A DNA stretch of 64,000 nucleotides from Dimorphilus gyrociliatus (lineage: Eukaryota > Animalia > Annelida), in the NCBI GenBank assembly GCA_904063045.1, contig CAJFCJ010000002.1:1758422-1822421 (forward strand), in the 5' to 3' direction. Of the stretch, positions 1 through 64,000 are shown in pieces. Each line of letters begins with the position of its first letter. Position 1 is the stretch's first letter. A model generated the notes under the pieces. The model saw only the letters and a list, made by a program, of their open reading frames with translations, was not told the origin of the DNA and searched no databases. A program made the translations under genes and the position numbers.

Positions 1-156
1 TAAAAAAAAGAAATTTAATAAAATAAATTATCTGCAGCGACAGCTACTTCTATAGTTTTTTTTTAGTTATTTTTATGAATTGTAACATCTGTTACGCACA
101 AACGCTTTCAATATATGTATATGTATATATACGCCGTATTGTGTACAATATACAGT

Positions 157-160
<4 letters not shown>

Positions 161-189
<29 letters not shown>
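161..189. repeat. (AT)n microsatellite
   Basis: Uninterrupted AT dinucleotide run. Similar runs occur at about 23597-23619, 25850-25870 and 37156-37175. Confidence 0.9.
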
Positions 190-192
<3 letters not shown>

Positions 193-287
193 TCATGTAG
201 TCTTCATCGCTAAAATACGTGTATATCGACAATTTATAGCGTAATTGCTTCTTCTTTCGCTATAATGAAATTTGTACTCATATCAAC

Positions 288-632
288 ATGACTGAACGAA
301 TGGGATGGCAGTTTGGACTTTTCTCCTGTTTCGACGATTGGAGTACATCGATTATTACCTACATTGTACCTTGTTATACGGCAGGTAAAAATGGAGAGGC
401 TGTAGGAGAGAGCTATAAATCTACCGCTTGGCTACAGCTTTTGCCTATAGTCAACTGTGTATTGAATTCAAAAATTCGTGGTAAAATTCGACTCCGATTC
501 GAAATCCAGGGTAATTTCGGACTGGACTTGTATACGTATATTTACTGTTACTATTGCGCTCTTATTCAAGATTATCGTCAGTTAAATGCAGTTAGGACAA
601 CGCCTATTCCGCTTAAAATTCAAAGAGTTTAA
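288..632 (+). CDS. PLAC8/cornifelin-family Cys-rich protein, single exon
   Basis: WQFGLFSCFDD start, VPCYTAGKNGEAVGES, RGKIR..FEIQG and YCYYCALIQ match the PLAC8 family pattern. Confidence 0.8.
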   Translation: MTERMGWQFGLFSCFDDWSTSIITYIVPCYTAGKNGEAVGESYKSTAWLQLLPIVNCVLNSKIRGKIRLRFEIQGNFGLDLYTYIYCYYCALIQDYRQLNAVRTTPIPLKIQRV

Positions 633-919
633 GCGATATGGCCTGTCGTGTCTCGTATAAACATACACCAACCCACCTGAATTACAATTGTATAAGTTTT
701 TTTTGTGATGCACTTATAGCAAACGTATGCTATGTTTACATTTTTAGCTTTATAGTTAACTAGATGATTAATCAATTCAAGTGCACATCTGTTTTATTCA
801 TTTCAAAATTATAAAACCAAGAGTATTCACAACGATTTGTATTTTATTTCTTTTAGGCGAGAAATCGGCTTACTTCGGAATTTTTACATTAAAAAAATAT
901 CAGCACCAAACGCGAAAAA

Positions 920-3706
<2,787 letters not shown>

Positions 3707-4165
3707 CTTTTTCAACAACTAAACTAATCTTGTATTAACAAACAAATTTAATCGAAAGTTTAGCACGTGATTTAACCACAGTGCCAAAATGTACTTTACG
3801 CAAGTCGGATATCCGGTTTGAACATGGCGCAATGCACTGTCATCTATTCCATTATTTTGAAACACCATACCCTGTTTATTTGAGCGAACATTCTTAAGTA
3901 TAAACAATAACAAATGTTGTGTATTGAATGATAATTTAGCAAAAACAAGACGCATGTAACAGAAATCAGCAAGACAACAATCGAACGAAATTTTATGACA
4001 AGAAAGTATGACAAAATGAATGTGAAAGACGATGCAGCGAGATGGTTTTACACAAACATTTATTAAATACAATGAGTTTTTGTTGAAAGAACTCCCATTG
4101 TAAAAATTTCCTAATATCTGTAATTTTATTAAGCGCTTTCACTTGAACTCAGATTGGATAATAAT

Positions 4166-7100
4166 TTACAGCTCATCTTTGTCTTCCTGTGTAGGAGGAG
4201 TCGTTTGATCTGTCACAACAAAATTGTTTTAGGAGTGATCTAATTGTATTGTATGATCGTAATAACCTGTGTTACCATCTAACTGCAAAGTCTCGTCTGA
4301 TTTTTCACTATCTTCTGAAGTACTTTTATGTTTTGGTTTTCGCTTTTCCTCCGACTCTTCAGCCTTTTCCGGCACAACAAATTCTTCCTTTTTGTCATCT
4401 GTGAATGTTAAAAGTTGTAACATATTTAAAATCATTTTATTGACATGAGAGCATCAACAACTTTCAGAGCATTCTGAGCGTGGAATTGAAATATATTATA
4501 AAGAAATGTTTCAATTTTTGCACCTTAAAATATTAATTCTACTGAGAGCTGTCCATTGTGTATATCTAATTCTTTTGCCTTTAAACTCAAATATCGAATA
4601 ATATATAGAAGCTCCATTATGGTGCTTTTAACAGATGGGATAGTCATGACTTTTAAAAAAGCCATAACTTTCTTAAGAATGATCAGAATTTCGTAATATT
4701 TTTAAAAATGAAAATATCACAAAACATTTTGATGTACCCTTTCAGTATTCTATTATATTATTTGAAGAGTCAAATGCCATACCCTGGAACCTATTAATAC
4801 TATTGTAAAAATTTGTACTATTTACCCTTAGTTTCACTTGTTTTGTTTTGAGATGTGTCGGTTGTATTACTATTTGTGTCATTTGTTGGTACTACCTTTG
4901 GCTTGGGTCTGAAATTTTGTAATTATTACTAATGCAGTCAGTGTACTTAAAAATTCTAGTTAACTTGATAAATACCTATAATTTTTTGCTTTACTCGCCA
5001 GGTAACGTATTTCTCTATCTAGTTCGGCTAGTTTCATGTAAATATCTGTCACTTGAACTGGTAATGTTTCTTGCTTGTTTGCTTTCTCCACTTCTGCTTT
5101 TTTTTCTTTTGACCATTCCTATAAACAATCAATTTTTGTAGGAATCTGTTTTAATTTACAATTTGGTTATACCCTTGTTTTGTTGATTAGTTTATCTAAC
5201 GTATCATATTCAACTTGAGTGAATATAGAATCTTCTCCTGTGAAATTTTTCATTCCGGCAATAAAAACTTCTGAGTGATTTAGCTGTATTCTCATTGCTT
5301 CCCAGGCTTGCGGTTGGTCCTAGAACAATTGGTGATAAGTTTTCAGATACCACATAATAATTTAATATTGATACCTTGATTTCTTTTACTCTATTATTTA
5401 TGTCTTTAAAAATATCCTCTAGCTCTGCCAATTTGTCTTCATATGTTTTCCTGGGGACTGAGTCATCTTGATCATAGAACCAATCTGATGCTCCTGATAG
5501 CGCTGCTGATAATTTTTCTCTTTCCTCCTCTTTAGAACAAGTTTGATATTCGTCCTGCATTAACAGATGTTATAAATTTGATAAACAAAATGTTTTTGAA
5601 CTAACTTGATATAATTTATCTTGATAGTTAATAATAAAACTTTCAACGTCATTTTTTGCAGCAGCTAATTTGATCTTCTCTTCATCTTTCTGTTTCAATT
5701 CTTTTAATCTAAAGGGCAACACAGTTTCTTAATATTCAAGAAGTTCATTAAGAAAAAAGATTAACATACAAATTTCTTGAAATTTTAATAGTAGAATCAG
5801 ATGGATTAACAGAGTCTAAGGACTCTAAACTAAAGCTAAGGTGTTCCTTAACAATGGTAGCCTTTGCTGGTTCTTTCTTTTGTTCCTTCTTGTCACTATC
5901 TTTCGTTTCTTTTTTGTCATTTTCTTTATCGGTTTTCTTAGATTCTTCATTTTTGGTTTCGGTGTTTTCTGTCTTTTCGGTTTTATCTTGTTCTTTGGTC
6001 TTCTTGTTCTTGCCACTTTCGGTTTTATCAGGTTCTTCATTGTTTTCCTAAAAGTAAATATCATGTTTAGAGACACTTAATAGTTAAAGAAGGCCGAAAA
6101 ACACTGTAAATCATTGCTAGAATAAAGAAATCCTCGTCATAAGCTAAATTAAATCATAAAATTAAACAGTTATAATTGAGTTATAAGCATCTTGCAAAAA
6201 AGTAAAACGTTATTAATTTATAGAAAAAAGCAATTGCGACTATAGCTTTTGTCAGTAGGTCAGGGGATACCTTCTTAAATTTTGATTTATCAGTTTCTTT
6301 CTCTTTTTTGTCTTCCTTTTTATCTTCTTTAGGTTCTTCTTTTTTTATAGATTCATTATCCTTTTTCTAATTATGCGATGAAAAGCGATTTTTCAAGTTT
6401 AACAATACATTTAGGTTCATTATTATTAAACTTATTCAAGCCATTTTGATAGAATAAACTATTAACAAATATACACACCTCTTCTGGCTTCTGCTCATCC
6501 TTTCCTTCTTCTCCTGGTTTGCTACCTCCGAACAAATTACTTATTGTACTTCCTAATTCTAAAAATACACGAAACATCAGAAAGAGAAGAGATTTTATAA
6601 AAGTACCTTACTTTGAAAAGTTGATTCTTCTTCGGGCGCATCTGGAGGACGTTCGAAAGCAGCTTCAACCTATACATAAAAAATTCTCATAAAACTTTTA
6701 TTTGTTAAAAAAGGTTAAACAAACTCTATCTAAAAATAATATTCCGCTATCGTCCATTTTGAAATGAGCCTTGACACCTTTTGCCTCAGCTTTTTCATTA
6801 TATTTGTTATGAGCATCTTCTACACCAGCGAGTTTAACCTGCAAAAGAATTAAGTTATAAAACTGACAATTAAATAATTACAGCTCAACAAACTTTTAAT
6901 AGTTCAGTACTTCCAAAATCTTCTGATTCAGCTGGACTCAAGAAGCTCATATCTCCGTATAATACATTAAAATCAAAATCTTTCAATTGTTTGTTGAAAA
7001 TCATGACTTTCTTTTGTGGGTAATTGTTCATTCTGTTGAATAATGTTCTGCTGATAACTCTAGTTTCTTCTTCATTGCTTTCTTTCATACGGTTGAAGCG

Positions 7101-9153
7101 AACAATAATTGGATACATTGCCGCATCCTTAACGGTGAATTTCTTCACTCGGAAACCTTTTGATAAATGTGCAGCTTGATAAACCGCACCTAGAGCAGCC
7201 GCTTCATCGGTGTTAATTGACTTTCCTAGTTCATTACTATTCAGGAAATTTAAGACTTGAAACATAAACTTCTTGACATATTTAAAATATTTACAGTTTA
7301 AGGGTTTTCTTCAATATTTCTTGTATTTTTGGCATTCTTGTGCCGGCTCCCATCAGAATAACTTCGTGTATTTCATCCTATTAGTTAAATGAAGGTGAAA
7401 ACTCAAAAATGTTTATGCAAGAATGATAAGTATACCATTGTAACTTGAGAAGTTTTCAATGCATCCTTCACAGGTTTTGCGATTCTTTCAAATAGATCAT
7501 CGGTCATTTCCTCAAATTCTGATCGTGTAACCTTGGTTCGGAAGTCTTCTTCGTCCATCAGGTTTTCTATCTACATAGTTTAACAATAATAATGAATTTA
7601 ACATTTTTAGAATATTGATGAGGTTTCGTACCTGGGCATAGTGATCCGCATTGGCACTTAAAACTTGCTTTAATCGATCAGCTTCCTTTAAAAGTTTTGC
7701 CATGGCACGATTATTATCTCTTAACTGGCAAAAATTGAGGAAAAGATTATGTTTAACTTATTCCTTATAATGTAGAAAGCATAAAGCATACCACATTCTT
7801 AGTTTTTTTGACAGCTTCGAAACGTTTAGCCAAATGCTCTCTGAGTCTAAGCGTCCAGTCCAACCCACCTAAATTCCTGTCATATCTGTGAGCGGAAATA
7901 CATATATAAAATCTAAATTTAAGCCAAAACAAAGCCAAACTTACCCTACTCCCTTTATGGTAACTTGAGGATCAGTATCAACTATTCCAGTAACAGGGTT
8001 TTTAGTTTTAACAAGTTGATAAGCTTTAATGAAAAAATTCAATTATTTAAACTTATATATAACTATAATTTTTTTAAAGACTAACAGACTATGGTTGCTT
8101 TTGTAGAAATTGAACCAACGTCAAAGAACATATAATGCTGAGCTGTTGTATTAAACGCTTTTCTTCTGAACACTCCGTAGTTAAGAGCCACTAAAATTTT
8201 GAATTAAAAATAACGTTCATTATAAAATATTATTTTCATTTACGAACCTGCAGCATTATCATTCATTAATTGGAGAAGCTTTATGCCTGCTAAATCAGCA
8301 GCTCTTGCCAATGATCTTCTTTCAGCCTGATTAAAGAATGGAGGAACAGTGATAACAGCTTCATTCACCGGTTGTTCTATTGGAATAAAGGTTAAAGGTT
8401 GGAACTTAATAATCAATTGTAATAATTAAGTTTTAATTTAAGTATATATTTGTTAATTTGTAAATAAAAGATAAATACCAGCAAAGTGAGAGGCTATCTC
8501 CTGGGCATATTCTAATATCATGGCTAAAAGTTCTTCTACAGTGTATTTATCATCCCTGAAAATTTAATCAACATTGAACTACCGACATCATCTTTTAAAT
8601 GAGAACTCACCCATCATGTAAAAATTGAACAAATCCTGTTTCTGGGTGTGCTTCAATTTTATAATATGGAAACTTAATCAGAAATTCTTTCACGCTTGGA
8701 CTATCAGCTTTTTTGCCAACTATGTACTTAAGGAAACGATAAGCCAACCTAGGATACTTTACAGCCTGAAAAATTCATTAAACTTCATTTATATTTTGTG
8801 ATCTATTGCTACAAACAGTTGACATGGCAGGACCACCAAATGATCTGTCTCCATCTCTGTAAGAAATGACAACATCTGTTTTCCTTTTGCTTTCTTTACT
8901 TAGGGCTACTTCCATTGGAACCCCAGGCTAGAGAAAAGTTTAAATTATTAGGGAGATCAAACAAATAAACATATGTTTAATAAAAACCTTAACTATTGCA
9001 ACTTTCATAAATTCTGCTCCCAAATCAACAGACATAACAGCCAATCCAGCTGCTATAAAAAATTTAAGTGAGATAGTTTCAATATTGAATAGCTTGTTTC
9101 TTACTTGCTGTTTGTATGGTAATAAATAATAACAATATTTTGACCGCCCACAT
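4166..9153 (-). CDS. HYOU1: Hypoxia up-regulated 1 / GRP170, ER Hsp70-family chaperone, multi-exon
   Basis: Signal peptide [19 protein letters not shown], then [36 protein letters not shown] and an acidic/Lys-rich insert. The spliced last exon ends ...QEDKDEL* (KDEL ER-retention signal). Confidence 0.93.
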
Positions 9154-9564
9154 CTCACTTCATTCGTCGTATAATCTAAAAAAATTTAAAGGTTAGAATC
9201 AATAAGCCGGTTTCACGCTCTTTAGACTCTTTAATAGTCTTCATATGTGAAGAGTTGGAAAGTAAGGCATACATATTTCCAAAAAAGAGTCTCGGATCTA
9301 CGATATTTAAGTATAAGAAGCCTAATTAAAATTTTAATAATGAGGGTTACAGACAAAAATAATTTTTCGAATGTTCTAGAGCGATATTCAATAAAAACTA
9401 TAATTAAAGATATTATTTATAGTTAATACAAACTTTCAGACTAAAGTATTCAGAGGAGGATCCTAAATGTTCTTCTCTAAAGTATAAGTGCACTTACAGT
9501 GACAAGCTAGAGAAATACGTGGATAAATCTTTCGTTAAAGTGTGGAAAACAGAACAAAATATCA

Positions 9565-9583
9565 TGTGGCGAAACGTCATTGG
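9565..9583 (-). promoter_or_regulatory. ERSE-like element (CCAAT-N9-CCACA) upstream of HYOU1
   Basis: Minus strand reads CCAAT-GACGTTTCG-CCACA, one base from the ERSE consensus CCAAT-N9-CCACG, about 410 bp upstream of the HYOU1 ATG. Confidence 0.55.
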
Positions 9584-9806
9584 ATAAGAGAAATTTTTTG
9601 TCTCGTATGCAAAACGTTTTTATGACTTAAAAACAAATATGAGAATAAAGCTCGTTATCTTTAAACTTTAGCCTTCTTGAAAATAAGCTTTTTCAATGAA
9701 AATGATAATAGAAGTCTAATTCTAAAATTGGTTGAGTTGTACGAAAATAGAGTGGCCTGAGCGATAAAATACATTGCCGCCTTTTATTAATTGTAATTTT
9801 GTTACA

Positions 9807-11015
9807 ATGGCCGAATCTAATGGATCACCGAAGAAGAGAAAAGTAGATGAAGATGGCACGGAAAAGATACTCTCAACAATTAAATTTGATACAATTCTGA
9901 GAATAGACACTGAAAAGAAGAACGCTTTTTTAGCAGGATCTGGAGAACAAGGCGATGCTGTGATCGCCTTGGAAAAACAGCCATTTTCTAAGGAGACAGC
10001 AGCAGATATTTTGGAAGGAGATATATCTAATGAATTAATTTTTAAAAATGATGTTTATCATACATTTAAACTCTTCCCGAAAAGCAATCTTAATTGTATG
10101 CATAACTTTAAATTCCTATAATATCTATTAAAATATTGCTTTCTCCAGTTATTAAAGCAACTTTGACATATCCGGCAACACAAAAACATATTTTAAAGTA
10201 TAGTGATCAGAAAAGGTATGTCATCGAAGAGACATCTAAACTCTATAATGATGTGACTTTACCATTTATTCTACAAGAGCAAATGAATATTGAGGTAAAT
10301 ATTAACTGTTAAATATTGATCCCTAATTATTTAATAAATACCCTGTTAGATAAATAAGTCAAAATAATCACCTTTTAATGGCTATTAATTTTTCAAATTT
10401 AAACAGTGGGTGTTCAACATTCTTTCAAAGAAAACCGAATCTGAAAGAATTGTTTATGAAGATCCTGACCCAAATGTTGGTTTCATATTACTTCCTGATA
10501 TGAAATGGAGTGGGTTACAATTGGAAGACATGTATTGCGTCGCCTTAGTCCATGCAAGAGTAATATCTCATCTTTCTATTAATATTTTAAGCTAACAAAT
10601 AATCATAATTTCAGGGTATCAAATCGATTAGAGATCTAGATGATAAACATCTACCCCTATTAAAAAATATTAAAATAAAAGGATCTGTAAGTTACTATTT
10701 AAATTTGTTAATAGTTTGACATTACTGTATTTTTAGGAAGCAATTCAGAAAAAATATGGTCTTGAATCCAATCAACTAAGAATATACTTTCACTATCAGC
10801 CATCCTATTACCACCTTCACATTCATTTTAACAATATATCTTACGAGGCTCCTGGTAGTAATGTAGCCACTGCTTACTTACTTTCAGATGTCATAAATAA
10901 TATCGAACTGATGAGTGACTACTACAAAAAAGCGACTTTATCGTTCGTTTTAAAAGAACAACACAAGTTACTTGAGAAGTTTAAATCCCATTCTGAAGAA
11001 ATTGCGATAGAATGA
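9807..11015 (+). CDS. DCPS: m7GpppX diphosphatase (scavenger decapping enzyme), multi-exon
   Basis: AVIALEKQPF, IVYEDPDPNVGFILLPDMKW and the HIT-like motif YFHYQPSYYHLHIHF. Confidence 0.93.
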
Positions 11016-11307
11016 AGAGAAATAAATTATAGTCTTGGATGTTTTCATGACATAAATAGAAATTTATTCTTTTATTTAATTGATATATATTTTAACAATA
11101 TTACAATTACAAACTAATTTATGCACGGGATAGAAACTGTTTTCTAAATTTTGGTAGACAAGAAACAGTATTATAATTCTTAGTAAAACGGACGGAAATA
11201 TGTGAATTAATAAAATAAAAAAAGAGACTGAAGAGAACAAAAGAAATTAAAAATTTAAAACAACATCGTGAAAAAATTGGACGCAATAACCCGAAAGGAA
11301 ACTATAT

Positions 11308-12490
11308 TTAATAGTCATCATCGCTGAAAGAGATAAAATTTGACTTTAATGTTTACATTGTAGACTTCTATGTGCAACTTACTCTCCTAGTCTTCGTCTT
11401 AATTCTTTTATTTGGTCGTTCTTTTTCTGCAGCATCTGCTTCAAATTTTTAAATGGTGCCGTTTGCGAAACCTTCTTTTCTAATTGCTTTTCTGCCAGTT
11501 CTAAATCTGCTCTAATTTTCAATAGCTCATGCTTCGCTTTGGTTAAATCACTACCCAGTGATTCTGCCGTTTCTCTTGACGACATTTTTGTCTATAAACA
11601 ATGAATTAAATTGGCTATATGAGAATTTTTTAAGAACTTACATGGTCCAGTTCCGATTTCAATCCCTTCATTTTTCTCTGAAGTTCATCAAATTCGCCAT
11701 CATCAATACTTCGTCTATCACGTGATGAACTCGATAAATTGGATCTGGCGTTTTCTAGTTCACTTTTCAATTTGTTTCGATCTCTGCCTGCATCCATAGC
11801 TTGACTTTCAGCTTGCTTTAATCTCTGTCGTAAGGTATCGTTTTCATCTCTTAGTCGGTTAATTTCCTGAACAAAAAAAAATACAAAGCTGTATTAAATG
11901 ACAAATCGAAACTCAACAGGGTCATATTACCGCTTGTAATAAATTACTTGAGCTACTTTCATTTAATGGCTGCAATTTAAATTCTGCGTCTTTCTTCACT
12001 CCAGAGAACTGCTGTTCTTCAAATTCCTTTATTTGTTCGAGCAATTCTCTATTTTCTAGTTCGGAAATATCAGCCTGTAATTTCAAATGCCATTTCTCTG
12101 CTTGTTGGAATAGCTGTCGAAGAAGAAGGACGTTTGTGTGAGCAGTGTTCAGGAGTTCCGATTCCATCTGGAATAAAATTTCTTTCATTAATATACACAA
12201 TCAATTAAAGAGTGTATTATTAATTTTTTACCTCTCCTCTAATAACAACCAATAAGCCATCCAGCATGTCCTCGACTTCGTCCACTGTAAAGGTGTCTTC
12301 GCACAACCTGCTGTCTTTCAACTCTTTGAAAGAAGCATCAATACCTCTGAGTCTTTGACCGCGTTGATATCGAGCAAATCGCATATAATTAAGAACAGTG
12401 GACTGGTGACCTTCATTTAAACCCAAAGCTGACGACTAAAAATAACGAGATAAGTAAAGTTTTTAACTTATTTAATATAAATTTTACCAT
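11308..12490 (-). CDS. LZTFL1: Leucine zipper transcription factor-like 1 (BBS17), multi-exon
   Basis: LGLNEGHQSTVLNYMRFARYQRGQRL, MESELLNTAHTNVLLLRQLFQQAEKWHLKL and QTAPFKNLKQMLQKKNDQIKELRRRL. The ATG is followed directly by an intron, and a short spliced last exon gives ...LGDDDDY*. Confidence 0.9.
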
Positions 12491-12537
12491 ATTTTTCAAA
12501 TTTGAAGTATCTCGAAGAGGATCAGAAAGGAATGAAA

Positions 12538-12546
12538 CCGGAAGTG
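12538..12546 (+). promoter_or_regulatory. ETS/GABP-type motif CCGGAAGTG in the LZTFL1/HIBCH bidirectional promoter
   Basis: Exact motif in the 300 bp head-to-head gap. A similar GCGGAAGTG lies at ~19350 in the HENMT1/NIFK gap. Confidence 0.45.
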
Positions 12547-12789
12547 ACAAGGACGCTAAGTAGTTTCGCACTGAATATTTAAACAGTTAATTAATTACCA
12601 GCTGTTGGCTAAATCAACTTTTATTAGTTCAACGTTGTTTTGAAAGGTTAAAAAAATTTTTTTTGTTAAAAAATGCGGAATGTCTACTATTCATGCTTTA
12701 GCAGACAATTATCGGCAGTTATCTGACATTGCCCAGTAGTCTTATTACGTCAATTAAAGTTTTAAGCTAAAAGACTAACGTTATTTAAT

Positions 12790-13929
12790 ATGCTTCACGC
12801 ACTTCCTAGATCTTGTGTTCGGAGGATGATTACTGTCTCTCAACATATTAGGAACTCCTCTTCAACTTCTGAAGTTCTCATGCAAGTTAAAGGGGATAAG
12901 GCATTGATTACCCTCAACAGACCAAAGGCACTAAACGCCCTTAACTTATCGATGATCAGACAAATTTATCCGCAACTTAGACAATGGGAGAACTCATCCA
13001 ATATAAAAGCAGTAATTATCAATGGGTCTGGAGAGAAAGCTTTTTGTGCCGGGGGTGATATAGTTGCAGTTACCAATGCCGGTAAGAAAAAAGAAAAACT
13101 TGCAGAAGAATTTTTTTACGAGGAATACAAACTCAACAACCTTATTGGTTCTTTGAAAGTTCCTTGGATTGCTTTTATAAATGGTATAACCATGGGCGGA
13201 GGAGTAGGATTAAGCGTACACGGCACCTTTCGTATATGCAACGAAAAAACAGTTTTCGCTATGCCTGAATGTGGCATTGGTCTCTTCCCTGACGTAGGAG
13301 GTGGTTATTTTCTACCGCGATTGGCAGGTGAAACTGGTACCTTTTTATCTCTCACTGGCTACCGTTTGAAAGGTACAGATGTTTTGCATTCGGGGGTTGC
13401 AACTCACTTTGTGCATTCTAAATTTAATGAGGAGTTATTAGAAACTTTAGTAACCGCTGAATCTGGAAAAGAGGAATTGAACAAGATATTTTGTGAGTTT
13501 CAAAAGAGATCGGAAGGAGAAATGAAATCCGATTTTAGCTTAGCACCACATTTAACTAAAATAAACACTCTTTTTAATGCCAATACTGTTGAAGATATAT
13601 TAAAAAATCTAAAAGAAGAAGGATCAGACTGGTCTAAAAAACAGTATGAAACTATTGAAAGAATGTCTCCTTCATCGTTAAAAATAACTCTAAGGCTGTT
13701 AAGAGAAGGTAAAAGCTTGAGTTTGATGGATGTTCTGCGTATAGAATACCGGTTAAGTCAAGGATGTATGGCAAATAATGATTTTTACGAAGGAGTAAGG
13801 GCCCTACTAATTGACAAAGACAACAAAACATCATGGAAACCAGCTAAATTAGAAGATGTTACTGATGATATTGTCAATAGTTACTTTAAAGCTCTACCTG
13901 AAAATAGAGAGCTTAAATTTGATAGTTAG
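12790..13929 (+). CDS. HIBCH: 3-hydroxyisobutyryl-CoA hydrolase, mitochondrial, intronless
   Basis: Mitochondrial-type N-terminus, ITLNRPKALNALNLSM, KAFCAGGDI, GITMGGGVGLSVHG, FAMPECGIGLFPDVGGGYFLPRL, DFYEGVRALLIDKD. Confidence 0.95.
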   Translation: MLHALPRSCVRRMITVSQHIRNSSSTSEVLMQVKGDKALITLNRPKALNALNLSMIRQIYPQLRQWENSSNIKAVIINGSGEKAFCAGGDIVAVTNAGKKKEKLAEEFFYEEYKLNNLIGSLKVPWIAFINGITMGGGVGLSVHGTFRICNEKTVFAMPECGIGLFPDVGGGYFLPRLAGETGTFLSLTGYRLKGTDVLHSGVATHFVHSKFNEELLETLVTAESGKEELNKIFCEFQKRSEGEMKSDFSLAPHLTKINTLFNANTVEDILKNLKEEGSDWSKKQYETIERMSPSSLKITLRLLREGKSLSLMDVLRIEYRLSQGCMANNDFYEGVRALLIDKDNKTSWKPAKLEDVTDDIVNSYFKALPENRELKFDS

Positions 13930-14252
13930 ACACTTTCGACATCTAAATCAAATAAAGATTTCGGAAGTATCCCTCTACGTTTATTAATAGAATAAATAAT
14001 AATTCAAAGAAAATGTACGATTTCTTTTTTTTTGTCTATTTGAAACCTGGTAAAGATGTTATTCCATCATCAAAGTAAATTCAAATCTTATGCTATGCTA
14101 TCAAAAGCTTTCATTTAAAGATTAGAGTGAAATATCAAGTAGCTTTATAAGCTCTTTAACAAAAATAGCTCATAATTGCTATCGCAACCTTCAAAGCTCA
14201 CAAATAGTTTGACCTTATTAGCAAGTAATTAGGTACAATTGGAAATCTTCTT

Positions 14253-15466
14253 ATGAAACCGATAAGCGTTCCTTATATTTATCCAAAAAATAATGGTCAG
14301 TTCATTAAATATATTAATACAAATAGATCTAATATAAATCAATTGATAGAAACAAAACCTAAGGAAGAGAGGAGAACCTCGTCAGGCATAAATAAGATAT
14401 CTCTTTTAATTTTATTTGTTTTTTCATGTTTATCAATGCTTTTGGGAATCATTTCATTTCTTAACACAAAATCAGTTTAGTCTTTGTTATTTGTTATTTT
14501 TTACATTTTCCGTTTAAAACTATTCTATCTATCCCTTAAAGACTTTAAAATTGAACAGACAATGTAAAACAAATCAAAGAAGAAACACGAATAGAATAGA
14601 AAGTAGACGAAGACGACATCTTTACTATCGAAATATGGAATTAGTAGACGCTACAAACTGTCCAAACCTAATGGAATATGATAATTATAGGGAAACTCTC
14701 TTAACATTTAGTGGAAGTCACGAAGAAAGGGCAAGTAAACTAATTGAATACGAACGTGCCTTTGTCGTAAGGAGAAATGGTAATATTAAATTACTAAGGA
14801 CAATTAACATAAAGTCTTTTTTTGAAAAGAAAAAACAGCTAGGGATGGCTCTCTTCGAAATCTTTCTGATTGTAGTTCACTAAAAAAATTCCAAAGTTCA
14901 ATTATTTTTAATTTGCACAACAAGGCCAAAGAGAAATTGAGTTTGTCTACTTTCATCACGAATCCGTGCTATAGTGGAGTTATTATGCTAAACTCTATTT
15001 TAAATGATGAACTCAAATATATAGTCCAGAAATTTGTTATTCCCAGGCGTCCGTCATATTTTACGAAGAGTTCGACCATAATGGAACTTTTATATTTATA
15101 TATAAATAGAAAAAATGTTGGAATTCCTATGAGGTTTCCAAACAAATGTGGCATTCTATCTATCTATCAAATCTTTGGAGTTGCTGATTACAAATTAAGT
15201 TGGAAGTTATTAAATTCGAATTCACGCTTTAAAACAATAAATAGATACTTTCAACTAAATATCAGTAAGCTCCTCTTTTTATTTGCAAAATCATTCATTT
15301 CTTGGGAAATACATTCTTCCGAACATATTTTCTAGGTGATAGGGCTATTTTCTATCCTTGGATGTCTCTGTATTCAACAGCTAAAACAAGCTGTAGCATT
15401 AGCGCAATTGTTGTGGAAAGAAAGAAAAATCGCCCGTATTGTTCATTTGATATAAGAAATTCATAG
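14253..15466 (+). CDS. Predicted 4-exon type II membrane protein of unknown family (~340 aa)
   Basis: Three separate ORF-track fragments join in frame through GT-AG introns 14475-14541, 14872-14924 and 15265-15335. Exons: 14253-14474, 14542-14871, 14925-15264, 15336-15466. One N-proximal TM helix, then a polybasic SRRRRH site. The N-terminus may extend further upstream. Confidence 0.55.
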
Positions 15467-15619
15467 AATATATACAAATTGTATTCATAGCAGAAACAAA
15501 ACTTTGAATTAACTTTTACAATCACAATATGATTTAGGAAAGTTTAAATAAAAATTGAGCTTTGTTAGTGCACAGCTTAGTAACCTTAGATAAGAGATTT
15601 ACAGGTTTTGTTTCAAATT

Positions 15620-17311
15620 TTATTGATGTAACTGATGAGGATGATGATGATGCGGCGGAGGTGGGGGTGGAGGTGGTGGATGATATAATTCATGTAATGG
15701 CGGATGATAAGGCTGCATTTGATGAAGGCTAGGAGCTGGCGGAGGAGGTAGATGTGATTGCACGTAATAAGTCGGAATATTTGGTGCCATGTGATCAACA
15801 TAGGCCAAATGAGAAGGGGGGACGCAAAATTCTGAAGGAGGTCTCGGTTGTAGATGAACTTGATCTAGGCTTGGTGGAGGAGGAGGTGGAGGTGGTGGAG
15901 GGGGAATAGACATATGTTCTTGGTAGTCAAGTAGCTCATTGGCTTTTTCTCTCTTTCTGCCACCAATCCCGTGAGCTTTGTTTCTATGGCACCATAATGT
16001 ACACGGATGTTTGTAAGTTTGTCCGCAATCTTTACACTTGTATTTAGCAGTTGGTGAATGTAAATTAACATGAGCACGCAAATTTTTTCTATCGGCAAAT
16101 GACATACCACAATGCTGACAAATGTGGGGTTTTTGTCCAGCATGTCCATTCATATGAGCTTTCAACACGCTGAGAGCAGTAAATGATTTTCCACATGTAC
16201 TACAAAGGTACGGTCTTTCTCCAGTGTGTATCCTTGTATGAGAGTTATAAGTTGATTTACAAGTGAAGGTTTGTTTACATATAGAGCATTCATATGGCCT
16301 TTCTCCTGTATGCTGGCGTTTGTGCTTAACTAGGGCTCCTCGTTCACGATAAGCCTTGTTACAACCAGGCTCTTGGCAAACATATGGCTTTGCACCAGTA
16401 TGAGTATGGAGATGCAGTTTAAGGGCATGCTGCTCTAGAAATCCCTTGTTGCAAATAGAGCACTTGTGGGGTTTATATCCTGAATGTCTTTGTAAATGTT
16501 GAGTTAAACCATTTTTCTGAGCAAAAGATTTCCCGCATTCAGAACATTTATAAGGCTTTTCTCCAGTATGAATGACCATATGTCTTTTTAATAAAGCAGT
16601 CGATTTGAAAATTTTTGAGCACTCCGCGCATTTGAACGATCCAATTTTATTGTGTTCTGTTTTCGTATGTTTTTTTAGTTGATCCTTTGTTTCAAAAGTT
16701 ATGTTGCAAATAAGACAAATAATAGCGTCAGGACCTGCTTCTGTAGGTACTTTGACTTCTAGGGTAGATTTTTCCTTTTTTGTTGACGGTGCAGGCATTC
16801 TATCTTTATGCTGTCTAAGTTTATGAGCATATAATCCATTTTTCTGAGGAAAGTTTTGACCACAAAACTCACATTTGAAGGGTTTATCACCAGTATGAAT
16901 TACCATGTGATTTTTAACAGTACCAGCGTTAAAAAAATGTTTAAAGCATATTGGACATTTGTATCCTTTTTCATCCTTATGAGTCTGAGTGTGCACTTTT
17001 AACTTACCTTTAGTTGGAAAATTCTGTTTGCAAAGAACACAAGGGTATTTTTCATCTCTTCTCGGTCTCAGTACCATATTTTTATCATCGGTTGGATGAC
17101 TTTCGCTGTGTTTTTTAAATTCTGATGTTGACGAAAAGTGCTTGTTGCACTGTTTACACTTATAACTGACATCTAAAGAATGTTCATTGGAATAATGTTG
17201 TTTAGCAGACTCTTCGTTTTCTAATGCAATTCCACATAGAAAGCAAGATAAGCTTCTTGGTTGGTCATCATCAGATTCCGATGAAAAAGATGATTGGGAC
17301 GAGTCCGTCAT
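15620..17311 (-). CDS. C2H2 zinc-finger protein (14 fingers, Pro/His-rich tail), intronless
   Basis: 14 C-x2/4-C...H-x3/4-H units with TGEKPY-type linkers, an acidic N-terminus and a poly-Pro/His C-terminus. Confidence 0.92.
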   Translation of the reverse strand: MTDSSQSSFSSESDDDQPRSLSCFLCGIALENEESAKQHYSNEHSLDVSYKCKQCNKHFSSTSEFKKHSESHPTDDKNMVLRPRRDEKYPCVLCKQNFPTKGKLKVHTQTHKDEKGYKCPICFKHFFNAGTVKNHMVIHTGDKPFKCEFCGQNFPQKNGLYAHKLRQHKDRMPAPSTKKEKSTLEVKVPTEAGPDAIICLICNITFETKDQLKKHTKTEHNKIGSFKCAECSKIFKSTALLKRHMVIHTGEKPYKCSECGKSFAQKNGLTQHLQRHSGYKPHKCSICNKGFLEQHALKLHLHTHTGAKPYVCQEPGCNKAYRERGALVKHKRQHTGERPYECSICKQTFTCKSTYNSHTRIHTGERPYLCSTCGKSFTALSVLKAHMNGHAGQKPHICQHCGMSFADRKNLRAHVNLHSPTAKYKCKDCGQTYKHPCTLWCHRNKAHGIGGRKREKANELLDYQEHMSIPPPPPPPPPPPSLDQVHLQPRPPSEFCVPPSHLAYVDHMAPNIPTYYVQSHLPPPPAPSLHQMQPYHPPLHELYHPPPPPPPPPHHHHPHQLHQ

Positions 17312-17571
17312 TTCGACGGGTGCTAAATATTCGTCTCTTATTATAGGATAGAACAGCGCGGCCCCTAGATAAAGTAAGCGACTCCCAGATTTACATAGAA
17401 GACTAAGCGTAAAAGCTATTTTGTATCGACTTTTTCTAAGTTTAAAAAAAAGAGTTTAGACAAAAGCCAGAATTTTAATTTATTCTGTATGTATTATAAA
17501 TAAAGAAAATAACATTTGTTCTTTCGGAAAGCTACAGAACAATGTAATATGTAACAAAATCTATCCGTTTG

Positions 17572-19112
17572 TTAATCAGCATCGTCGAATTGACCATCGA
17601 CGATAACACTTTCCTCAATAGTTCTGGGAATATTATATTCAAGCTTAAAATTACCTTTTAATAGATTATGTAACGATTTTCCACCTTTTATAACGTCCGG
17701 TAAAAATTTTTTACCTGAATGCTTTTTCTTCCAGGGACAACTATGATTCACCTCCAAAGCAATGAAGTCTTGCATCAACGAAGTTTCAGCATCTTCAAAT
17801 CTTTCGTCAATAAATTCCTTTTCAGGTGTTGTTGCGCCCCATTCTTCTTCATCATCTTCCCAATTTTCTTCAAGTGTCGAAATACTATTTTTATTATCTT
17901 CACTGCAAACTTCATCTTGTTCCTCGTACCCTTAATACAATGAAATACTTAAAAACCTGTAATCTAAATGGAAGTTTATCAATATCTACCATGATCCTCT
18001 GCTGATTCATCATCTGATATATCGTTAAAAAAAACAATACTATTGCTTTCTTCAATAAAAGTATAGTTTTCATCAATTAAGATTCGTTTTAAATCTTCTT
18101 TGGTATTGCATAATGATTGAATTTTATTAAACATAAATAACTGAGAAAGAGGAATTTCGACCTTTGCACTAAAATCTTCAATATCTTTCGAAAGTAGCCT
18201 ACAATAATAGGAAACTTCTAGTAATAATTTATCCCTCTGCGAAATTTTAGCTTTTATTGGATAATTTGTTGTACAGATTTCCTCATAAGTTGTCTCTTTA
18301 ATATCTTTGAATGTAGTTTTAATTTGTAAATCAAAAGAGTCTTTTCTTCTAAACACTGCTATTTGTGAACAATATCCATACTTTTTAAGATCTTCATCAT
18401 TCGTCGTCCCAACACCATCGATTTTAGCGTCATATCCATAAGTTTCACACATTTCTGATACCCAATTCTTAAACTCCTCGCGAGTCCATTCAAATTTATG
18501 ATCGTGATGTCGAAATCCGGAGAGATTGTTAAAAAGAATATTAAAATCGCTATTTGGAGTTGTAATTATAACAAATTTAGGTCTAATTTTACCGAACACA
18601 ACGACAGGAAATTTTTTTAATGTTTCTTCGTATAAATGCTCGATAACCTCTATCATAGCAACTGCTTCAACATTCTGCAGGCTTTTGTCAAAATCCTCGA
18701 TAGATCCTTTCAGAAGCTATTAGATTAAAAAACTGTTCAAAATTAATGTTTTCCATATGAAATCTAAGCAGACCTTGGCAACTAAAGGGTTTTCTCTCCT
18801 ATTGTCATACATGAAACTTGAAGGTCCTGGTAAAATACAATTCTTATTCATTAAAAGACTAATTTCATCTATGTCAACACCATAAATCTCCTCTAATGAC
18901 GAATTGTAGCTCCTACAAAGCCTTGATACGAAGCGACACTCTGAACAACCAAAATCAACTAAACTTTTAATTTTGTTATCTAGAACAACTTTTGCAACAT
19001 AATCGTAACGTTGAAGAAATAGAAGTGGGGAAAATTTGGGCCCTTCAAGCAACGTTTCATCATCAACTTTTTTTGATTTATCAAACACCGTTTCCTTTGC
19101 TGGTGATAGCAT
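17572..19112 (-). CDS. HENMT1: Small-RNA 2'-O-methyltransferase HEN1, 3 exons
   Basis: FSPLLFLQRY, VDFGCSEC SAM motif, MIEVIEHL, ITTPNSDFN, FRHHDHKFEWTREEF. Acidic C-terminal extension in a third exon. Confidence 0.92.
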
Positions 19113-19391
19113 TCTAATGTCCTATTGAAAGTATTTCGCAATCAAAATTTTAAATATGAATTAGACTTTAGAGAAAATAATAAAGTTAGAGTTTTTTTTT
19201 TTGCATTCAAAGTAAAGCTATGCATAATATTATAATAACATTAATTTACTTTCTTTGCGTTAACAAATATAGCCCCTTTCTTAAAAGTGAAAATGAAGGT
19301 AACTGTTAGGTACTTCGAGAACACGCGATAGACTGCTATTTTTGCTTAAGCGGAAGTGAGAAAGAGACAGCGAAGTTTACAAAATTTCAAA

Positions 19392-20651
19392 ATGGCCCCC
19401 GCTGCTGAAAAACGTGCGTCGAAGAAACGCAAGTTATCTGGAGAGGACAATCCAAAGAAAACGAAAAGCCAAAAGCTTTCGAATGATAAAATTAAGGTTA
19501 ACTTTATATTTTTATTTTAGTGCATGATTTTTCAGTGATGTTAAATTTTAAGCCAATTCTATTTATTTCATTTATTATCACTCACAGAACTTATCGGGAG
19601 TGATATATGTTGGTCATATACCTCATGGTTTCTTTGAAAAGGAGATGAGAGAATATTTCTCTCAGTTTGGCCAGGTTAAACGATTACGGCTTGCCAGAAG
19701 TACTAAAGTAATTTAATTTTTTTCTAGACTTTAGTTGACAATATTAAATAAACTTTCTCTACAGAGTGGTAGAAGCAAAGGATATGGATTTATTCAATTT
19801 GCTCATGAAGATGCTGCCAGAATTGCTGCAGAAACTATGAATAATTATTTAATGTTTCAAAGACTAGTGAAATGTAGGTTAATTTGAATTATAGCATTAT
19901 AAAAATGTTAACACATTAACTACTATAGGCCACTATGTTGATAAAGTGCATCCTGATATTTTCAAAAGTAAGGCAGTTAATGGGAGAAGATTGGAACTCT
20001 TTAGACGAAATAAATTTAATCGTAAATTGGATGTTGAAGTAGAACGCAAAAAGATGATTAACATAAAAAAAAATATCGCAAAGAGGCTGGCTACTTTAAA
20101 AAAATTAGGCGTAACTTATGAAATTCTCTCAGTATGTGTAAAGAGTATTTGTCATTCAAAATATTATAATTAAAATATTTTCAATAGGTTAAAAATGAAG
20201 AATTTTTGAAAGATACTGGAAAGGAGTCTACAGAACAAGGTAACCTTTAGCAATAGATAATTTGTAAAAACGACTTCTAATAAGATATCTCATTGTTTAA
20301 ATAGCCGACAATGAAGGCGAGGAAAGTAACTCTGAATCTGAAAGTAAGTAAATTCCCGTGAAAGTTAAGTAATTAACAATAAACGAATGTTATTTTTCAA
20401 TCAAAGCTGAAGAAGTTACACCAGCCCAAGTTCAAGAAGCATTAGTTGCATTAAAGGAGAAATTACAGAAAAAGAAAAATACTAAAACAATGAAAAAGGC
20501 TAAGGGGAATGTAAACAAATTGCCTAAAAAAGTGACCGAGAAGAAAGGGAAAAGAAATTTTGAAAAGAAAAAGTTATTGTCTAAGAAACCTGCGCAAAAG
20601 CATGTATCGAAAGTAAAGAAAATCCAACAACCAAGAAAGTCCCTCAAGTAA
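19392..20651 (+). CDS. NIFK: MKI67 FHA-interacting nucleolar RRM protein (Nop15-like), multi-exon
   Basis: [61 protein letters not shown]; Lys-rich tail. Confidence 0.88.
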
Positions 20652-21015
20652 CTTTAATATGTTTTGCAAGCTTGCAATATTTAACTTGAAAAGCATTTTG
20701 TTAAATATATTTAATAATGAGTTACAGTACATGTTACAGTTGGTTAACCCGCATCATATAATTATTATAATAAAAAATGCTATAGAAAATGGACTATTTA
20801 CTCGTTTCCCATACGCAGTTTACACTATATGCACGTATAACCTCTTTTGGGTTATTGACATATATCAGCAGACTGCCACGTGACGATATCGCTTTTAAAA
20901 AATTGAGTTTCATTTAGTCTTGAGTTGTAAGCTAGTGACAATTGTCTTAACTACTGCTTTAAGAGCGAATATATAATTTATTTATTTTTGTGTGTAGAAA
21001 ACGTTTATTCAAATC

Positions 21016-23507
21016 ATGGGAGCAGAGCAAAGTATCGCTAAACGACATTACCAAATTAATAAGAGTCAGCATACCATTGTTTTTAATAAGAAGGTACCAC
21101 TTATCTTTGTTTTAGTAAAAAAATAATTACTAAAGTGATAACAATTATTAATTTTTACGTGTGTAGTTCGCTAATAAAGTTAAAGGTAAAGACAAAACAA
21201 AGAAAACTTCCCTCGACCTCTTTGATGCTGTAAGGGAGAGCATAATTGGTGATAAAGCTGCTTTTGATGGTCCATTTGGAACTAAGAATATTGTATATTG
21301 TGATCATGTTGCTTCAGGAAGGTATAGTTTTTGTTTTTCTTTTCATTTTAATTGTATTCAGAAAGATTAATACTCTTCTTTTTCTAATTTTTAGGAGTCT
21401 TAAATTCATAGAAGAATATATGCAAAATAAAGTTTATCCTTTTTATGCTAATACTCATACGACTACTTCAATATGTTCTCAACAAATATCTACATTTAGA
21501 AATGAAGCTAGGTAGAGTGTCTTGTCTTGTAAACAATACTAAATTAAACAGTTTTATCTATTATTTTATAGGCAAATAATCAAAACTTGCGTTAATGCTG
21601 GTCCTGACGACGTTTGCATTTTCACTGGTAGTGGAGCCACATCGGCTATACATAAGTTAGTAAATGCAATGGATGTTAGTAAAAGTGATGGTTCATTTGC
21701 TGTAATTGTTGGTCCTTATGAACATCATTCAAATATTTTACCATGGAAAGAGGCGGGAGCTAAGTTATGCAGAGCTAAGGAAAATAGTGATGGATTAGTA
21801 GATTTAAAGGATCTTGATAGATTGTTGAGTAAATTATCGGTAGATTATAAAACTATTGTAGCTTCATTTTCTGCGGCTAGTAATGTGACTGGTATATTAA
21901 GCGATACTGTTAAAATTTCTGGTAAGTAAATAGTCCACTGTGTTATTAGAAATCAATTATTACAACTCCTTCCTTTTTCATTTTCAAGAAATCGTTCACG
22001 AATACGGCGCATACGCCGTATTTGATTATGCTTGCGGGGCTCCGTATCTAAAAATTGATATGAATCCTGAGGGAAAAGGGTAAAAAGAAATTCAATCTCG
22101 TTTTAATAATCTAATCTTTACCCTTTAAAGTTATAAAGATGCCGTGTTTTGTTCACCCCATAAATTTGTTGGTGGTCCCCAAACTCCAGGTATATTGATT
22201 GCGAAGAAGGGCCTATTCAGAAATCATATACCGCACAATGCCGGAGGAGGAACTGTTTTATATGTAACAAAACAGACTTACGAATATCTTGATGATATCG
22301 AAGAAAGAGAGGAGGGAGGGACTCCTGCTATTTTAGAATCAATAAGAGCTGGTCTAATCTTTCAATTGAAAGATGCTCTAACCGAAGATGCTATTATTGA
22401 GAGAGAAATGTATTTAAAAGATAAAGCATTGAAAATTTGGTTAAAAAATAGGAATATACATATATTGGGAAACTGTGCATTAGATCGTTTGCCTATTTTT
22501 TCTTTTCTAATACGCCATCCAGGTGAGTGAACGTATTCTGTTCGACAAAACAAATATAATCACAATAAAAAATGACACAGAAACTGGTCTATTTCTACAT
22601 CATAACTTTATCAGTACTCTGCTTAACGATCTGTACGGAATTCAAGCCAGGGGTGGGTGTGCATGTGCAGGACCTTATGCACAAGATTTATTAAGTATAG
22701 ATAATGCTCTGGCTGAAAAATTGGTGGCCTTTTTAACTTGTAAAAGGGACGAACATGATGCTGTACTAAATACCAAACAAACTATGGAAATTATGAAACC
22801 TGGATTTACGAGATTAAATTTGGCTTTCTTCTTCGATGAACAAACTGTTCAGTATGTTATTAATGCTGTAGATAGAATAGCTTCATATGGTTGGATGTTG
22901 CTACCTTTTTACAAGTATGATGTTCACTCAGGCAACTGGAGCCATCGTTTTAGGGGTCCACAAAAGCTATCCTCCCTCTTAAACGTTATCTATAACTTTA
23001 AAAAAAAGGTTATCCGTGAAGAAATGGAAAATAAGTTGGATGTAATAGTCAAAGGAGATATTCCGTTCGAAATAATGACTGCTGAAGCTGAATGTTACTT
23101 TCAATTTGCAACTCAGCTTACTGAGAATTTAGATTTATCGGAAGATCCCAGTGTCGAAAAGTTTTTATCATCAGCAGATATTGAACTTGTATGGTTTCTT
23201 GAACCAAAAGAGGCTCTGCGAAGGTTACAAAATTTAGATGATAGTAAAAAATTAAATTCCAAAAGTTCACCTCTATTTAATGTCAAACGAGCAACCTTAG
23301 TTGAAAAGAAGAAAGCGTTTAGGAAGTCGTTAAGAATGAGTCGTAAGTTGATTATCTTTTTCTAAACATATTAAATCTAATGATATTTTTTAAATAGAAA
23401 ATCCACATGAATTATGGAATCTTACTCTGCAACAAACAAAAGATTCATCTTCTGTTTTTGAAGAACCGCATTGTAAATCCGATGAAGATGGCTCAAAGAG
23501 CGATTGA
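21016..23507 (+). CDS. Class V PLP-dependent aminotransferase / probable cysteine desulfurase (SufS/Csd-like), multi-exon
   Basis: VYCDHVASGR, YANTHT, FTGSGATSAI, GPYEHHSNILPWKE, FSAASNVTG, FDYACGAPY, SPHKFVGG (PLP lysine), EREEGGTP, QARGGCACAGPY. Confidence 0.88.
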
Positions 23508-23930
23508 AATCGCTCTCAGCGCTTTTAATTCAAAAAATATTTTATTTTTTTTTTACTTACAAAGCCATATGGAAGATTAAGAGATATATCTATACTTATA
23601 TATATATATATATATATATTTAATTTTTATTGGAAATTTTAATACAGTAACTATATTCATTTTAATCAAACAAACAAAAAAAAGAAAAAACAACAATATA
23701 TTGAACTTAATTTCTAGATTGGTCGGTATTAATTACCGGAAGTAGTGTATTTTCTTTCAGTTTTTTTTGTGTTCCAATGTAGAGGAATAGAGCTTTAGTT
23801 TTAATAAGTTTCTATCAAAATATAGTGCTTAAAAGAAAACTATTGTCTACTTTTAAAAACAATATATGTAAAGTGTATATTGTATCGTTCTAAATCTTAG
23901 AACAATAAATGAAACTAAGAAGTTAAAATT

Positions 23931-24414
23931 TTAGCTTTTTGCCGGTTTAGTTTCCACAAATCTTGGTAAGACTGGTAGAATGACGTTGCCAAAATTCGAT
24001 TCCTGTGTCACATAATAGCCGAAGGAAGACTCGTGAGCTTGTTTTAGCGCTTGTGATGCCGATCGACTAGCTCCCCCATTGTCACCTGGTAGCAGCATAG
24101 GATTTGGATTAGGTTGCGATTCTGGAACTAAGCTCTGATTCTGGGTAGCTGCTTTCAGTCGTCTCTTATCTTCATTTAGTTGTTCTAATATCCTACGACT
24201 TTGCTGCTCTTTAGCATAAAATGAATCCAGTAAAAATTACGATTAATTGATATTTATATATACTTTATAGTTATATGTATAAAATCGTTTGTTTTTTGAG
24301 TTTAAAAACTAATTACTTTCTAAAGAATAGAAAGTAAAATGTTTGATAACTTGTGCGTTGGTAAAGAATTTTATTACCTTGCTTTGCGGTGGGACCGTGA
24401 AAATCAATTGACAT
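23931..24414 (-). CDS. INIP: SOSS complex subunit C (INTS3/NABP-interacting protein), 2 exons; absent from the ORF track
   Basis: Exon 1 MSIDFHGPTAKQ (phase 1) splices to exon 2 EQQSRRILEQLNEDKRRL...QALKQAHESSFGYYVTQESNFGNVILPVLPRF. The C-terminal block matches the INIP signature YFITQDSAFGNLILPVLPR as I recall it. Confidence 0.85.
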
Positions 24415-24766
24415 AGTCCTGATTGTCTAATGTCTATTTAAAAATTTGGAAATATTTTAATTTAATTGGGGTTCTCACTGATTTGAACGATTTGTTATTC
24501 AAAAAATAAATAAAAATATCGAGGACCGGAACTTCGATCTCTGAACCAGTTTATTCCACCATTTTACTTATATTTTATAGATTCAAACCTAAGCGGTTAT
24601 ATAAAAATGGCGTGTAATAGGATTTTCATTAGAGGATGCCATTACTAAACTAATAGATTTAGTAGGAATAGTGCGTTTATGAAAATTATGTTACGTCGAT
24701 AAATATTCAACTTATCGAAAAAAATCACACTTTGCGGTCCGTTATATTGTAAAGAAGAAAAGGAAA

Positions 24767-27700
24767 ATGGGTGATTTCTTTAGGAGTGCCTTTGGCTACA
24801 TAGGTAATACAGTTTCAAGAGATGACAATGATTTTGTGGGACAACTCGTGGAAGTTGGACAACAGAGTCTCAAGATCAAGCGGCTTATTGCCGAAGGTAA
24901 ATACAACACTTATGAGCAATCAAGAAAAATAGATTCAATAGTTCATAACTAATATCAATTAATATTTACAGGCGGTTTCGCTTATGTATACGAAGCTGTA
25001 GATAATAAATCTGGTAAAGAGTACGCGCTTAAGGTTCTATTTCATCTTATCAATTACTCCCCCTCATTTTTACTTGACTCTTGAAAATTGATTTTTACAG
25101 AGATTATTAGCAGCAGATGATGAAAAGTGTAAAGCTATAGTCAGAGAAATTACATTTTTCGTAAGCCATTAATCCACATTGTTTATATAGCATTTTTCAT
25201 TTATTTGTTATTTTCATCCTTTCAGAAAAAGCTCTCTGGTCATCCAAATATTGTCAAATTTATGAACGCAGCGAGTATTGGGAAGAATGATTCTGGTCAT
25301 GGTCAAGCTGAATATTTACTTTTGACAGAATTATGTACAGGAGGACAATTAGTAGATGTCATTAACAAAAAAGAACGCTTAAAAGTCGAACAAATTCTTC
25401 CCTGTTTCTATCAAATATGCAATGCTGTACAGCACATGCATGATCAAAAGCCTCCAATTATACATAGAGATTTAAAGGTTCACTAATCGCAATTTACGAA
25501 TACGCAGAACCTTTTTAATCGATATTTTGACATTTTAGATCGAAAATGTGCTTATTAGTTCAAGTGGCCATATGAAGCTATGCGATTTTGGAAGTGCTAC
25601 TGTTCAAGTATTCGAGCCTGATCCTAGTTGGTCGGTAAATAAGAGAAATCTTATAGAAGAAGAAGTAAGTTGTTTTTATTTGGTCAAATAGCTTATTTAT
25701 TTTTCGATGTCAATTATAGCTTGCTAAACATACAACACCAATGTATAGAACGCCAGAAATTTTAGATCTTTTTCTCAATTATCCTATTAATCATCAATCA
25801 GATATATGGGTACGTTGTTTATAAATATACTTAATCATATAATTTAGACTATATATATATATATATATATTGTTTCTAGGCACTTGGTTGTGTCCTATTT
25901 ATGTTATGTTTCCTCGAGCATCCCTATGAAGATTCAGCTAAATTAAGAATACTGAATGCTAATTATAAAATACCTCATGGAGATACAGTTTACAAATGTT
26001 TTCATGACCTCATTAGTAAGTATTTTTTTGAAAAGCCTATAAATATAAATGTATGTTAGAGAGCGTTCTTTTCTTTTTTTTATAATAAGGGCGATGTTCT
26101 CTTAAGACAATGTTCTATACTAGTCTATAAAGTTATTGAATTTGTTATTTTTTTTTAAAAGGAGCATCTTTTAATGTGGATCCAAGGGAGAGACCAACCA
26201 TTCACGTTATTATGGCCCAGATGGAAGAAATAGCCGCAGTTTCATCAGTTAATTTACAATCACCCTTTATAGGTATTACGAATAGTAATATTACTCCTGA
26301 ATCTAATCGTCAAGCTGGGCGTAAGTAATTTTGATTGATTATTAGATTACAAAAGTTAATAAGTCTTTTGCCTCTATTTTGATAGAAACAAATTATTATA
26401 ATCAAGATGATGGACGCCCGTCACCTAAAAATGATAATATGGGCGGAATGGCTCAATCTTCAATGGGTTCATTGTTTAACTCTCTTAGAGGTGGTGCAGC
26501 AAATCTTATGAAAAATGTTAAAGATGCTTCTAGTAAAGTTATGGAAACAGTACAGACAATGAGTAAAGCAGATGGTTTAGATATATCTTATATTACAGCA
26601 CGGATAATTGGTAATAATCGTACTATTAGCAATTACATATATATTATAAAGTACAGTAGTATTTATTAATAAACTAATTATTCTGTCTCTCTTCTAAATT
26701 ATTAGCTATGTCTTATCCTGCCGAAGGAATGGAAGCAGCAATTAAAAATAATATAGATGACGTTCGAGTATTCTTAGACGCTAGACATTCCAACTCTTTT
26801 GCGGTTTATAATTTAACCCATAGAACTTATCGACACGGAAAATTTGAGAATAGGGTTTGTTTTTTCTCTTAATCAATTAAGATTGTATTTAATTGCCTTA
26901 TTATTAATTATTGTTAAGTTTAATGTAAATTGACTATGATTTGTTTTTTGAAAATATATAAAGGTTTCTGAATTGGATTGGCAACCAAAAAGAGCTCCAC
27001 CGTTTAGTAGTTTACTAAACGTTTGTAAAAATATGCATTTATGGTTACGCCAGGGAGGTAGAAACGTTTGCGTTCTGCATTGTTTGGTAAGTCAATATTT
27101 TTATTTTCTTGATATTATCTCTCTACGGTTGATATTTGTTTGTATTATAGGACGGCAAATCAAATACGGCCTTCGCAGTTGCCGCTGTTCTATGCTACTG
27201 CAGATTATTTGACAAACCTAGTCAAGCTCTTCAATTATTTGCTGCCGCTAGGGGACCCCCGTTAATTCAACCTTCACACGAGCGGTTTGTTCATTGATAT
27301 TGTTTGATTTCTCTTTATTTTTATTTTATTTCATCATTTAGATACGTTCAATACATTTGTGATATGGTTGGAGAAGAGAATTACATTCCACACTCAAAAT
27401 ACGTTAATCTGAACAGATTAGTTATGGCTCCAGTACCACTTTTCAATAGATCAAAAAGCGGTTGTAGGCCTTTTGTAGAAGTTTTTATGGGTGATGAAAG
27501 GGTATTAACCACAAGTATTGAATATGACAAAATGAGGTATTTGATAAAATGATTAAATAATTAAATATTTATCTAGTTTTCTTTTTATAGAATGTTCTCT
27601 GTTGATGATTCTCATATAAGCATTCCAATAAGTTGTCAAGTATGTGGGGATGTTACAATTGTTGTTTATCATGCACGTTCAACACTTGGGGGTAAAGTAC

Positions 27701-29734
27701 AAGGAAAAGTAATATAAGAATAATATATATATATATTACTATTTTGTATTTATGTTCTTTTACTATTTTTTTTTAAGATAACATCTTTAAAAATGTTTCA
27801 ATTTCAATTTCATACCGGATTCATGCGTCCTGATAAAAAATCTATGAGATTCAGAAAGTGAGCTAAACTTTTGACATTTTCTTTAAATCAAATATGATAA
27901 TTATTTAATTTCATTTATTTATCATAGGAGAGATTTAGATCAAACTGATACGGATGACAAATATCCAGATTCATTTCTTGTAAGCATTGAAGGAGTCGTA
28001 TCTGATAAATCAGGATTTATTGATGATGATAGTTGGCAAAACTTTTCAAAGAAAAATTTAAATCCTAAATTATTATTTAGAGATGATGAAGAAATGCAGA
28101 GAGCAATCACAAGATTTGGTATACAAATAAATAACTATTTATATATATAAGTTGATTATTATTAATTAATTATTGTTATTTTTGTAAAAGGTATGTCCAA
28201 TCGTCTTAAGAAACATATGGACAAACAAGCTCCGTCAGAATCTTCTGATACTAGTAGTCCAGAAGCAAATACTCTAACAAATAAATTTGCTCGAATTGAT
28301 ATCGAATCTTCTGAATCAAAACCTGAAATCATTCCTAGTAAAGAAAACAAACCAGCTTCAAAAAGTTTCTTTGAAACATTACAATGGGAAGATAGTGAAG
28401 CTTTGAATGAAAATAAAGAGGAAGAAGTGTCCGTAAATAAACGAAGTAGTCCAATTGACAAGGCAACTCCAGTAGTTAATACAACACCGGCAAAAAAGGA
28501 ACCAGCTAGGGAAGAATTTACCGATCTGTTAGGCTTAAATACATCTGCAACAGTTAAAGAAAGTACTCTTCCAACTAATGTTGACCTATTATCGGGTATT
28601 CCAAATACAACAAATGTTGATTTATTAAGCTCTTGCGTGAACGAATCTCAGGAGCAAAGAGTGGAGCAAACGAAACAAGAAGAAAATCTTTTTGATACTG
28701 ATTTCTTCGCTCAACCAGCTGCAAGAAATACTCAGCAAACGAAAACTAATGACGACTTAAATGATTTATTTTCTAGTCAGACGGTGAAGCCACAACAAGG
28801 TTCGATTAAGGATGACTTGTCATATTTTAGTAATGCAACTAAAACTGCGACAAGCGGAGGTGATTTACTGGGAGATTGGACCTCCATGAATTTAACATCC
28901 GGCTCCAAAGTAAACTTACCCCGAAATAATTCGGCTCATAATTTAAGTACGAAGATGACAGACAGTCAAGCTTCGCCAAAAACAGCTAAAAAGAACGATC
29001 CTTTCTTAAACATTGATATGGGAAATTTGAGCGGGATGAAGCACAGCGCAAGCACAGGTTCAAAGTTATCTAATATTGGTACTGGGAGCAGCCCGCAACA
29101 CCAAGCCAAGCCTAATTATTCGTCTAATAACTTTACGGCTCCTAAGCAAGCACCTGCTGGACCTTATCCAACAGCTTTTGCACAAAATAATAGAACATTT
29201 GTAACTGGAAATCCTATGATGGGTAGAGGAACTCAAAAGCCTTTTGGGCCAAAACCAAATGTTAGCGAAGACACTTTTTCGGATTTGCTAGGCGGACATG
29301 CATTTACAAAGCCATCCAACGAACCGAGAACAATGAAGGAAATGCGAAAAGCTGCTCTGGCTGAAACAGTTGATCCTGATGTTCTCAAGGTCAGAGAATG
29401 GGTTGAAGGAAAGGAACGGAATATAAGAGCGCTTTTGTGCTCGTTAGACCGTGTCTTATGGGACGGAGAGGCGCGTTGGAAACCACCAGGAATGCACCAA
29501 TTGGTTAGCGGTAATGATGTGAAGAAATGGTATAGAAAAGCAGTTCTCAGTGTTCACCCAGATAAGGTAAGATAGTATATCCGAAAATTTAGTACAAAAT
29601 GTAAAATAATTTCTTCCTTTTATCTTAAACAGCTAACAAATACAGAGCATGAAGATATAGCCAAGTTAATATTTATGGAACTAAACGACGCATGGTCAGA
29701 ATTTGAAAAAAATGGCATGTCTTCATTAACTTAA
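24767..29734 (+). CDS. GAK: Cyclin-G-associated kinase / auxilin, multi-exon
   Basis: NAK kinase (IAEGGFAYVY, HRDLK, LCDFGS), PTEN-like domain ([17 protein letters not shown]), C2 domain, low-complexity clathrin-binding region with DLL/DLF motifs, C-terminal J domain (NIRALLCSL...[12 protein letters not shown]). Confidence 0.94.
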
Positions 29735-30448
29735 GAAAAAATTGTTAAATAGACAAAAAAAAATTAGCTATTCGAAATACGAACTACAAATTTATGTGTT
29801 TATTGTAAATTTTGACGAGAGAAAAACAGGTAATTCCTAGTTTTAGAAAAAATAATTCTTCTTGTTGAAACGTATTATGTACAAGAGATAAAAAAAAAAG
29901 CATGCAATATATATTGTAAACAAAATGCACCTTGTTAGCATTGAATTAAATTTATTATAAAGGAGAGAAAAGGCGAACTTCTCAATGTTTACTTATTAGA
30001 CTGTTGAAATATTTGATCTTTTTTGTTTTTAGAAGAGGTCAGTTGGAAATAAAATATCATGAAATATGATATGATATAATTTATCTATGATAGATTGCTA
30101 TAAACTAGGAAGATGGAAAACTATGGTACAAATTTTCTCGTAACTTTCTTTTGAAAGGAGAACTATTTATAGATTATAATAATATATTATTCCGGATGGA
30201 AATCATTTTAATATCCTATTTTTCGTTTATTCATTTTGAAATTAACTTTTTTTATTATTAAATTTACGATAAATTCAATAAAAATTTTTATTTCTACTAC
30301 ATTTTCTAATTTTTGTTTATGTAAATAGAAAATTGTCTACCTTAAATGAGCTCTTGTTTTTAGTTTCTAATACTTGTTATTTTGGTTGGGTTCATTTTCA
30401 CACACGAATATGAACTCTGGAGTATTGCCAATAGTAATTTGCACCAGG

Positions 30449-33127
30449 TTATTCCATGAGAACGTAAGAAGGTCCTTTATCTTTAAAGGCTTTTGTATAA
30501 CCTTTTGAGACATATGGTATAACTAAGAGTACAATTACATATGATAAAACGGTAGCCATGAGAAAGATCCAGAAAAGTAGACGATCTATAACTGTGGCAA
30601 TAGTTTGCCATTCGACTATCATCTCTTTTCTACTGACTAATGCTTGCTCTTTTCTACATATGGCAACAACTAGTTTAGCAATTGTATCGGTTCCCTTAGC
30701 TTGTGGGGGGCTTTTAGTCATACCTAATCCAGGTAAGCCTAAACCAGCTAAACCAGTACTCTTCTTTCTTTGAGAACTTGGGCCACTGAGCGGAGGAGGC
30801 ATGAGACTTTTAGATTCTTCCCGTTGCAAATCTTCCCTTTTAAGCCATACCTGTTCCTCTTCGGGTCTCATATCTTGATTGCTAATTGTACTAAATCGTC
30901 TTGATAGTTTATCCTTATTGGGATCTGTCGGTGTTGCGTCAGATTCAAAGCCGAGATTTTCCAGATTACCGGATAGGGTGGTGTCGAGTCTGGCAGCTGA
31001 GGGGCGACGATTCGAATTGGTCTTTCCGGTATGTTTTTGGCACCTATATTTTTCTTCTTCCTCCTCTTTCTGTTAAAAGAACAGGCGAAAAGATTAATTT
31101 CAATCAAATGGTGATTAACAAAAGTAATTAATTAAGCAAGTACTAATTACCAATCGTATACTTTGAGCAATACGCTCGATGTCATGAGTCATTCTCAGAA
31201 ATCTGCAGATCCAATTTAAAACTATGACTTTCAGCCACTTAGGCGCTCTCTTAGCCTGAATTTTTTAAGAGTATCAGTTTACAAGCATTTACTTTTATGT
31301 TTGTCAAAAATGCTAAACTAACCTTGGCACCCCTATTGTATAAATTTATTACAAGAACAGCCATAATTACAGATACGCTTGTCATAGTCATTACTGTTGT
31401 CAAGTAGATTCCAATAAGAGGAACACTCTCAGAAGTGGCTGGAACCTCTTCAGCAATCAGCAGCATAAACATTGAGAACGCCAAAAACACTGATAGGCCC
31501 AATGAGATTTTTTCACCAGAAGTTGATGGCAGCCAAAAAGTGAGCAGGGTGAGGATAGAGAGCATAACACATGGAACAATTATATTCCATATGTAATAGA
31601 AAGTTCTTCTTTTCACGAACATAGTAAATAAAAGATCTGGATGAGCTTCGCTGCAGCAGGCATAATGGCGCATTTGCTTCTCAAAACTGCAATTAATCAG
31701 TCAATAAACTTTGTAATACATTCGTATATAAGTATAAAGTATGTTTTTTTTACTTAATAGACAAAAGTTCCCATTCGCTATTATCCATATAGTTTTTTAG
31801 GTCGAGAGCTTGAATTGAGGAATTAAAGTCCACCCAATCTCCCGAATATATCCATGATCCAAATCTCATGGTACAGATCTAAATATAAATTATTTTAATA
31901 TAAAATGTGTTTCTTAAAGAAAAAATTACTGTAAAAACTAAGTGGCGTCACCTGGTAATCGAACGGAAAATACGTGATATCGACTTTGCAGGAGCTGCGT
32001 AATTTCATCGGAACAGGCCATTTTACCCTCCCTTTGTAGTTTATTAATACATAGACTCCTCGCATAAAGCCAGTAGAACCATCATCTGCACTATTTCCGG
32101 TAACAAAGATAATAGATAAACAAAAATATATATTATTTGTATCATAAACGTTTTTACTTGTTAAAAATGAACGTATCTGGCAGCCATACAGCAGCAGCAG
32201 CTACTCTTAGATTTTTTATTCCATTATAGTCATCAACATTCCACCTAAGATTTTCGTCATCCCATTCCTAGAAACATTAAATATCATGTTGAATGAAACA
32301 AGAGCTCATTTGTTCATTTAATACAGAACCTGATCTATGAAGACGTTTGTTGTTAAGACCTGTAATCTTTCATCCTAAATAGATAAATTGAAAGAGAAAA
32401 CAATATAGAAAACGGTTTGAAATAAATAATATGATAGAAAGGAGATACGTTACCAAATCCACAATTTGATTGAGGGTTAATCGAAAATTTACAGAGATAA
32501 CTTTAGTAGCATTCTGTACCGGTCGAACGTCATTTTCATAGTCGCGCATTAAATCATTATAGAGACGCTGTTCTTCCGGAATAACTCCTGGTTGACGTTT
32601 TCCTATTAGAGAGAAACGGATAAAAACTCTTCTTCATTTTTCAGATCTCCGCTATATTAACTAATGTAATACTTATATTGGGGAGAGGAAGGGAGCCTCC
32701 TTAATTATCTGACACATTCGACGTTAGTTAATTAGATTAGAACGTGCCTCTTTTACCCTTTGCGTTTTATACTTTTAAAATTGGCGATGTACTATTTTTT
32801 TATTTGCTTTCAACCCTCAATCCTTTTACAGACAGTAATCAACGTTAGTCTTGCTCTCCTTTTTTTTTTACAATACTGTCTTATGTATTATTTTTGCACC
32901 GCAAATAAAGAAATAATAGCCATATTTCGATATAATATAAGATAAATAGTGCTATTTATGCATAAAATGCATTAAATATAAATACTATATATATATGTAT
33001 TAGTTTTTATATATGTGTCTATATATTTAGTGTATTTATACTCTTATTAATGAGAAGAAAAGAGAAATTCCAAACCTTCGATGAAGAATGAAACACTAAA
33101 AGTGAACAGAAGAAATTCCTTTATCAT
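30449..33127 (-). CDS. Nicotinic acetylcholine receptor alpha-type subunit, multi-exon
   Basis: RLYNDLMRDYENDVRPV, Cys-loop SSCKVDITYFPFDYQ.C, loop C HYACCSEAHPD, M1-M3 (GEKISLGLSVFLAFSMF), M4 IDRLLFWIF. The start is tentatively the signal-peptide exon MIKEFLLFTFSVSFFIE at 33127. Confidence 0.9.
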
Positions 33128-33988
33128 GTGGAGAACTGAAAATAACAAGAAAAGCAGTTAACATTAGATAAATAGTCGTATTATAAATAAGATAATTTAT
33201 ACAATTCAAAAGACTAATTTTTAATTCCTTATTAGCCGAAAAGAAAAGTGAAAGCCCTTTTGCGACAATCGATAACCTCGATAGGCATAAACCTTTTAGC
33301 GTTGCCTGCTTTTTAGGCCTAGAAAAGTAGAGAAATAAGATTTAGCTTATAATATAACTTGGGAGAGGGAGAGAAAATACATAAAAATCACTAAAGGAAA
33401 TCTGGAATGATTGATACGAGAGAAAAGAGATAAGGGCCTCTTCATTTATTTCTATTACAAAATGTTGATTGACCAGAAGAATAAAGCTTTACAAAAAGAA
33501 AAGAAAGATTGTTTTTCTTTCAACTATACCTGCAATGTTTTTGTTTCCAGTTGTAAAGTTTCCAGTTTAGTGCTATACACTGTGAACCGCGTTTTTGGAA
33601 TAATCCAGTATAGGCAAAATACCGGTCACGTGATCGAAATCGATTAGAAGAAGCTGCAGTGTAGACCAGCAAAGTCTTCCCTTTCGAAATATACAGTAAA
33701 ATGTTAAGCTCAATGACCGACAGACGGCGTACTCAGTTCTATCTCACGGGTTTGGTTGGGAAATGGTTGTCGCCTGCGTGCAAACACTACTATTCGAATT
33801 CCAGTCAGTGGAACAAAGTTTCCTTCTTAAGAATCTAACATTGAAAGGTTTTTCTTTTAAAACGAAAAGCTTATAAAATATTAATTCTTACCGAATGCGA
33901 AATATGAATAACAAAGTAAAACTTATATGACTGAAAAGCCTTCCGGAACATAATCTTTTATAGAGAATCTTTAGGGGGCTATAATGGG

Positions 33989-36900
33989 ATGATGAAAACA
34001 TTTTATTTTTTATTGTTCTATTTCTTTAGTATTAATCAATGTTTTAAATTTCCAAAAACTTATCCAAACGTGCACTTCTATGAGAATGAGGTGAGTACAA
34101 TGATTCTGTTATGGAAAAATGTTAATATTGATCCTATTTTCGTTCAGTTCTCACATTCCGAAAATATTTATCATCATTTTAACAAACGATCTACGGAACT
34201 GCAGAATTTGAGAATAAGCGTTGAATACGACGATAGCGTAAAGAAATTAGGAAATCAAAAAGAAAACCTTGTTAAGGTAGTTATAGAATGATAATAGATA
34301 TTTTATTAATAATTATATCTGCTGTCCTCAGAATACTCTAATTGAAGAGGCCATTAAATTTTGGAACAAAGCTTTAAAAGTCAAAAAGCCACTAAAGAAA
34401 TTGCTGCTCACTAGGTGCCAATAAATTGTTATTATTTTTATTATTCAACCACTATGACTTATCTAATCTTCTTCCGCAGGTTATGCAAATCAAATAGGAT
34501 TGTTTTTGAAAAAGGGAAGCCTGAATTCTCCTGCTTAGATGGTTGTAAAGAGATATCTTCTTGTGGTAATATTTCCATTCCAGAATATCATTTAAAAGTA
34601 AGTGAGAAATTAACTAAAATTAGTTCTAACAACACTTATTTTGTATAATAAGGGCGTTTAATCTACTTAATACTTGCTAAAAATAAACAGTCCTATTTTA
34701 AATGTATAATAAATTAAGTAAAAAGATCATAGATGTAAAGACATTACAGTTGTATTGTTAAATTTGTTGATTAGAAATGTCGGGTTGCAAAAAAAGTACA
34801 AAATTGGTACGAGACACACGAAGAGGGAACCGAAGGTTCGGGAATATTGGACAGAGATTTTATCTTATATGTTTCCGCGAAAGAAACTAATAGGTGTGGA
34901 GAAAGGGATACTATTGCCTATGCCGCCTTCTGCCATCAAGATGCGTTAACCGATAGGTAGGTGTCAATTATATAGATTACTATAAGTATCTAATTCAGCA
35001 TTTAGTAATCTGCTGTCTTCAATATCGAAATGTTTTGAAAAGTTCACCAATTCCTTCGAGTCTAAATTTTCGTTCTAAAGTTTTGTGGGAGTGTCAATCA
35101 GAAAATGTAAAATTCTAGATACTATTTATGTTTTCAACAACATTCTTACCTTATCTAAGTCTAACTCATCGAGAATATCATCAACTTTAGAGTCAGTAAA
35201 TTTTGTATCATCTATCATAGACCACTCTCGAACTTCATCTCTGTTTAAATATCCATCGTTATCTTTATCTCTAATGTTTCTAAATTCTCTTTCAAGATGC
35301 TCTATTTCTTTTTCATCCTCTTCATCCATATCTTCTGTATTATGATTTATACCAATAAATTCTTGTAAGCTGATTCTTTCATCATCATCTTCGTCTAAAT
35401 CATTTAGTGCTTCCTATGATAAAAAATATAATATCGTAGACTGCTAACTTGAAAATATTTTTATTATTCGGAGTTGTTTACATCAACAACAACTTTTGAC
35501 ATGAAGCTAAAATCTTCGGGATGCAAAAATACATGCCATTCTTCAAAGTCTAGCGTTCCACTATGATTTTTATCCGCTAGCAACCATCTGTTTTTATCTC
35601 GTCTCATTAGTTCATTATTCTTATCATTATCTGATTAAACATTGATTTTGATTCAGTGTCGTAATTAGTGATGACTGTTTGTGCTACGATACCTTTACCA
35701 AAGGTTTCCGTTTTATAATCAGACCATGTCAGCTCACCATTTTTTATAAAGTTAACGTAGTCATTCCACTCATCTATTGACTCCAATGCTAATCTCCTCC
35801 TTTCCAAGGTCCTAAACCAAATGAATAATTCCGTTCTATTTAATCTCTTATTGTTATCTAAATCGATTTGTATGAAGATTTTATTATTCATGCTTTGACA
35901 CTGAACATATTGTCTATTGAAGTAGACAAAAAGAACTATCTTGAATAGTGTTAATTTCATTTTTGACTTTTTTTAAAATATTGAATTACATTTAAAATTT
36001 TAACAGGCCTATTTCGGGATATGCTAACCTCTGCCCAAGCAAGTTGTCAACTGAGAATAGTAAAGCTTATTTATTACATTCCGTCGTTCGACATGAAATT
36101 CTACATGCATTGGTAGATAATAATGAAAAATTTTTTAATTTCATCATTTTATATCGGTGCATATTTAATAGGGTTTTAGCGCCTCTTTATTCGGATTCTA
36201 TCGGGATGAGAATGGGGATCCACTAACACCAAGGAATGAAACTACAGGAAAACCCAATTGGAATAGACAGTTTGTCTCCAAATAGTAATTAGGTTAATTA
36301 TTATTTATAATAATTTTATTTTAAGATTGTCCGTTCATCAGTGGAGTAATAAAGTCATTCGACAAGCGACGTACAATAATTGGAGAGTTCGTAAGGGAGT
36401 TATACAAAAGACAGTTCACTTGGTCGTTACCCCTAATGTTGTCGTAAGTCAAATCAATCTCTTTATAACACATTTACATAAATCCTCATTTGTAAACGTT
36501 AGAGGGAAGTCAGAAAGCATTTTAATTGCACTAGCCTTGAAGGAGCAGAACTAGAGAATCAAGGAGGTTCCGGAACAGCCCTGACCCACTGGGAAAAAAG
36601 AATTTTTGAAGTACTAAGCTTAAAATATTTGAATATAAGTGAAATTAATCAAAATATTATTCCTCAGCATGAAGCTATGACAGGTACCTATACGCAAAAT
36701 CCAATAATATCCAGCATTACTCTGGCACTAATGGACGATACAGGGTAGGTCGTCTTTTATCATATTTTCAATATAAAATTTAATTTGTATATAAATTACA
36801 AAAATAACAAATTAACTCCAAACAACAGATGGTATAAAGCCGACTATTCAATGTCTAGAGATTTGAGATGGGGCAAAAATTTAGGTTGTCAGTTTGCAAC

Positions 36901-38016
36901 TCAAAGTTGTTTGTCATGGATGCTAAACAAACAACAAAAGTTGGTATTCTAAATTAAATTAAGCTCCATAACAAGATCTTAACGATATTTATTATTTGGT
37001 AGAAATGAGTCTCTGGATCCTTTCTGTAATATACCTCCAGGAAAACAAGTTGTAACAAAATGTGATGAGGATAAAAAATCCGTCGTTATGTGTAATATGG
37101 TTAAATATAAACAACCACTTATCGATGACTTTCAAGTACTAATTATTTAATACTGATATATATATATATATATATGTATAGAATATTGTATTTTTAATAT
37201 AACTATCCTCAGAATTTTCTAAGCATTCCCGGAATTAAAAATTCAGATGTTAAATATTATGGCAGTAGCGCTAGTTTGTCGGATTTTTGTCCTTTTTTTC
37301 AAGAATTTGAATGGAAAACTAATGGAAAATTTCTGAGAACTTCAGTTTGTTCATTCCCTGAAAATCAATTAGGAAAAGTCAATAATTTCTTACTGGAAAC
37401 TTATGGAAAAGAGTAAATAGTCTTTGTTACTTATAACATATTTTCTAATGTTCTTTTACATTTCTATTAGGTCACGCTGTTTTGAAAACCTAAGATATAC
37501 TCCATGGTATACGTTAAATTGTAAGAATAGATCAAAATTTACGCTTCCTCACGTTGGAAGTGCATGTTATAAGGTTCTACTACAATTGTAAAGTATTATA
37601 TCATATATTATAATGTTATCAATTTCCTTTAGTATGAATGCGATCCTGATAATGGACTACTAGTTACCGTAGGGAAGGAAAAGATCAAATGTTCGCGAAA
37701 AGGGGAAGTTGTTGAGGTATTTTACTAGTTCACGTATTTGTTTATTTCAATTATATTTAAAATTCAGATTTCGTCTATTGTTGATAATTGGCTGCATAAA
37801 GGGAATATTATTTGCCCTGATTGCTTGGATATGTGCCCAAAGGCATTTTGTCCTCTACAACAAACTTTCACACCAATTTCAAAGACAGAAGATAACCTTA
37901 CAACTTGCAAAGATATGTATGATGCAAATTCGTCTAACATCTTATTATCAAGCTTGCAATACTTTTCTAGCTTTGTTTTTATTGTAAATGTAATAATAAA
38001 TGTTGATCTCATTTAA
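33989..38016 (+). CDS. LMLN: Leishmanolysin-like (invadolysin, M8) metallopeptidase, multi-exon
   Basis: Signal peptide, [12 protein letters not shown]|[10 protein letters not shown], zinc motif [25 protein letters not shown], Cys-rich C-terminus and a hydrophobic GPI-type tail. Confidence 0.9.
34964..35960 (-). CDS. CREC-family (calumenin/reticulocalbin-like) EF-hand protein nested in an LMLN intron, 4 exons
   Basis: Signal peptide, multiple EF-hands ([36 protein letters not shown]), [10 protein letters not shown] and [12 protein letters not shown] typical of CREC proteins. Confidence 0.85.
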
Positions 38017-38315
38017 GAACTAGAGAGCAAGAGCATATTTCTACGATATCCCCTTTTATTTCTGTGCTTGTCTTCTAGCTATGAAGCAAATATTAATGTT
38101 TAGAAATATCTCTGTTGTTTGTTTGTTTATTTGTTTGTTTGTCTGTCAATAAAGAATATGAATATATATATAAAATAAAAAGTAAATGATAAACCTTTGA
38201 AAAAGTATACAAACCACTGAAAAAGTAAAATTCACTCCACTTTTTACTTAATCCCGGATGCGTAAAGGTAACTACCAAACTTTATACACCATATAAGAAA
38301 GTAATACTTTTTTAA

Positions 38316-38335
38316 GATGGCGTGTTAGTCACGTG
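38316..38335 (+). promoter_or_regulatory. YY1-type (AAGATGGCG) plus E-box (CACGTG) cluster, probable METTL27 promoter
   Basis: aagatggcgtgttagtcacgtg about 570 bp upstream of the METTL27-like ATG. Confidence 0.4.
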
Positions 38336-38896
38336 ATTTATAGGTTCTGTATAAACACGGGCAAACAGGTCGGTTTCTTTACAATCTAGACTATTTATAT
38401 AACTGACTTACGTTAATCACACCAGCCTGTCAACTAATCTATCTTTCAGTATGTTAATTTTACTTTTAACTTATAGCCTACTTTTTATTTATAAAATATC
38501 TTTTTTTCCTTAAAGTAAATGAAAAATAGTGTATTTTCTAAATTTACATCGTTTAAATTATAAGATAACAAACTGATAGAAAAAAAGTTACCTTTTATTA
38601 TAGCATCAAGTTTGACTTTAACGATAATCATTAATAATAAAATCGAATAAGTGATGATGAAGATGATGCTCATGATGACGACATTTTTACTTCATACCCT
38701 TTTTTTTTAACAAGAAATTTCTCCTATTTGATAAATCTTGTAATAATACTTACAAAGTTTACATAAAATGATATTTACGAATGTAAATAAATACTTGATG
38801 GTTGTAAACAAAAAACAAAATTATCAGGTATGTTCTATAAGTGTTTTAATTGTTCTTTCATTTCAGACAAATATCAAGTTTTAAATTACTTAGAAA

Positions 38897-39776
38897 ATGA
38901 ATAAAATATCTACACTTTCTTCAAAGATGAATGATGCTGCTCATGAATCTAATAAAACCAAAGAAGAGATTTTTAATTATTACAGCCAATGGGCGGAGAG
39001 TGGAAGATACGAAAATGTTTGTTGATATGGCAAACTTTCAAATAACTCTACCCCTTTTTATAATTTTCAAAAATATTTCTTAGGATCTTGGACCCCAAAA
39101 CTATAGAGGACCAATATATTGCGCTGAAGAGCTGAGTAGACGATTAATAGACAAGAACTTACGAATTTTAGATGTCGCCGCCGGAACGGGATTCTTGGGA
39201 AAGGAGCTGGCAAAGCTTGGCCATAAAAATATAGATGCCCTTGAACCTTCAATTGGTATGATTAAAATGCTAAAGAGGTTAGCGACATATACCAGAGTAT
39301 ATTCGGATCAAATCGACGAAACGGAAATTCTCTCAATAGAGGCAGGCGAGTGAAAATGTGCATATAAAATAAAGAGCGGAAGTTATAAATCTGAGACATT
39401 TTCAGATCAATACGATGGCCTGGGTGTCGCTGGAGGTATGGGCGAGGGTCACATTCCGTGTTTAGGACTGCTACAGTTGATTAAGTTGGTTAGAAAAGGT
39501 GAAGAATAAATGCAAAAATTGTCATTTTATTATATATCTGACATTCCAGGAGGCTTTATTGTTATTGTTATGAGGAAAGCTTATCTGGAGTCGGTAGCAG
39601 AATATAAGAATAGGCTGGAGCCATTTATGAAATATTTGGAAAAAAAGGGTTATTGGAAATTGTTAAAAAAAGAGACGAAAGAAAGATATTCCTTTTCTAA
39701 TCAAGGTTTACTTTACACTTTTCAAGTTGAAATAAACGGCAACGTTAACTATTGTGACGTCAAAAACTACTTATAA
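38897..39776 (+). CDS. METTL27: METTL27/WBSCR27-like class I SAM methyltransferase, multi-exon
   Basis: YYSQWA..G.YE.DL...NYRGP, RILDVAAGTGFLG, DALEPSIGM, YDGLGVAGGMGEGHIP. Intron 39346-39405 needs a GC donor. Confidence 0.8.
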
Positions 39777-40651
39777 CTTAAAAACTCATTTGAGAAGTTT
39801 TATTACTGTCTGTATGGAAACCTTTTTCGATCTGAAAAATGCGATATCTATTTAAAGTTAGAGATCAATTTATTCTTTTGAGAATTTTTAATAGCCATTG
39901 GTAGTAAGCGCTAATCTTTCTTAATTTTCACCGATTGAATTTGGAATAATTTGGGTTTGAAACGTGATATTTTCCATGTTAAATTATAAATAAAATACTT
40001 GAACAAAACGTGCACAAGTGTCTCTTTTATAAAGTGTATTTGCACAACAAAAGCTTGAAACATTGTTGATAAGTAAAGTACAAGCCAAACCAAACGTTAG
40101 TTTTTCTGCTACCTTCATACTTTGAGCTGGCAGGAAGCTTATCTGAAAATATAATAGTCTAATATTAGACAAATTCTTCAGTTGAGATTAAACAAAAGTG
40201 ATTTTTTCTGTTATCAGAATGTTTTGGGAACAGTTTGTTTTCATAAAACAAATCAAATGGAATAATCAAGACATCATGCTTTTATCAAAGAACCTTTCAA
40301 TTTGTAAAAAATTGGAAATTCGGTTCTAAATTAAAAAACTATAAACAGCACTTACTTTTTATTCTAATCCGTTAGTTTCCAATGCTTTCTAAAAAGCTTG
40401 AGATTTTTCAATTTAAGGGTTCATGGCAAGTCCTTCACTTTTGTCAGCCATTTGTCTTCTTTCAGCCATCTTTTAAAGGTTAAGTGCAGAAAATACTTTC
40501 TTTTTCTTGCAGCTCTATGTTTGAAGCACACTTTCGCATATAAATAATACATTACCGCTATATTGAGTAGCAATTTTCAATATTTAAGTAACTTAAAAGT
40601 TCTACTTTACAATTTGTTGGATGTGAAAGACGAATAATGACTGGTTTAAAT

Positions 40652-43600
40652 TTATATGGCCGTATAGAATTGATAGGTTCGATTGTCATATAAAGGCCTT
40701 CCTACATGATTTGATTCAATAATTTTGCTTAGTCTCTTATTCTCAGTTTCCAAGTCGAAATTGCATTTTCTCAACTCTTCGTAGCGTTCCTTAAAATGAC
40801 TTAGATCTTGTTTTAAATCGTTAAAATCCTGAAGAAGAGAGTCGTTTCTTTTCTGAAAATCTTGCAGTTTGACGACAATAATGTGCCATTTTTCGTCCCA
40901 GGACATTCTCGAATGCATAATTTTTGTAATAGTTTCTGTGATAGTTATTTTAATTGATATTTTCTCGGAAGACACGTCATGAGGCTTTGTAAAGCTTAAA
41001 TTGTGAACACTACTTCTAGCAGGCATAGTGTTCCTAAAGCTCGAATTGTGGCTTTCAAGAGGCAGAGTTCTTCGAACAGGGTTAACAACTCCTCTTACTT
41101 TCTGTCTCATTACAGGACCACCATTTTGAGACGGTTCGCTGGGTGCAATAAACTCCTTTCGCTTGGATACTAAAGGAGTACAATTTGTGGAGCGGGACTG
41201 AATTTCTCGACTAGTGGGAGGTTCTTCTCGAAATGAGGAACTACGTTGAAATAAACTGTTTGCAGATTTCGCAAACATATCTTGATTTTTATACATTTCT
41301 ATTTGCCTCTTTAAATCATCTTTTTCTTTTATATTTTGACTGTTTTCAATCTCCAATTGTTCGTGTTTTTGTTGTATATCGAGGTACTCTTTCTGCAGAT
41401 TTTCTAATTCTGAGTATAAATTCGTTTTTGCAGATTTTAAGTTATCTATTTCTTGAATATGCTCTTTCTCTACTTGCTTTCGAACACATATTTTTGCATT
41501 TGTCACTTCTTGTTGTAATTTTGTCAAAGCTTTTTTCTCAAATATTTCATTATTCTTTTCAAGATTATCTTTTGTGTGACGTAAATCAGCTTCAAGAGAT
41601 TTGATCCTCTGTTTCAAGTCCAAGTTTTCGACGGTTAATTTCTCATTGTTCTTCATATCAGACTGATCTTTCGAGTCATTTCTTTCCAGCTTATTAACTT
41701 CTAAAATTTTGTTCTTTTCTTTGGAAATTGCTGTTTCTTTTCTTAAATCATCGAGTTGAATTTGTAAGCTGTTATTACGTTCAGTTAATCTGTTAATTTC
41801 ATTCCTCTGTGACTCTATTGATCGCTTTTGTGTTTCCACAACGATTAGTTCTTTTTGTACACTTTCCAAATCTTTTTCTAACGAGGATTTGACAGTTTTA
41901 AGGCTATCTACTTCGTCTTTACATTTTCCCTCTATTTGTTGTCGAACGTTAGCTTTGGTTTTAGCAATCTCTTCTTGAAATTTCTTTAGAGCTTTTATTT
42001 CGAATTTGGCCTTTTCTTCTCTTTCTTCCCGTAATTCGTTTTCTAGGGCTTCGACTCTTCTTCTCAATTCTGTATTCTCTATTTCTATTTCAGTTATCGA
42101 AAAACTTTGTTGGAGTTCTTCGGATAGCGGCCTTCCATTGAGAGCAGCTCCATTTAATGATGAAAGAGAAGCTAAACTTCTCATCTTTGGCCTATTCTGA
42201 GAATCATTCAAACTGTTGACTTCCATTTCCAACATAGCATTTTCCTCCAAACACTTTTTCATATTAATTTCTAGATCTTCTTTTTCCTGTAAAAATTATT
42301 AATAAATTTATAACATATACATGAATTTAACCTATAAAATAAAATATACATACAGTAATAAGTATTTCGATGCGAGACGACTTTGAATCCGATTCCCTTC
42401 GTAAATTTTCCAAACGACTTTTATTTTTACTTAAATCGTTCTCTAGTGAATCTTTTTGTTTCAATATCATATCTATTTCTTTCCTGAGATCCTAAAAAGC
42501 GTTTATAAATTTTAATAAGACATTAATATATTGCTTCAGGTATTTAACGTACATCGACAGTTGTTTTGTAGTAATCGAATTCGTTGAGTTTGTTTTTCAG
42601 TTGGCAATTCTCTTTTTCAAATTTCTCCAATTTAATGATTTGCTCTTTTAGAACGTCCATTTCGTCTCGATACTTCCTTACTGAAGTGGCATCTTTTGTC
42701 AGAGATAAGTTATTGTTTCTTAACAATTCGATATTCTTCTCCAGGTCATTAAGCTGTTCTTGTAAAATTGAGTTTACTTTCGTCTTTTCTTCGCTGAAAA
42801 ATCATTTTCGATTTATTGCCTAAGTATAATATACGGGTAGTATGGGAAAATTTATTCAATTTTATTGAGTTATTCTCTGCTCAAGTAGCCAATGCGTCAA
42901 GAAAATCATTTCAATAGCATCAAAAGCTACTAGTTGACATGTTTCCACACTGAAGTTTGATACTTACACTTCGTTGTCGAGAAATGTACATCTCTTCCTC
43001 TTTTCCCTCAACTCTTCCATAACGGCAAACTCTTTAAATGCGGTTGGAGCTGTCAAAAATCCCTTTCTTTTTTCCAAAGTATTTTTGCAGAAATCTCTCT
43101 CTAATTTAAGCTCATAAAACCTCTGAAGTGTTCAAATTTCCAATTAATAAACAGCCATATTAGCAAAGGAATTGGTATTTACTTGTAAGCTATTGTTTCT
43201 GTGACGTATTGTATTGGCTAAGGTTAATTTTAATTTTTCTGCGACTTCTCGCAAGTCGTCTTGTTCCGACAATATATCATTGGGTATCACATAACTGAAA
43301 TTTTTTCCGTCCGTCAACTGAAAAACATTTTCGTTTCGGTTTAATACAGTAGGAAAGAGTTCATCATACTTTAACTTAAACGCAAAATTTTAATATATCC
43401 CAAGACTATGGACTTTTTCTGTCTTATTTACAGAATAGTCGAGGCTATTTCGGGAGTAAATCTCACAGTTTTTAAGGAAAATGTCAAAGGTTTTTTTTAC
43501 TTCAAATAAGGAAAGAAGTTGTTAAACTTTGATTTGTTTAAATAATTGTGAGAAAATTTCTCTTTCAATACCGACTATAATCTCTTATTTAGTTTAATCA

Positions 43601-45867
43601 TCCCCTTATTCGTTGACCAGAATAGAGCTTTCATTAATAACAGATAACAGACACGTTATTGTTTATTACCTTTATTGAAATTTCAGATAGAGATAATTCA
43701 TAAATGAAAGGCCCAAAAACAAGACAACATTTATTATTTTATAGTAAACTCTAATTTAAAGTAGTAAATAACTATCGTTATGACTACGTAAATAGATCTT
43801 AAGAAAATCACGTTATTAAAAATACGTTGACCAGTTAAATCGAGAGCCTTTTTTTTATCTTAAAGCTTTTAAGTAAACCAAATGGGGCGAATTTATTCGG
43901 TACAGGCCTATTTAAGGCTAAAATCAACCTGATTATACCTCTTACTTTTTATCATAACAATGAATAAAATACATATTTTACTAACCTGCTTAATATGATT
44001 CATAAGAGCTTGTTGCGTCCCTTCTTCCAACTGCAATATTTTTCCGACATATTCTTGACGCTTTTCGCATTGAACAGCACAGCCTAATAGTAAAAGTACT
44101 GTTTTCTCCAGAGACTTGAGAGCAGTATCTGTAAAAGTAAAACATTTTCATTTGATATTTGAAGGAATTAACGGTGCAGACGGCAGACTAAATAATCATA
44201 AGCAAACATGTGTGACAAATAACAATACTAGGCTGTTTGAATAAGGACAATACGTTTGGCGTTTTGTTCGACATATAGTTATAATAGGCCGTTTGACAGT
44301 CTTCGAAAATGATATATTACCTAAATTGGTACCTTTATCGACTTTGCCTCATTTGTAATATCAAAATAACCTACAGAGCATACATCAATAGCAAGTGCTT
44401 ATTTTAATATATTTAACAGTAATTGCTTTTTTTGAAAACTTTTACGGTTAACGAACACGCATAGTTGAAAATAATAAAAAGATATTTTAATCGTACGAGA
44501 GCAGCGTGTGCGCTATATTATTAAAGTAAATAAACGTACTTTGTCATGTACTATTTTATCAAATATAAAAAAATAGTTTAGTCTGAAGATAATGCAATTT
44601 ATCTCCTGAAGAATTCATACAAAATTGATATAGCTTTCATTCAAAAATTAATAAACTAATCATAGAATACACCACCCACCAGTTCAAATTGAATGAATAG
44701 CTTTGAGAACTGATTCGCTAACATAAATTTTCTGGACAGCTTTTCCCTTGTATCATTTTGGGGTCTACCGCTGTTATACTTTGTTGAAAAGTCTTTTGAA
44801 ACTTTGTCAATTAACAATGATATTTGCAATTCTAATTGTACCTAAAAAGCAACCTCTAGATATGTTTTAAACAAATATACTTTGAGTTGAAGTCGACTAT
44901 TAGTCTCAAAATTTAAACAAATACAAAATATATCGTTATCATGAGATACACCGATTCTCATATCAAACTAAACTTTGTATGATATCAATATTAAACATGA
45001 ACTAATTTATCTAAGTTTTTCATGTGGTAAAAATATAAATACAAACCTTTAGTTGGTGTTTGAATAATCGATGCAACGTCTGGTAGTTCTGTAACTACAG
45101 TTTGTTGTAGAATTTCCTAAATTAAAATAGAACGTTAAGCCGATTTTCTATACTAATTGCAGCTTTCCTCTCACCTCATAAAAAGCAGTAATCTTAAAAA
45201 GAAGACCGGTTAAATTAACTAATTTGGCGTTTGAGTCCTTATTGATTCTTTCAACAATCCCTGGTAAATCTCTTTCGTCGCTAACAGAATAAATATAATA
45301 GACTACAATCGATTAACTATTAAGAGATATATTACATCAATGAATATACGTCATTTAAGTAAACTCCATCTGCCAAGTCATAAATATCCAACTGATCACT
45401 AAGACTAAAAGACATTACCTGTAAATAAAAATTGCAAGGTAACCGGATTCAATAAACAGAGAACATTACATAGCACTTCAACCATAGACTATCCTATTTA
45501 TAAATACAAGTTAGATGTTAAAACTTTGGATCGGCTTTAAAAAATTTATGTCCTTGAAAGACAATGGACGTAATCATTGTTAACGTTCTTAACATAGACT
45601 GAGACTGATAAGGACGAAAAACTAAAATTTACTATAAAGCCTTTATTCAGCTTTGCATTATGTATTTACTTCAACATCTTAAAAAATTAGTTTTCTTCTA
45701 AGATTGATTGATTAATCATACTAATTAGATTAAATAAGTTTACATTATAATTTTCTTAACTAAAAAGCACTAGTAAATTCTTCATCTCGAATGAATTTTA
45801 TAGTTTAAAAATTGTTTACCCATGTTATAAGAGGACTTTCCATAAAATCTTGAACGCTTCGTTCCAT
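40652..45867 (-). CDS. CCDC88 (Girdin/Daple)-like HOOK-domain coiled-coil protein, multi-exon
   Basis: MERSVQDFMESPLITW|V, DLADGVYLN and VLLLLGCAVQCEKRQEY..KI..L match the Girdin N-terminal HOOK/CH domain, followed by a long coiled coil. The 3' end is taken from the large last-exon ORF. Confidence 0.85.
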
Positions 45868-46129
45868 CTTGGTTCTTGCACTCAATACCAAATGCTAAAT
45901 AAGTTGAATCAATAGACTTGAAATGCACATATGTGTTTCGTCAATTAATCCTTGTTAGAAATATCAATGTGACAAAGCACGAAAATTCAAACGGTCCGCC
46001 GCAACGTCTGAATGGAAAATGACTGCGGAGAGCGCATGCTTGAACGAAATCTCACCAATCAGGTCGCTCATACCTATCGTTCAACACCTGGCCATATTTA
46101 TATATACAATACGTATTACATATAACATT

Positions 46130-46143
46130 CACTAGAGGGCGCT
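46130..46143 (+). promoter_or_regulatory. CTCF-like motif CACTAGAGGGCGCT
   Basis: Near-perfect match to the CCASYAGRKGGCRS core, between the RPS27A 3' end and the CCDC88 promoter. An ACCAATCAG (NF-Y) box lies at ~46054. Confidence 0.5.
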
Positions 46144-46203
46144 TTGGTATAAATTATAAAACGATTGAAAATTCAAATTTAATTTCTCGTTTCTGTATTC
46201 ATG

Positions 46204-46864
<661 letters not shown>

Positions 46865-47145
46865 GGTGCCGCCTATTAAATAATTAATTAGATACTATGT
46901 AACGCGAATACAATTTGTCTTTAAATTCTGTTAAACACCATGCACCTTGACACGTGGTATTTTATAAATGACTTTTTTCTCGTAATTTCGAAAGCAGTTG
47001 TCATATAATAATTACTAAACCTTATCAGTATAATTTTTGTTATAATTTGAAGCTAAATTTGGGCAGTTTTATGCCTTTTGACTACTTTAAAATGAAAAAA
47101 ATTGACTTACCGTCGGTGTTTTCACAACTATGGCGGATTCAAACC

Positions 47146-47156
47146 GGAAAAGGAAG
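47146..47156 (-). promoter_or_regulatory. 5'TOP/TCT pyrimidine initiator of RPS27A
   Basis: Minus strand CTTCCTTTTCC, followed by a short non-coding exon ending at a GTAAGT donor (47110). The intron ends at 46873, 8 nt before the ATG. Confidence 0.7.
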
Positions 47157-47246
47157 TTTCCTATGTTTTCTTGTAATTTAGTGCGAGTCTTACTATTTCC
47201 GTGCGATACTAATTCTGTTATACCACGAAATATAACTTTTAAACTA

Positions 47247-49259
<2,013 letters not shown>

Positions 49260-49453
49260 ATTCTGTACCAATTGGATGACATAGAAAATCATAATTTGAT
49301 AAGGTTTCCGACATTATTTACTTTTAGTATTTTATTTTTCTATATTGATATATACTATTATTGATAACCGAATTTTTTCTCTCAGTACTTAATAATATTT
49401 AATAAAAGCATATTTATAACGTTCTGATTATTAAATTGTATTCTATATTGGTA

Positions 49454-50473
49454 TTAACGATTTGTTTGAGTAATAATAATTTTAATAACTTTATTTTTAC
49501 TTGTACAATTATATGTAAATATCTTCAATATTTCTGCTCTAAAATTATCGCTAAATAGACAATATAAAATAAAATTAATAGATGAATTTGAAATATTGAA
49601 GATTGAAGCTATCAATTCCGCAACTTCCCAACTGCTATTTGGTATTTGATTATCGCTTTGTAAGCATGGATCTTTTTTTCTGCTCCATCCAGCTATTACT
49701 AGTATGCACTTTGGCAAATTTAAAATCATATAGATAATTACAATAGCAATTAATAATATTGTTAGCGATCTGTTGTGGCTATTTGCCCTAGCGGCATGAG
49801 TAGAGCTGACTATTGCTATTCTTACTTTTGTAGCAATTCTTAATTGACGAATTAAGAGAAAATTAATGATGGCTAGAGCACTCCACGGTATAATATACCA
49901 AAAAATTGGCAATAAGAACGAATGAAAAGCACATATATAACCTTTTAAGTTATCTTTAAGGTTGGCTGTAACAAGTTTTCCAATAATAGGTAGATCCCAC
50001 GTTTGCAAGTCATACGCAATCCAGTTAGGAAAAGTTAATACTAACGGAAAGCCAATAATAAAGGTAATAATACACACATGATTGAATTTACTTAATGTTC
50101 TTGAGTAGAAGGGTGATTTGACGGCAAGGTATCTTTGAATAGTTAAAGCAACTATAACTAGACTTGTTATTCCAAGCGATGTCCAATGAATGGGATTTAT
50201 GTATAGAGAAAGATAAGGTTCAATTTGAAATGTTACTCTTAAATATTCAAAATCGCTTAAGTTTAATAAATAAACTCTATAACGAATTATCGATGTACAA
50301 AGAACCATTAAATCAGAAGACACCAGTATTTGAAGATATCTTGTTGTTATTTGACTTCTTAAACTTTTTCGACATAAGATAGAGATCGTTAAAATATTCC
50401 CAAAAAGACCAATAGCTGTTAAAATTGCTATTGCAATCCGAACACGATTAACTATGTCGACGTAGTAAGTCAT
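49454..50473 (-). CDS. Class A peptide GPCR (FMRFamide/sex-peptide-receptor-like), intronless
   Basis: Seven hydrophobic segments, GN in TM1, SD in TM2, QRY at the TM3 end, NSSINFILYC in TM7. ATG taken at 50473. Confidence 0.85.
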   Translation of the reverse strand: MTYYVDIVNRVRIAIAILTAIGLFGNILTISILCRKSLRSQITTRYLQILVSSDLMVLCTSIIRYRVYLLNLSDFEYLRVTFQIEPYLSLYINPIHWTSLGITSLVIVALTIQRYLAVKSPFYSRTLSKFNHVCIITFIIGFPLVLTFPNWIAYDLQTWDLPIIGKLVTANLKDNLKGYICAFHSFLLPIFWYIIPWSALAIINFLLIRQLRIATKVRIAIVSSTHAARANSHNRSLTILLIAIVIIYMILNLPKCILVIAGWSRKKDPCLQSDNQIPNSSWEVAELIASIFNISNSSINFILYCLFSDNFRAEILKIFTYNCTSKNKVIKIIITQTNR

Positions 50474-51253
50474 TTCGTTGACTGAGAGGAGAAAAATGTT
50501 GTTCTTTTTTCTTACTTTCCACACAACTTACGACTTATGACGTCTATTTGCCAACTTCAGATAAGAAATTATGTACAATAAGTTTTTATTCAAATTATTC
50601 CTTAGAACGCACTTAGGCTACTCGTATACTCGTATCTCTTCTATTTCTTTACAATTGAATATTCAAAATTCAGTCCAATATATTTATAAGGAGAGATAGT
50701 TTTAATTTGTTTCCTAATTTCGTTATATGATAAACATGGAACATAATTTGAATTGTTGTCAATTAACGGGATTTATTATAAAGTAAATTATATGAATGGA
50801 AAATAATAGTAGATATTTTTATAAATAACTTTACGTTTTTATTGTCGAACTTTATGACTTTTGACAAGAGATTTACACTTATTGCACACGTTGGCTAGAG
50901 ATAAAAGTCCTTTAACAATAATTTTTAAAGGTGAAATTTTTAATTAATATATAACAGCCGTTTCTCCGAATACTTCTTTGCAAGTTTTACTTAACTTTTT
51001 GCTTAAATTCGACTATTTACAAATTTTGTCAACCGTGAAACTTCATAAAAGTTCTCATTGGTTCTTCCTGCGGTACTAATATCACGTGATCACAATAATC
51101 AGCAGACAACATTGTACCGTATTTATCAACTTTTGTTTCATTTTGATACAGCAAAGTAAGTCTGTTTCAAGCTTTTTTCCCTTTTGATCAGTTAGTGATT
51201 TTAATTTTATTTACTTGTCCATTATTTGCAGAACGAAATAAAGGTTTCAAACA

Positions 51254-54200
51254 ATGGAGAATTCTAAGGTTCCAACTATTCCTACTTTGGATGAAATTTT
51301 GAAAGATTTTCCTCCAGGACCATTAGATGTTTATCGCAAAAAAGCATCTTTCGATTGGAAAAAACTAAAATTACATATTCACGGTGAAGATTACCTTAAA
51401 TTTCAGGTGAGATACGTTTACTTTTGTAAATATTTTAAGCAAGTTTTATTTTGTCCCAGTAAATGAACCTTGAAAAAAGTTTTTGTTACCTTATTGAATC
51501 TCAAGGTCGTGATAGGGGGCAAGATAAAGATTTCTTGAAATTTTATTGTCAATATCAGTAGTTTTTGTATTGATAAAATTGACAAAAAAAGAGTAATTAA
51601 TATATTGTTATCGAGTTAACTAATATAGTTTATATCTTTAAAAGCGAAAAAGTAGAGCTTTTAAAAGTTCTATAGATGGAATGTAAATATTTATTAATTA
51701 CTCTAAATTTAAATGCATTTTTAAGGAAAAATATAAACTCAAAGGAAAATATGCATATAATTTATAGTATGCTGTTTGGAATGCCTTGGAAAATGATCCC
51801 ATTTTTTACCATTCGGATAAATCAATAAGTTTAGAAGAAGAACGTGAAAGAACGTTTAATCGAGTGAAGCGTCTCTTCGAATATGATTTTGGTAATAGCG
51901 AAGCAGCGGGTAATTGTGGGCCAATGGCTGGTCATGCATCAGTATGCACACTGTTGCCTGTAGACGGGTCTATGAATACGCGATATGGATTGAGTGTCTT
52001 TGTACGTAAACTTATTTCTCTTTTTTTTCAAAACAGTACACTATTTGGAATGCTCTTGAAAATGATCCAACATTCACTCGCAATATTGGAAGTTTAACCT
52101 TAGAACAAATCCGAAAAAATTCAGACAATCATGTTAAACGATATTTTGAATATGATTTTTTAAATGATGACGATATTGCCAACAATCCACTTCTGGTTGT
52201 CGCTCACATTGGAGCATTATCTAGCTATGATCCAAGTTCCTATGCTAAAAATATGCTCAATAGAGAGGTTTCCATTCTCAATAAATTAAGCCAATTAATT
52301 TCCATTTAAATGCAATAAAAAGCATCTTATTTTTTGAGTAATTTTATATATTCATATCAAAATCTAATTCAGATGTTCGGAAGAACAACTAGAACTGCTG
52401 GTTCCGAAAGACATAAAGAATATTTTGATGATGTTACAAACTTTCAAGTAAAAATATATTTCTTTAATTTATTTTCGCTAGATTGACATTAATTTTTTTC
52501 ATAGAAATTTGGATGTTTTGCTTTAACCGAATTGAGCCACGGATCGAATACAAAAGCAATGAGAACTACTGCAACGTATGATCCATCTACTGAACAGTTC
52601 ATTCTAAATACGCCGGATATCGAAGCAACGAAAATTTGGGTAGGAAATCTTGGTAAAACAGCTACTCACGCCGTTGTCTATGCCCAATTAATTACTCCAG
52701 ATGGAGTGAATCACGGACTTCATTCATTTGTTGTTAAAGTTCGAGATGAAAGAACACTTCTGGCTGTTCCTGGCGTTATTGTTGGTGATATGGGAGAGAA
52801 AATAGGCTTAAATGGTATTGATAACGGATTTGTAGCTTTCAATAATGTACGAATCCCAAGAGAAAACCTTTTAAATAAAACTGGAGACGTTACTTCAGAG
52901 GGAAAGTATGTTACTCCTTTCAAAGATCCAAATAAAAGATTCGGAGCTTCCCTTGGCGCCTTATCGGGTAGATTATTATTGTTATGATACTATTGTCTCA
53001 GTTAACTTTACATGGTTTTCTTCCAGGTGGCCGTGTTACAATTAACTGTATTTCCGTAACTAACTTGAAATTAGCTATCTGTATCGCTATTAGATATTCA
53101 TGTACAAGGCGTCAATTCGGACCCAAAGAGGGTGTTGAATTGCCTGTAATCGAATATCAAATGCAACAATGGCGATTAATACCGTATTTAGCGGCAGCTT
53201 ACGTTTTGGATGTATTTTCACGTCAATTTTTCATGAATTTTGTTGAATTACAAATTGGATTAATGGCTGGAGATAAATCTGATAGGCAAGATAATTTGGG
53301 AAAAGAATTACATGCTCTATCGTGCGCGTCTAAGGCAGTTCATAGTTGGATTGCAAGAGATGCAATTCAAGAATGTAGAGAAGCTTGTGGAGGTCACGGT
53401 TATTTTAAAAGTAAGAAATTGATCATTTTATTTGAGTAATATCAATTTTTTAAATATCATTTTTCAAATTTATAGTTAACAGATTAGGGGAATTGAGAAA
53501 CGATCATGATCCAAATTGTACTTATGAAGGAGACAACAATGTTATTTTACAGCAAACTAGTAACTACGTTTTGGCAAGCTATGGAGCAGTGAAAAGAGGT
53601 ACAATACTGTCAACTCCCCTGAACGCCTGCGAACCTTTGAATAGATTCAAAACTATTTTGACGTCTACATTCAGACGTAAATCTGATACTGTATCATTAA
53701 ATGAAGTTATAGAGGCTTATGAATGGCTAATATGCTATTTAAGCGAACAGAGCGCCGAAAAGTTGACTTTGGAAAGCAAATCAAATGATTCCTTTACGGC
53801 GAGAAACAATAGTCAAGTCTACTTTTGCCGAACCCTTGCAATTGTAACTTTTGAACACCATCTTTTGAATCGAGTCCGTGAATTTGTTAACAACGAAACC
53901 GAGGATAGTCTCAAACCCGTTTTGTCGCAAATGCTAACACTATTTTCCGCCTGGATTCTGGAAAAACACTTGTCTACTTTATACGAAGGAGGCTATTGCT
54001 CTGGTAAAGACCTAGCAACCTGCGTAAGAAAGACGGTCGTGGATCTTAGCCATAACCTCAAGAACGAAGCTGCAGCACTTGTTGATGCTATCGCTCCACC
54101 AGATTTTGTTCTAAATTCCCCAATTGGCTCTTCCAATGGAGAAGTAAGTTAACTTATAAATTAGTATAAACTCTTATTGATAATAAATTTCGTTAAAAGA

Positions 54201-54322
54201 TTTACAAGAACCTATACAGTGCAATGATTCAAACTCCTGGAGCTTTGGAAAGAACAAATTGGTGGAGAGAATTTTCCAATAAACCAAACGTAGGAAGTTT
54301 GAGACCGGTTTCTAAACTCTGA
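51254..54322 (+). CDS. ACOX3: Peroxisomal acyl-CoA oxidase 3 (pristanoyl-CoA oxidase), multi-exon with duplicated exon 2
   Basis: [78 protein letters not shown]; ends ...PVSKL* (PTS1). Confidence 0.94.
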
Positions 54323-54837
54323 TTCTTTTTTTGTTGATCATCTATTAAATAATCAAATTTAATTAGGTCATAAACACCTGTTGAATTCAATAAAACTAAA
54401 GCGATTTTAATCGTTATTTTATATTGTATGTATGCACTATAAACTTTGAAGAACATCCATATTGGCTATATTTTACTTTATCAGAAGATAATAAAACTAC
54501 CATTTTTCATTATTCATTATTAACGGCAAACGTAAACTTTACAGAATGGAATTTTATACCAAATTCAAGATATTTAAATGACAAACTCCAATTGATCTAT
54601 ATTATCCACTGCATTCGTTAGTGACAATCCATCAAACTTCAATTTAAGTGCGAAATTTCTTTATAGCACAAGCTTTAAGGCACATTACAGCTTCATTTCT
54701 TTTAATATTCTGAGTACTAAAATTCAACAATTTCGTAAAGCATCAAACGAACAGTTAAAGTTACATTATATGAATAACTTGGATTTCTATGGAAAAGCGC
54801 CATCTTTCTTCTCTTTTCATCTGCTAGATGTCGTTGC

Positions 54838-54854
54838 GAAACGAAACCGAAACT
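54838..54854 (+). promoter_or_regulatory. ISRE/IRF-type element upstream of ZNFX1
   Basis: GAAAC-GAAACC-GAAACT. Positions 54843-54854 match GAAANNGAAACT exactly, 50 nt before the ZNFX1 ATG. Confidence 0.55.
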
Positions 54855-54904
54855 AAAAATTTTCTCAATTACTCCTACAGCAATGACTGTTGCCATTTCT
54901 AACG

Positions 54905-57900
54905 ATGAGCGAGCTGTTGAACGAGTTAAAGAACGCACAGACAAGGAGAGGAGGTAAAGGAGAAGCTGGAAGAGGAAGTAGAATAGGAGGTCAAAGAGGA
55001 GGTCAAAGAGGAGGTCAAAGAGGAGGTGGAAAGGAAGGGGGAGAAGAAGGTGGAAATGAGTCTCACAGAGCAAACAGAAGAGAGGCTGTAAGTCCAAATG
55101 ACAGGGAGGGAGGATATCGAAAAGAGAATGGTGGTCCTAGATGGGGGCGCAAGGATTTTGAAACCTTCAAGGAGAGTAATGACGCCGATATGGTAGCAAT
55201 GACTATAAATGGAAAGCAAAGCATCCTCCACGAACTGTTCGAGAGAGAAACTGTACTAGTAGTAAAATTGACAGTGTTAATAGCCGAAAAGTGCGCCTTT
55301 CCGGGAGTCAAGAAATCTATACTTAAACGTTTTACAGAATGTTCAAAGTCCAAGGTATGATGCAGTTCTCTTTACAAAGAAAACTTTCCAATAATAATCC
55401 ATAATGCTTTTTCTTATTACAGAAATATCTTATAAATAAAATTCGTAATATGAGTACAATTACGAATGAAAGAGATGTTTGTGAATTTCTACTAAACATA
55501 TGCAGTATATTTAAAACATGCTGCAAACTGTTTTCAGACTGCTGGGAAGATCTGGAAGATTTATGGGAATGTGTTATGAGCACTTGTTTATTTCTAAAAA
55601 TGAAATTTCGATGGCAAGATGAGAATGAATTACTGGTTACTGTAGAGAATATTAACGAGGTGAATATATTTCATCTTCTTGAGATTATTACAAAATACTT
55701 TCAATATTTTAAATAATAATTGTGTTTCATAGATGAAAAATTTATTTCGAGCTGGAGCTGAAGTTGTTTCAAATGAAGCTCCTAAATCTCGCTTTAAATC
55801 AACAATAAACTATGATAAAGAACCTGAAGATGATATTTCTAATTATTCCGAATATCCTGCGGCAAAGGAATTACAACGAGACTTTACTCCATTCATTAGA
55901 CCGATTAAAAAGCACGGCGCTTATTTAAACGAGAAACAATACTTGGACATTTATTATAGACTGATGAGAGAGGATTTAATAAGACCTCTTCGAGAAGGAA
56001 TTAAAAAGCTTATCGAAGAAGATTCAAGTCTCGGAGTTTATAAAAATGTTAAAGTAAACGAAATTTTTGTTGATAAACGTGGCATCTCAAGGTTAGCAAA
56101 ATTTGACAAACTAAAAAGAATTAACTGGGAAACTTCGAAACGTCTACTTCCGGGATCATTGATATGTTTATCATCCGATAATTTCAATAGTCTGCATTTT
56201 GCAACAGTTGGAAGTCGGGATAAAAGTATTATTTCCAGTGGTTACGTAACAATAAAATTTGAGAAGAGTGAAGAGCTTGATTTGCAAAAAACCTTTGTCA
56301 TGGTTGAAAGTGAAGGATATTTTGAATCATATAGATATATTTTAAAAGGTTTACAGGAAATGCAAACAGAAGACATACCGTTCAAAGAAGAGATTATTTA
56401 TTGCAGAAAAGACCATAGACTTCCTAACTATATTAAAAATTCTCCTTATTGGGATCTTACCTGCTTGATTCCAAACGATTCTTCTACTTCAAAGGAATTG
56501 AAATCAACTTTGACTAATTTTAATGTTCTTGGTACACAAAGCTGGCCGAATAATGAACAATTAAACTTGGACACTTCTCAATTCGAAGCAATTCGATCTG
56601 TATTCAGAAATAGAATAACCTTAATCCAAGGTCCACCTGGAGCAGGTAAAACTTACGTTGGGCTGAAATTGGCAAATATTCTATTGAAAAACAAACAAAA
56701 ATGGAAAGCTGAGAATAATAGTCCTATTTTAGTTGTTGCTTATACTAATCATGCTTTGGATCAATTTTTGGAAGGAGTATCTTCATTTGAGGAAAGTATC
56801 GTTAGGTTTGGTTCAAGATGTAATTCTGAATCGCTGAAGAAGTTTAGTTTACAAGAAAAAAGAAGGGAAACACTATCAAATTCATCTTCATGGGCAAAAA
56901 AAATAAAACACCGAAGATATGAAGCGTTCCGGGATAGAGAAGAGGCTAAATGTCAATTAGAGATCTTGAAAAACATGAAAAAAAAATTTACTAATGGCTT
57001 TGCAAATATAGAAGATTTTGATGTTGAAGAAAGTTGGTTATTACACGAAATAGAAACTTCATATAGTAATTATCAGGTTAATCCCTTTGTGCAGTGGCTA
57101 GTTTTAGAACCAGAATCTATGATGGAAACCATGCAACAAAATGCAGAAAGTGGCCTTTCGTCAAAACCAGATAACAAAGAACAGAATCTGTCAGCCGAAG
57201 AGCAGAAATTTCAAAACGAAGAAGACGTTGACATCTCTTTGCAAGAAATAGAAATGGAACATCGAGACATAGAAGCAGATGTTAAACAAATAGAAGAAGT
57301 TCGTAAAACAATTGAAGATAAAGAGAATATCAACATAAACATAGACTTAGAAAACGATGAAGGATGGACAATGAAAATTGATATGAAAAAACTCAGAAAC
57401 AGAGTACAAAAAGAGTTTACTTCAACTGATATCATGGACAAAACGACAGTCGACAATATTTACAGCATTCAAAAACTGTCGGGAAAGGAACGATGGCAAC
57501 TTTATAGATACTGGGTACAACAGCAAATCAGAAGACTAGATAAGAAGATAAATGCATATGGAAATAAATATCAAATTTTATTCGACGAACTATGTGACTA
57601 CTCTGATCAAATTGATATGGAAACAGCTAAGAATTCATCTGTAATTGCTATGACAACAACATGCGCTTCTAGGCTTCGACATTTGATTAAACAGATAAAG
57701 CCTACAATTGTACTTTTTGAGGAAGCTGCAGAAGTTTTCGAATCACATGTTCTCACTTCATTATCTAAAGATACTCAGCATTTAATTCTCATTGGCGATC
57801 ATCTTCAATTGAAACCTAAACCAATTGTTTATGATCTCGCTATCAACTATAATCTAGAGATTTCTTTGTTTGAGAGACTTGTTGAAAATGATTTGCCCCA

Positions 57901-60349
57901 CGTTACACTCGGCGTTCAAAGACGAATGAGACCAGAAGTCTCTTATCTCATTCAAGATATATATCCAGATCTACAGGATCATTTTAGTACAAAGAATAGG
58001 GATGGGATCAAAGGAGTGGATAAAAGCGTTCTTTTCTTTAATCATAAAGAGAACGAAGATATATTATTGGATGATGGACATAGTAAGCGCAACACATTCG
58101 AGGCGCAAATGATAACCGGTCTCGTTAAGTATCTACGTCAACAGAATTACGATGGAGAAAGGATTACGATCATTACTCCCTACATGGGACAAGTAGTACT
58201 TATAAAGAAATGCATGAAGGCGCCCAATGATAAAGTGAAACAAATATTCAACGGTGTTCGAGTGGTAGCCATAGACAATTATCAAGGAGAAGAAAATGAT
58301 ATTATCATCTTATCCCTTGTCCGATGTAATACCCGAGGAATTACGGGATTTGTGACTATACAGAATCGAATTTGCGTAATGTTGTCAAGGGCAAAATATG
58401 GAATGTTTATCTTTGGTAATCTTGATATGTTCGCCTCTAAATCTGATTTATGGAAAAAAATCAAACAAAGATTAGAAGAAAAAGATCAAATTGTCAACTC
58501 ATTAAAACTGGCATGTCAAAATCACAATATTGGCACGGAGGTCAAAAAACCATCAGACTTTTTAAAAGTCCCAGAAGGTGGATGTTCTAAAAAATGTGGA
58601 CAGAGATTACCATGTGGACATATTTGTCTATTGTCATGTCATGCCTTTGACCCCGAACATAAAAAGTATCCCTGTCAACAACCATGCAGCAAAATTCTTT
58701 GCGATCTTGATCACAAATGTCCAAAACTATGTTTCCAATCCTGTCCACCTTGTATGAAAAAAGTGAAGAAATATATTGCTGATTGTGGACATACAGACGA
58801 AGTTCCTTGCTCAGTACCAGAATCAAACTGGAACTGTCGTAGTAAGTGTACAAAAAGTCTGAATTGTGGTCATAAATGCGAAAGAAAATGCTATGAAAAA
58901 TGTGTCTGCTTTGTTCCTTGCAAAAAAAGTCTATTAGGATGCGATCATGTATGTCAGGGCAACTGTTCTACATGCTTTAATGGTAAAATGCACGTTCCTT
59001 GTAATAAACCATGCAAAAGAATTCTTGTATGTGGACATGAATGTGAAGATAGGTGCACTAAGGAGTGCCCACCATGCACACGAGATTGTGACATGAAATG
59101 CATCCACTCGGAATGCAGTCTGAAATGTGGAGACCCATGCTATATTTGTAAAATGGAATGTCCTTTAAAGTGCGAACACCAGATTTGCGAAAAAAAATGT
59201 GGTGAAGCATGCAGTATTAAACCCTGCACAAGACGTTGCAAGAAGACTCTTTCTTGTAAACACCGTTGCATAGGTTTATGTGGTGATGAATGTCCGCCAA
59301 TTTGTGGACAATGCAATCCTTCCGTCTATGAAATATTCTTTGGAGTGGAGGATGAAAATTCTACATTTGTCTTTTTGCCCGATTGTCAACATTGTATTGA
59401 ATCCGAATCAATGGATGAATGGATGATGAGAGAAAGTAACAAAGTAGGCCTAAAGTCTTGTCCCAAGTGCAGCACAATTGTTAGAAAATGTACAAGATAT
59501 AATAATATAATTAATCGACAATTAAAGAATGTCGAAGAAGCCAAGAAAAAAATGATTAAGCCTATTAGTGAAGAAGATGTAAAGAAAAACAAAGTGCTGA
59601 ATGATTATCTTCAACTCCACTCGAAAAAAAACAGCTTTTTCCCTATAAGTTTACTTCGTCTTCAAACCTATATAACTTCAAGTATTGAACAGATGAAGGA
59701 ACATGGAACAAATGAAAGGGATCTGGCTAAAATCGAAACTTTAATATCGATCAGCAAAAAGCTTATTGAATTCGCAAATAATCGATATATCAGTTCCGAT
59801 AGTAAAATGGAATTGGACAATATTTGTAAATGGTTGATGAATATTGAAACTAGCTTTAGTGATCAACAAGAAAGTGACTTGAACAATGCTTTAGACAGAA
59901 TGAAGATTTTCCTGATAATTGACTGTTTTAATCGCCAAACAACACAACTAGAGTCAATTTTGAACCAATGTCTGGACTATCAGGCTTTGTCCGTATATAA
60001 TAAAATGCTATTGGGAGCCTATGTGAAGTCTAGTGATTTAGATTATCTATTTAAAGCACTAAAAGTTGTGGGAGATAAGGAGGGCATGGACCTGAATGAA
60101 GAATTAACAATGAAAAAGAAAATGGCTATAATAAGAGCTATGGACATACCTAGAGGACATTGGTTTAAATGTCCTAAAGGTCATATATATGCAATTGGCG
60201 AGTGCGGTGGAGCAGTAGAAGAGTCTAGATGCCCTGATTGTAAATCAATAATCGGAGGAACAGGTCATAGATTAGCGGAAGGTAATGCACATATTGGAAG
60301 TTTTGATGGATCAGCTATGTCCTCATATGATACAGCAGTAGCAGGTTAG
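54905..60349 (+). CDS. ZNFX1: NFX1-type zinc-finger SF1 RNA helicase with C-terminal RZ finger, 3 exons (~1767 aa)
   Basis: Exons 54905-55354, 55423-55659 and 55733-60349. YLDIYYRLMREDLIRPLREG, KRLLPGSLICLS, QGPPGAGKT, FEEAAEV, LILIGDHLQLKP, DNYQGEE, a run of NF-X1 Cys/His fingers, and the RZ finger GHWFKCPKGHIYAIGECGG..CPDC. Confidence 0.95.
54985..55027 (+). repeat. 12-nt coding tandem repeat (AGGAGGTCAAAG x3.5) encoding GGQR repeats
   Basis: Read directly within ZNFX1 exon 1. Confidence 0.9.
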
Positions 60350-60837
60350 CCTAAAATTGTTTAATAAATAATTTTTCAATGCTAATGATATGTTCTGTTT
60401 TTAAAAGCTCAAGACGAACGTCCTCTGATCGACTTTGATTAGACGCTGACAAATCTATGAAACGAAAAAGAAAAATTAGTGATTTTTAAGAATGTTAGAC
60501 TTTAATTACCACAAATACCATATGTATTTTGTAGATTTTACAGTTATCTTCAATCAAAATTATTGTTAATGCATTCTTTACGTTTTAAAAGATAGTATTT
60601 GTACTGTTTCGTCCGTTCTCTCTTTTTTTTCTATATGTTTTCTTGGAAAAATTTGTTGCTAAGCTTTAAAGAACTTTTTTTTTTCTGGATAATCATAATA
60701 AAATAGAATATCTTTTCATTGATTAGAATTAGGTCTGTTTATTGTGTCAAAAGAATTGAATTATATACAGTATATTTACAACAAAAGAAAAGTTATATTA
60801 TTATCATCAATGTAAGCATCGCAAAGAAACTAGAACT

Positions 60838-60881
60838 GGAAAAACCATGACTCATTAGGTTTCAGTTTCGATTTCGGTTTC
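60838..60881. promoter_or_regulatory. kappaB-like + AP-1 + 4x IRF half-site cluster
   Basis: GGAAAAACC (60838-46), TGACTCA (60848-54), then ggTTTC-agTTTC-gaTTTC-ggTTTC (60858-81) with a 6-nt period. Confidence 0.5.
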
Positions 60882-60958
60882 TTGGTGTTTATACCATATG
60901 TATTTTGGAGGCTTTAAAGTTTCGAAAACAGATTAAACGAGGTAATCAATTAAATTTA

Positions 60959-61052
60959 ACTTGTTGATTGCTATCGCCCCACCAGACTTTGTCCTGAATT
61001 CACAATTGACTCTTCCAAGTAAGTTAATTTTTTAATTAGTACAAACTTTTAA
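60959..61052 (+). pseudogene. Decayed copy of the ACOX3 penultimate-exon end plus the following intron start
   Basis: Aligns by eye to 54077-54172 (acttgttgat.gctatcgc.ccaccaga.tttgt.ct.aatt...tcttccaa...gtaagttaa...aattagta.aaact) with small indels. Confidence 0.85.
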
Positions 61053-61084
61053 TTTGTATGAACAAGTCTAACTTCTTGTAAGTA

Positions 61085-61400
61085 ACGCCTTTCTTTTGTT
61101 CTAATTCATAGTATATGGACATCTATTAAAGATTGGTGAGAGAAGATTTATTAAGATCTCTTAGAGACAGTGTTAAGAACTAAGCATAAGGGTGAATATA
61201 ATAGTACCATTTATTGAAAAGTGGGCATCCCTTTAAAGGAAATTGTTCAATGTGCTACAATTGACAAATTCGTCCTGAGATGTATTCTTTCATGCCAAAA
61301 GACAGTGTTATGTTTTTATAAACTAATTGAAACAGAGTAGTTAATTGATGACATCTCTCAACATGAAATAATCGCCTTTCACAATAAGATGTTTGGCCGT
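61085..61400 (+). pseudogene. Collapsed ZNFX1 paralogue relic
   Basis: 61112-61180 reads YMDIY*RLVREDLLRSLRDSVKN versus YLDIYYRLMREDLIRPLREGIKK. From 61211 it reads LLKSGHPFKGNCSMCYN*QIRP plus frameshifted CILSCQKTVLC, versus LLGCDHVCQGNCSTCFNGKMHVPCNKPCKRILVC. A weaker AFHNKM versus SVYNKM match follows. Confidence 0.8.
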
Positions 61401-61647
61401 TTTGAAAACAAGATTTGTTTATCAAAATAGTAGATGTTGCTTTTGTAATCTTCTTCGTTCGCTATCGTTCCTACCTATCTTTTAAAAAAACTTAAAGAGC
61501 CTTTATTCTTTGAAATTCTATATTATACTCTTTAAAGTACTGTTAAAACAACTGTTCAAAGATCAAGCTGTATCCAATAGCTGTCGTACTATATCGTACA
61601 AAGTTTGGCCGTAATACCGATGGTCATAACTCTCCTTTATTGCAAAA

Positions 61648-62139
61648 ATGAAGTGGAAAACATATGTTGCTTACCTTTGTTTATCCTTAGTAAAATTCTC
61701 GTATTCATTGCAGTGCTTTTCTTGTAGAGAATGCGATATTGAAAGCCCTGGAAAAGTTACACCGTGTCCAACGGCTTGTTATTATGGAATTATAGGTTGG
61801 CTACAAATGCGTAATATTTTTACATAAGATAACTCATTTGAACGTACAGGACCTTTCATCAAACGTGGATGTTTGTCACGTAGCACACCAATTGATTATT
61901 CTACCTATAATTTTGACTTAGGATTAGCAAGATGTTATCATTCAGATACATCGAGTGGTGTGTTTTATGATAAGTATTGCGTTTGCACTTTTAATTCTTG
62001 TAATGAAAAACTATGTATGCAATCGAGCGTTGAAATTCTCTCTTATTGTATTTCTTGGTTTTACTTATCAATAGTTATAGTTCTCTTTGTAGTGTTAATG
62101 GTAGTTATATGTGGTATAATTAAATTACATATAGGATGA
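61648..62139 (+). CDS. Ly6/uPAR (three-finger, quiver-like) membrane protein, 2 exons
   Basis: Signal peptide MKWKTYVAYLCLSLVKFSYS, LQCFSCREC, a phase-1 intron, PFIKRGC, C-terminal CVCTFNSCN and a hydrophobic tail. Confidence 0.8.
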
Positions 62140-62327
62140 GAGAGGGTGAATAAGGAGGGTTATATTAAGGTAATATTTGTATTATCATTAACTAAATTCT
62201 TGAACACAAAATAAACAACAATTATACTTGAAAAACTCTATTAAGCCAAAATTGCTTGTCCAGATTGATCTATAGATGAGTTATCTGTTTAAATGTAAGA
62301 TAAAAGAGTCATAATAAGCTAGAATAG

Positions 62328-64000
<1,673 letters not shown>

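Follow-up and report, generated by a model that had tools for sequence, protein, structure and literature searches.

Exons 3I and 3II (3a/3b) of the vertebrate acyl-CoA oxidase gene ACOX1 are a textbook example of a tandem-duplicated, mutually exclusive exon pair, and exon 3 of ACOX1 encodes approximately residues 90-143 of the enzyme. In the classic case of exclusion by steric interference, competition picks one of the two exons, and the dead-end product containing both is not the main species. A structure of human ACOX1 'isoform 2' is on record (7q84). In the general scheme for such pairs, among which ACOX1 3a/3b is included, exon duplication is followed by the enforcement of the choice by steric interference, decay or regulators (PMC5224494).

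Here we report an analysis of the ACOX3 gene of the annelid worm Dimorphilus gyrociliatus, which lies in a window of 64,000 nucleotides (the whole stretch of DNA analysed) and in which exon 2 is present as two adjacent copies, designated 2a and 2b. Vertebrate ACOX1 likewise has its duplicated exon in the N-terminal alpha-domain of an acyl-CoA oxidase, but the worm pair concerns a different paralogue and another exon, and an ACOX1 message uses one of its two exons, whereas the assembled RNA of worm ACOX3 holds both. The worm pair also resembles the type represented by alpha-tropomyosin exons 2/3 in the crowding of the donor of the first copy and the branch and acceptor of the second, with a gap of 35 nt that stays unremoved; in contrast to that type, it is the dead-end product that dominates the assembled worm RNA. 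For U2AF1 exons 3/Ab and similar pairs, the message with two copies also has a premature stop and is removed by nonsense-mediated decay. In that type, however, splicing removes the intron that separates the copies, and endogenous RNA rarely contains the two-exon form, whereas in the worm the 35 nt stay in what is the main assembled message.

Results

The assignment of the gene to ACOX3, made in an earlier note on this DNA, was supported by its domains, its named relatives and its C-terminus. The spliced open reading frame (ORF) with either copy of exon 2 alone has 698/699 codons, is open, and ends in ...RPVSKL, a predicted peroxisomal terminus of the PTS1 type. A Pfam search located the acyl-CoA dehydrogenase middle domain (PF02770, E 2.7e-13) on exon 4 and the ACOX C-terminal domain (PF01756, E 8.5e-38) on exon 6, acyl-CoA oxidases in the PDB matched the worm protein at E 1e-40, and the best full-length matches, at 55-60% identity, were all named ACOX3 or ACOX3-like. 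When single exons were searched against Pfam and PDB sequences, there was no match because the exons are too short. In the tree, the worm protein was placed inside the lophotrochozoan ACOX3 group (Lingula, Lineus and molluscs) by a fork that has a support of 81/84 and is drawn open, and its branch was long, at 0.83 vs 0.3-0.4 for other lophotrochozoans (2-2.7 times longer). Judged from its sequence, the locus is an intact ACOX3 orthologue.

The RNA evidence consists of the assembled contigs of one run, X3, of unknown stage, in which each depth is the mean over a contig and minority paths are lost. All features of the gene are on the + strand. A 5' UTR intron of 76 nt with GT..AG ends (51156..51231) is removed in an X3 contig at the joint 51155->51232 (depth 481). 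Exon 1 (51232..51406) was identified from X3 and X1 contigs with a check of the ORF and junction, and its coding part runs from the ATG at 51254 to 51406 (51 codons), ending in phase 0 before the donor GTGAGA. It is followed by intron 1 (51407..51767), which is the longest of the gene with 361 nt and is spliced at the joint 51404->51766 (cut +2). Downstream of the two copies of exon 2, intron 2 (52268..52372, 105 nt) is also removed in an X3 contig and leads to exon 3 (52373..52447; 25 codons, phase 0 at both ends), exon 4 (52505..52967; 72-79% identity to vertebrate ACOX3), exon 5 (53027..53410), exon 6 (53476..54143) and the coding part of exon 7 (54200..54322), which carries the terminal SKL and the stop codon; exons 3 and 5 were delimited by RNA contigs and the ORF check.

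Copy 2a (51768..52001; 234 nt, 78 codons), which is joined to exon 1 in RNA, has ...tttatAG upstream and GTACGT downstream. Copy 2b (52037..52267; 231 nt, 77 codons) has T8-CAAAACAG upstream and GTTTCC downstream, the latter being a weak donor that is nevertheless used in RNA (joint 52265->52371, cut +2, depth 768). Each copy is in phase 0 at both ends, AG and GT are present at all four borders, and the earlier description of two adjacent homologous exons with splice sites of their own was exact in coordinates and translations. The two copies are homologous by BLASTP (E 8e-18, 44% identity over 68 residues), and their similarity lies in the first 41 codons, with a pN of 0.31 vs a pS of 0.82; in the C halves, the copies agree only at the random level (nucleotide identity of 0.31/0.42/0.25 at the three codon positions). 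The pair is best described as a tandem exon duplication that is old, because synonymous sites are saturated (pS 0.82-0.88 between the copies), and the splice signals flanking the gap are intact despite this saturated divergence. Homology, matching phase, splice signals and open frames were all confirmed for the tandem duplication of exon 2 as first proposed.

In the brachiopod Lingula, the nemertean Lineus and the molluscs Lottia and Pecten, exon 2 of ACOX3 is single and not duplicated, and the borders of the worm copies match those of the single exon 2 of Lingula, Lineus and Lottia. By this comparison the duplication is lineage-specific, and, because the four outgroup ACOX3 genes are without it, it originated independently of the ACOX1 pair 3I/3II, as had been suspected. 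With rat ACOX1 as the anchor, worm exon 2 corresponds to approximately residues 30-106 of ACOX1. When a genomic ACOX3 locus of an annelid was sought, the best representatives were those of fishes, arthropods and a flatworm.

The intron-like gap between the copies (52002..52036), delimited by the sequence and an X3 contig, reads GTACGT ... T8 CAAAACAG with a GC content of 26%, and its T8 run (52021..52028) is the pyrimidine tract of the 2b acceptor. With its 35 nt, it is indeed shorter than other introns of the gene, of which the seven supported by RNA have 56-361 nt, and the median intron of the worm genome has 66 nt (PMC7854359). The only branch-like motif in the gap is a putative CTTAT at a distance of approximately 12 nt from the 2a donor. 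Such a distance is below the known requirement of metazoan spliceosomes. The distance from donor to branch is predicted to be too short for splicing, as in steric hindrance, and the block earlier proposed between the 2a donor and the 2b acceptor fits with the RNA seen, in which the gap is unspliced vs six neighbouring introns of 56-105 nt that are removed. The 2a frame stays open through the gap, and a TAA at 52007-52009 interrupts the 2b frame. The 27 nt at 52010-52036, including the T8 run, are the only stretch in which both frames are open.

We then come to the messages found in RNA, in which the joint of exon 1 to 2a had a depth of 450 vs 481 for exon 1 (approximately 94%, X3). Unspliced intron 1 had a depth of approximately 23, and from these values the joining of exon 1 to 2b would account for a few percent at most. 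An X3 contig of 2,707 nt with a depth of 768 had all other introns removed and was continuous from 51766 to 52265, with 0 mismatches and 0 gaps, and the joint of 2b to exon 3 was present in the same contig. The joints of exon 1 to 2b, 2a to exon 3 and 2a to 2b were not found among the assembled X3 contigs, nor was a message with exactly one copy, although contigs of one run leave minority forms possible. The earlier note had held that the copies are mutually exclusive and give two enzymes from one locus. The X3 message has instead the order exon 1, 2a, gap, 2b and exon 3, and this out-of-frame message with two copies is the main assembled form, so that the two-enzyme switch at ACOX3 is not borne out by the X3 RNA contigs. 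The contrary case considered in that note, in which transcripts routinely include both copies by splicing the 35-nt intron, holds in that both are present together, but not in that the gap is kept rather than spliced.

The composite exon of 2a, gap and 2b has 500 nt. Because the gap is retained, the assembled message is out of frame, and a TAA stop is reached in the 2a frame at 52095..52097 (ORF 51786..52097), which limits the ORF to 160 codons from the ATG in exon 1 and is 172 nt upstream of the next junction. We consider that 2a and 2b are an either/or pair, for which the usual outcome in the sample is the unproductive exon with two copies and for which productive messages are a minority or belong to unsampled stages; we give this explanation a probability of approximately 0.45.

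As a separate observation, an X1 contig ends two letters past exon 1, and these letters (TA) are shared by 2a and 2b, which may hint at branching to both. Its depth at that point is 4, so that it may be a mere end of coverage, and it is not counted as evidence. A search for the junction pattern of exon 1 with TA[T/C] in JGI metagenome contigs gave 0 matches.

The conservation of each copy was evaluated for the 35 conserved columns in the outgroup alignment, 22 in the N half and 13 in the C half. Copy 2a retains 22 of the 35, with 18/22 in the N half, including the RE.TF.R helix, and 4/13 in the C half. Copy 2b, the more canonical copy overall, retains 24, with 15/22 in the N half, in which RE.TF.R is lost, and 9/13 in the C half, in which the NP...YD.S..AK..LN motif is retained. 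Similarly, a profile of 52 homologues gave 36.8 bits for 2b and 33.5 bits for 2a over the whole exon, and 15.3 vs 26.8 bits, respectively, for the N half. The residues retained by 2a alone are five in the N half and none in the C half, and those retained by 2b alone are two and five (Fisher p 0.028). On this alignment, the conservation of the copies is complementary, with the N-half residues being kept in 2a and the C-half motif in 2b. Both copies are open, with pN in the N halves well below pS, and each has lost different universally conserved residues. The C half of 2a is strongly diverged and rich in Gly/Ala/Ser, with a GC content of 0.49 that is coding-like and not intron-like, and P, D, S and L are still present in it at the corresponding positions. 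The strong divergence of the C halves noted earlier is real, being at the random level, but the suggestion that it reflects different specificities is not upheld, as the loss of outgroup-conserved residues is one-sided.

Two candidate explanations for the structure of the copies were tried and rejected. The C half of 2a is not a piece of exon 4: the best BLAST match had an E of 0.008 (exon 4 region of several homologues), the comparison with the worm's own exon 4 gave an E of 3.6, the profile score there was only 1.7 bits, and the residual homology at P, D, S and L is collinear with exon 2 instead. As for a hybrid exon consisting of the N half of 2a and the C half of 2b, GGTAAT is present after FEYDF in 2a, but there is no matching AG in 2b; the sole in-frame AG would remove the conserved NP segment, and such a joint is absent from the RNA.

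The complementary conservation could also be accounted for by the presence of both copies in one protein, an ACOX3 with a tandem repeat inside it that takes its N-half helices from 2a and its C-half motif from 2b, with the degenerate inner halves forming a loop insertion of approximately 80-90 residues. Such a protein, which is possible but somewhat unlikely, could arise if the gap were inefficiently removed as an ultra-short intron, giving 776 residues, or if the composite exon were normal and the frame were carried across the T8 run, because of either a former T9 (a 501-nt in-frame exon) that lost 1 nt recently in the strain or slippage at U8. It would fit the RNA without unseen junctions at exon 1 or exon 3; the direct joining of 2a to 2b, with the gap left out, maintains the frame (777 codons, counting the stop), the T8 run is within the only 27 nt open in both frames, the C half of 2a is linker-like in its composition, and the crossover point (FEY-DF / L..D) is in a variable, indel-bearing stretch of the outgroup alignment. 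However, the removal of the gap must occur in less than half of the messages, because the assembler kept it unspliced, and an intron of 35 nt, in which donor and branch are approximately 12 nt apart, is under the known minimum for metazoans. With respect to the frame, no indel was found at the T8 run in the X3 contig, T8 being the reading in the genomic sequence as well as in the Illumina RNA contig. Furthermore, the residues kept in the N half of 2b (15/22) and the C half of 2a (P, D, S and L) are unexpected in an idle insertion, and it would take a coincidence for a GT...polyY-AG to stay intact within a coding linker when divergence has reached saturation.

A more specific form of this idea is that the 500-nt exon is normal and U8 is a recoding site, by a -1 ribosomal slip or polymerase slippage, so that a 160-residue fragment and a tandem-repeat oxidase of approximately 788 residues are made at a set ratio, again with the N-half helices from 2a and the C-half motif from 2b. 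A slippery heptamer of the X_XXY_YYZ form, U_UUU_UUU, is present at 52022-52028 in the 2a frame, and a -1 shift there reads TCA AAA CAG TAC, which is the 2b frame. A stimulatory fold 3' of the U run was sought and not found at 52029-52120 (MFE -10.2 kcal/mol, z -0.5) or 51885-52110 (z +1.4), which also weighs against carriage of the frame in a two-copy protein, and we consider recoding extremely improbable. An RNA structure that stimulates frameshifting or guides the splice choice was rejected, as no fold beyond those of shuffles was found; the AT-rich inverted repeats among intron 1, the gap and intron 2 are 70-81% complementary and not distinguished from chance.

It is quite unlikely, in our estimation, that one copy makes the enzyme and the other is a by-product. 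This could take the form of 2b working via rare splicing from exon 1, with 2a being an exonised relic, and the end-to-end alignment of 2b with the outgroup exon 2 (41-48% identity, E 1e-16 to 1e-18) and the loss of most of the conserved C-half motif in 2a are in its favour. Alternatively, 2a with its own donor could be productive and the downstream donor of 2b a regulated unproductive choice that tunes the ACOX3 output, as an alternative 5' site coupled to decay; exon 1 joins 2a nearly always, and the premature stop of the composite, with its distance to the next junction, is a classic layout for coupling to decay. The N half of 2a is, however, more canonical than that of 2b, with five residues in 2a alone, and, because silent sites are saturated, a relic could not have kept them. 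The GC-rich C half of 2a is likewise similar to coding sequence and unlike a decayed intron, and 2b has retained its C half and open frame, so that it is not a mere poison extension.

It is also conceivable, although very unlikely, that the gene was recently disabled in the lineage and that full-length ACOX3 is no longer produced, the cause being the shrinkage of the gap below a spliceable length in genome compaction or the loss of 1 nt from the T run. The main message being out of frame and the long branch of the worm protein are consistent with this. Moreover, no full-length or 575-residue worm ACOX3 was among the matches listed from a collection of 5.8 billion proteins in profile searches with two scaffolds, although either form would rank within the lists under local scoring, and a query of 2a with its read-through found no protein of 60-190 residues. 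Database absence is weak evidence, however, as the neighbouring intronless receptor gene of the window is also not on record. In addition, the message is abundant, the downstream part of the gene, of approximately 570 codons, is open and highly conserved, as exemplified by exon 4, and SKL is retained, so that the disabling would need to be very recent.

Discussion

The either/or pair could operate as follows. The worm may splice its short introns by pairing the nearest sites, in which case the donor of exon 1 would take the first acceptor, that of 2a, and the acceptor of exon 3 would take the nearest donor, that of 2b, while the 2a donor and the 2b acceptor, being 35 nt apart, could not form an intron. 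The resulting message with the 500-nt composite and its 160-codon ORF should be a target of nonsense-mediated decay. The full-length enzyme would come from minority messages with one copy, by the joining of the 2a donor to exon 3 or of exon 1 to the 2b acceptor, or such messages may be made in unsampled stages or tissues. We infer a full-length enzyme because both copies appear to be constrained at the protein level and the frame of the 570 downstream codons is unbroken; as no single-copy message was seen, the productive step itself is purely our inference. Two observations sit less easily with the either/or pair. An unproductive main message is odd for a conserved enzyme, and the complementary conservation fits one protein with two copies better than two stand-alone isoforms, because each single-copy isoform would be without a universally conserved motif.

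Among the main routes by which alternative protein forms arise is tandem exon duplication, and worm ACOX3 represents a second case of a duplicated exon in an acyl-CoA oxidase, with an origin of its own. It calls for caution with the many supposed mutually exclusive pairs of this genome, since exon anatomy alone does not reveal the splice choice. In a genome of short introns, with the copies 35 nt apart and nearest sites being paired, the default may be an unspliceable, out-of-frame exon with two copies and not a clean switch. If confirmed, this gene would be a useful natural case for learning whether new exon pairs become productive and by what steps, or, as the other possibility, an example of an enzyme with complementary decay of a duplicated segment.

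Structure and identity of ACOX3

The locus lies in a compact, AT-rich genome (GC about 0.32), and the gene, as judged from its encoded protein, is an acyl-CoA oxidase, with the Acyl-CoA_dh_M domain in exon 4 and the ACOX C-terminal domain in exon 6. Acyl-CoA oxidases of solved structure matched the worm protein with an E of 1e-40, and the nearest full-length proteins, which were 55-60% identical, were every one named ACOX3. In a maximum-likelihood tree, the worm protein was grouped with the ACOX3 of Lingula, Lineus and molluscs on a long branch (0.83 changes per site, compared with 0.3-0.4 in Lingula, Lineus and one Logan transcript), although slow evolution has been described for the Dimorphilus genome (PMC7854359). 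A relaxation or shift of the constraint on the enzyme may lie behind this. The worm's own ACOX3 was not found among proteins of 390 to 1,240 residues in the protein collection, and by local scoring it would have ranked among the listed hits had it been there.

The exon-intron structure, on the plus strand, was determined from the spliced contigs of X3, a sequencing run, with a frame check on the exons. A 5' UTR intron of 76 nt precedes E1, which has its ATG at 51254 and extends to 51406, and intron 1 (361 nt), the exon 2 region (copy 2a, a 35-nt gap and copy 2b) and intron 2 (105 nt) are followed by E3 (52373-52447), E4 (52505-52967), E5 (53027-53410), E6 (53476-54143) and E7 (54200 to the SKL-stop at 54322). 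With a single copy of exon 2, ACOX3 has 698 or 699 residues and exon 4 begins at about residue 154, the same as in homologues. The gene is flanked upstream by an intronless 7-TM-receptor-like ORF on the minus strand (49454-50524, 356 codons), of which the 339-residue ATG form was absent from the gene collection, and downstream by a single-exon ORF of 1,538 codons (55733-60349) for a ZNFX1/NFX1-type helicase zinc-finger protein. Beyond the latter, 24 residues encoded at 60961-61032 resemble ACOX3 C-terminal residues 637-660 (54% identity, tblastn E 0.09), which would agree, weakly on its own, with the relic of a collapsed ACOX3-ZNFX1 duplicate proposed in a separate note.

An old, lineage-specific duplication of exon 2

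The two copies proved to be as first described, in coordinates (2a, 51768-52001; 2b, 52037-52267; both on the plus strand), in translation and as homologous phase-0 exons, with a BLASTP E of 8e-18, phase 0 at all ends and AG or GT at all four borders. The gap between them (52002-52036) reads GTACGT ... T8 CAAAACAG, with a GC of 26%, like an intron. The duplication is old, with silent sites at saturation (pS 0.82-0.88); over the first 41 codons, replacement change was 0.31, and nucleotide identity between the C halves was at the random level. It is also lineage-specific relative to the brachiopod, nemertean and two mollusc ACOX3 genes: Lingula anatina, Lineus longissimus, Lottia gigantea and Pecten maximus have one exon 2 each, with no second copy found anywhere in any of the four genes, and the exon borders in the first three are those of the worm. 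In Pecten maximus, the equivalents of exons 2 and 3 form one exon of 102 codons (2204-2509 of that locus); the intron after exon 2, missing there, is kept in the other three.

In other genes, the choice between exons can be directed by pairing of inverted repeats. Two sets of AT-rich inverted repeats, neither distinguished from chance level, were observed here. One lies in intron 1 (51584-51604) and the gap (52007-52027), with 81% complementarity over 21 nt; the other lies in the 3' part of intron 1 (51696-51762) and in intron 2 (52293-52343), with 71-77% over 22-28 nt.

The assembled message holds both copies

In two run searches, the exon 2 region was covered by X3 only. X3 behaves as an RNA-seq assembly, with intron-free contigs at a depth of about 768, intron 1 at a depth of 23 and an Illumina adapter at one loose contig end. 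A 2,707-nt X3 contig runs from past the 3' end through E7 back to E3, crosses the joint of the 2b donor with E3 and spans 51766-52265 with zero gaps or mismatches, so that 2b, the 35 nt with the T8 run and 2a are read in one piece. The joint of E1 with the 2a acceptor was found in a short contig at a depth of 450, the E1 contig being at 481 and the unspliced intron at 23; these depths leave a few percent at most for E1-2b. The joints E1-2b, 2a-E3 and 2a-2b were all absent from the joints table of the X3 contigs. Assembled contigs attest presence, not absence, and minority junctions below the level of the unspliced gap may go unassembled; where paths fork, the assembler retains the one with more coverage, so that all three joints are rarer in X3 than the unspliced gap. 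The mutually exclusive use put forward in the earlier note was thus not borne out in the dominant assembled message, which joins E1 to 2a and 2b to E3, retains the gap and is out of frame.

In two further X3 contigs, the match to the locus ends at 51265 or begins at 52270, which is the third base of intron 2, and their 255-letter continuations had no match within the 64-kb window; chimeric paths in the assembly, or joins to a different locus, may account for them. Within 51240-54143, four ACOX3 exon pieces were found at an identity of at least 99% in X1, a coral metatranscriptome, and in X2, a marine metatranscriptome, pieces at about 96-98%, one of them spliced from E6 to E7, with exon 2 outside the coverage of both. 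Both samples therefore contain the worm, or a close relative of it, and ACOX3 is expressed there.

Routes to a productive message

The composite exon of 2a, gap and 2b (500 nt) shifts the frame, and the ORF from the E1 ATG continues through 2a and the gap to a stop at 52095-52097 (160 codons). As the 2b frame is shut upstream by a TAA (52007-52009), 2b can be reached in frame by three routes only: splicing to 52037; removal of the 35 nt, which places 2a and 2b in frame in a protein of 776 residues; or a frame change within 52010-52036, the stretch with the T8 run. Nearest-site pairing across short introns, together with a gap too short to be spliced, would yield the two-copy exon as the default product; the remaining ACOX3 introns are 56-361 nt. 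The median intron genome-wide is 66 nt (PMC7854359).

Since ACOX3 has retained both copies and 570 codons downstream of them, a productive message would have to exist; that the gene was recently disabled, which the out-of-frame message might suggest, is accordingly the reading we rank last and consider very improbable. We favor, at a probability of roughly 0.45, an either/or pair in which the productive messages, with a single copy, are in the minority or stage-restricted. Ranked second, and unlikely, is a protein holding both copies, made either by removing the 35 nt at low efficiency or by way of the T run: 35 nt stands against the known length limits of the spliceosome, the T8 run is read alike in genome and RNA, and a stimulatory fold was looked for and none was found, although this reading best accounts for the complementary conservation of the copies.

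This conservation was evaluated with a profile of 52 homologues from which the worm was left out. Whole copies scored 36.8 bits (2b) and 33.5 bits (2a), and N halves alone 26.8 bits (2a) and 15.3 bits (2b), the C half in context adding about 7 bits in 2a and about 21 bits in 2b. Among 35 columns with a conservation of 60% or more across 34 outgroups, 2a kept 18 of 22 in the N half and 4 of 13 in the C half, and 2b kept 15 of 22 and 9 of 13. In the RE.TF.R..L helix, 2a alone kept E, T, F, R and L, and in NP...YD.S..AK..LN, 2b alone kept N, Y, A, K and N (Fisher p 0.028 for the copy-specific pattern between halves). Each copy has lost a different motif conserved across animal ACOX3. The C half of 2a is rich in Gly/Ala/Ser, and its GC of 0.49, which ranks within the top 1.1% among windows of 111 nt, is like that of the GC-richest coding part of ACOX3 and unlike that of its introns. 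On this sequence evidence, neither copy has the appearance of a neutral relic. The third-ranked reading, which seems doubtful indeed, is that only one copy works and that the other is a by-product or part of a decay-coupled splice choice.

Relation to known duplicated exons

By a rat ACOX1 anchor, in which residue 3 of worm exon 4 aligns to residue 134, worm exon 2 corresponds to about residues 30-106 of ACOX1. ACOX1 exon 3 encodes about residues 90-143. The closest known case, vertebrate ACOX1 3I/3II, is among the published duplicated exon pairs (PMC5224494), with a structure of human isoform 2 in the PDB (7q84); the worm pair differs from it in lying in another paralogue and in another exon. 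The steric layout is like that of alpha-tropomyosin exons 2/3, and double inclusion leads to a stop codon as in U2AF1 exons 3/Ab (PMC5224494). Taken together, the ACOX3 pair belongs to a known class, tandem exon duplication, and its output is somewhat odd: the double form, rare in the alpha-tropomyosin and U2AF1 pairs, dominates the assembled RNA of the worm gene.

Follow-up and report, generated by a model that had tools for sequence, protein, structure and literature searches.

Downstream of the ZNFX1 gene of the annelid Dimorphilus gyrociliatus, a short stretch of DNA holds dead, same-strand copies of the 3′ end of the adjacent acyl-CoA oxidase (ACOX) gene and of the N-terminal motif of ZNFX1. 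Three copies are present in all, counting a scrap of the ZNFX1 3′ flank; they have sharp edges, are equally diverged from their sources, carry disabling changes and have no other source in the genome. The reading that we favor, at a probability of about 55%, is that positions 60891-61180 form a non-functional mosaic of three short nearby copies, all on the same strand, which would have been dead on arrival as a partial or mosaic local copy. Positions refer to the analyzed window, a stretch of 64,000 nucleotides from the forward strand of contig CAJFCJ010000002.1. The window is AT-rich (G+C approximately 32%) and belongs to an assembly of 77.9 Mb in 349 contigs, the published genome of this species being 73.8 Mb in size (PMC7854359).

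Three genes follow each other on the plus strand of this part of the window, in the order acyl-CoA oxidase, ZNFX1 and a small cysteine-rich gene with a signal peptide. Their parts, and the sources of the three copies (designated A′, B′ and X′), are as follows:

53493-54143, plus strand: penultimate exon of the ACOX gene, whose end is the source of A′
54077-54176, plus strand: source of A′, made up of the exon end (54077-54143) and the first 33 nt of the following intron (54144-54176)
54200-54322, plus strand: last exon of the ACOX gene, after a 56-nt intron, with a translation ending in ...VSKL*
55733-60349, plus strand: intact, intronless ZNFX1 open reading frame of 1538 aa, with the source of B′ at 55940-56008
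60515-60545, plus strand: source of X′, in the ZNFX1 3′ flank, 166-196 nt past the ZNFX1 stop codon
61648-62139, plus strand: downstream gene, encoding a signal peptide and then LQCFSC..., which starts 1.3 kb past ZNFX1

On its predicted protein sequence, the gene ending at 54322 is identified as a peroxisomal acyl-CoA oxidase, putatively of the ACOX3 or ACOX1 subtype. It matches Pfam families PF01756 (ACOX, 7.5e-39), PF22924 and PF02770, and thus has the Acyl-CoA_dh_M, ACOX_C_alpha1 and ACOX domains, which were found by scanning its exons singly. The ...VSKL* end of the last exon has the form of a classic PTS1 peroxisomal targeting signal. In the ZNFX1 open reading frame, PF25396 (ZNFX1), PF13086 (AAA_11), PF13087 (AAA_12) and PF20173 (RZ finger) were all detected above threshold, and a protein search aligned it with vertebrate ZNFX1 at 36-38% identity across 98% of its length, the closest proteins in the database having at most about 40% identity. 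The parent gene therefore shows every hallmark of the ZNFX1 class, namely the ZNFX1 domain, the SF1 helicase core, NF-X1 fingers and a C-terminal RZ finger. Two open frames lie 5′ of it, at 54890-55360 (rich in RGG repeats) and 55450-55716; these may be further 5′ exons of ZNFX1, and a Pfam scan of both returned no match. Downstream of the stop codon, AATAAA occurs at 60364-60369 and at 60698-60703, and since the source of X′ sits between the two motifs, it would belong to the 3′-UTR only if the distal signal is used. The downstream gene looks Ly6/uPAR-like by eye, and its exons, scanned singly, matched no Pfam family.

Comparison of positions 60800-61600 with the rest of the window (blastn, word size 7) returned three significant same-strand matches and nothing further above noise. 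The resulting map of the mosaic, from 5′ to 3′, is as follows:

60891-60921, plus strand: X′, a copy of 60515-60545 (27/31 identical, E 7.7e-5)
60922-60958: spacer of 37 nt between X′ and A′
60959-61051, plus strand: A′, a copy of 54077-54176 (81/101 alignment columns identical, E 1.7e-19 against the first 60.7 kb of the window)
61030-61063, plus strand: 17-nt tandem microduplication at the 3′ edge of A′ (14/17 identical)
61064-61111: spacer of approximately 48 nt between A′ and B′
61112-61180, plus strand: B′ in its extended form, a copy of 55940-56008, corresponding to ZNFX1 codons 70-92
61116-61167, plus strand: core of B′, a copy of 55944-55995 (44/52 identical, no indel, E 8e-11)

A preliminary description of this DNA, made from the letters alone, had proposed four fragments of a collapsed ACOX-ZNFX1 duplicate. 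The first two, from ACOX and from the N-terminal part of ZNFX1, are A′ and B′, and both are confirmed, whereas the other two are unsupported. X′ had escaped that description. A′ starts 67 nt before the end of the penultimate ACOX exon and continues across the retained GTAAGT donor to reach 33 nt into the intron of 56 nt. Relative to its source it has 12 substitutions and three indels (+1, -1 and -7 nt); the microduplication at its 3′ edge supplies the first 12 nt of the A′-B′ spacer. At the protein level, 61112-61177 matches ZNFX1 residues 70-91 as YMDIY*RLVREDLLRSLRDSVK, with an in-frame stop at Y75. Disabling changes, already reported for this stretch, are thus present: the indels in the ACOX piece and the stop in the ZNFX1 piece. 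The 17-mer core of X′ is found exactly at two places only in the 78-Mb genome, the copy itself and its source.

When the whole 64 kb was compared with itself, the A′, B′ and X′ pairs were the sole non-simple repeats besides one pair of C2H2 zinc-finger units. The latter is an 87-nt direct repeat (16505-16591 and 16832-16917, 72% identity) that encodes minus-strand zinc-finger units with an HTGEKP-type linker, and it is an ordinary repeat inside one gene. Short palindromic tracts of simple repeats, with matches to one another on both strands, were also observed at 144-207, 23584-23654, 25837-25873 and 37144-37206. Additional pieces of the relic were sought by comparing 60350-61650 with 50000-60349 (blastn with word size 7, tblastx and tblastn), and none was found.

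The intron sequence within A′ indicates that the copies were made from genomic DNA, which rules out a retrocopy. The relic does resemble a processed pseudogene in being a short dead coding copy away from its gene, but it runs 33 nt into an intron with the donor intact and unites parts of two genes with part of a flank; its pieces are followed by no visible poly(A) tract, so that neither the lack of introns nor the poly(A) tail that mark processed pseudogenes is seen. Another paralogue as the source was likewise ruled out by genome-wide searches. A six-frame search of the whole genome for a second ZNFX1 yielded helicase-core relatives only (27-44% identity) and no further ZNFX1 of this kind, and the ACOX exon, used in the same type of search, retrieved its own gene alone. 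The adjacent genes are therefore the source of the copies, which lie 0.4 kb (X′), 6.9 kb (A′) and 5.2 kb (B′) downstream of the sequences they derive from.

A chimeric or mis-joined read in the contig is a scarcely credible explanation. The small size of the pieces is all that speaks for such an artefact. Substitutions (24) far outnumber indel events (3), which is not the error profile of raw long reads, and true copies brought together by a mis-join would be almost 100% identical. The stretch was also found only once in the assembly, by a whole-stretch DNA search that misses even the known 80% copy. Mis-assembly was set aside on these grounds, that is, on a substitution-dominated divergence of 14% together with a single occurrence in the assembly.

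Substitution divergence is much the same in the three pieces (X′ 4/31, A′ 12/93 and B′ 8/52; 24/176 or 13.6% in total), corresponding to a Jukes-Cantor distance of about 0.15 substitutions/site between the copies, and this equality fits a single age. We infer that the pieces arose in a single event and that the product was dead on arrival. The borders of the pieces are abrupt: when the six flanks of the copies were aligned with the matching source flanks, none scored above shuffled sequences. Of these source flanks, four are protein-coding and under selection, and at 14% divergence they would be easily recognizable if present; the lack of flank similarity at any of the six edges therefore makes all six of them rearrangement breakpoints. 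For the spacers, one 26-nt stretch of each was tested against the whole genome with up to three mismatches allowed, and no second occurrence was detected.

The order of the pieces carries further information on their origin. In the relic it is 3′ flank, ACOX, ZNFX1, and in the source locus ACOX, ZNFX1, 3′ flank. The collinear order proposed earlier thus holds for the ACOX and ZNFX1 pieces, which keep the succession and strand of their sources, but fails for the 3′-flank copy, which precedes both. Deletions alone could not have produced this arrangement from one tandem duplicate: starting from A-B-X-A′-B′-X″, they do not lead to source-X, X′, A′, B′. The verified pieces require a source interval of no more than 1.9 kb (54077-56008) plus one out-of-order 31-nt scrap of 3′ flank.

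These observations bear directly on the idea that the locus once carried a full tandem duplicate, consisting of the 3′ part of ACOX and the whole of ZNFX1 (at least 6.5 kb) and perhaps briefly functional, which large deletions reduced to less than 300 bp. In favor of such a history, the two gene pieces follow directly 3′ of the intact pair in unchanged order and strand, and the included intron marks a DNA-derived copy; moreover, shrinkage of gene families outweighs their complete loss in this compact genome (PMC7854359). On the other hand, the duplicate would need to have shed more than 96% of its length in about 0.15 substitutions/site while all survivors stayed approximately 86% identical, the survivors are separated by non-homologous filler and show no direct joins, so that filler insertions are needed as well, and the 3′-flank copy on the wrong side of the ACOX piece demands an extra event. 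Overall, we consider this history possible but doubtful. Its stronger form appears somewhat less probable still: in it, a second ZNFX1, an antiviral/small-RNA helicase, would once have worked at this place, and a handful of very large deletions would have erased all but the scraps in the course of about 0.15 substitutions/site. A partial copy or a template-switch mosaic requires fewer events than a collapsed duplicate of about 6.5 kb.

Nor does the rest of ZNFX1 leave a mark in the relic. The preliminary description envisaged a two-gene duplicate of about 6 kb, for which the stretch offers nothing detectable past ZNFX1 codon ~92: the remaining ~4.3 kb of ZNFX1 beyond that codon have no DNA-level trace, and the DNA after B′, aligned with the 4.7 kb of the ZNFX1 locus that are left, gave a best local score of 16, which 64 of 200 dinucleotide shuffles reached. 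The third proposed fragment, an NF-X1 finger at 61211-61261 (plus strand) set against 58931-58981, has no DNA-level signal and is unsupported as part of the relic. It is a match of 17 residues to ZNFX1 1067-1083 with 9/17 identical, and its score was reached by 3/300 shuffles and by 3/178 real chunks. Although this marginal protein match lies in the order expected of a collapsed full duplicate, its nucleotide identity is only 30/51 (59%), compared with 86% for the real pieces, and two metal ligands are missing in the relic sequence. At 13.6% divergence, the binomial probability of 21 or more mismatches in 51 is 1.2e-6, which makes the finger incompatible with the divergence of the real pieces and counts against the full duplicate. 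The fourth fragment, a weak C-terminal match near 59990, is at chance level, the best DNA alignment of 61262-61450 with 59850-60349 falling below nearly all shuffles; at the protein level it consists of 61329-61391 (plus strand) against residues 1405-1425, with a score of 27, and it appears solely as a link in a chain. The collinear chain of weak protein matches over the three forward frames scored 162, as compared with 121 ± 20 for shuffles, of which 12/600 reached that value. The reverse complement of the same stretch scored 161, so the chain score reflects composition and not homology, again to the disadvantage of a collapsed full duplicate.

With regard to selection, the synonymous changes listed for the ACOX piece had been taken as evidence that the copy diverged under coding constraint before dying. 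Four of them (gct>gcc, gat>gac, gtt>gtc and cta>ctg) are correct, but tcc>tca hinges on the placement of the 1-nt deletion; the piece therefore has four certain third-position synonymous changes and one that is alignment-dependent, against one or two replacements. For both coding pieces, dN/dS between the relic and the intact genes is 0.16-0.26, which is below 1 at P 0.001-0.016. A dN/dS of 1 is the wrong null here because the intact partner has always been under selection and contributes almost only synonymous changes. A dead-on-arrival relic predicts a value of about 0.55, and against that null the P of the observed ratio is 0.03-0.2, varying with the alignment used. The ACOX piece thus does have an excess of synonymous changes, most of which is expected from selection on the intact partner. 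Only 1 of the 17-22 differences falls at a second codon position. The low ratio and the few second-position changes speak for the full tandem duplicate, and being somewhat below the dead-on-arrival prediction, they weigh to some degree against the mosaic.

The nature of the replaced residues points the other way. B′ sits on the most conserved motif of the ZNFX1 N-terminal domain, YLDxxFRLLREDFVRPLREGI, in which the relic replaces L71, P85, G89 and I90, each invariant in 120 ZNFX1 homologues, in addition to the stop at Y75. The replacement of invariant residues leaves the relic lineage without a sign of ZNFX1-type constraint and argues against the collapsed full duplicate. In the ACOX piece, the one clear replacement affects a glycine conserved in rat, human and yeast ACOX structures, and the hint of ACOX constraint is too small to carry the claim. 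Given the P of 0.03-0.2 relative to a dead-on-arrival copy and the loss of invariant ZNFX1 residues, divergence under coding constraint appears unsupported. A further point against one neutral age for a dead-on-arrival mosaic is that synonymous divergence (approximately 0.35-0.4, 9-10 changes) exceeds that of the intron and flank pieces (9/64, approximately 0.14), which a single age explains poorly, both values being based on small counts. At the four certain synonymous sites (54077-54143 against 60959-61018), the intact gene has T or A and the relic has C or G. This hints, on a small count, that the intact gene drifted to A+T at silent sites and that the relic kept the older state.

A function for the scraps themselves, which might be transcribed from the downstream gene's promoter region into an RNA able to pair with the ACOX or ZNFX1 messages, or might serve the neighboring gene as regulatory DNA, seems very improbable, if slightly less so than an assembly artefact. 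The scraps do lie in the 1.3-kb spacer upstream of the plus-strand gene at 61648, and both coding pieces are the most conserved parts of their sources. However, they have diverged by about 14% with indels and a stop, as neutral DNA does, an identity of 85% is poor for small-RNA targeting, and no Rfam family came near threshold in 60300-61700 (the best was mir-59, with 26 bits against a threshold of 80).

Among known kinds of genomic debris, the relic shares with unprocessed pseudogene fragments the character of an intron-bearing DNA copy beside its parent on the same strand, with frameshifts, a stop and neutral-looking decay. It differs from them in keeping only 176 aligned nt, in three sharp-edged islands with filler between them, and in having one island out of order, without the graded collinear decay along the gene. 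Intron homology and disabling mutations are both present, but collinearity along the parent is not. The relic also has much in common with the templated or filler insertions that arise in error-prone break repair or by template switching in replication (polymerase-theta end joining, MMBIR/FoSTeS), which likewise consist of short snippets copied in cis from several templates, with abrupt edges and unmappable filler (PMC5068794). The match to a template mosaic extends to the number and nature of the pieces: three snippets (31, 93 and 52 nt), nearby templates, sharp edges and filler. In polymerase-theta end joining in C. elegans, complex multi-template inserts are documented; most templated inserts are small and come from within 20 bp of the break, and a minority (2-3%) are copied from more than 1 kb away (PMC5068794). 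The snippets of the relic (31-93 nt) are longer and their sources (0.4-6.9 kb) farther away than in the bulk of documented events, and the fact that typical inserts are much shorter and nearer to their source (PMC5068794) tells against template switching. The 37- and 48-nt fillers that match no source, and the collinearity of the two gene pieces on one strand, as in a decayed duplicate, are further points against the mosaic.

On balance, a mosaic of nearby copies still appears the most probable origin, and it was most likely produced by a single local event of error-prone duplication or repair. Replication or break repair may have switched between templates situated 0.4-6.9 kb upstream, or a partial copy of 54077-56008, an interval of 1.9 kb, could have been made and have lost its middle later. 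By either route the copy would never have encoded a working ACOX or ZNFX1. Approximately 14% substitutions, three small indels and the 17-nt microduplication would have accrued afterwards.

The relic is a small and ordinary bit of genomic debris, the like of which is known from many genomes, and it sheds little light on the biology of ZNFX1. What it offers is one data point on the gain and loss of DNA in a 78-Mb animal genome. The genome paper is silent on deletion collapse versus mosaic repair insertion (PMC7854359), and should scraps of this sort prove numerous, the two processes could be told apart by how the pieces are ordered and oriented and by their range of sizes. Birth and death of a second ZNFX1, as suggested in the preliminary description, is possible but doubtful. 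If the scraps are indeed remains of a second ZNFX1, the rate of DNA loss would be several-fold above the classic Drosophila estimate, and the locus would be a direct record of gene-family shrinkage during the miniaturization of an annelid genome.
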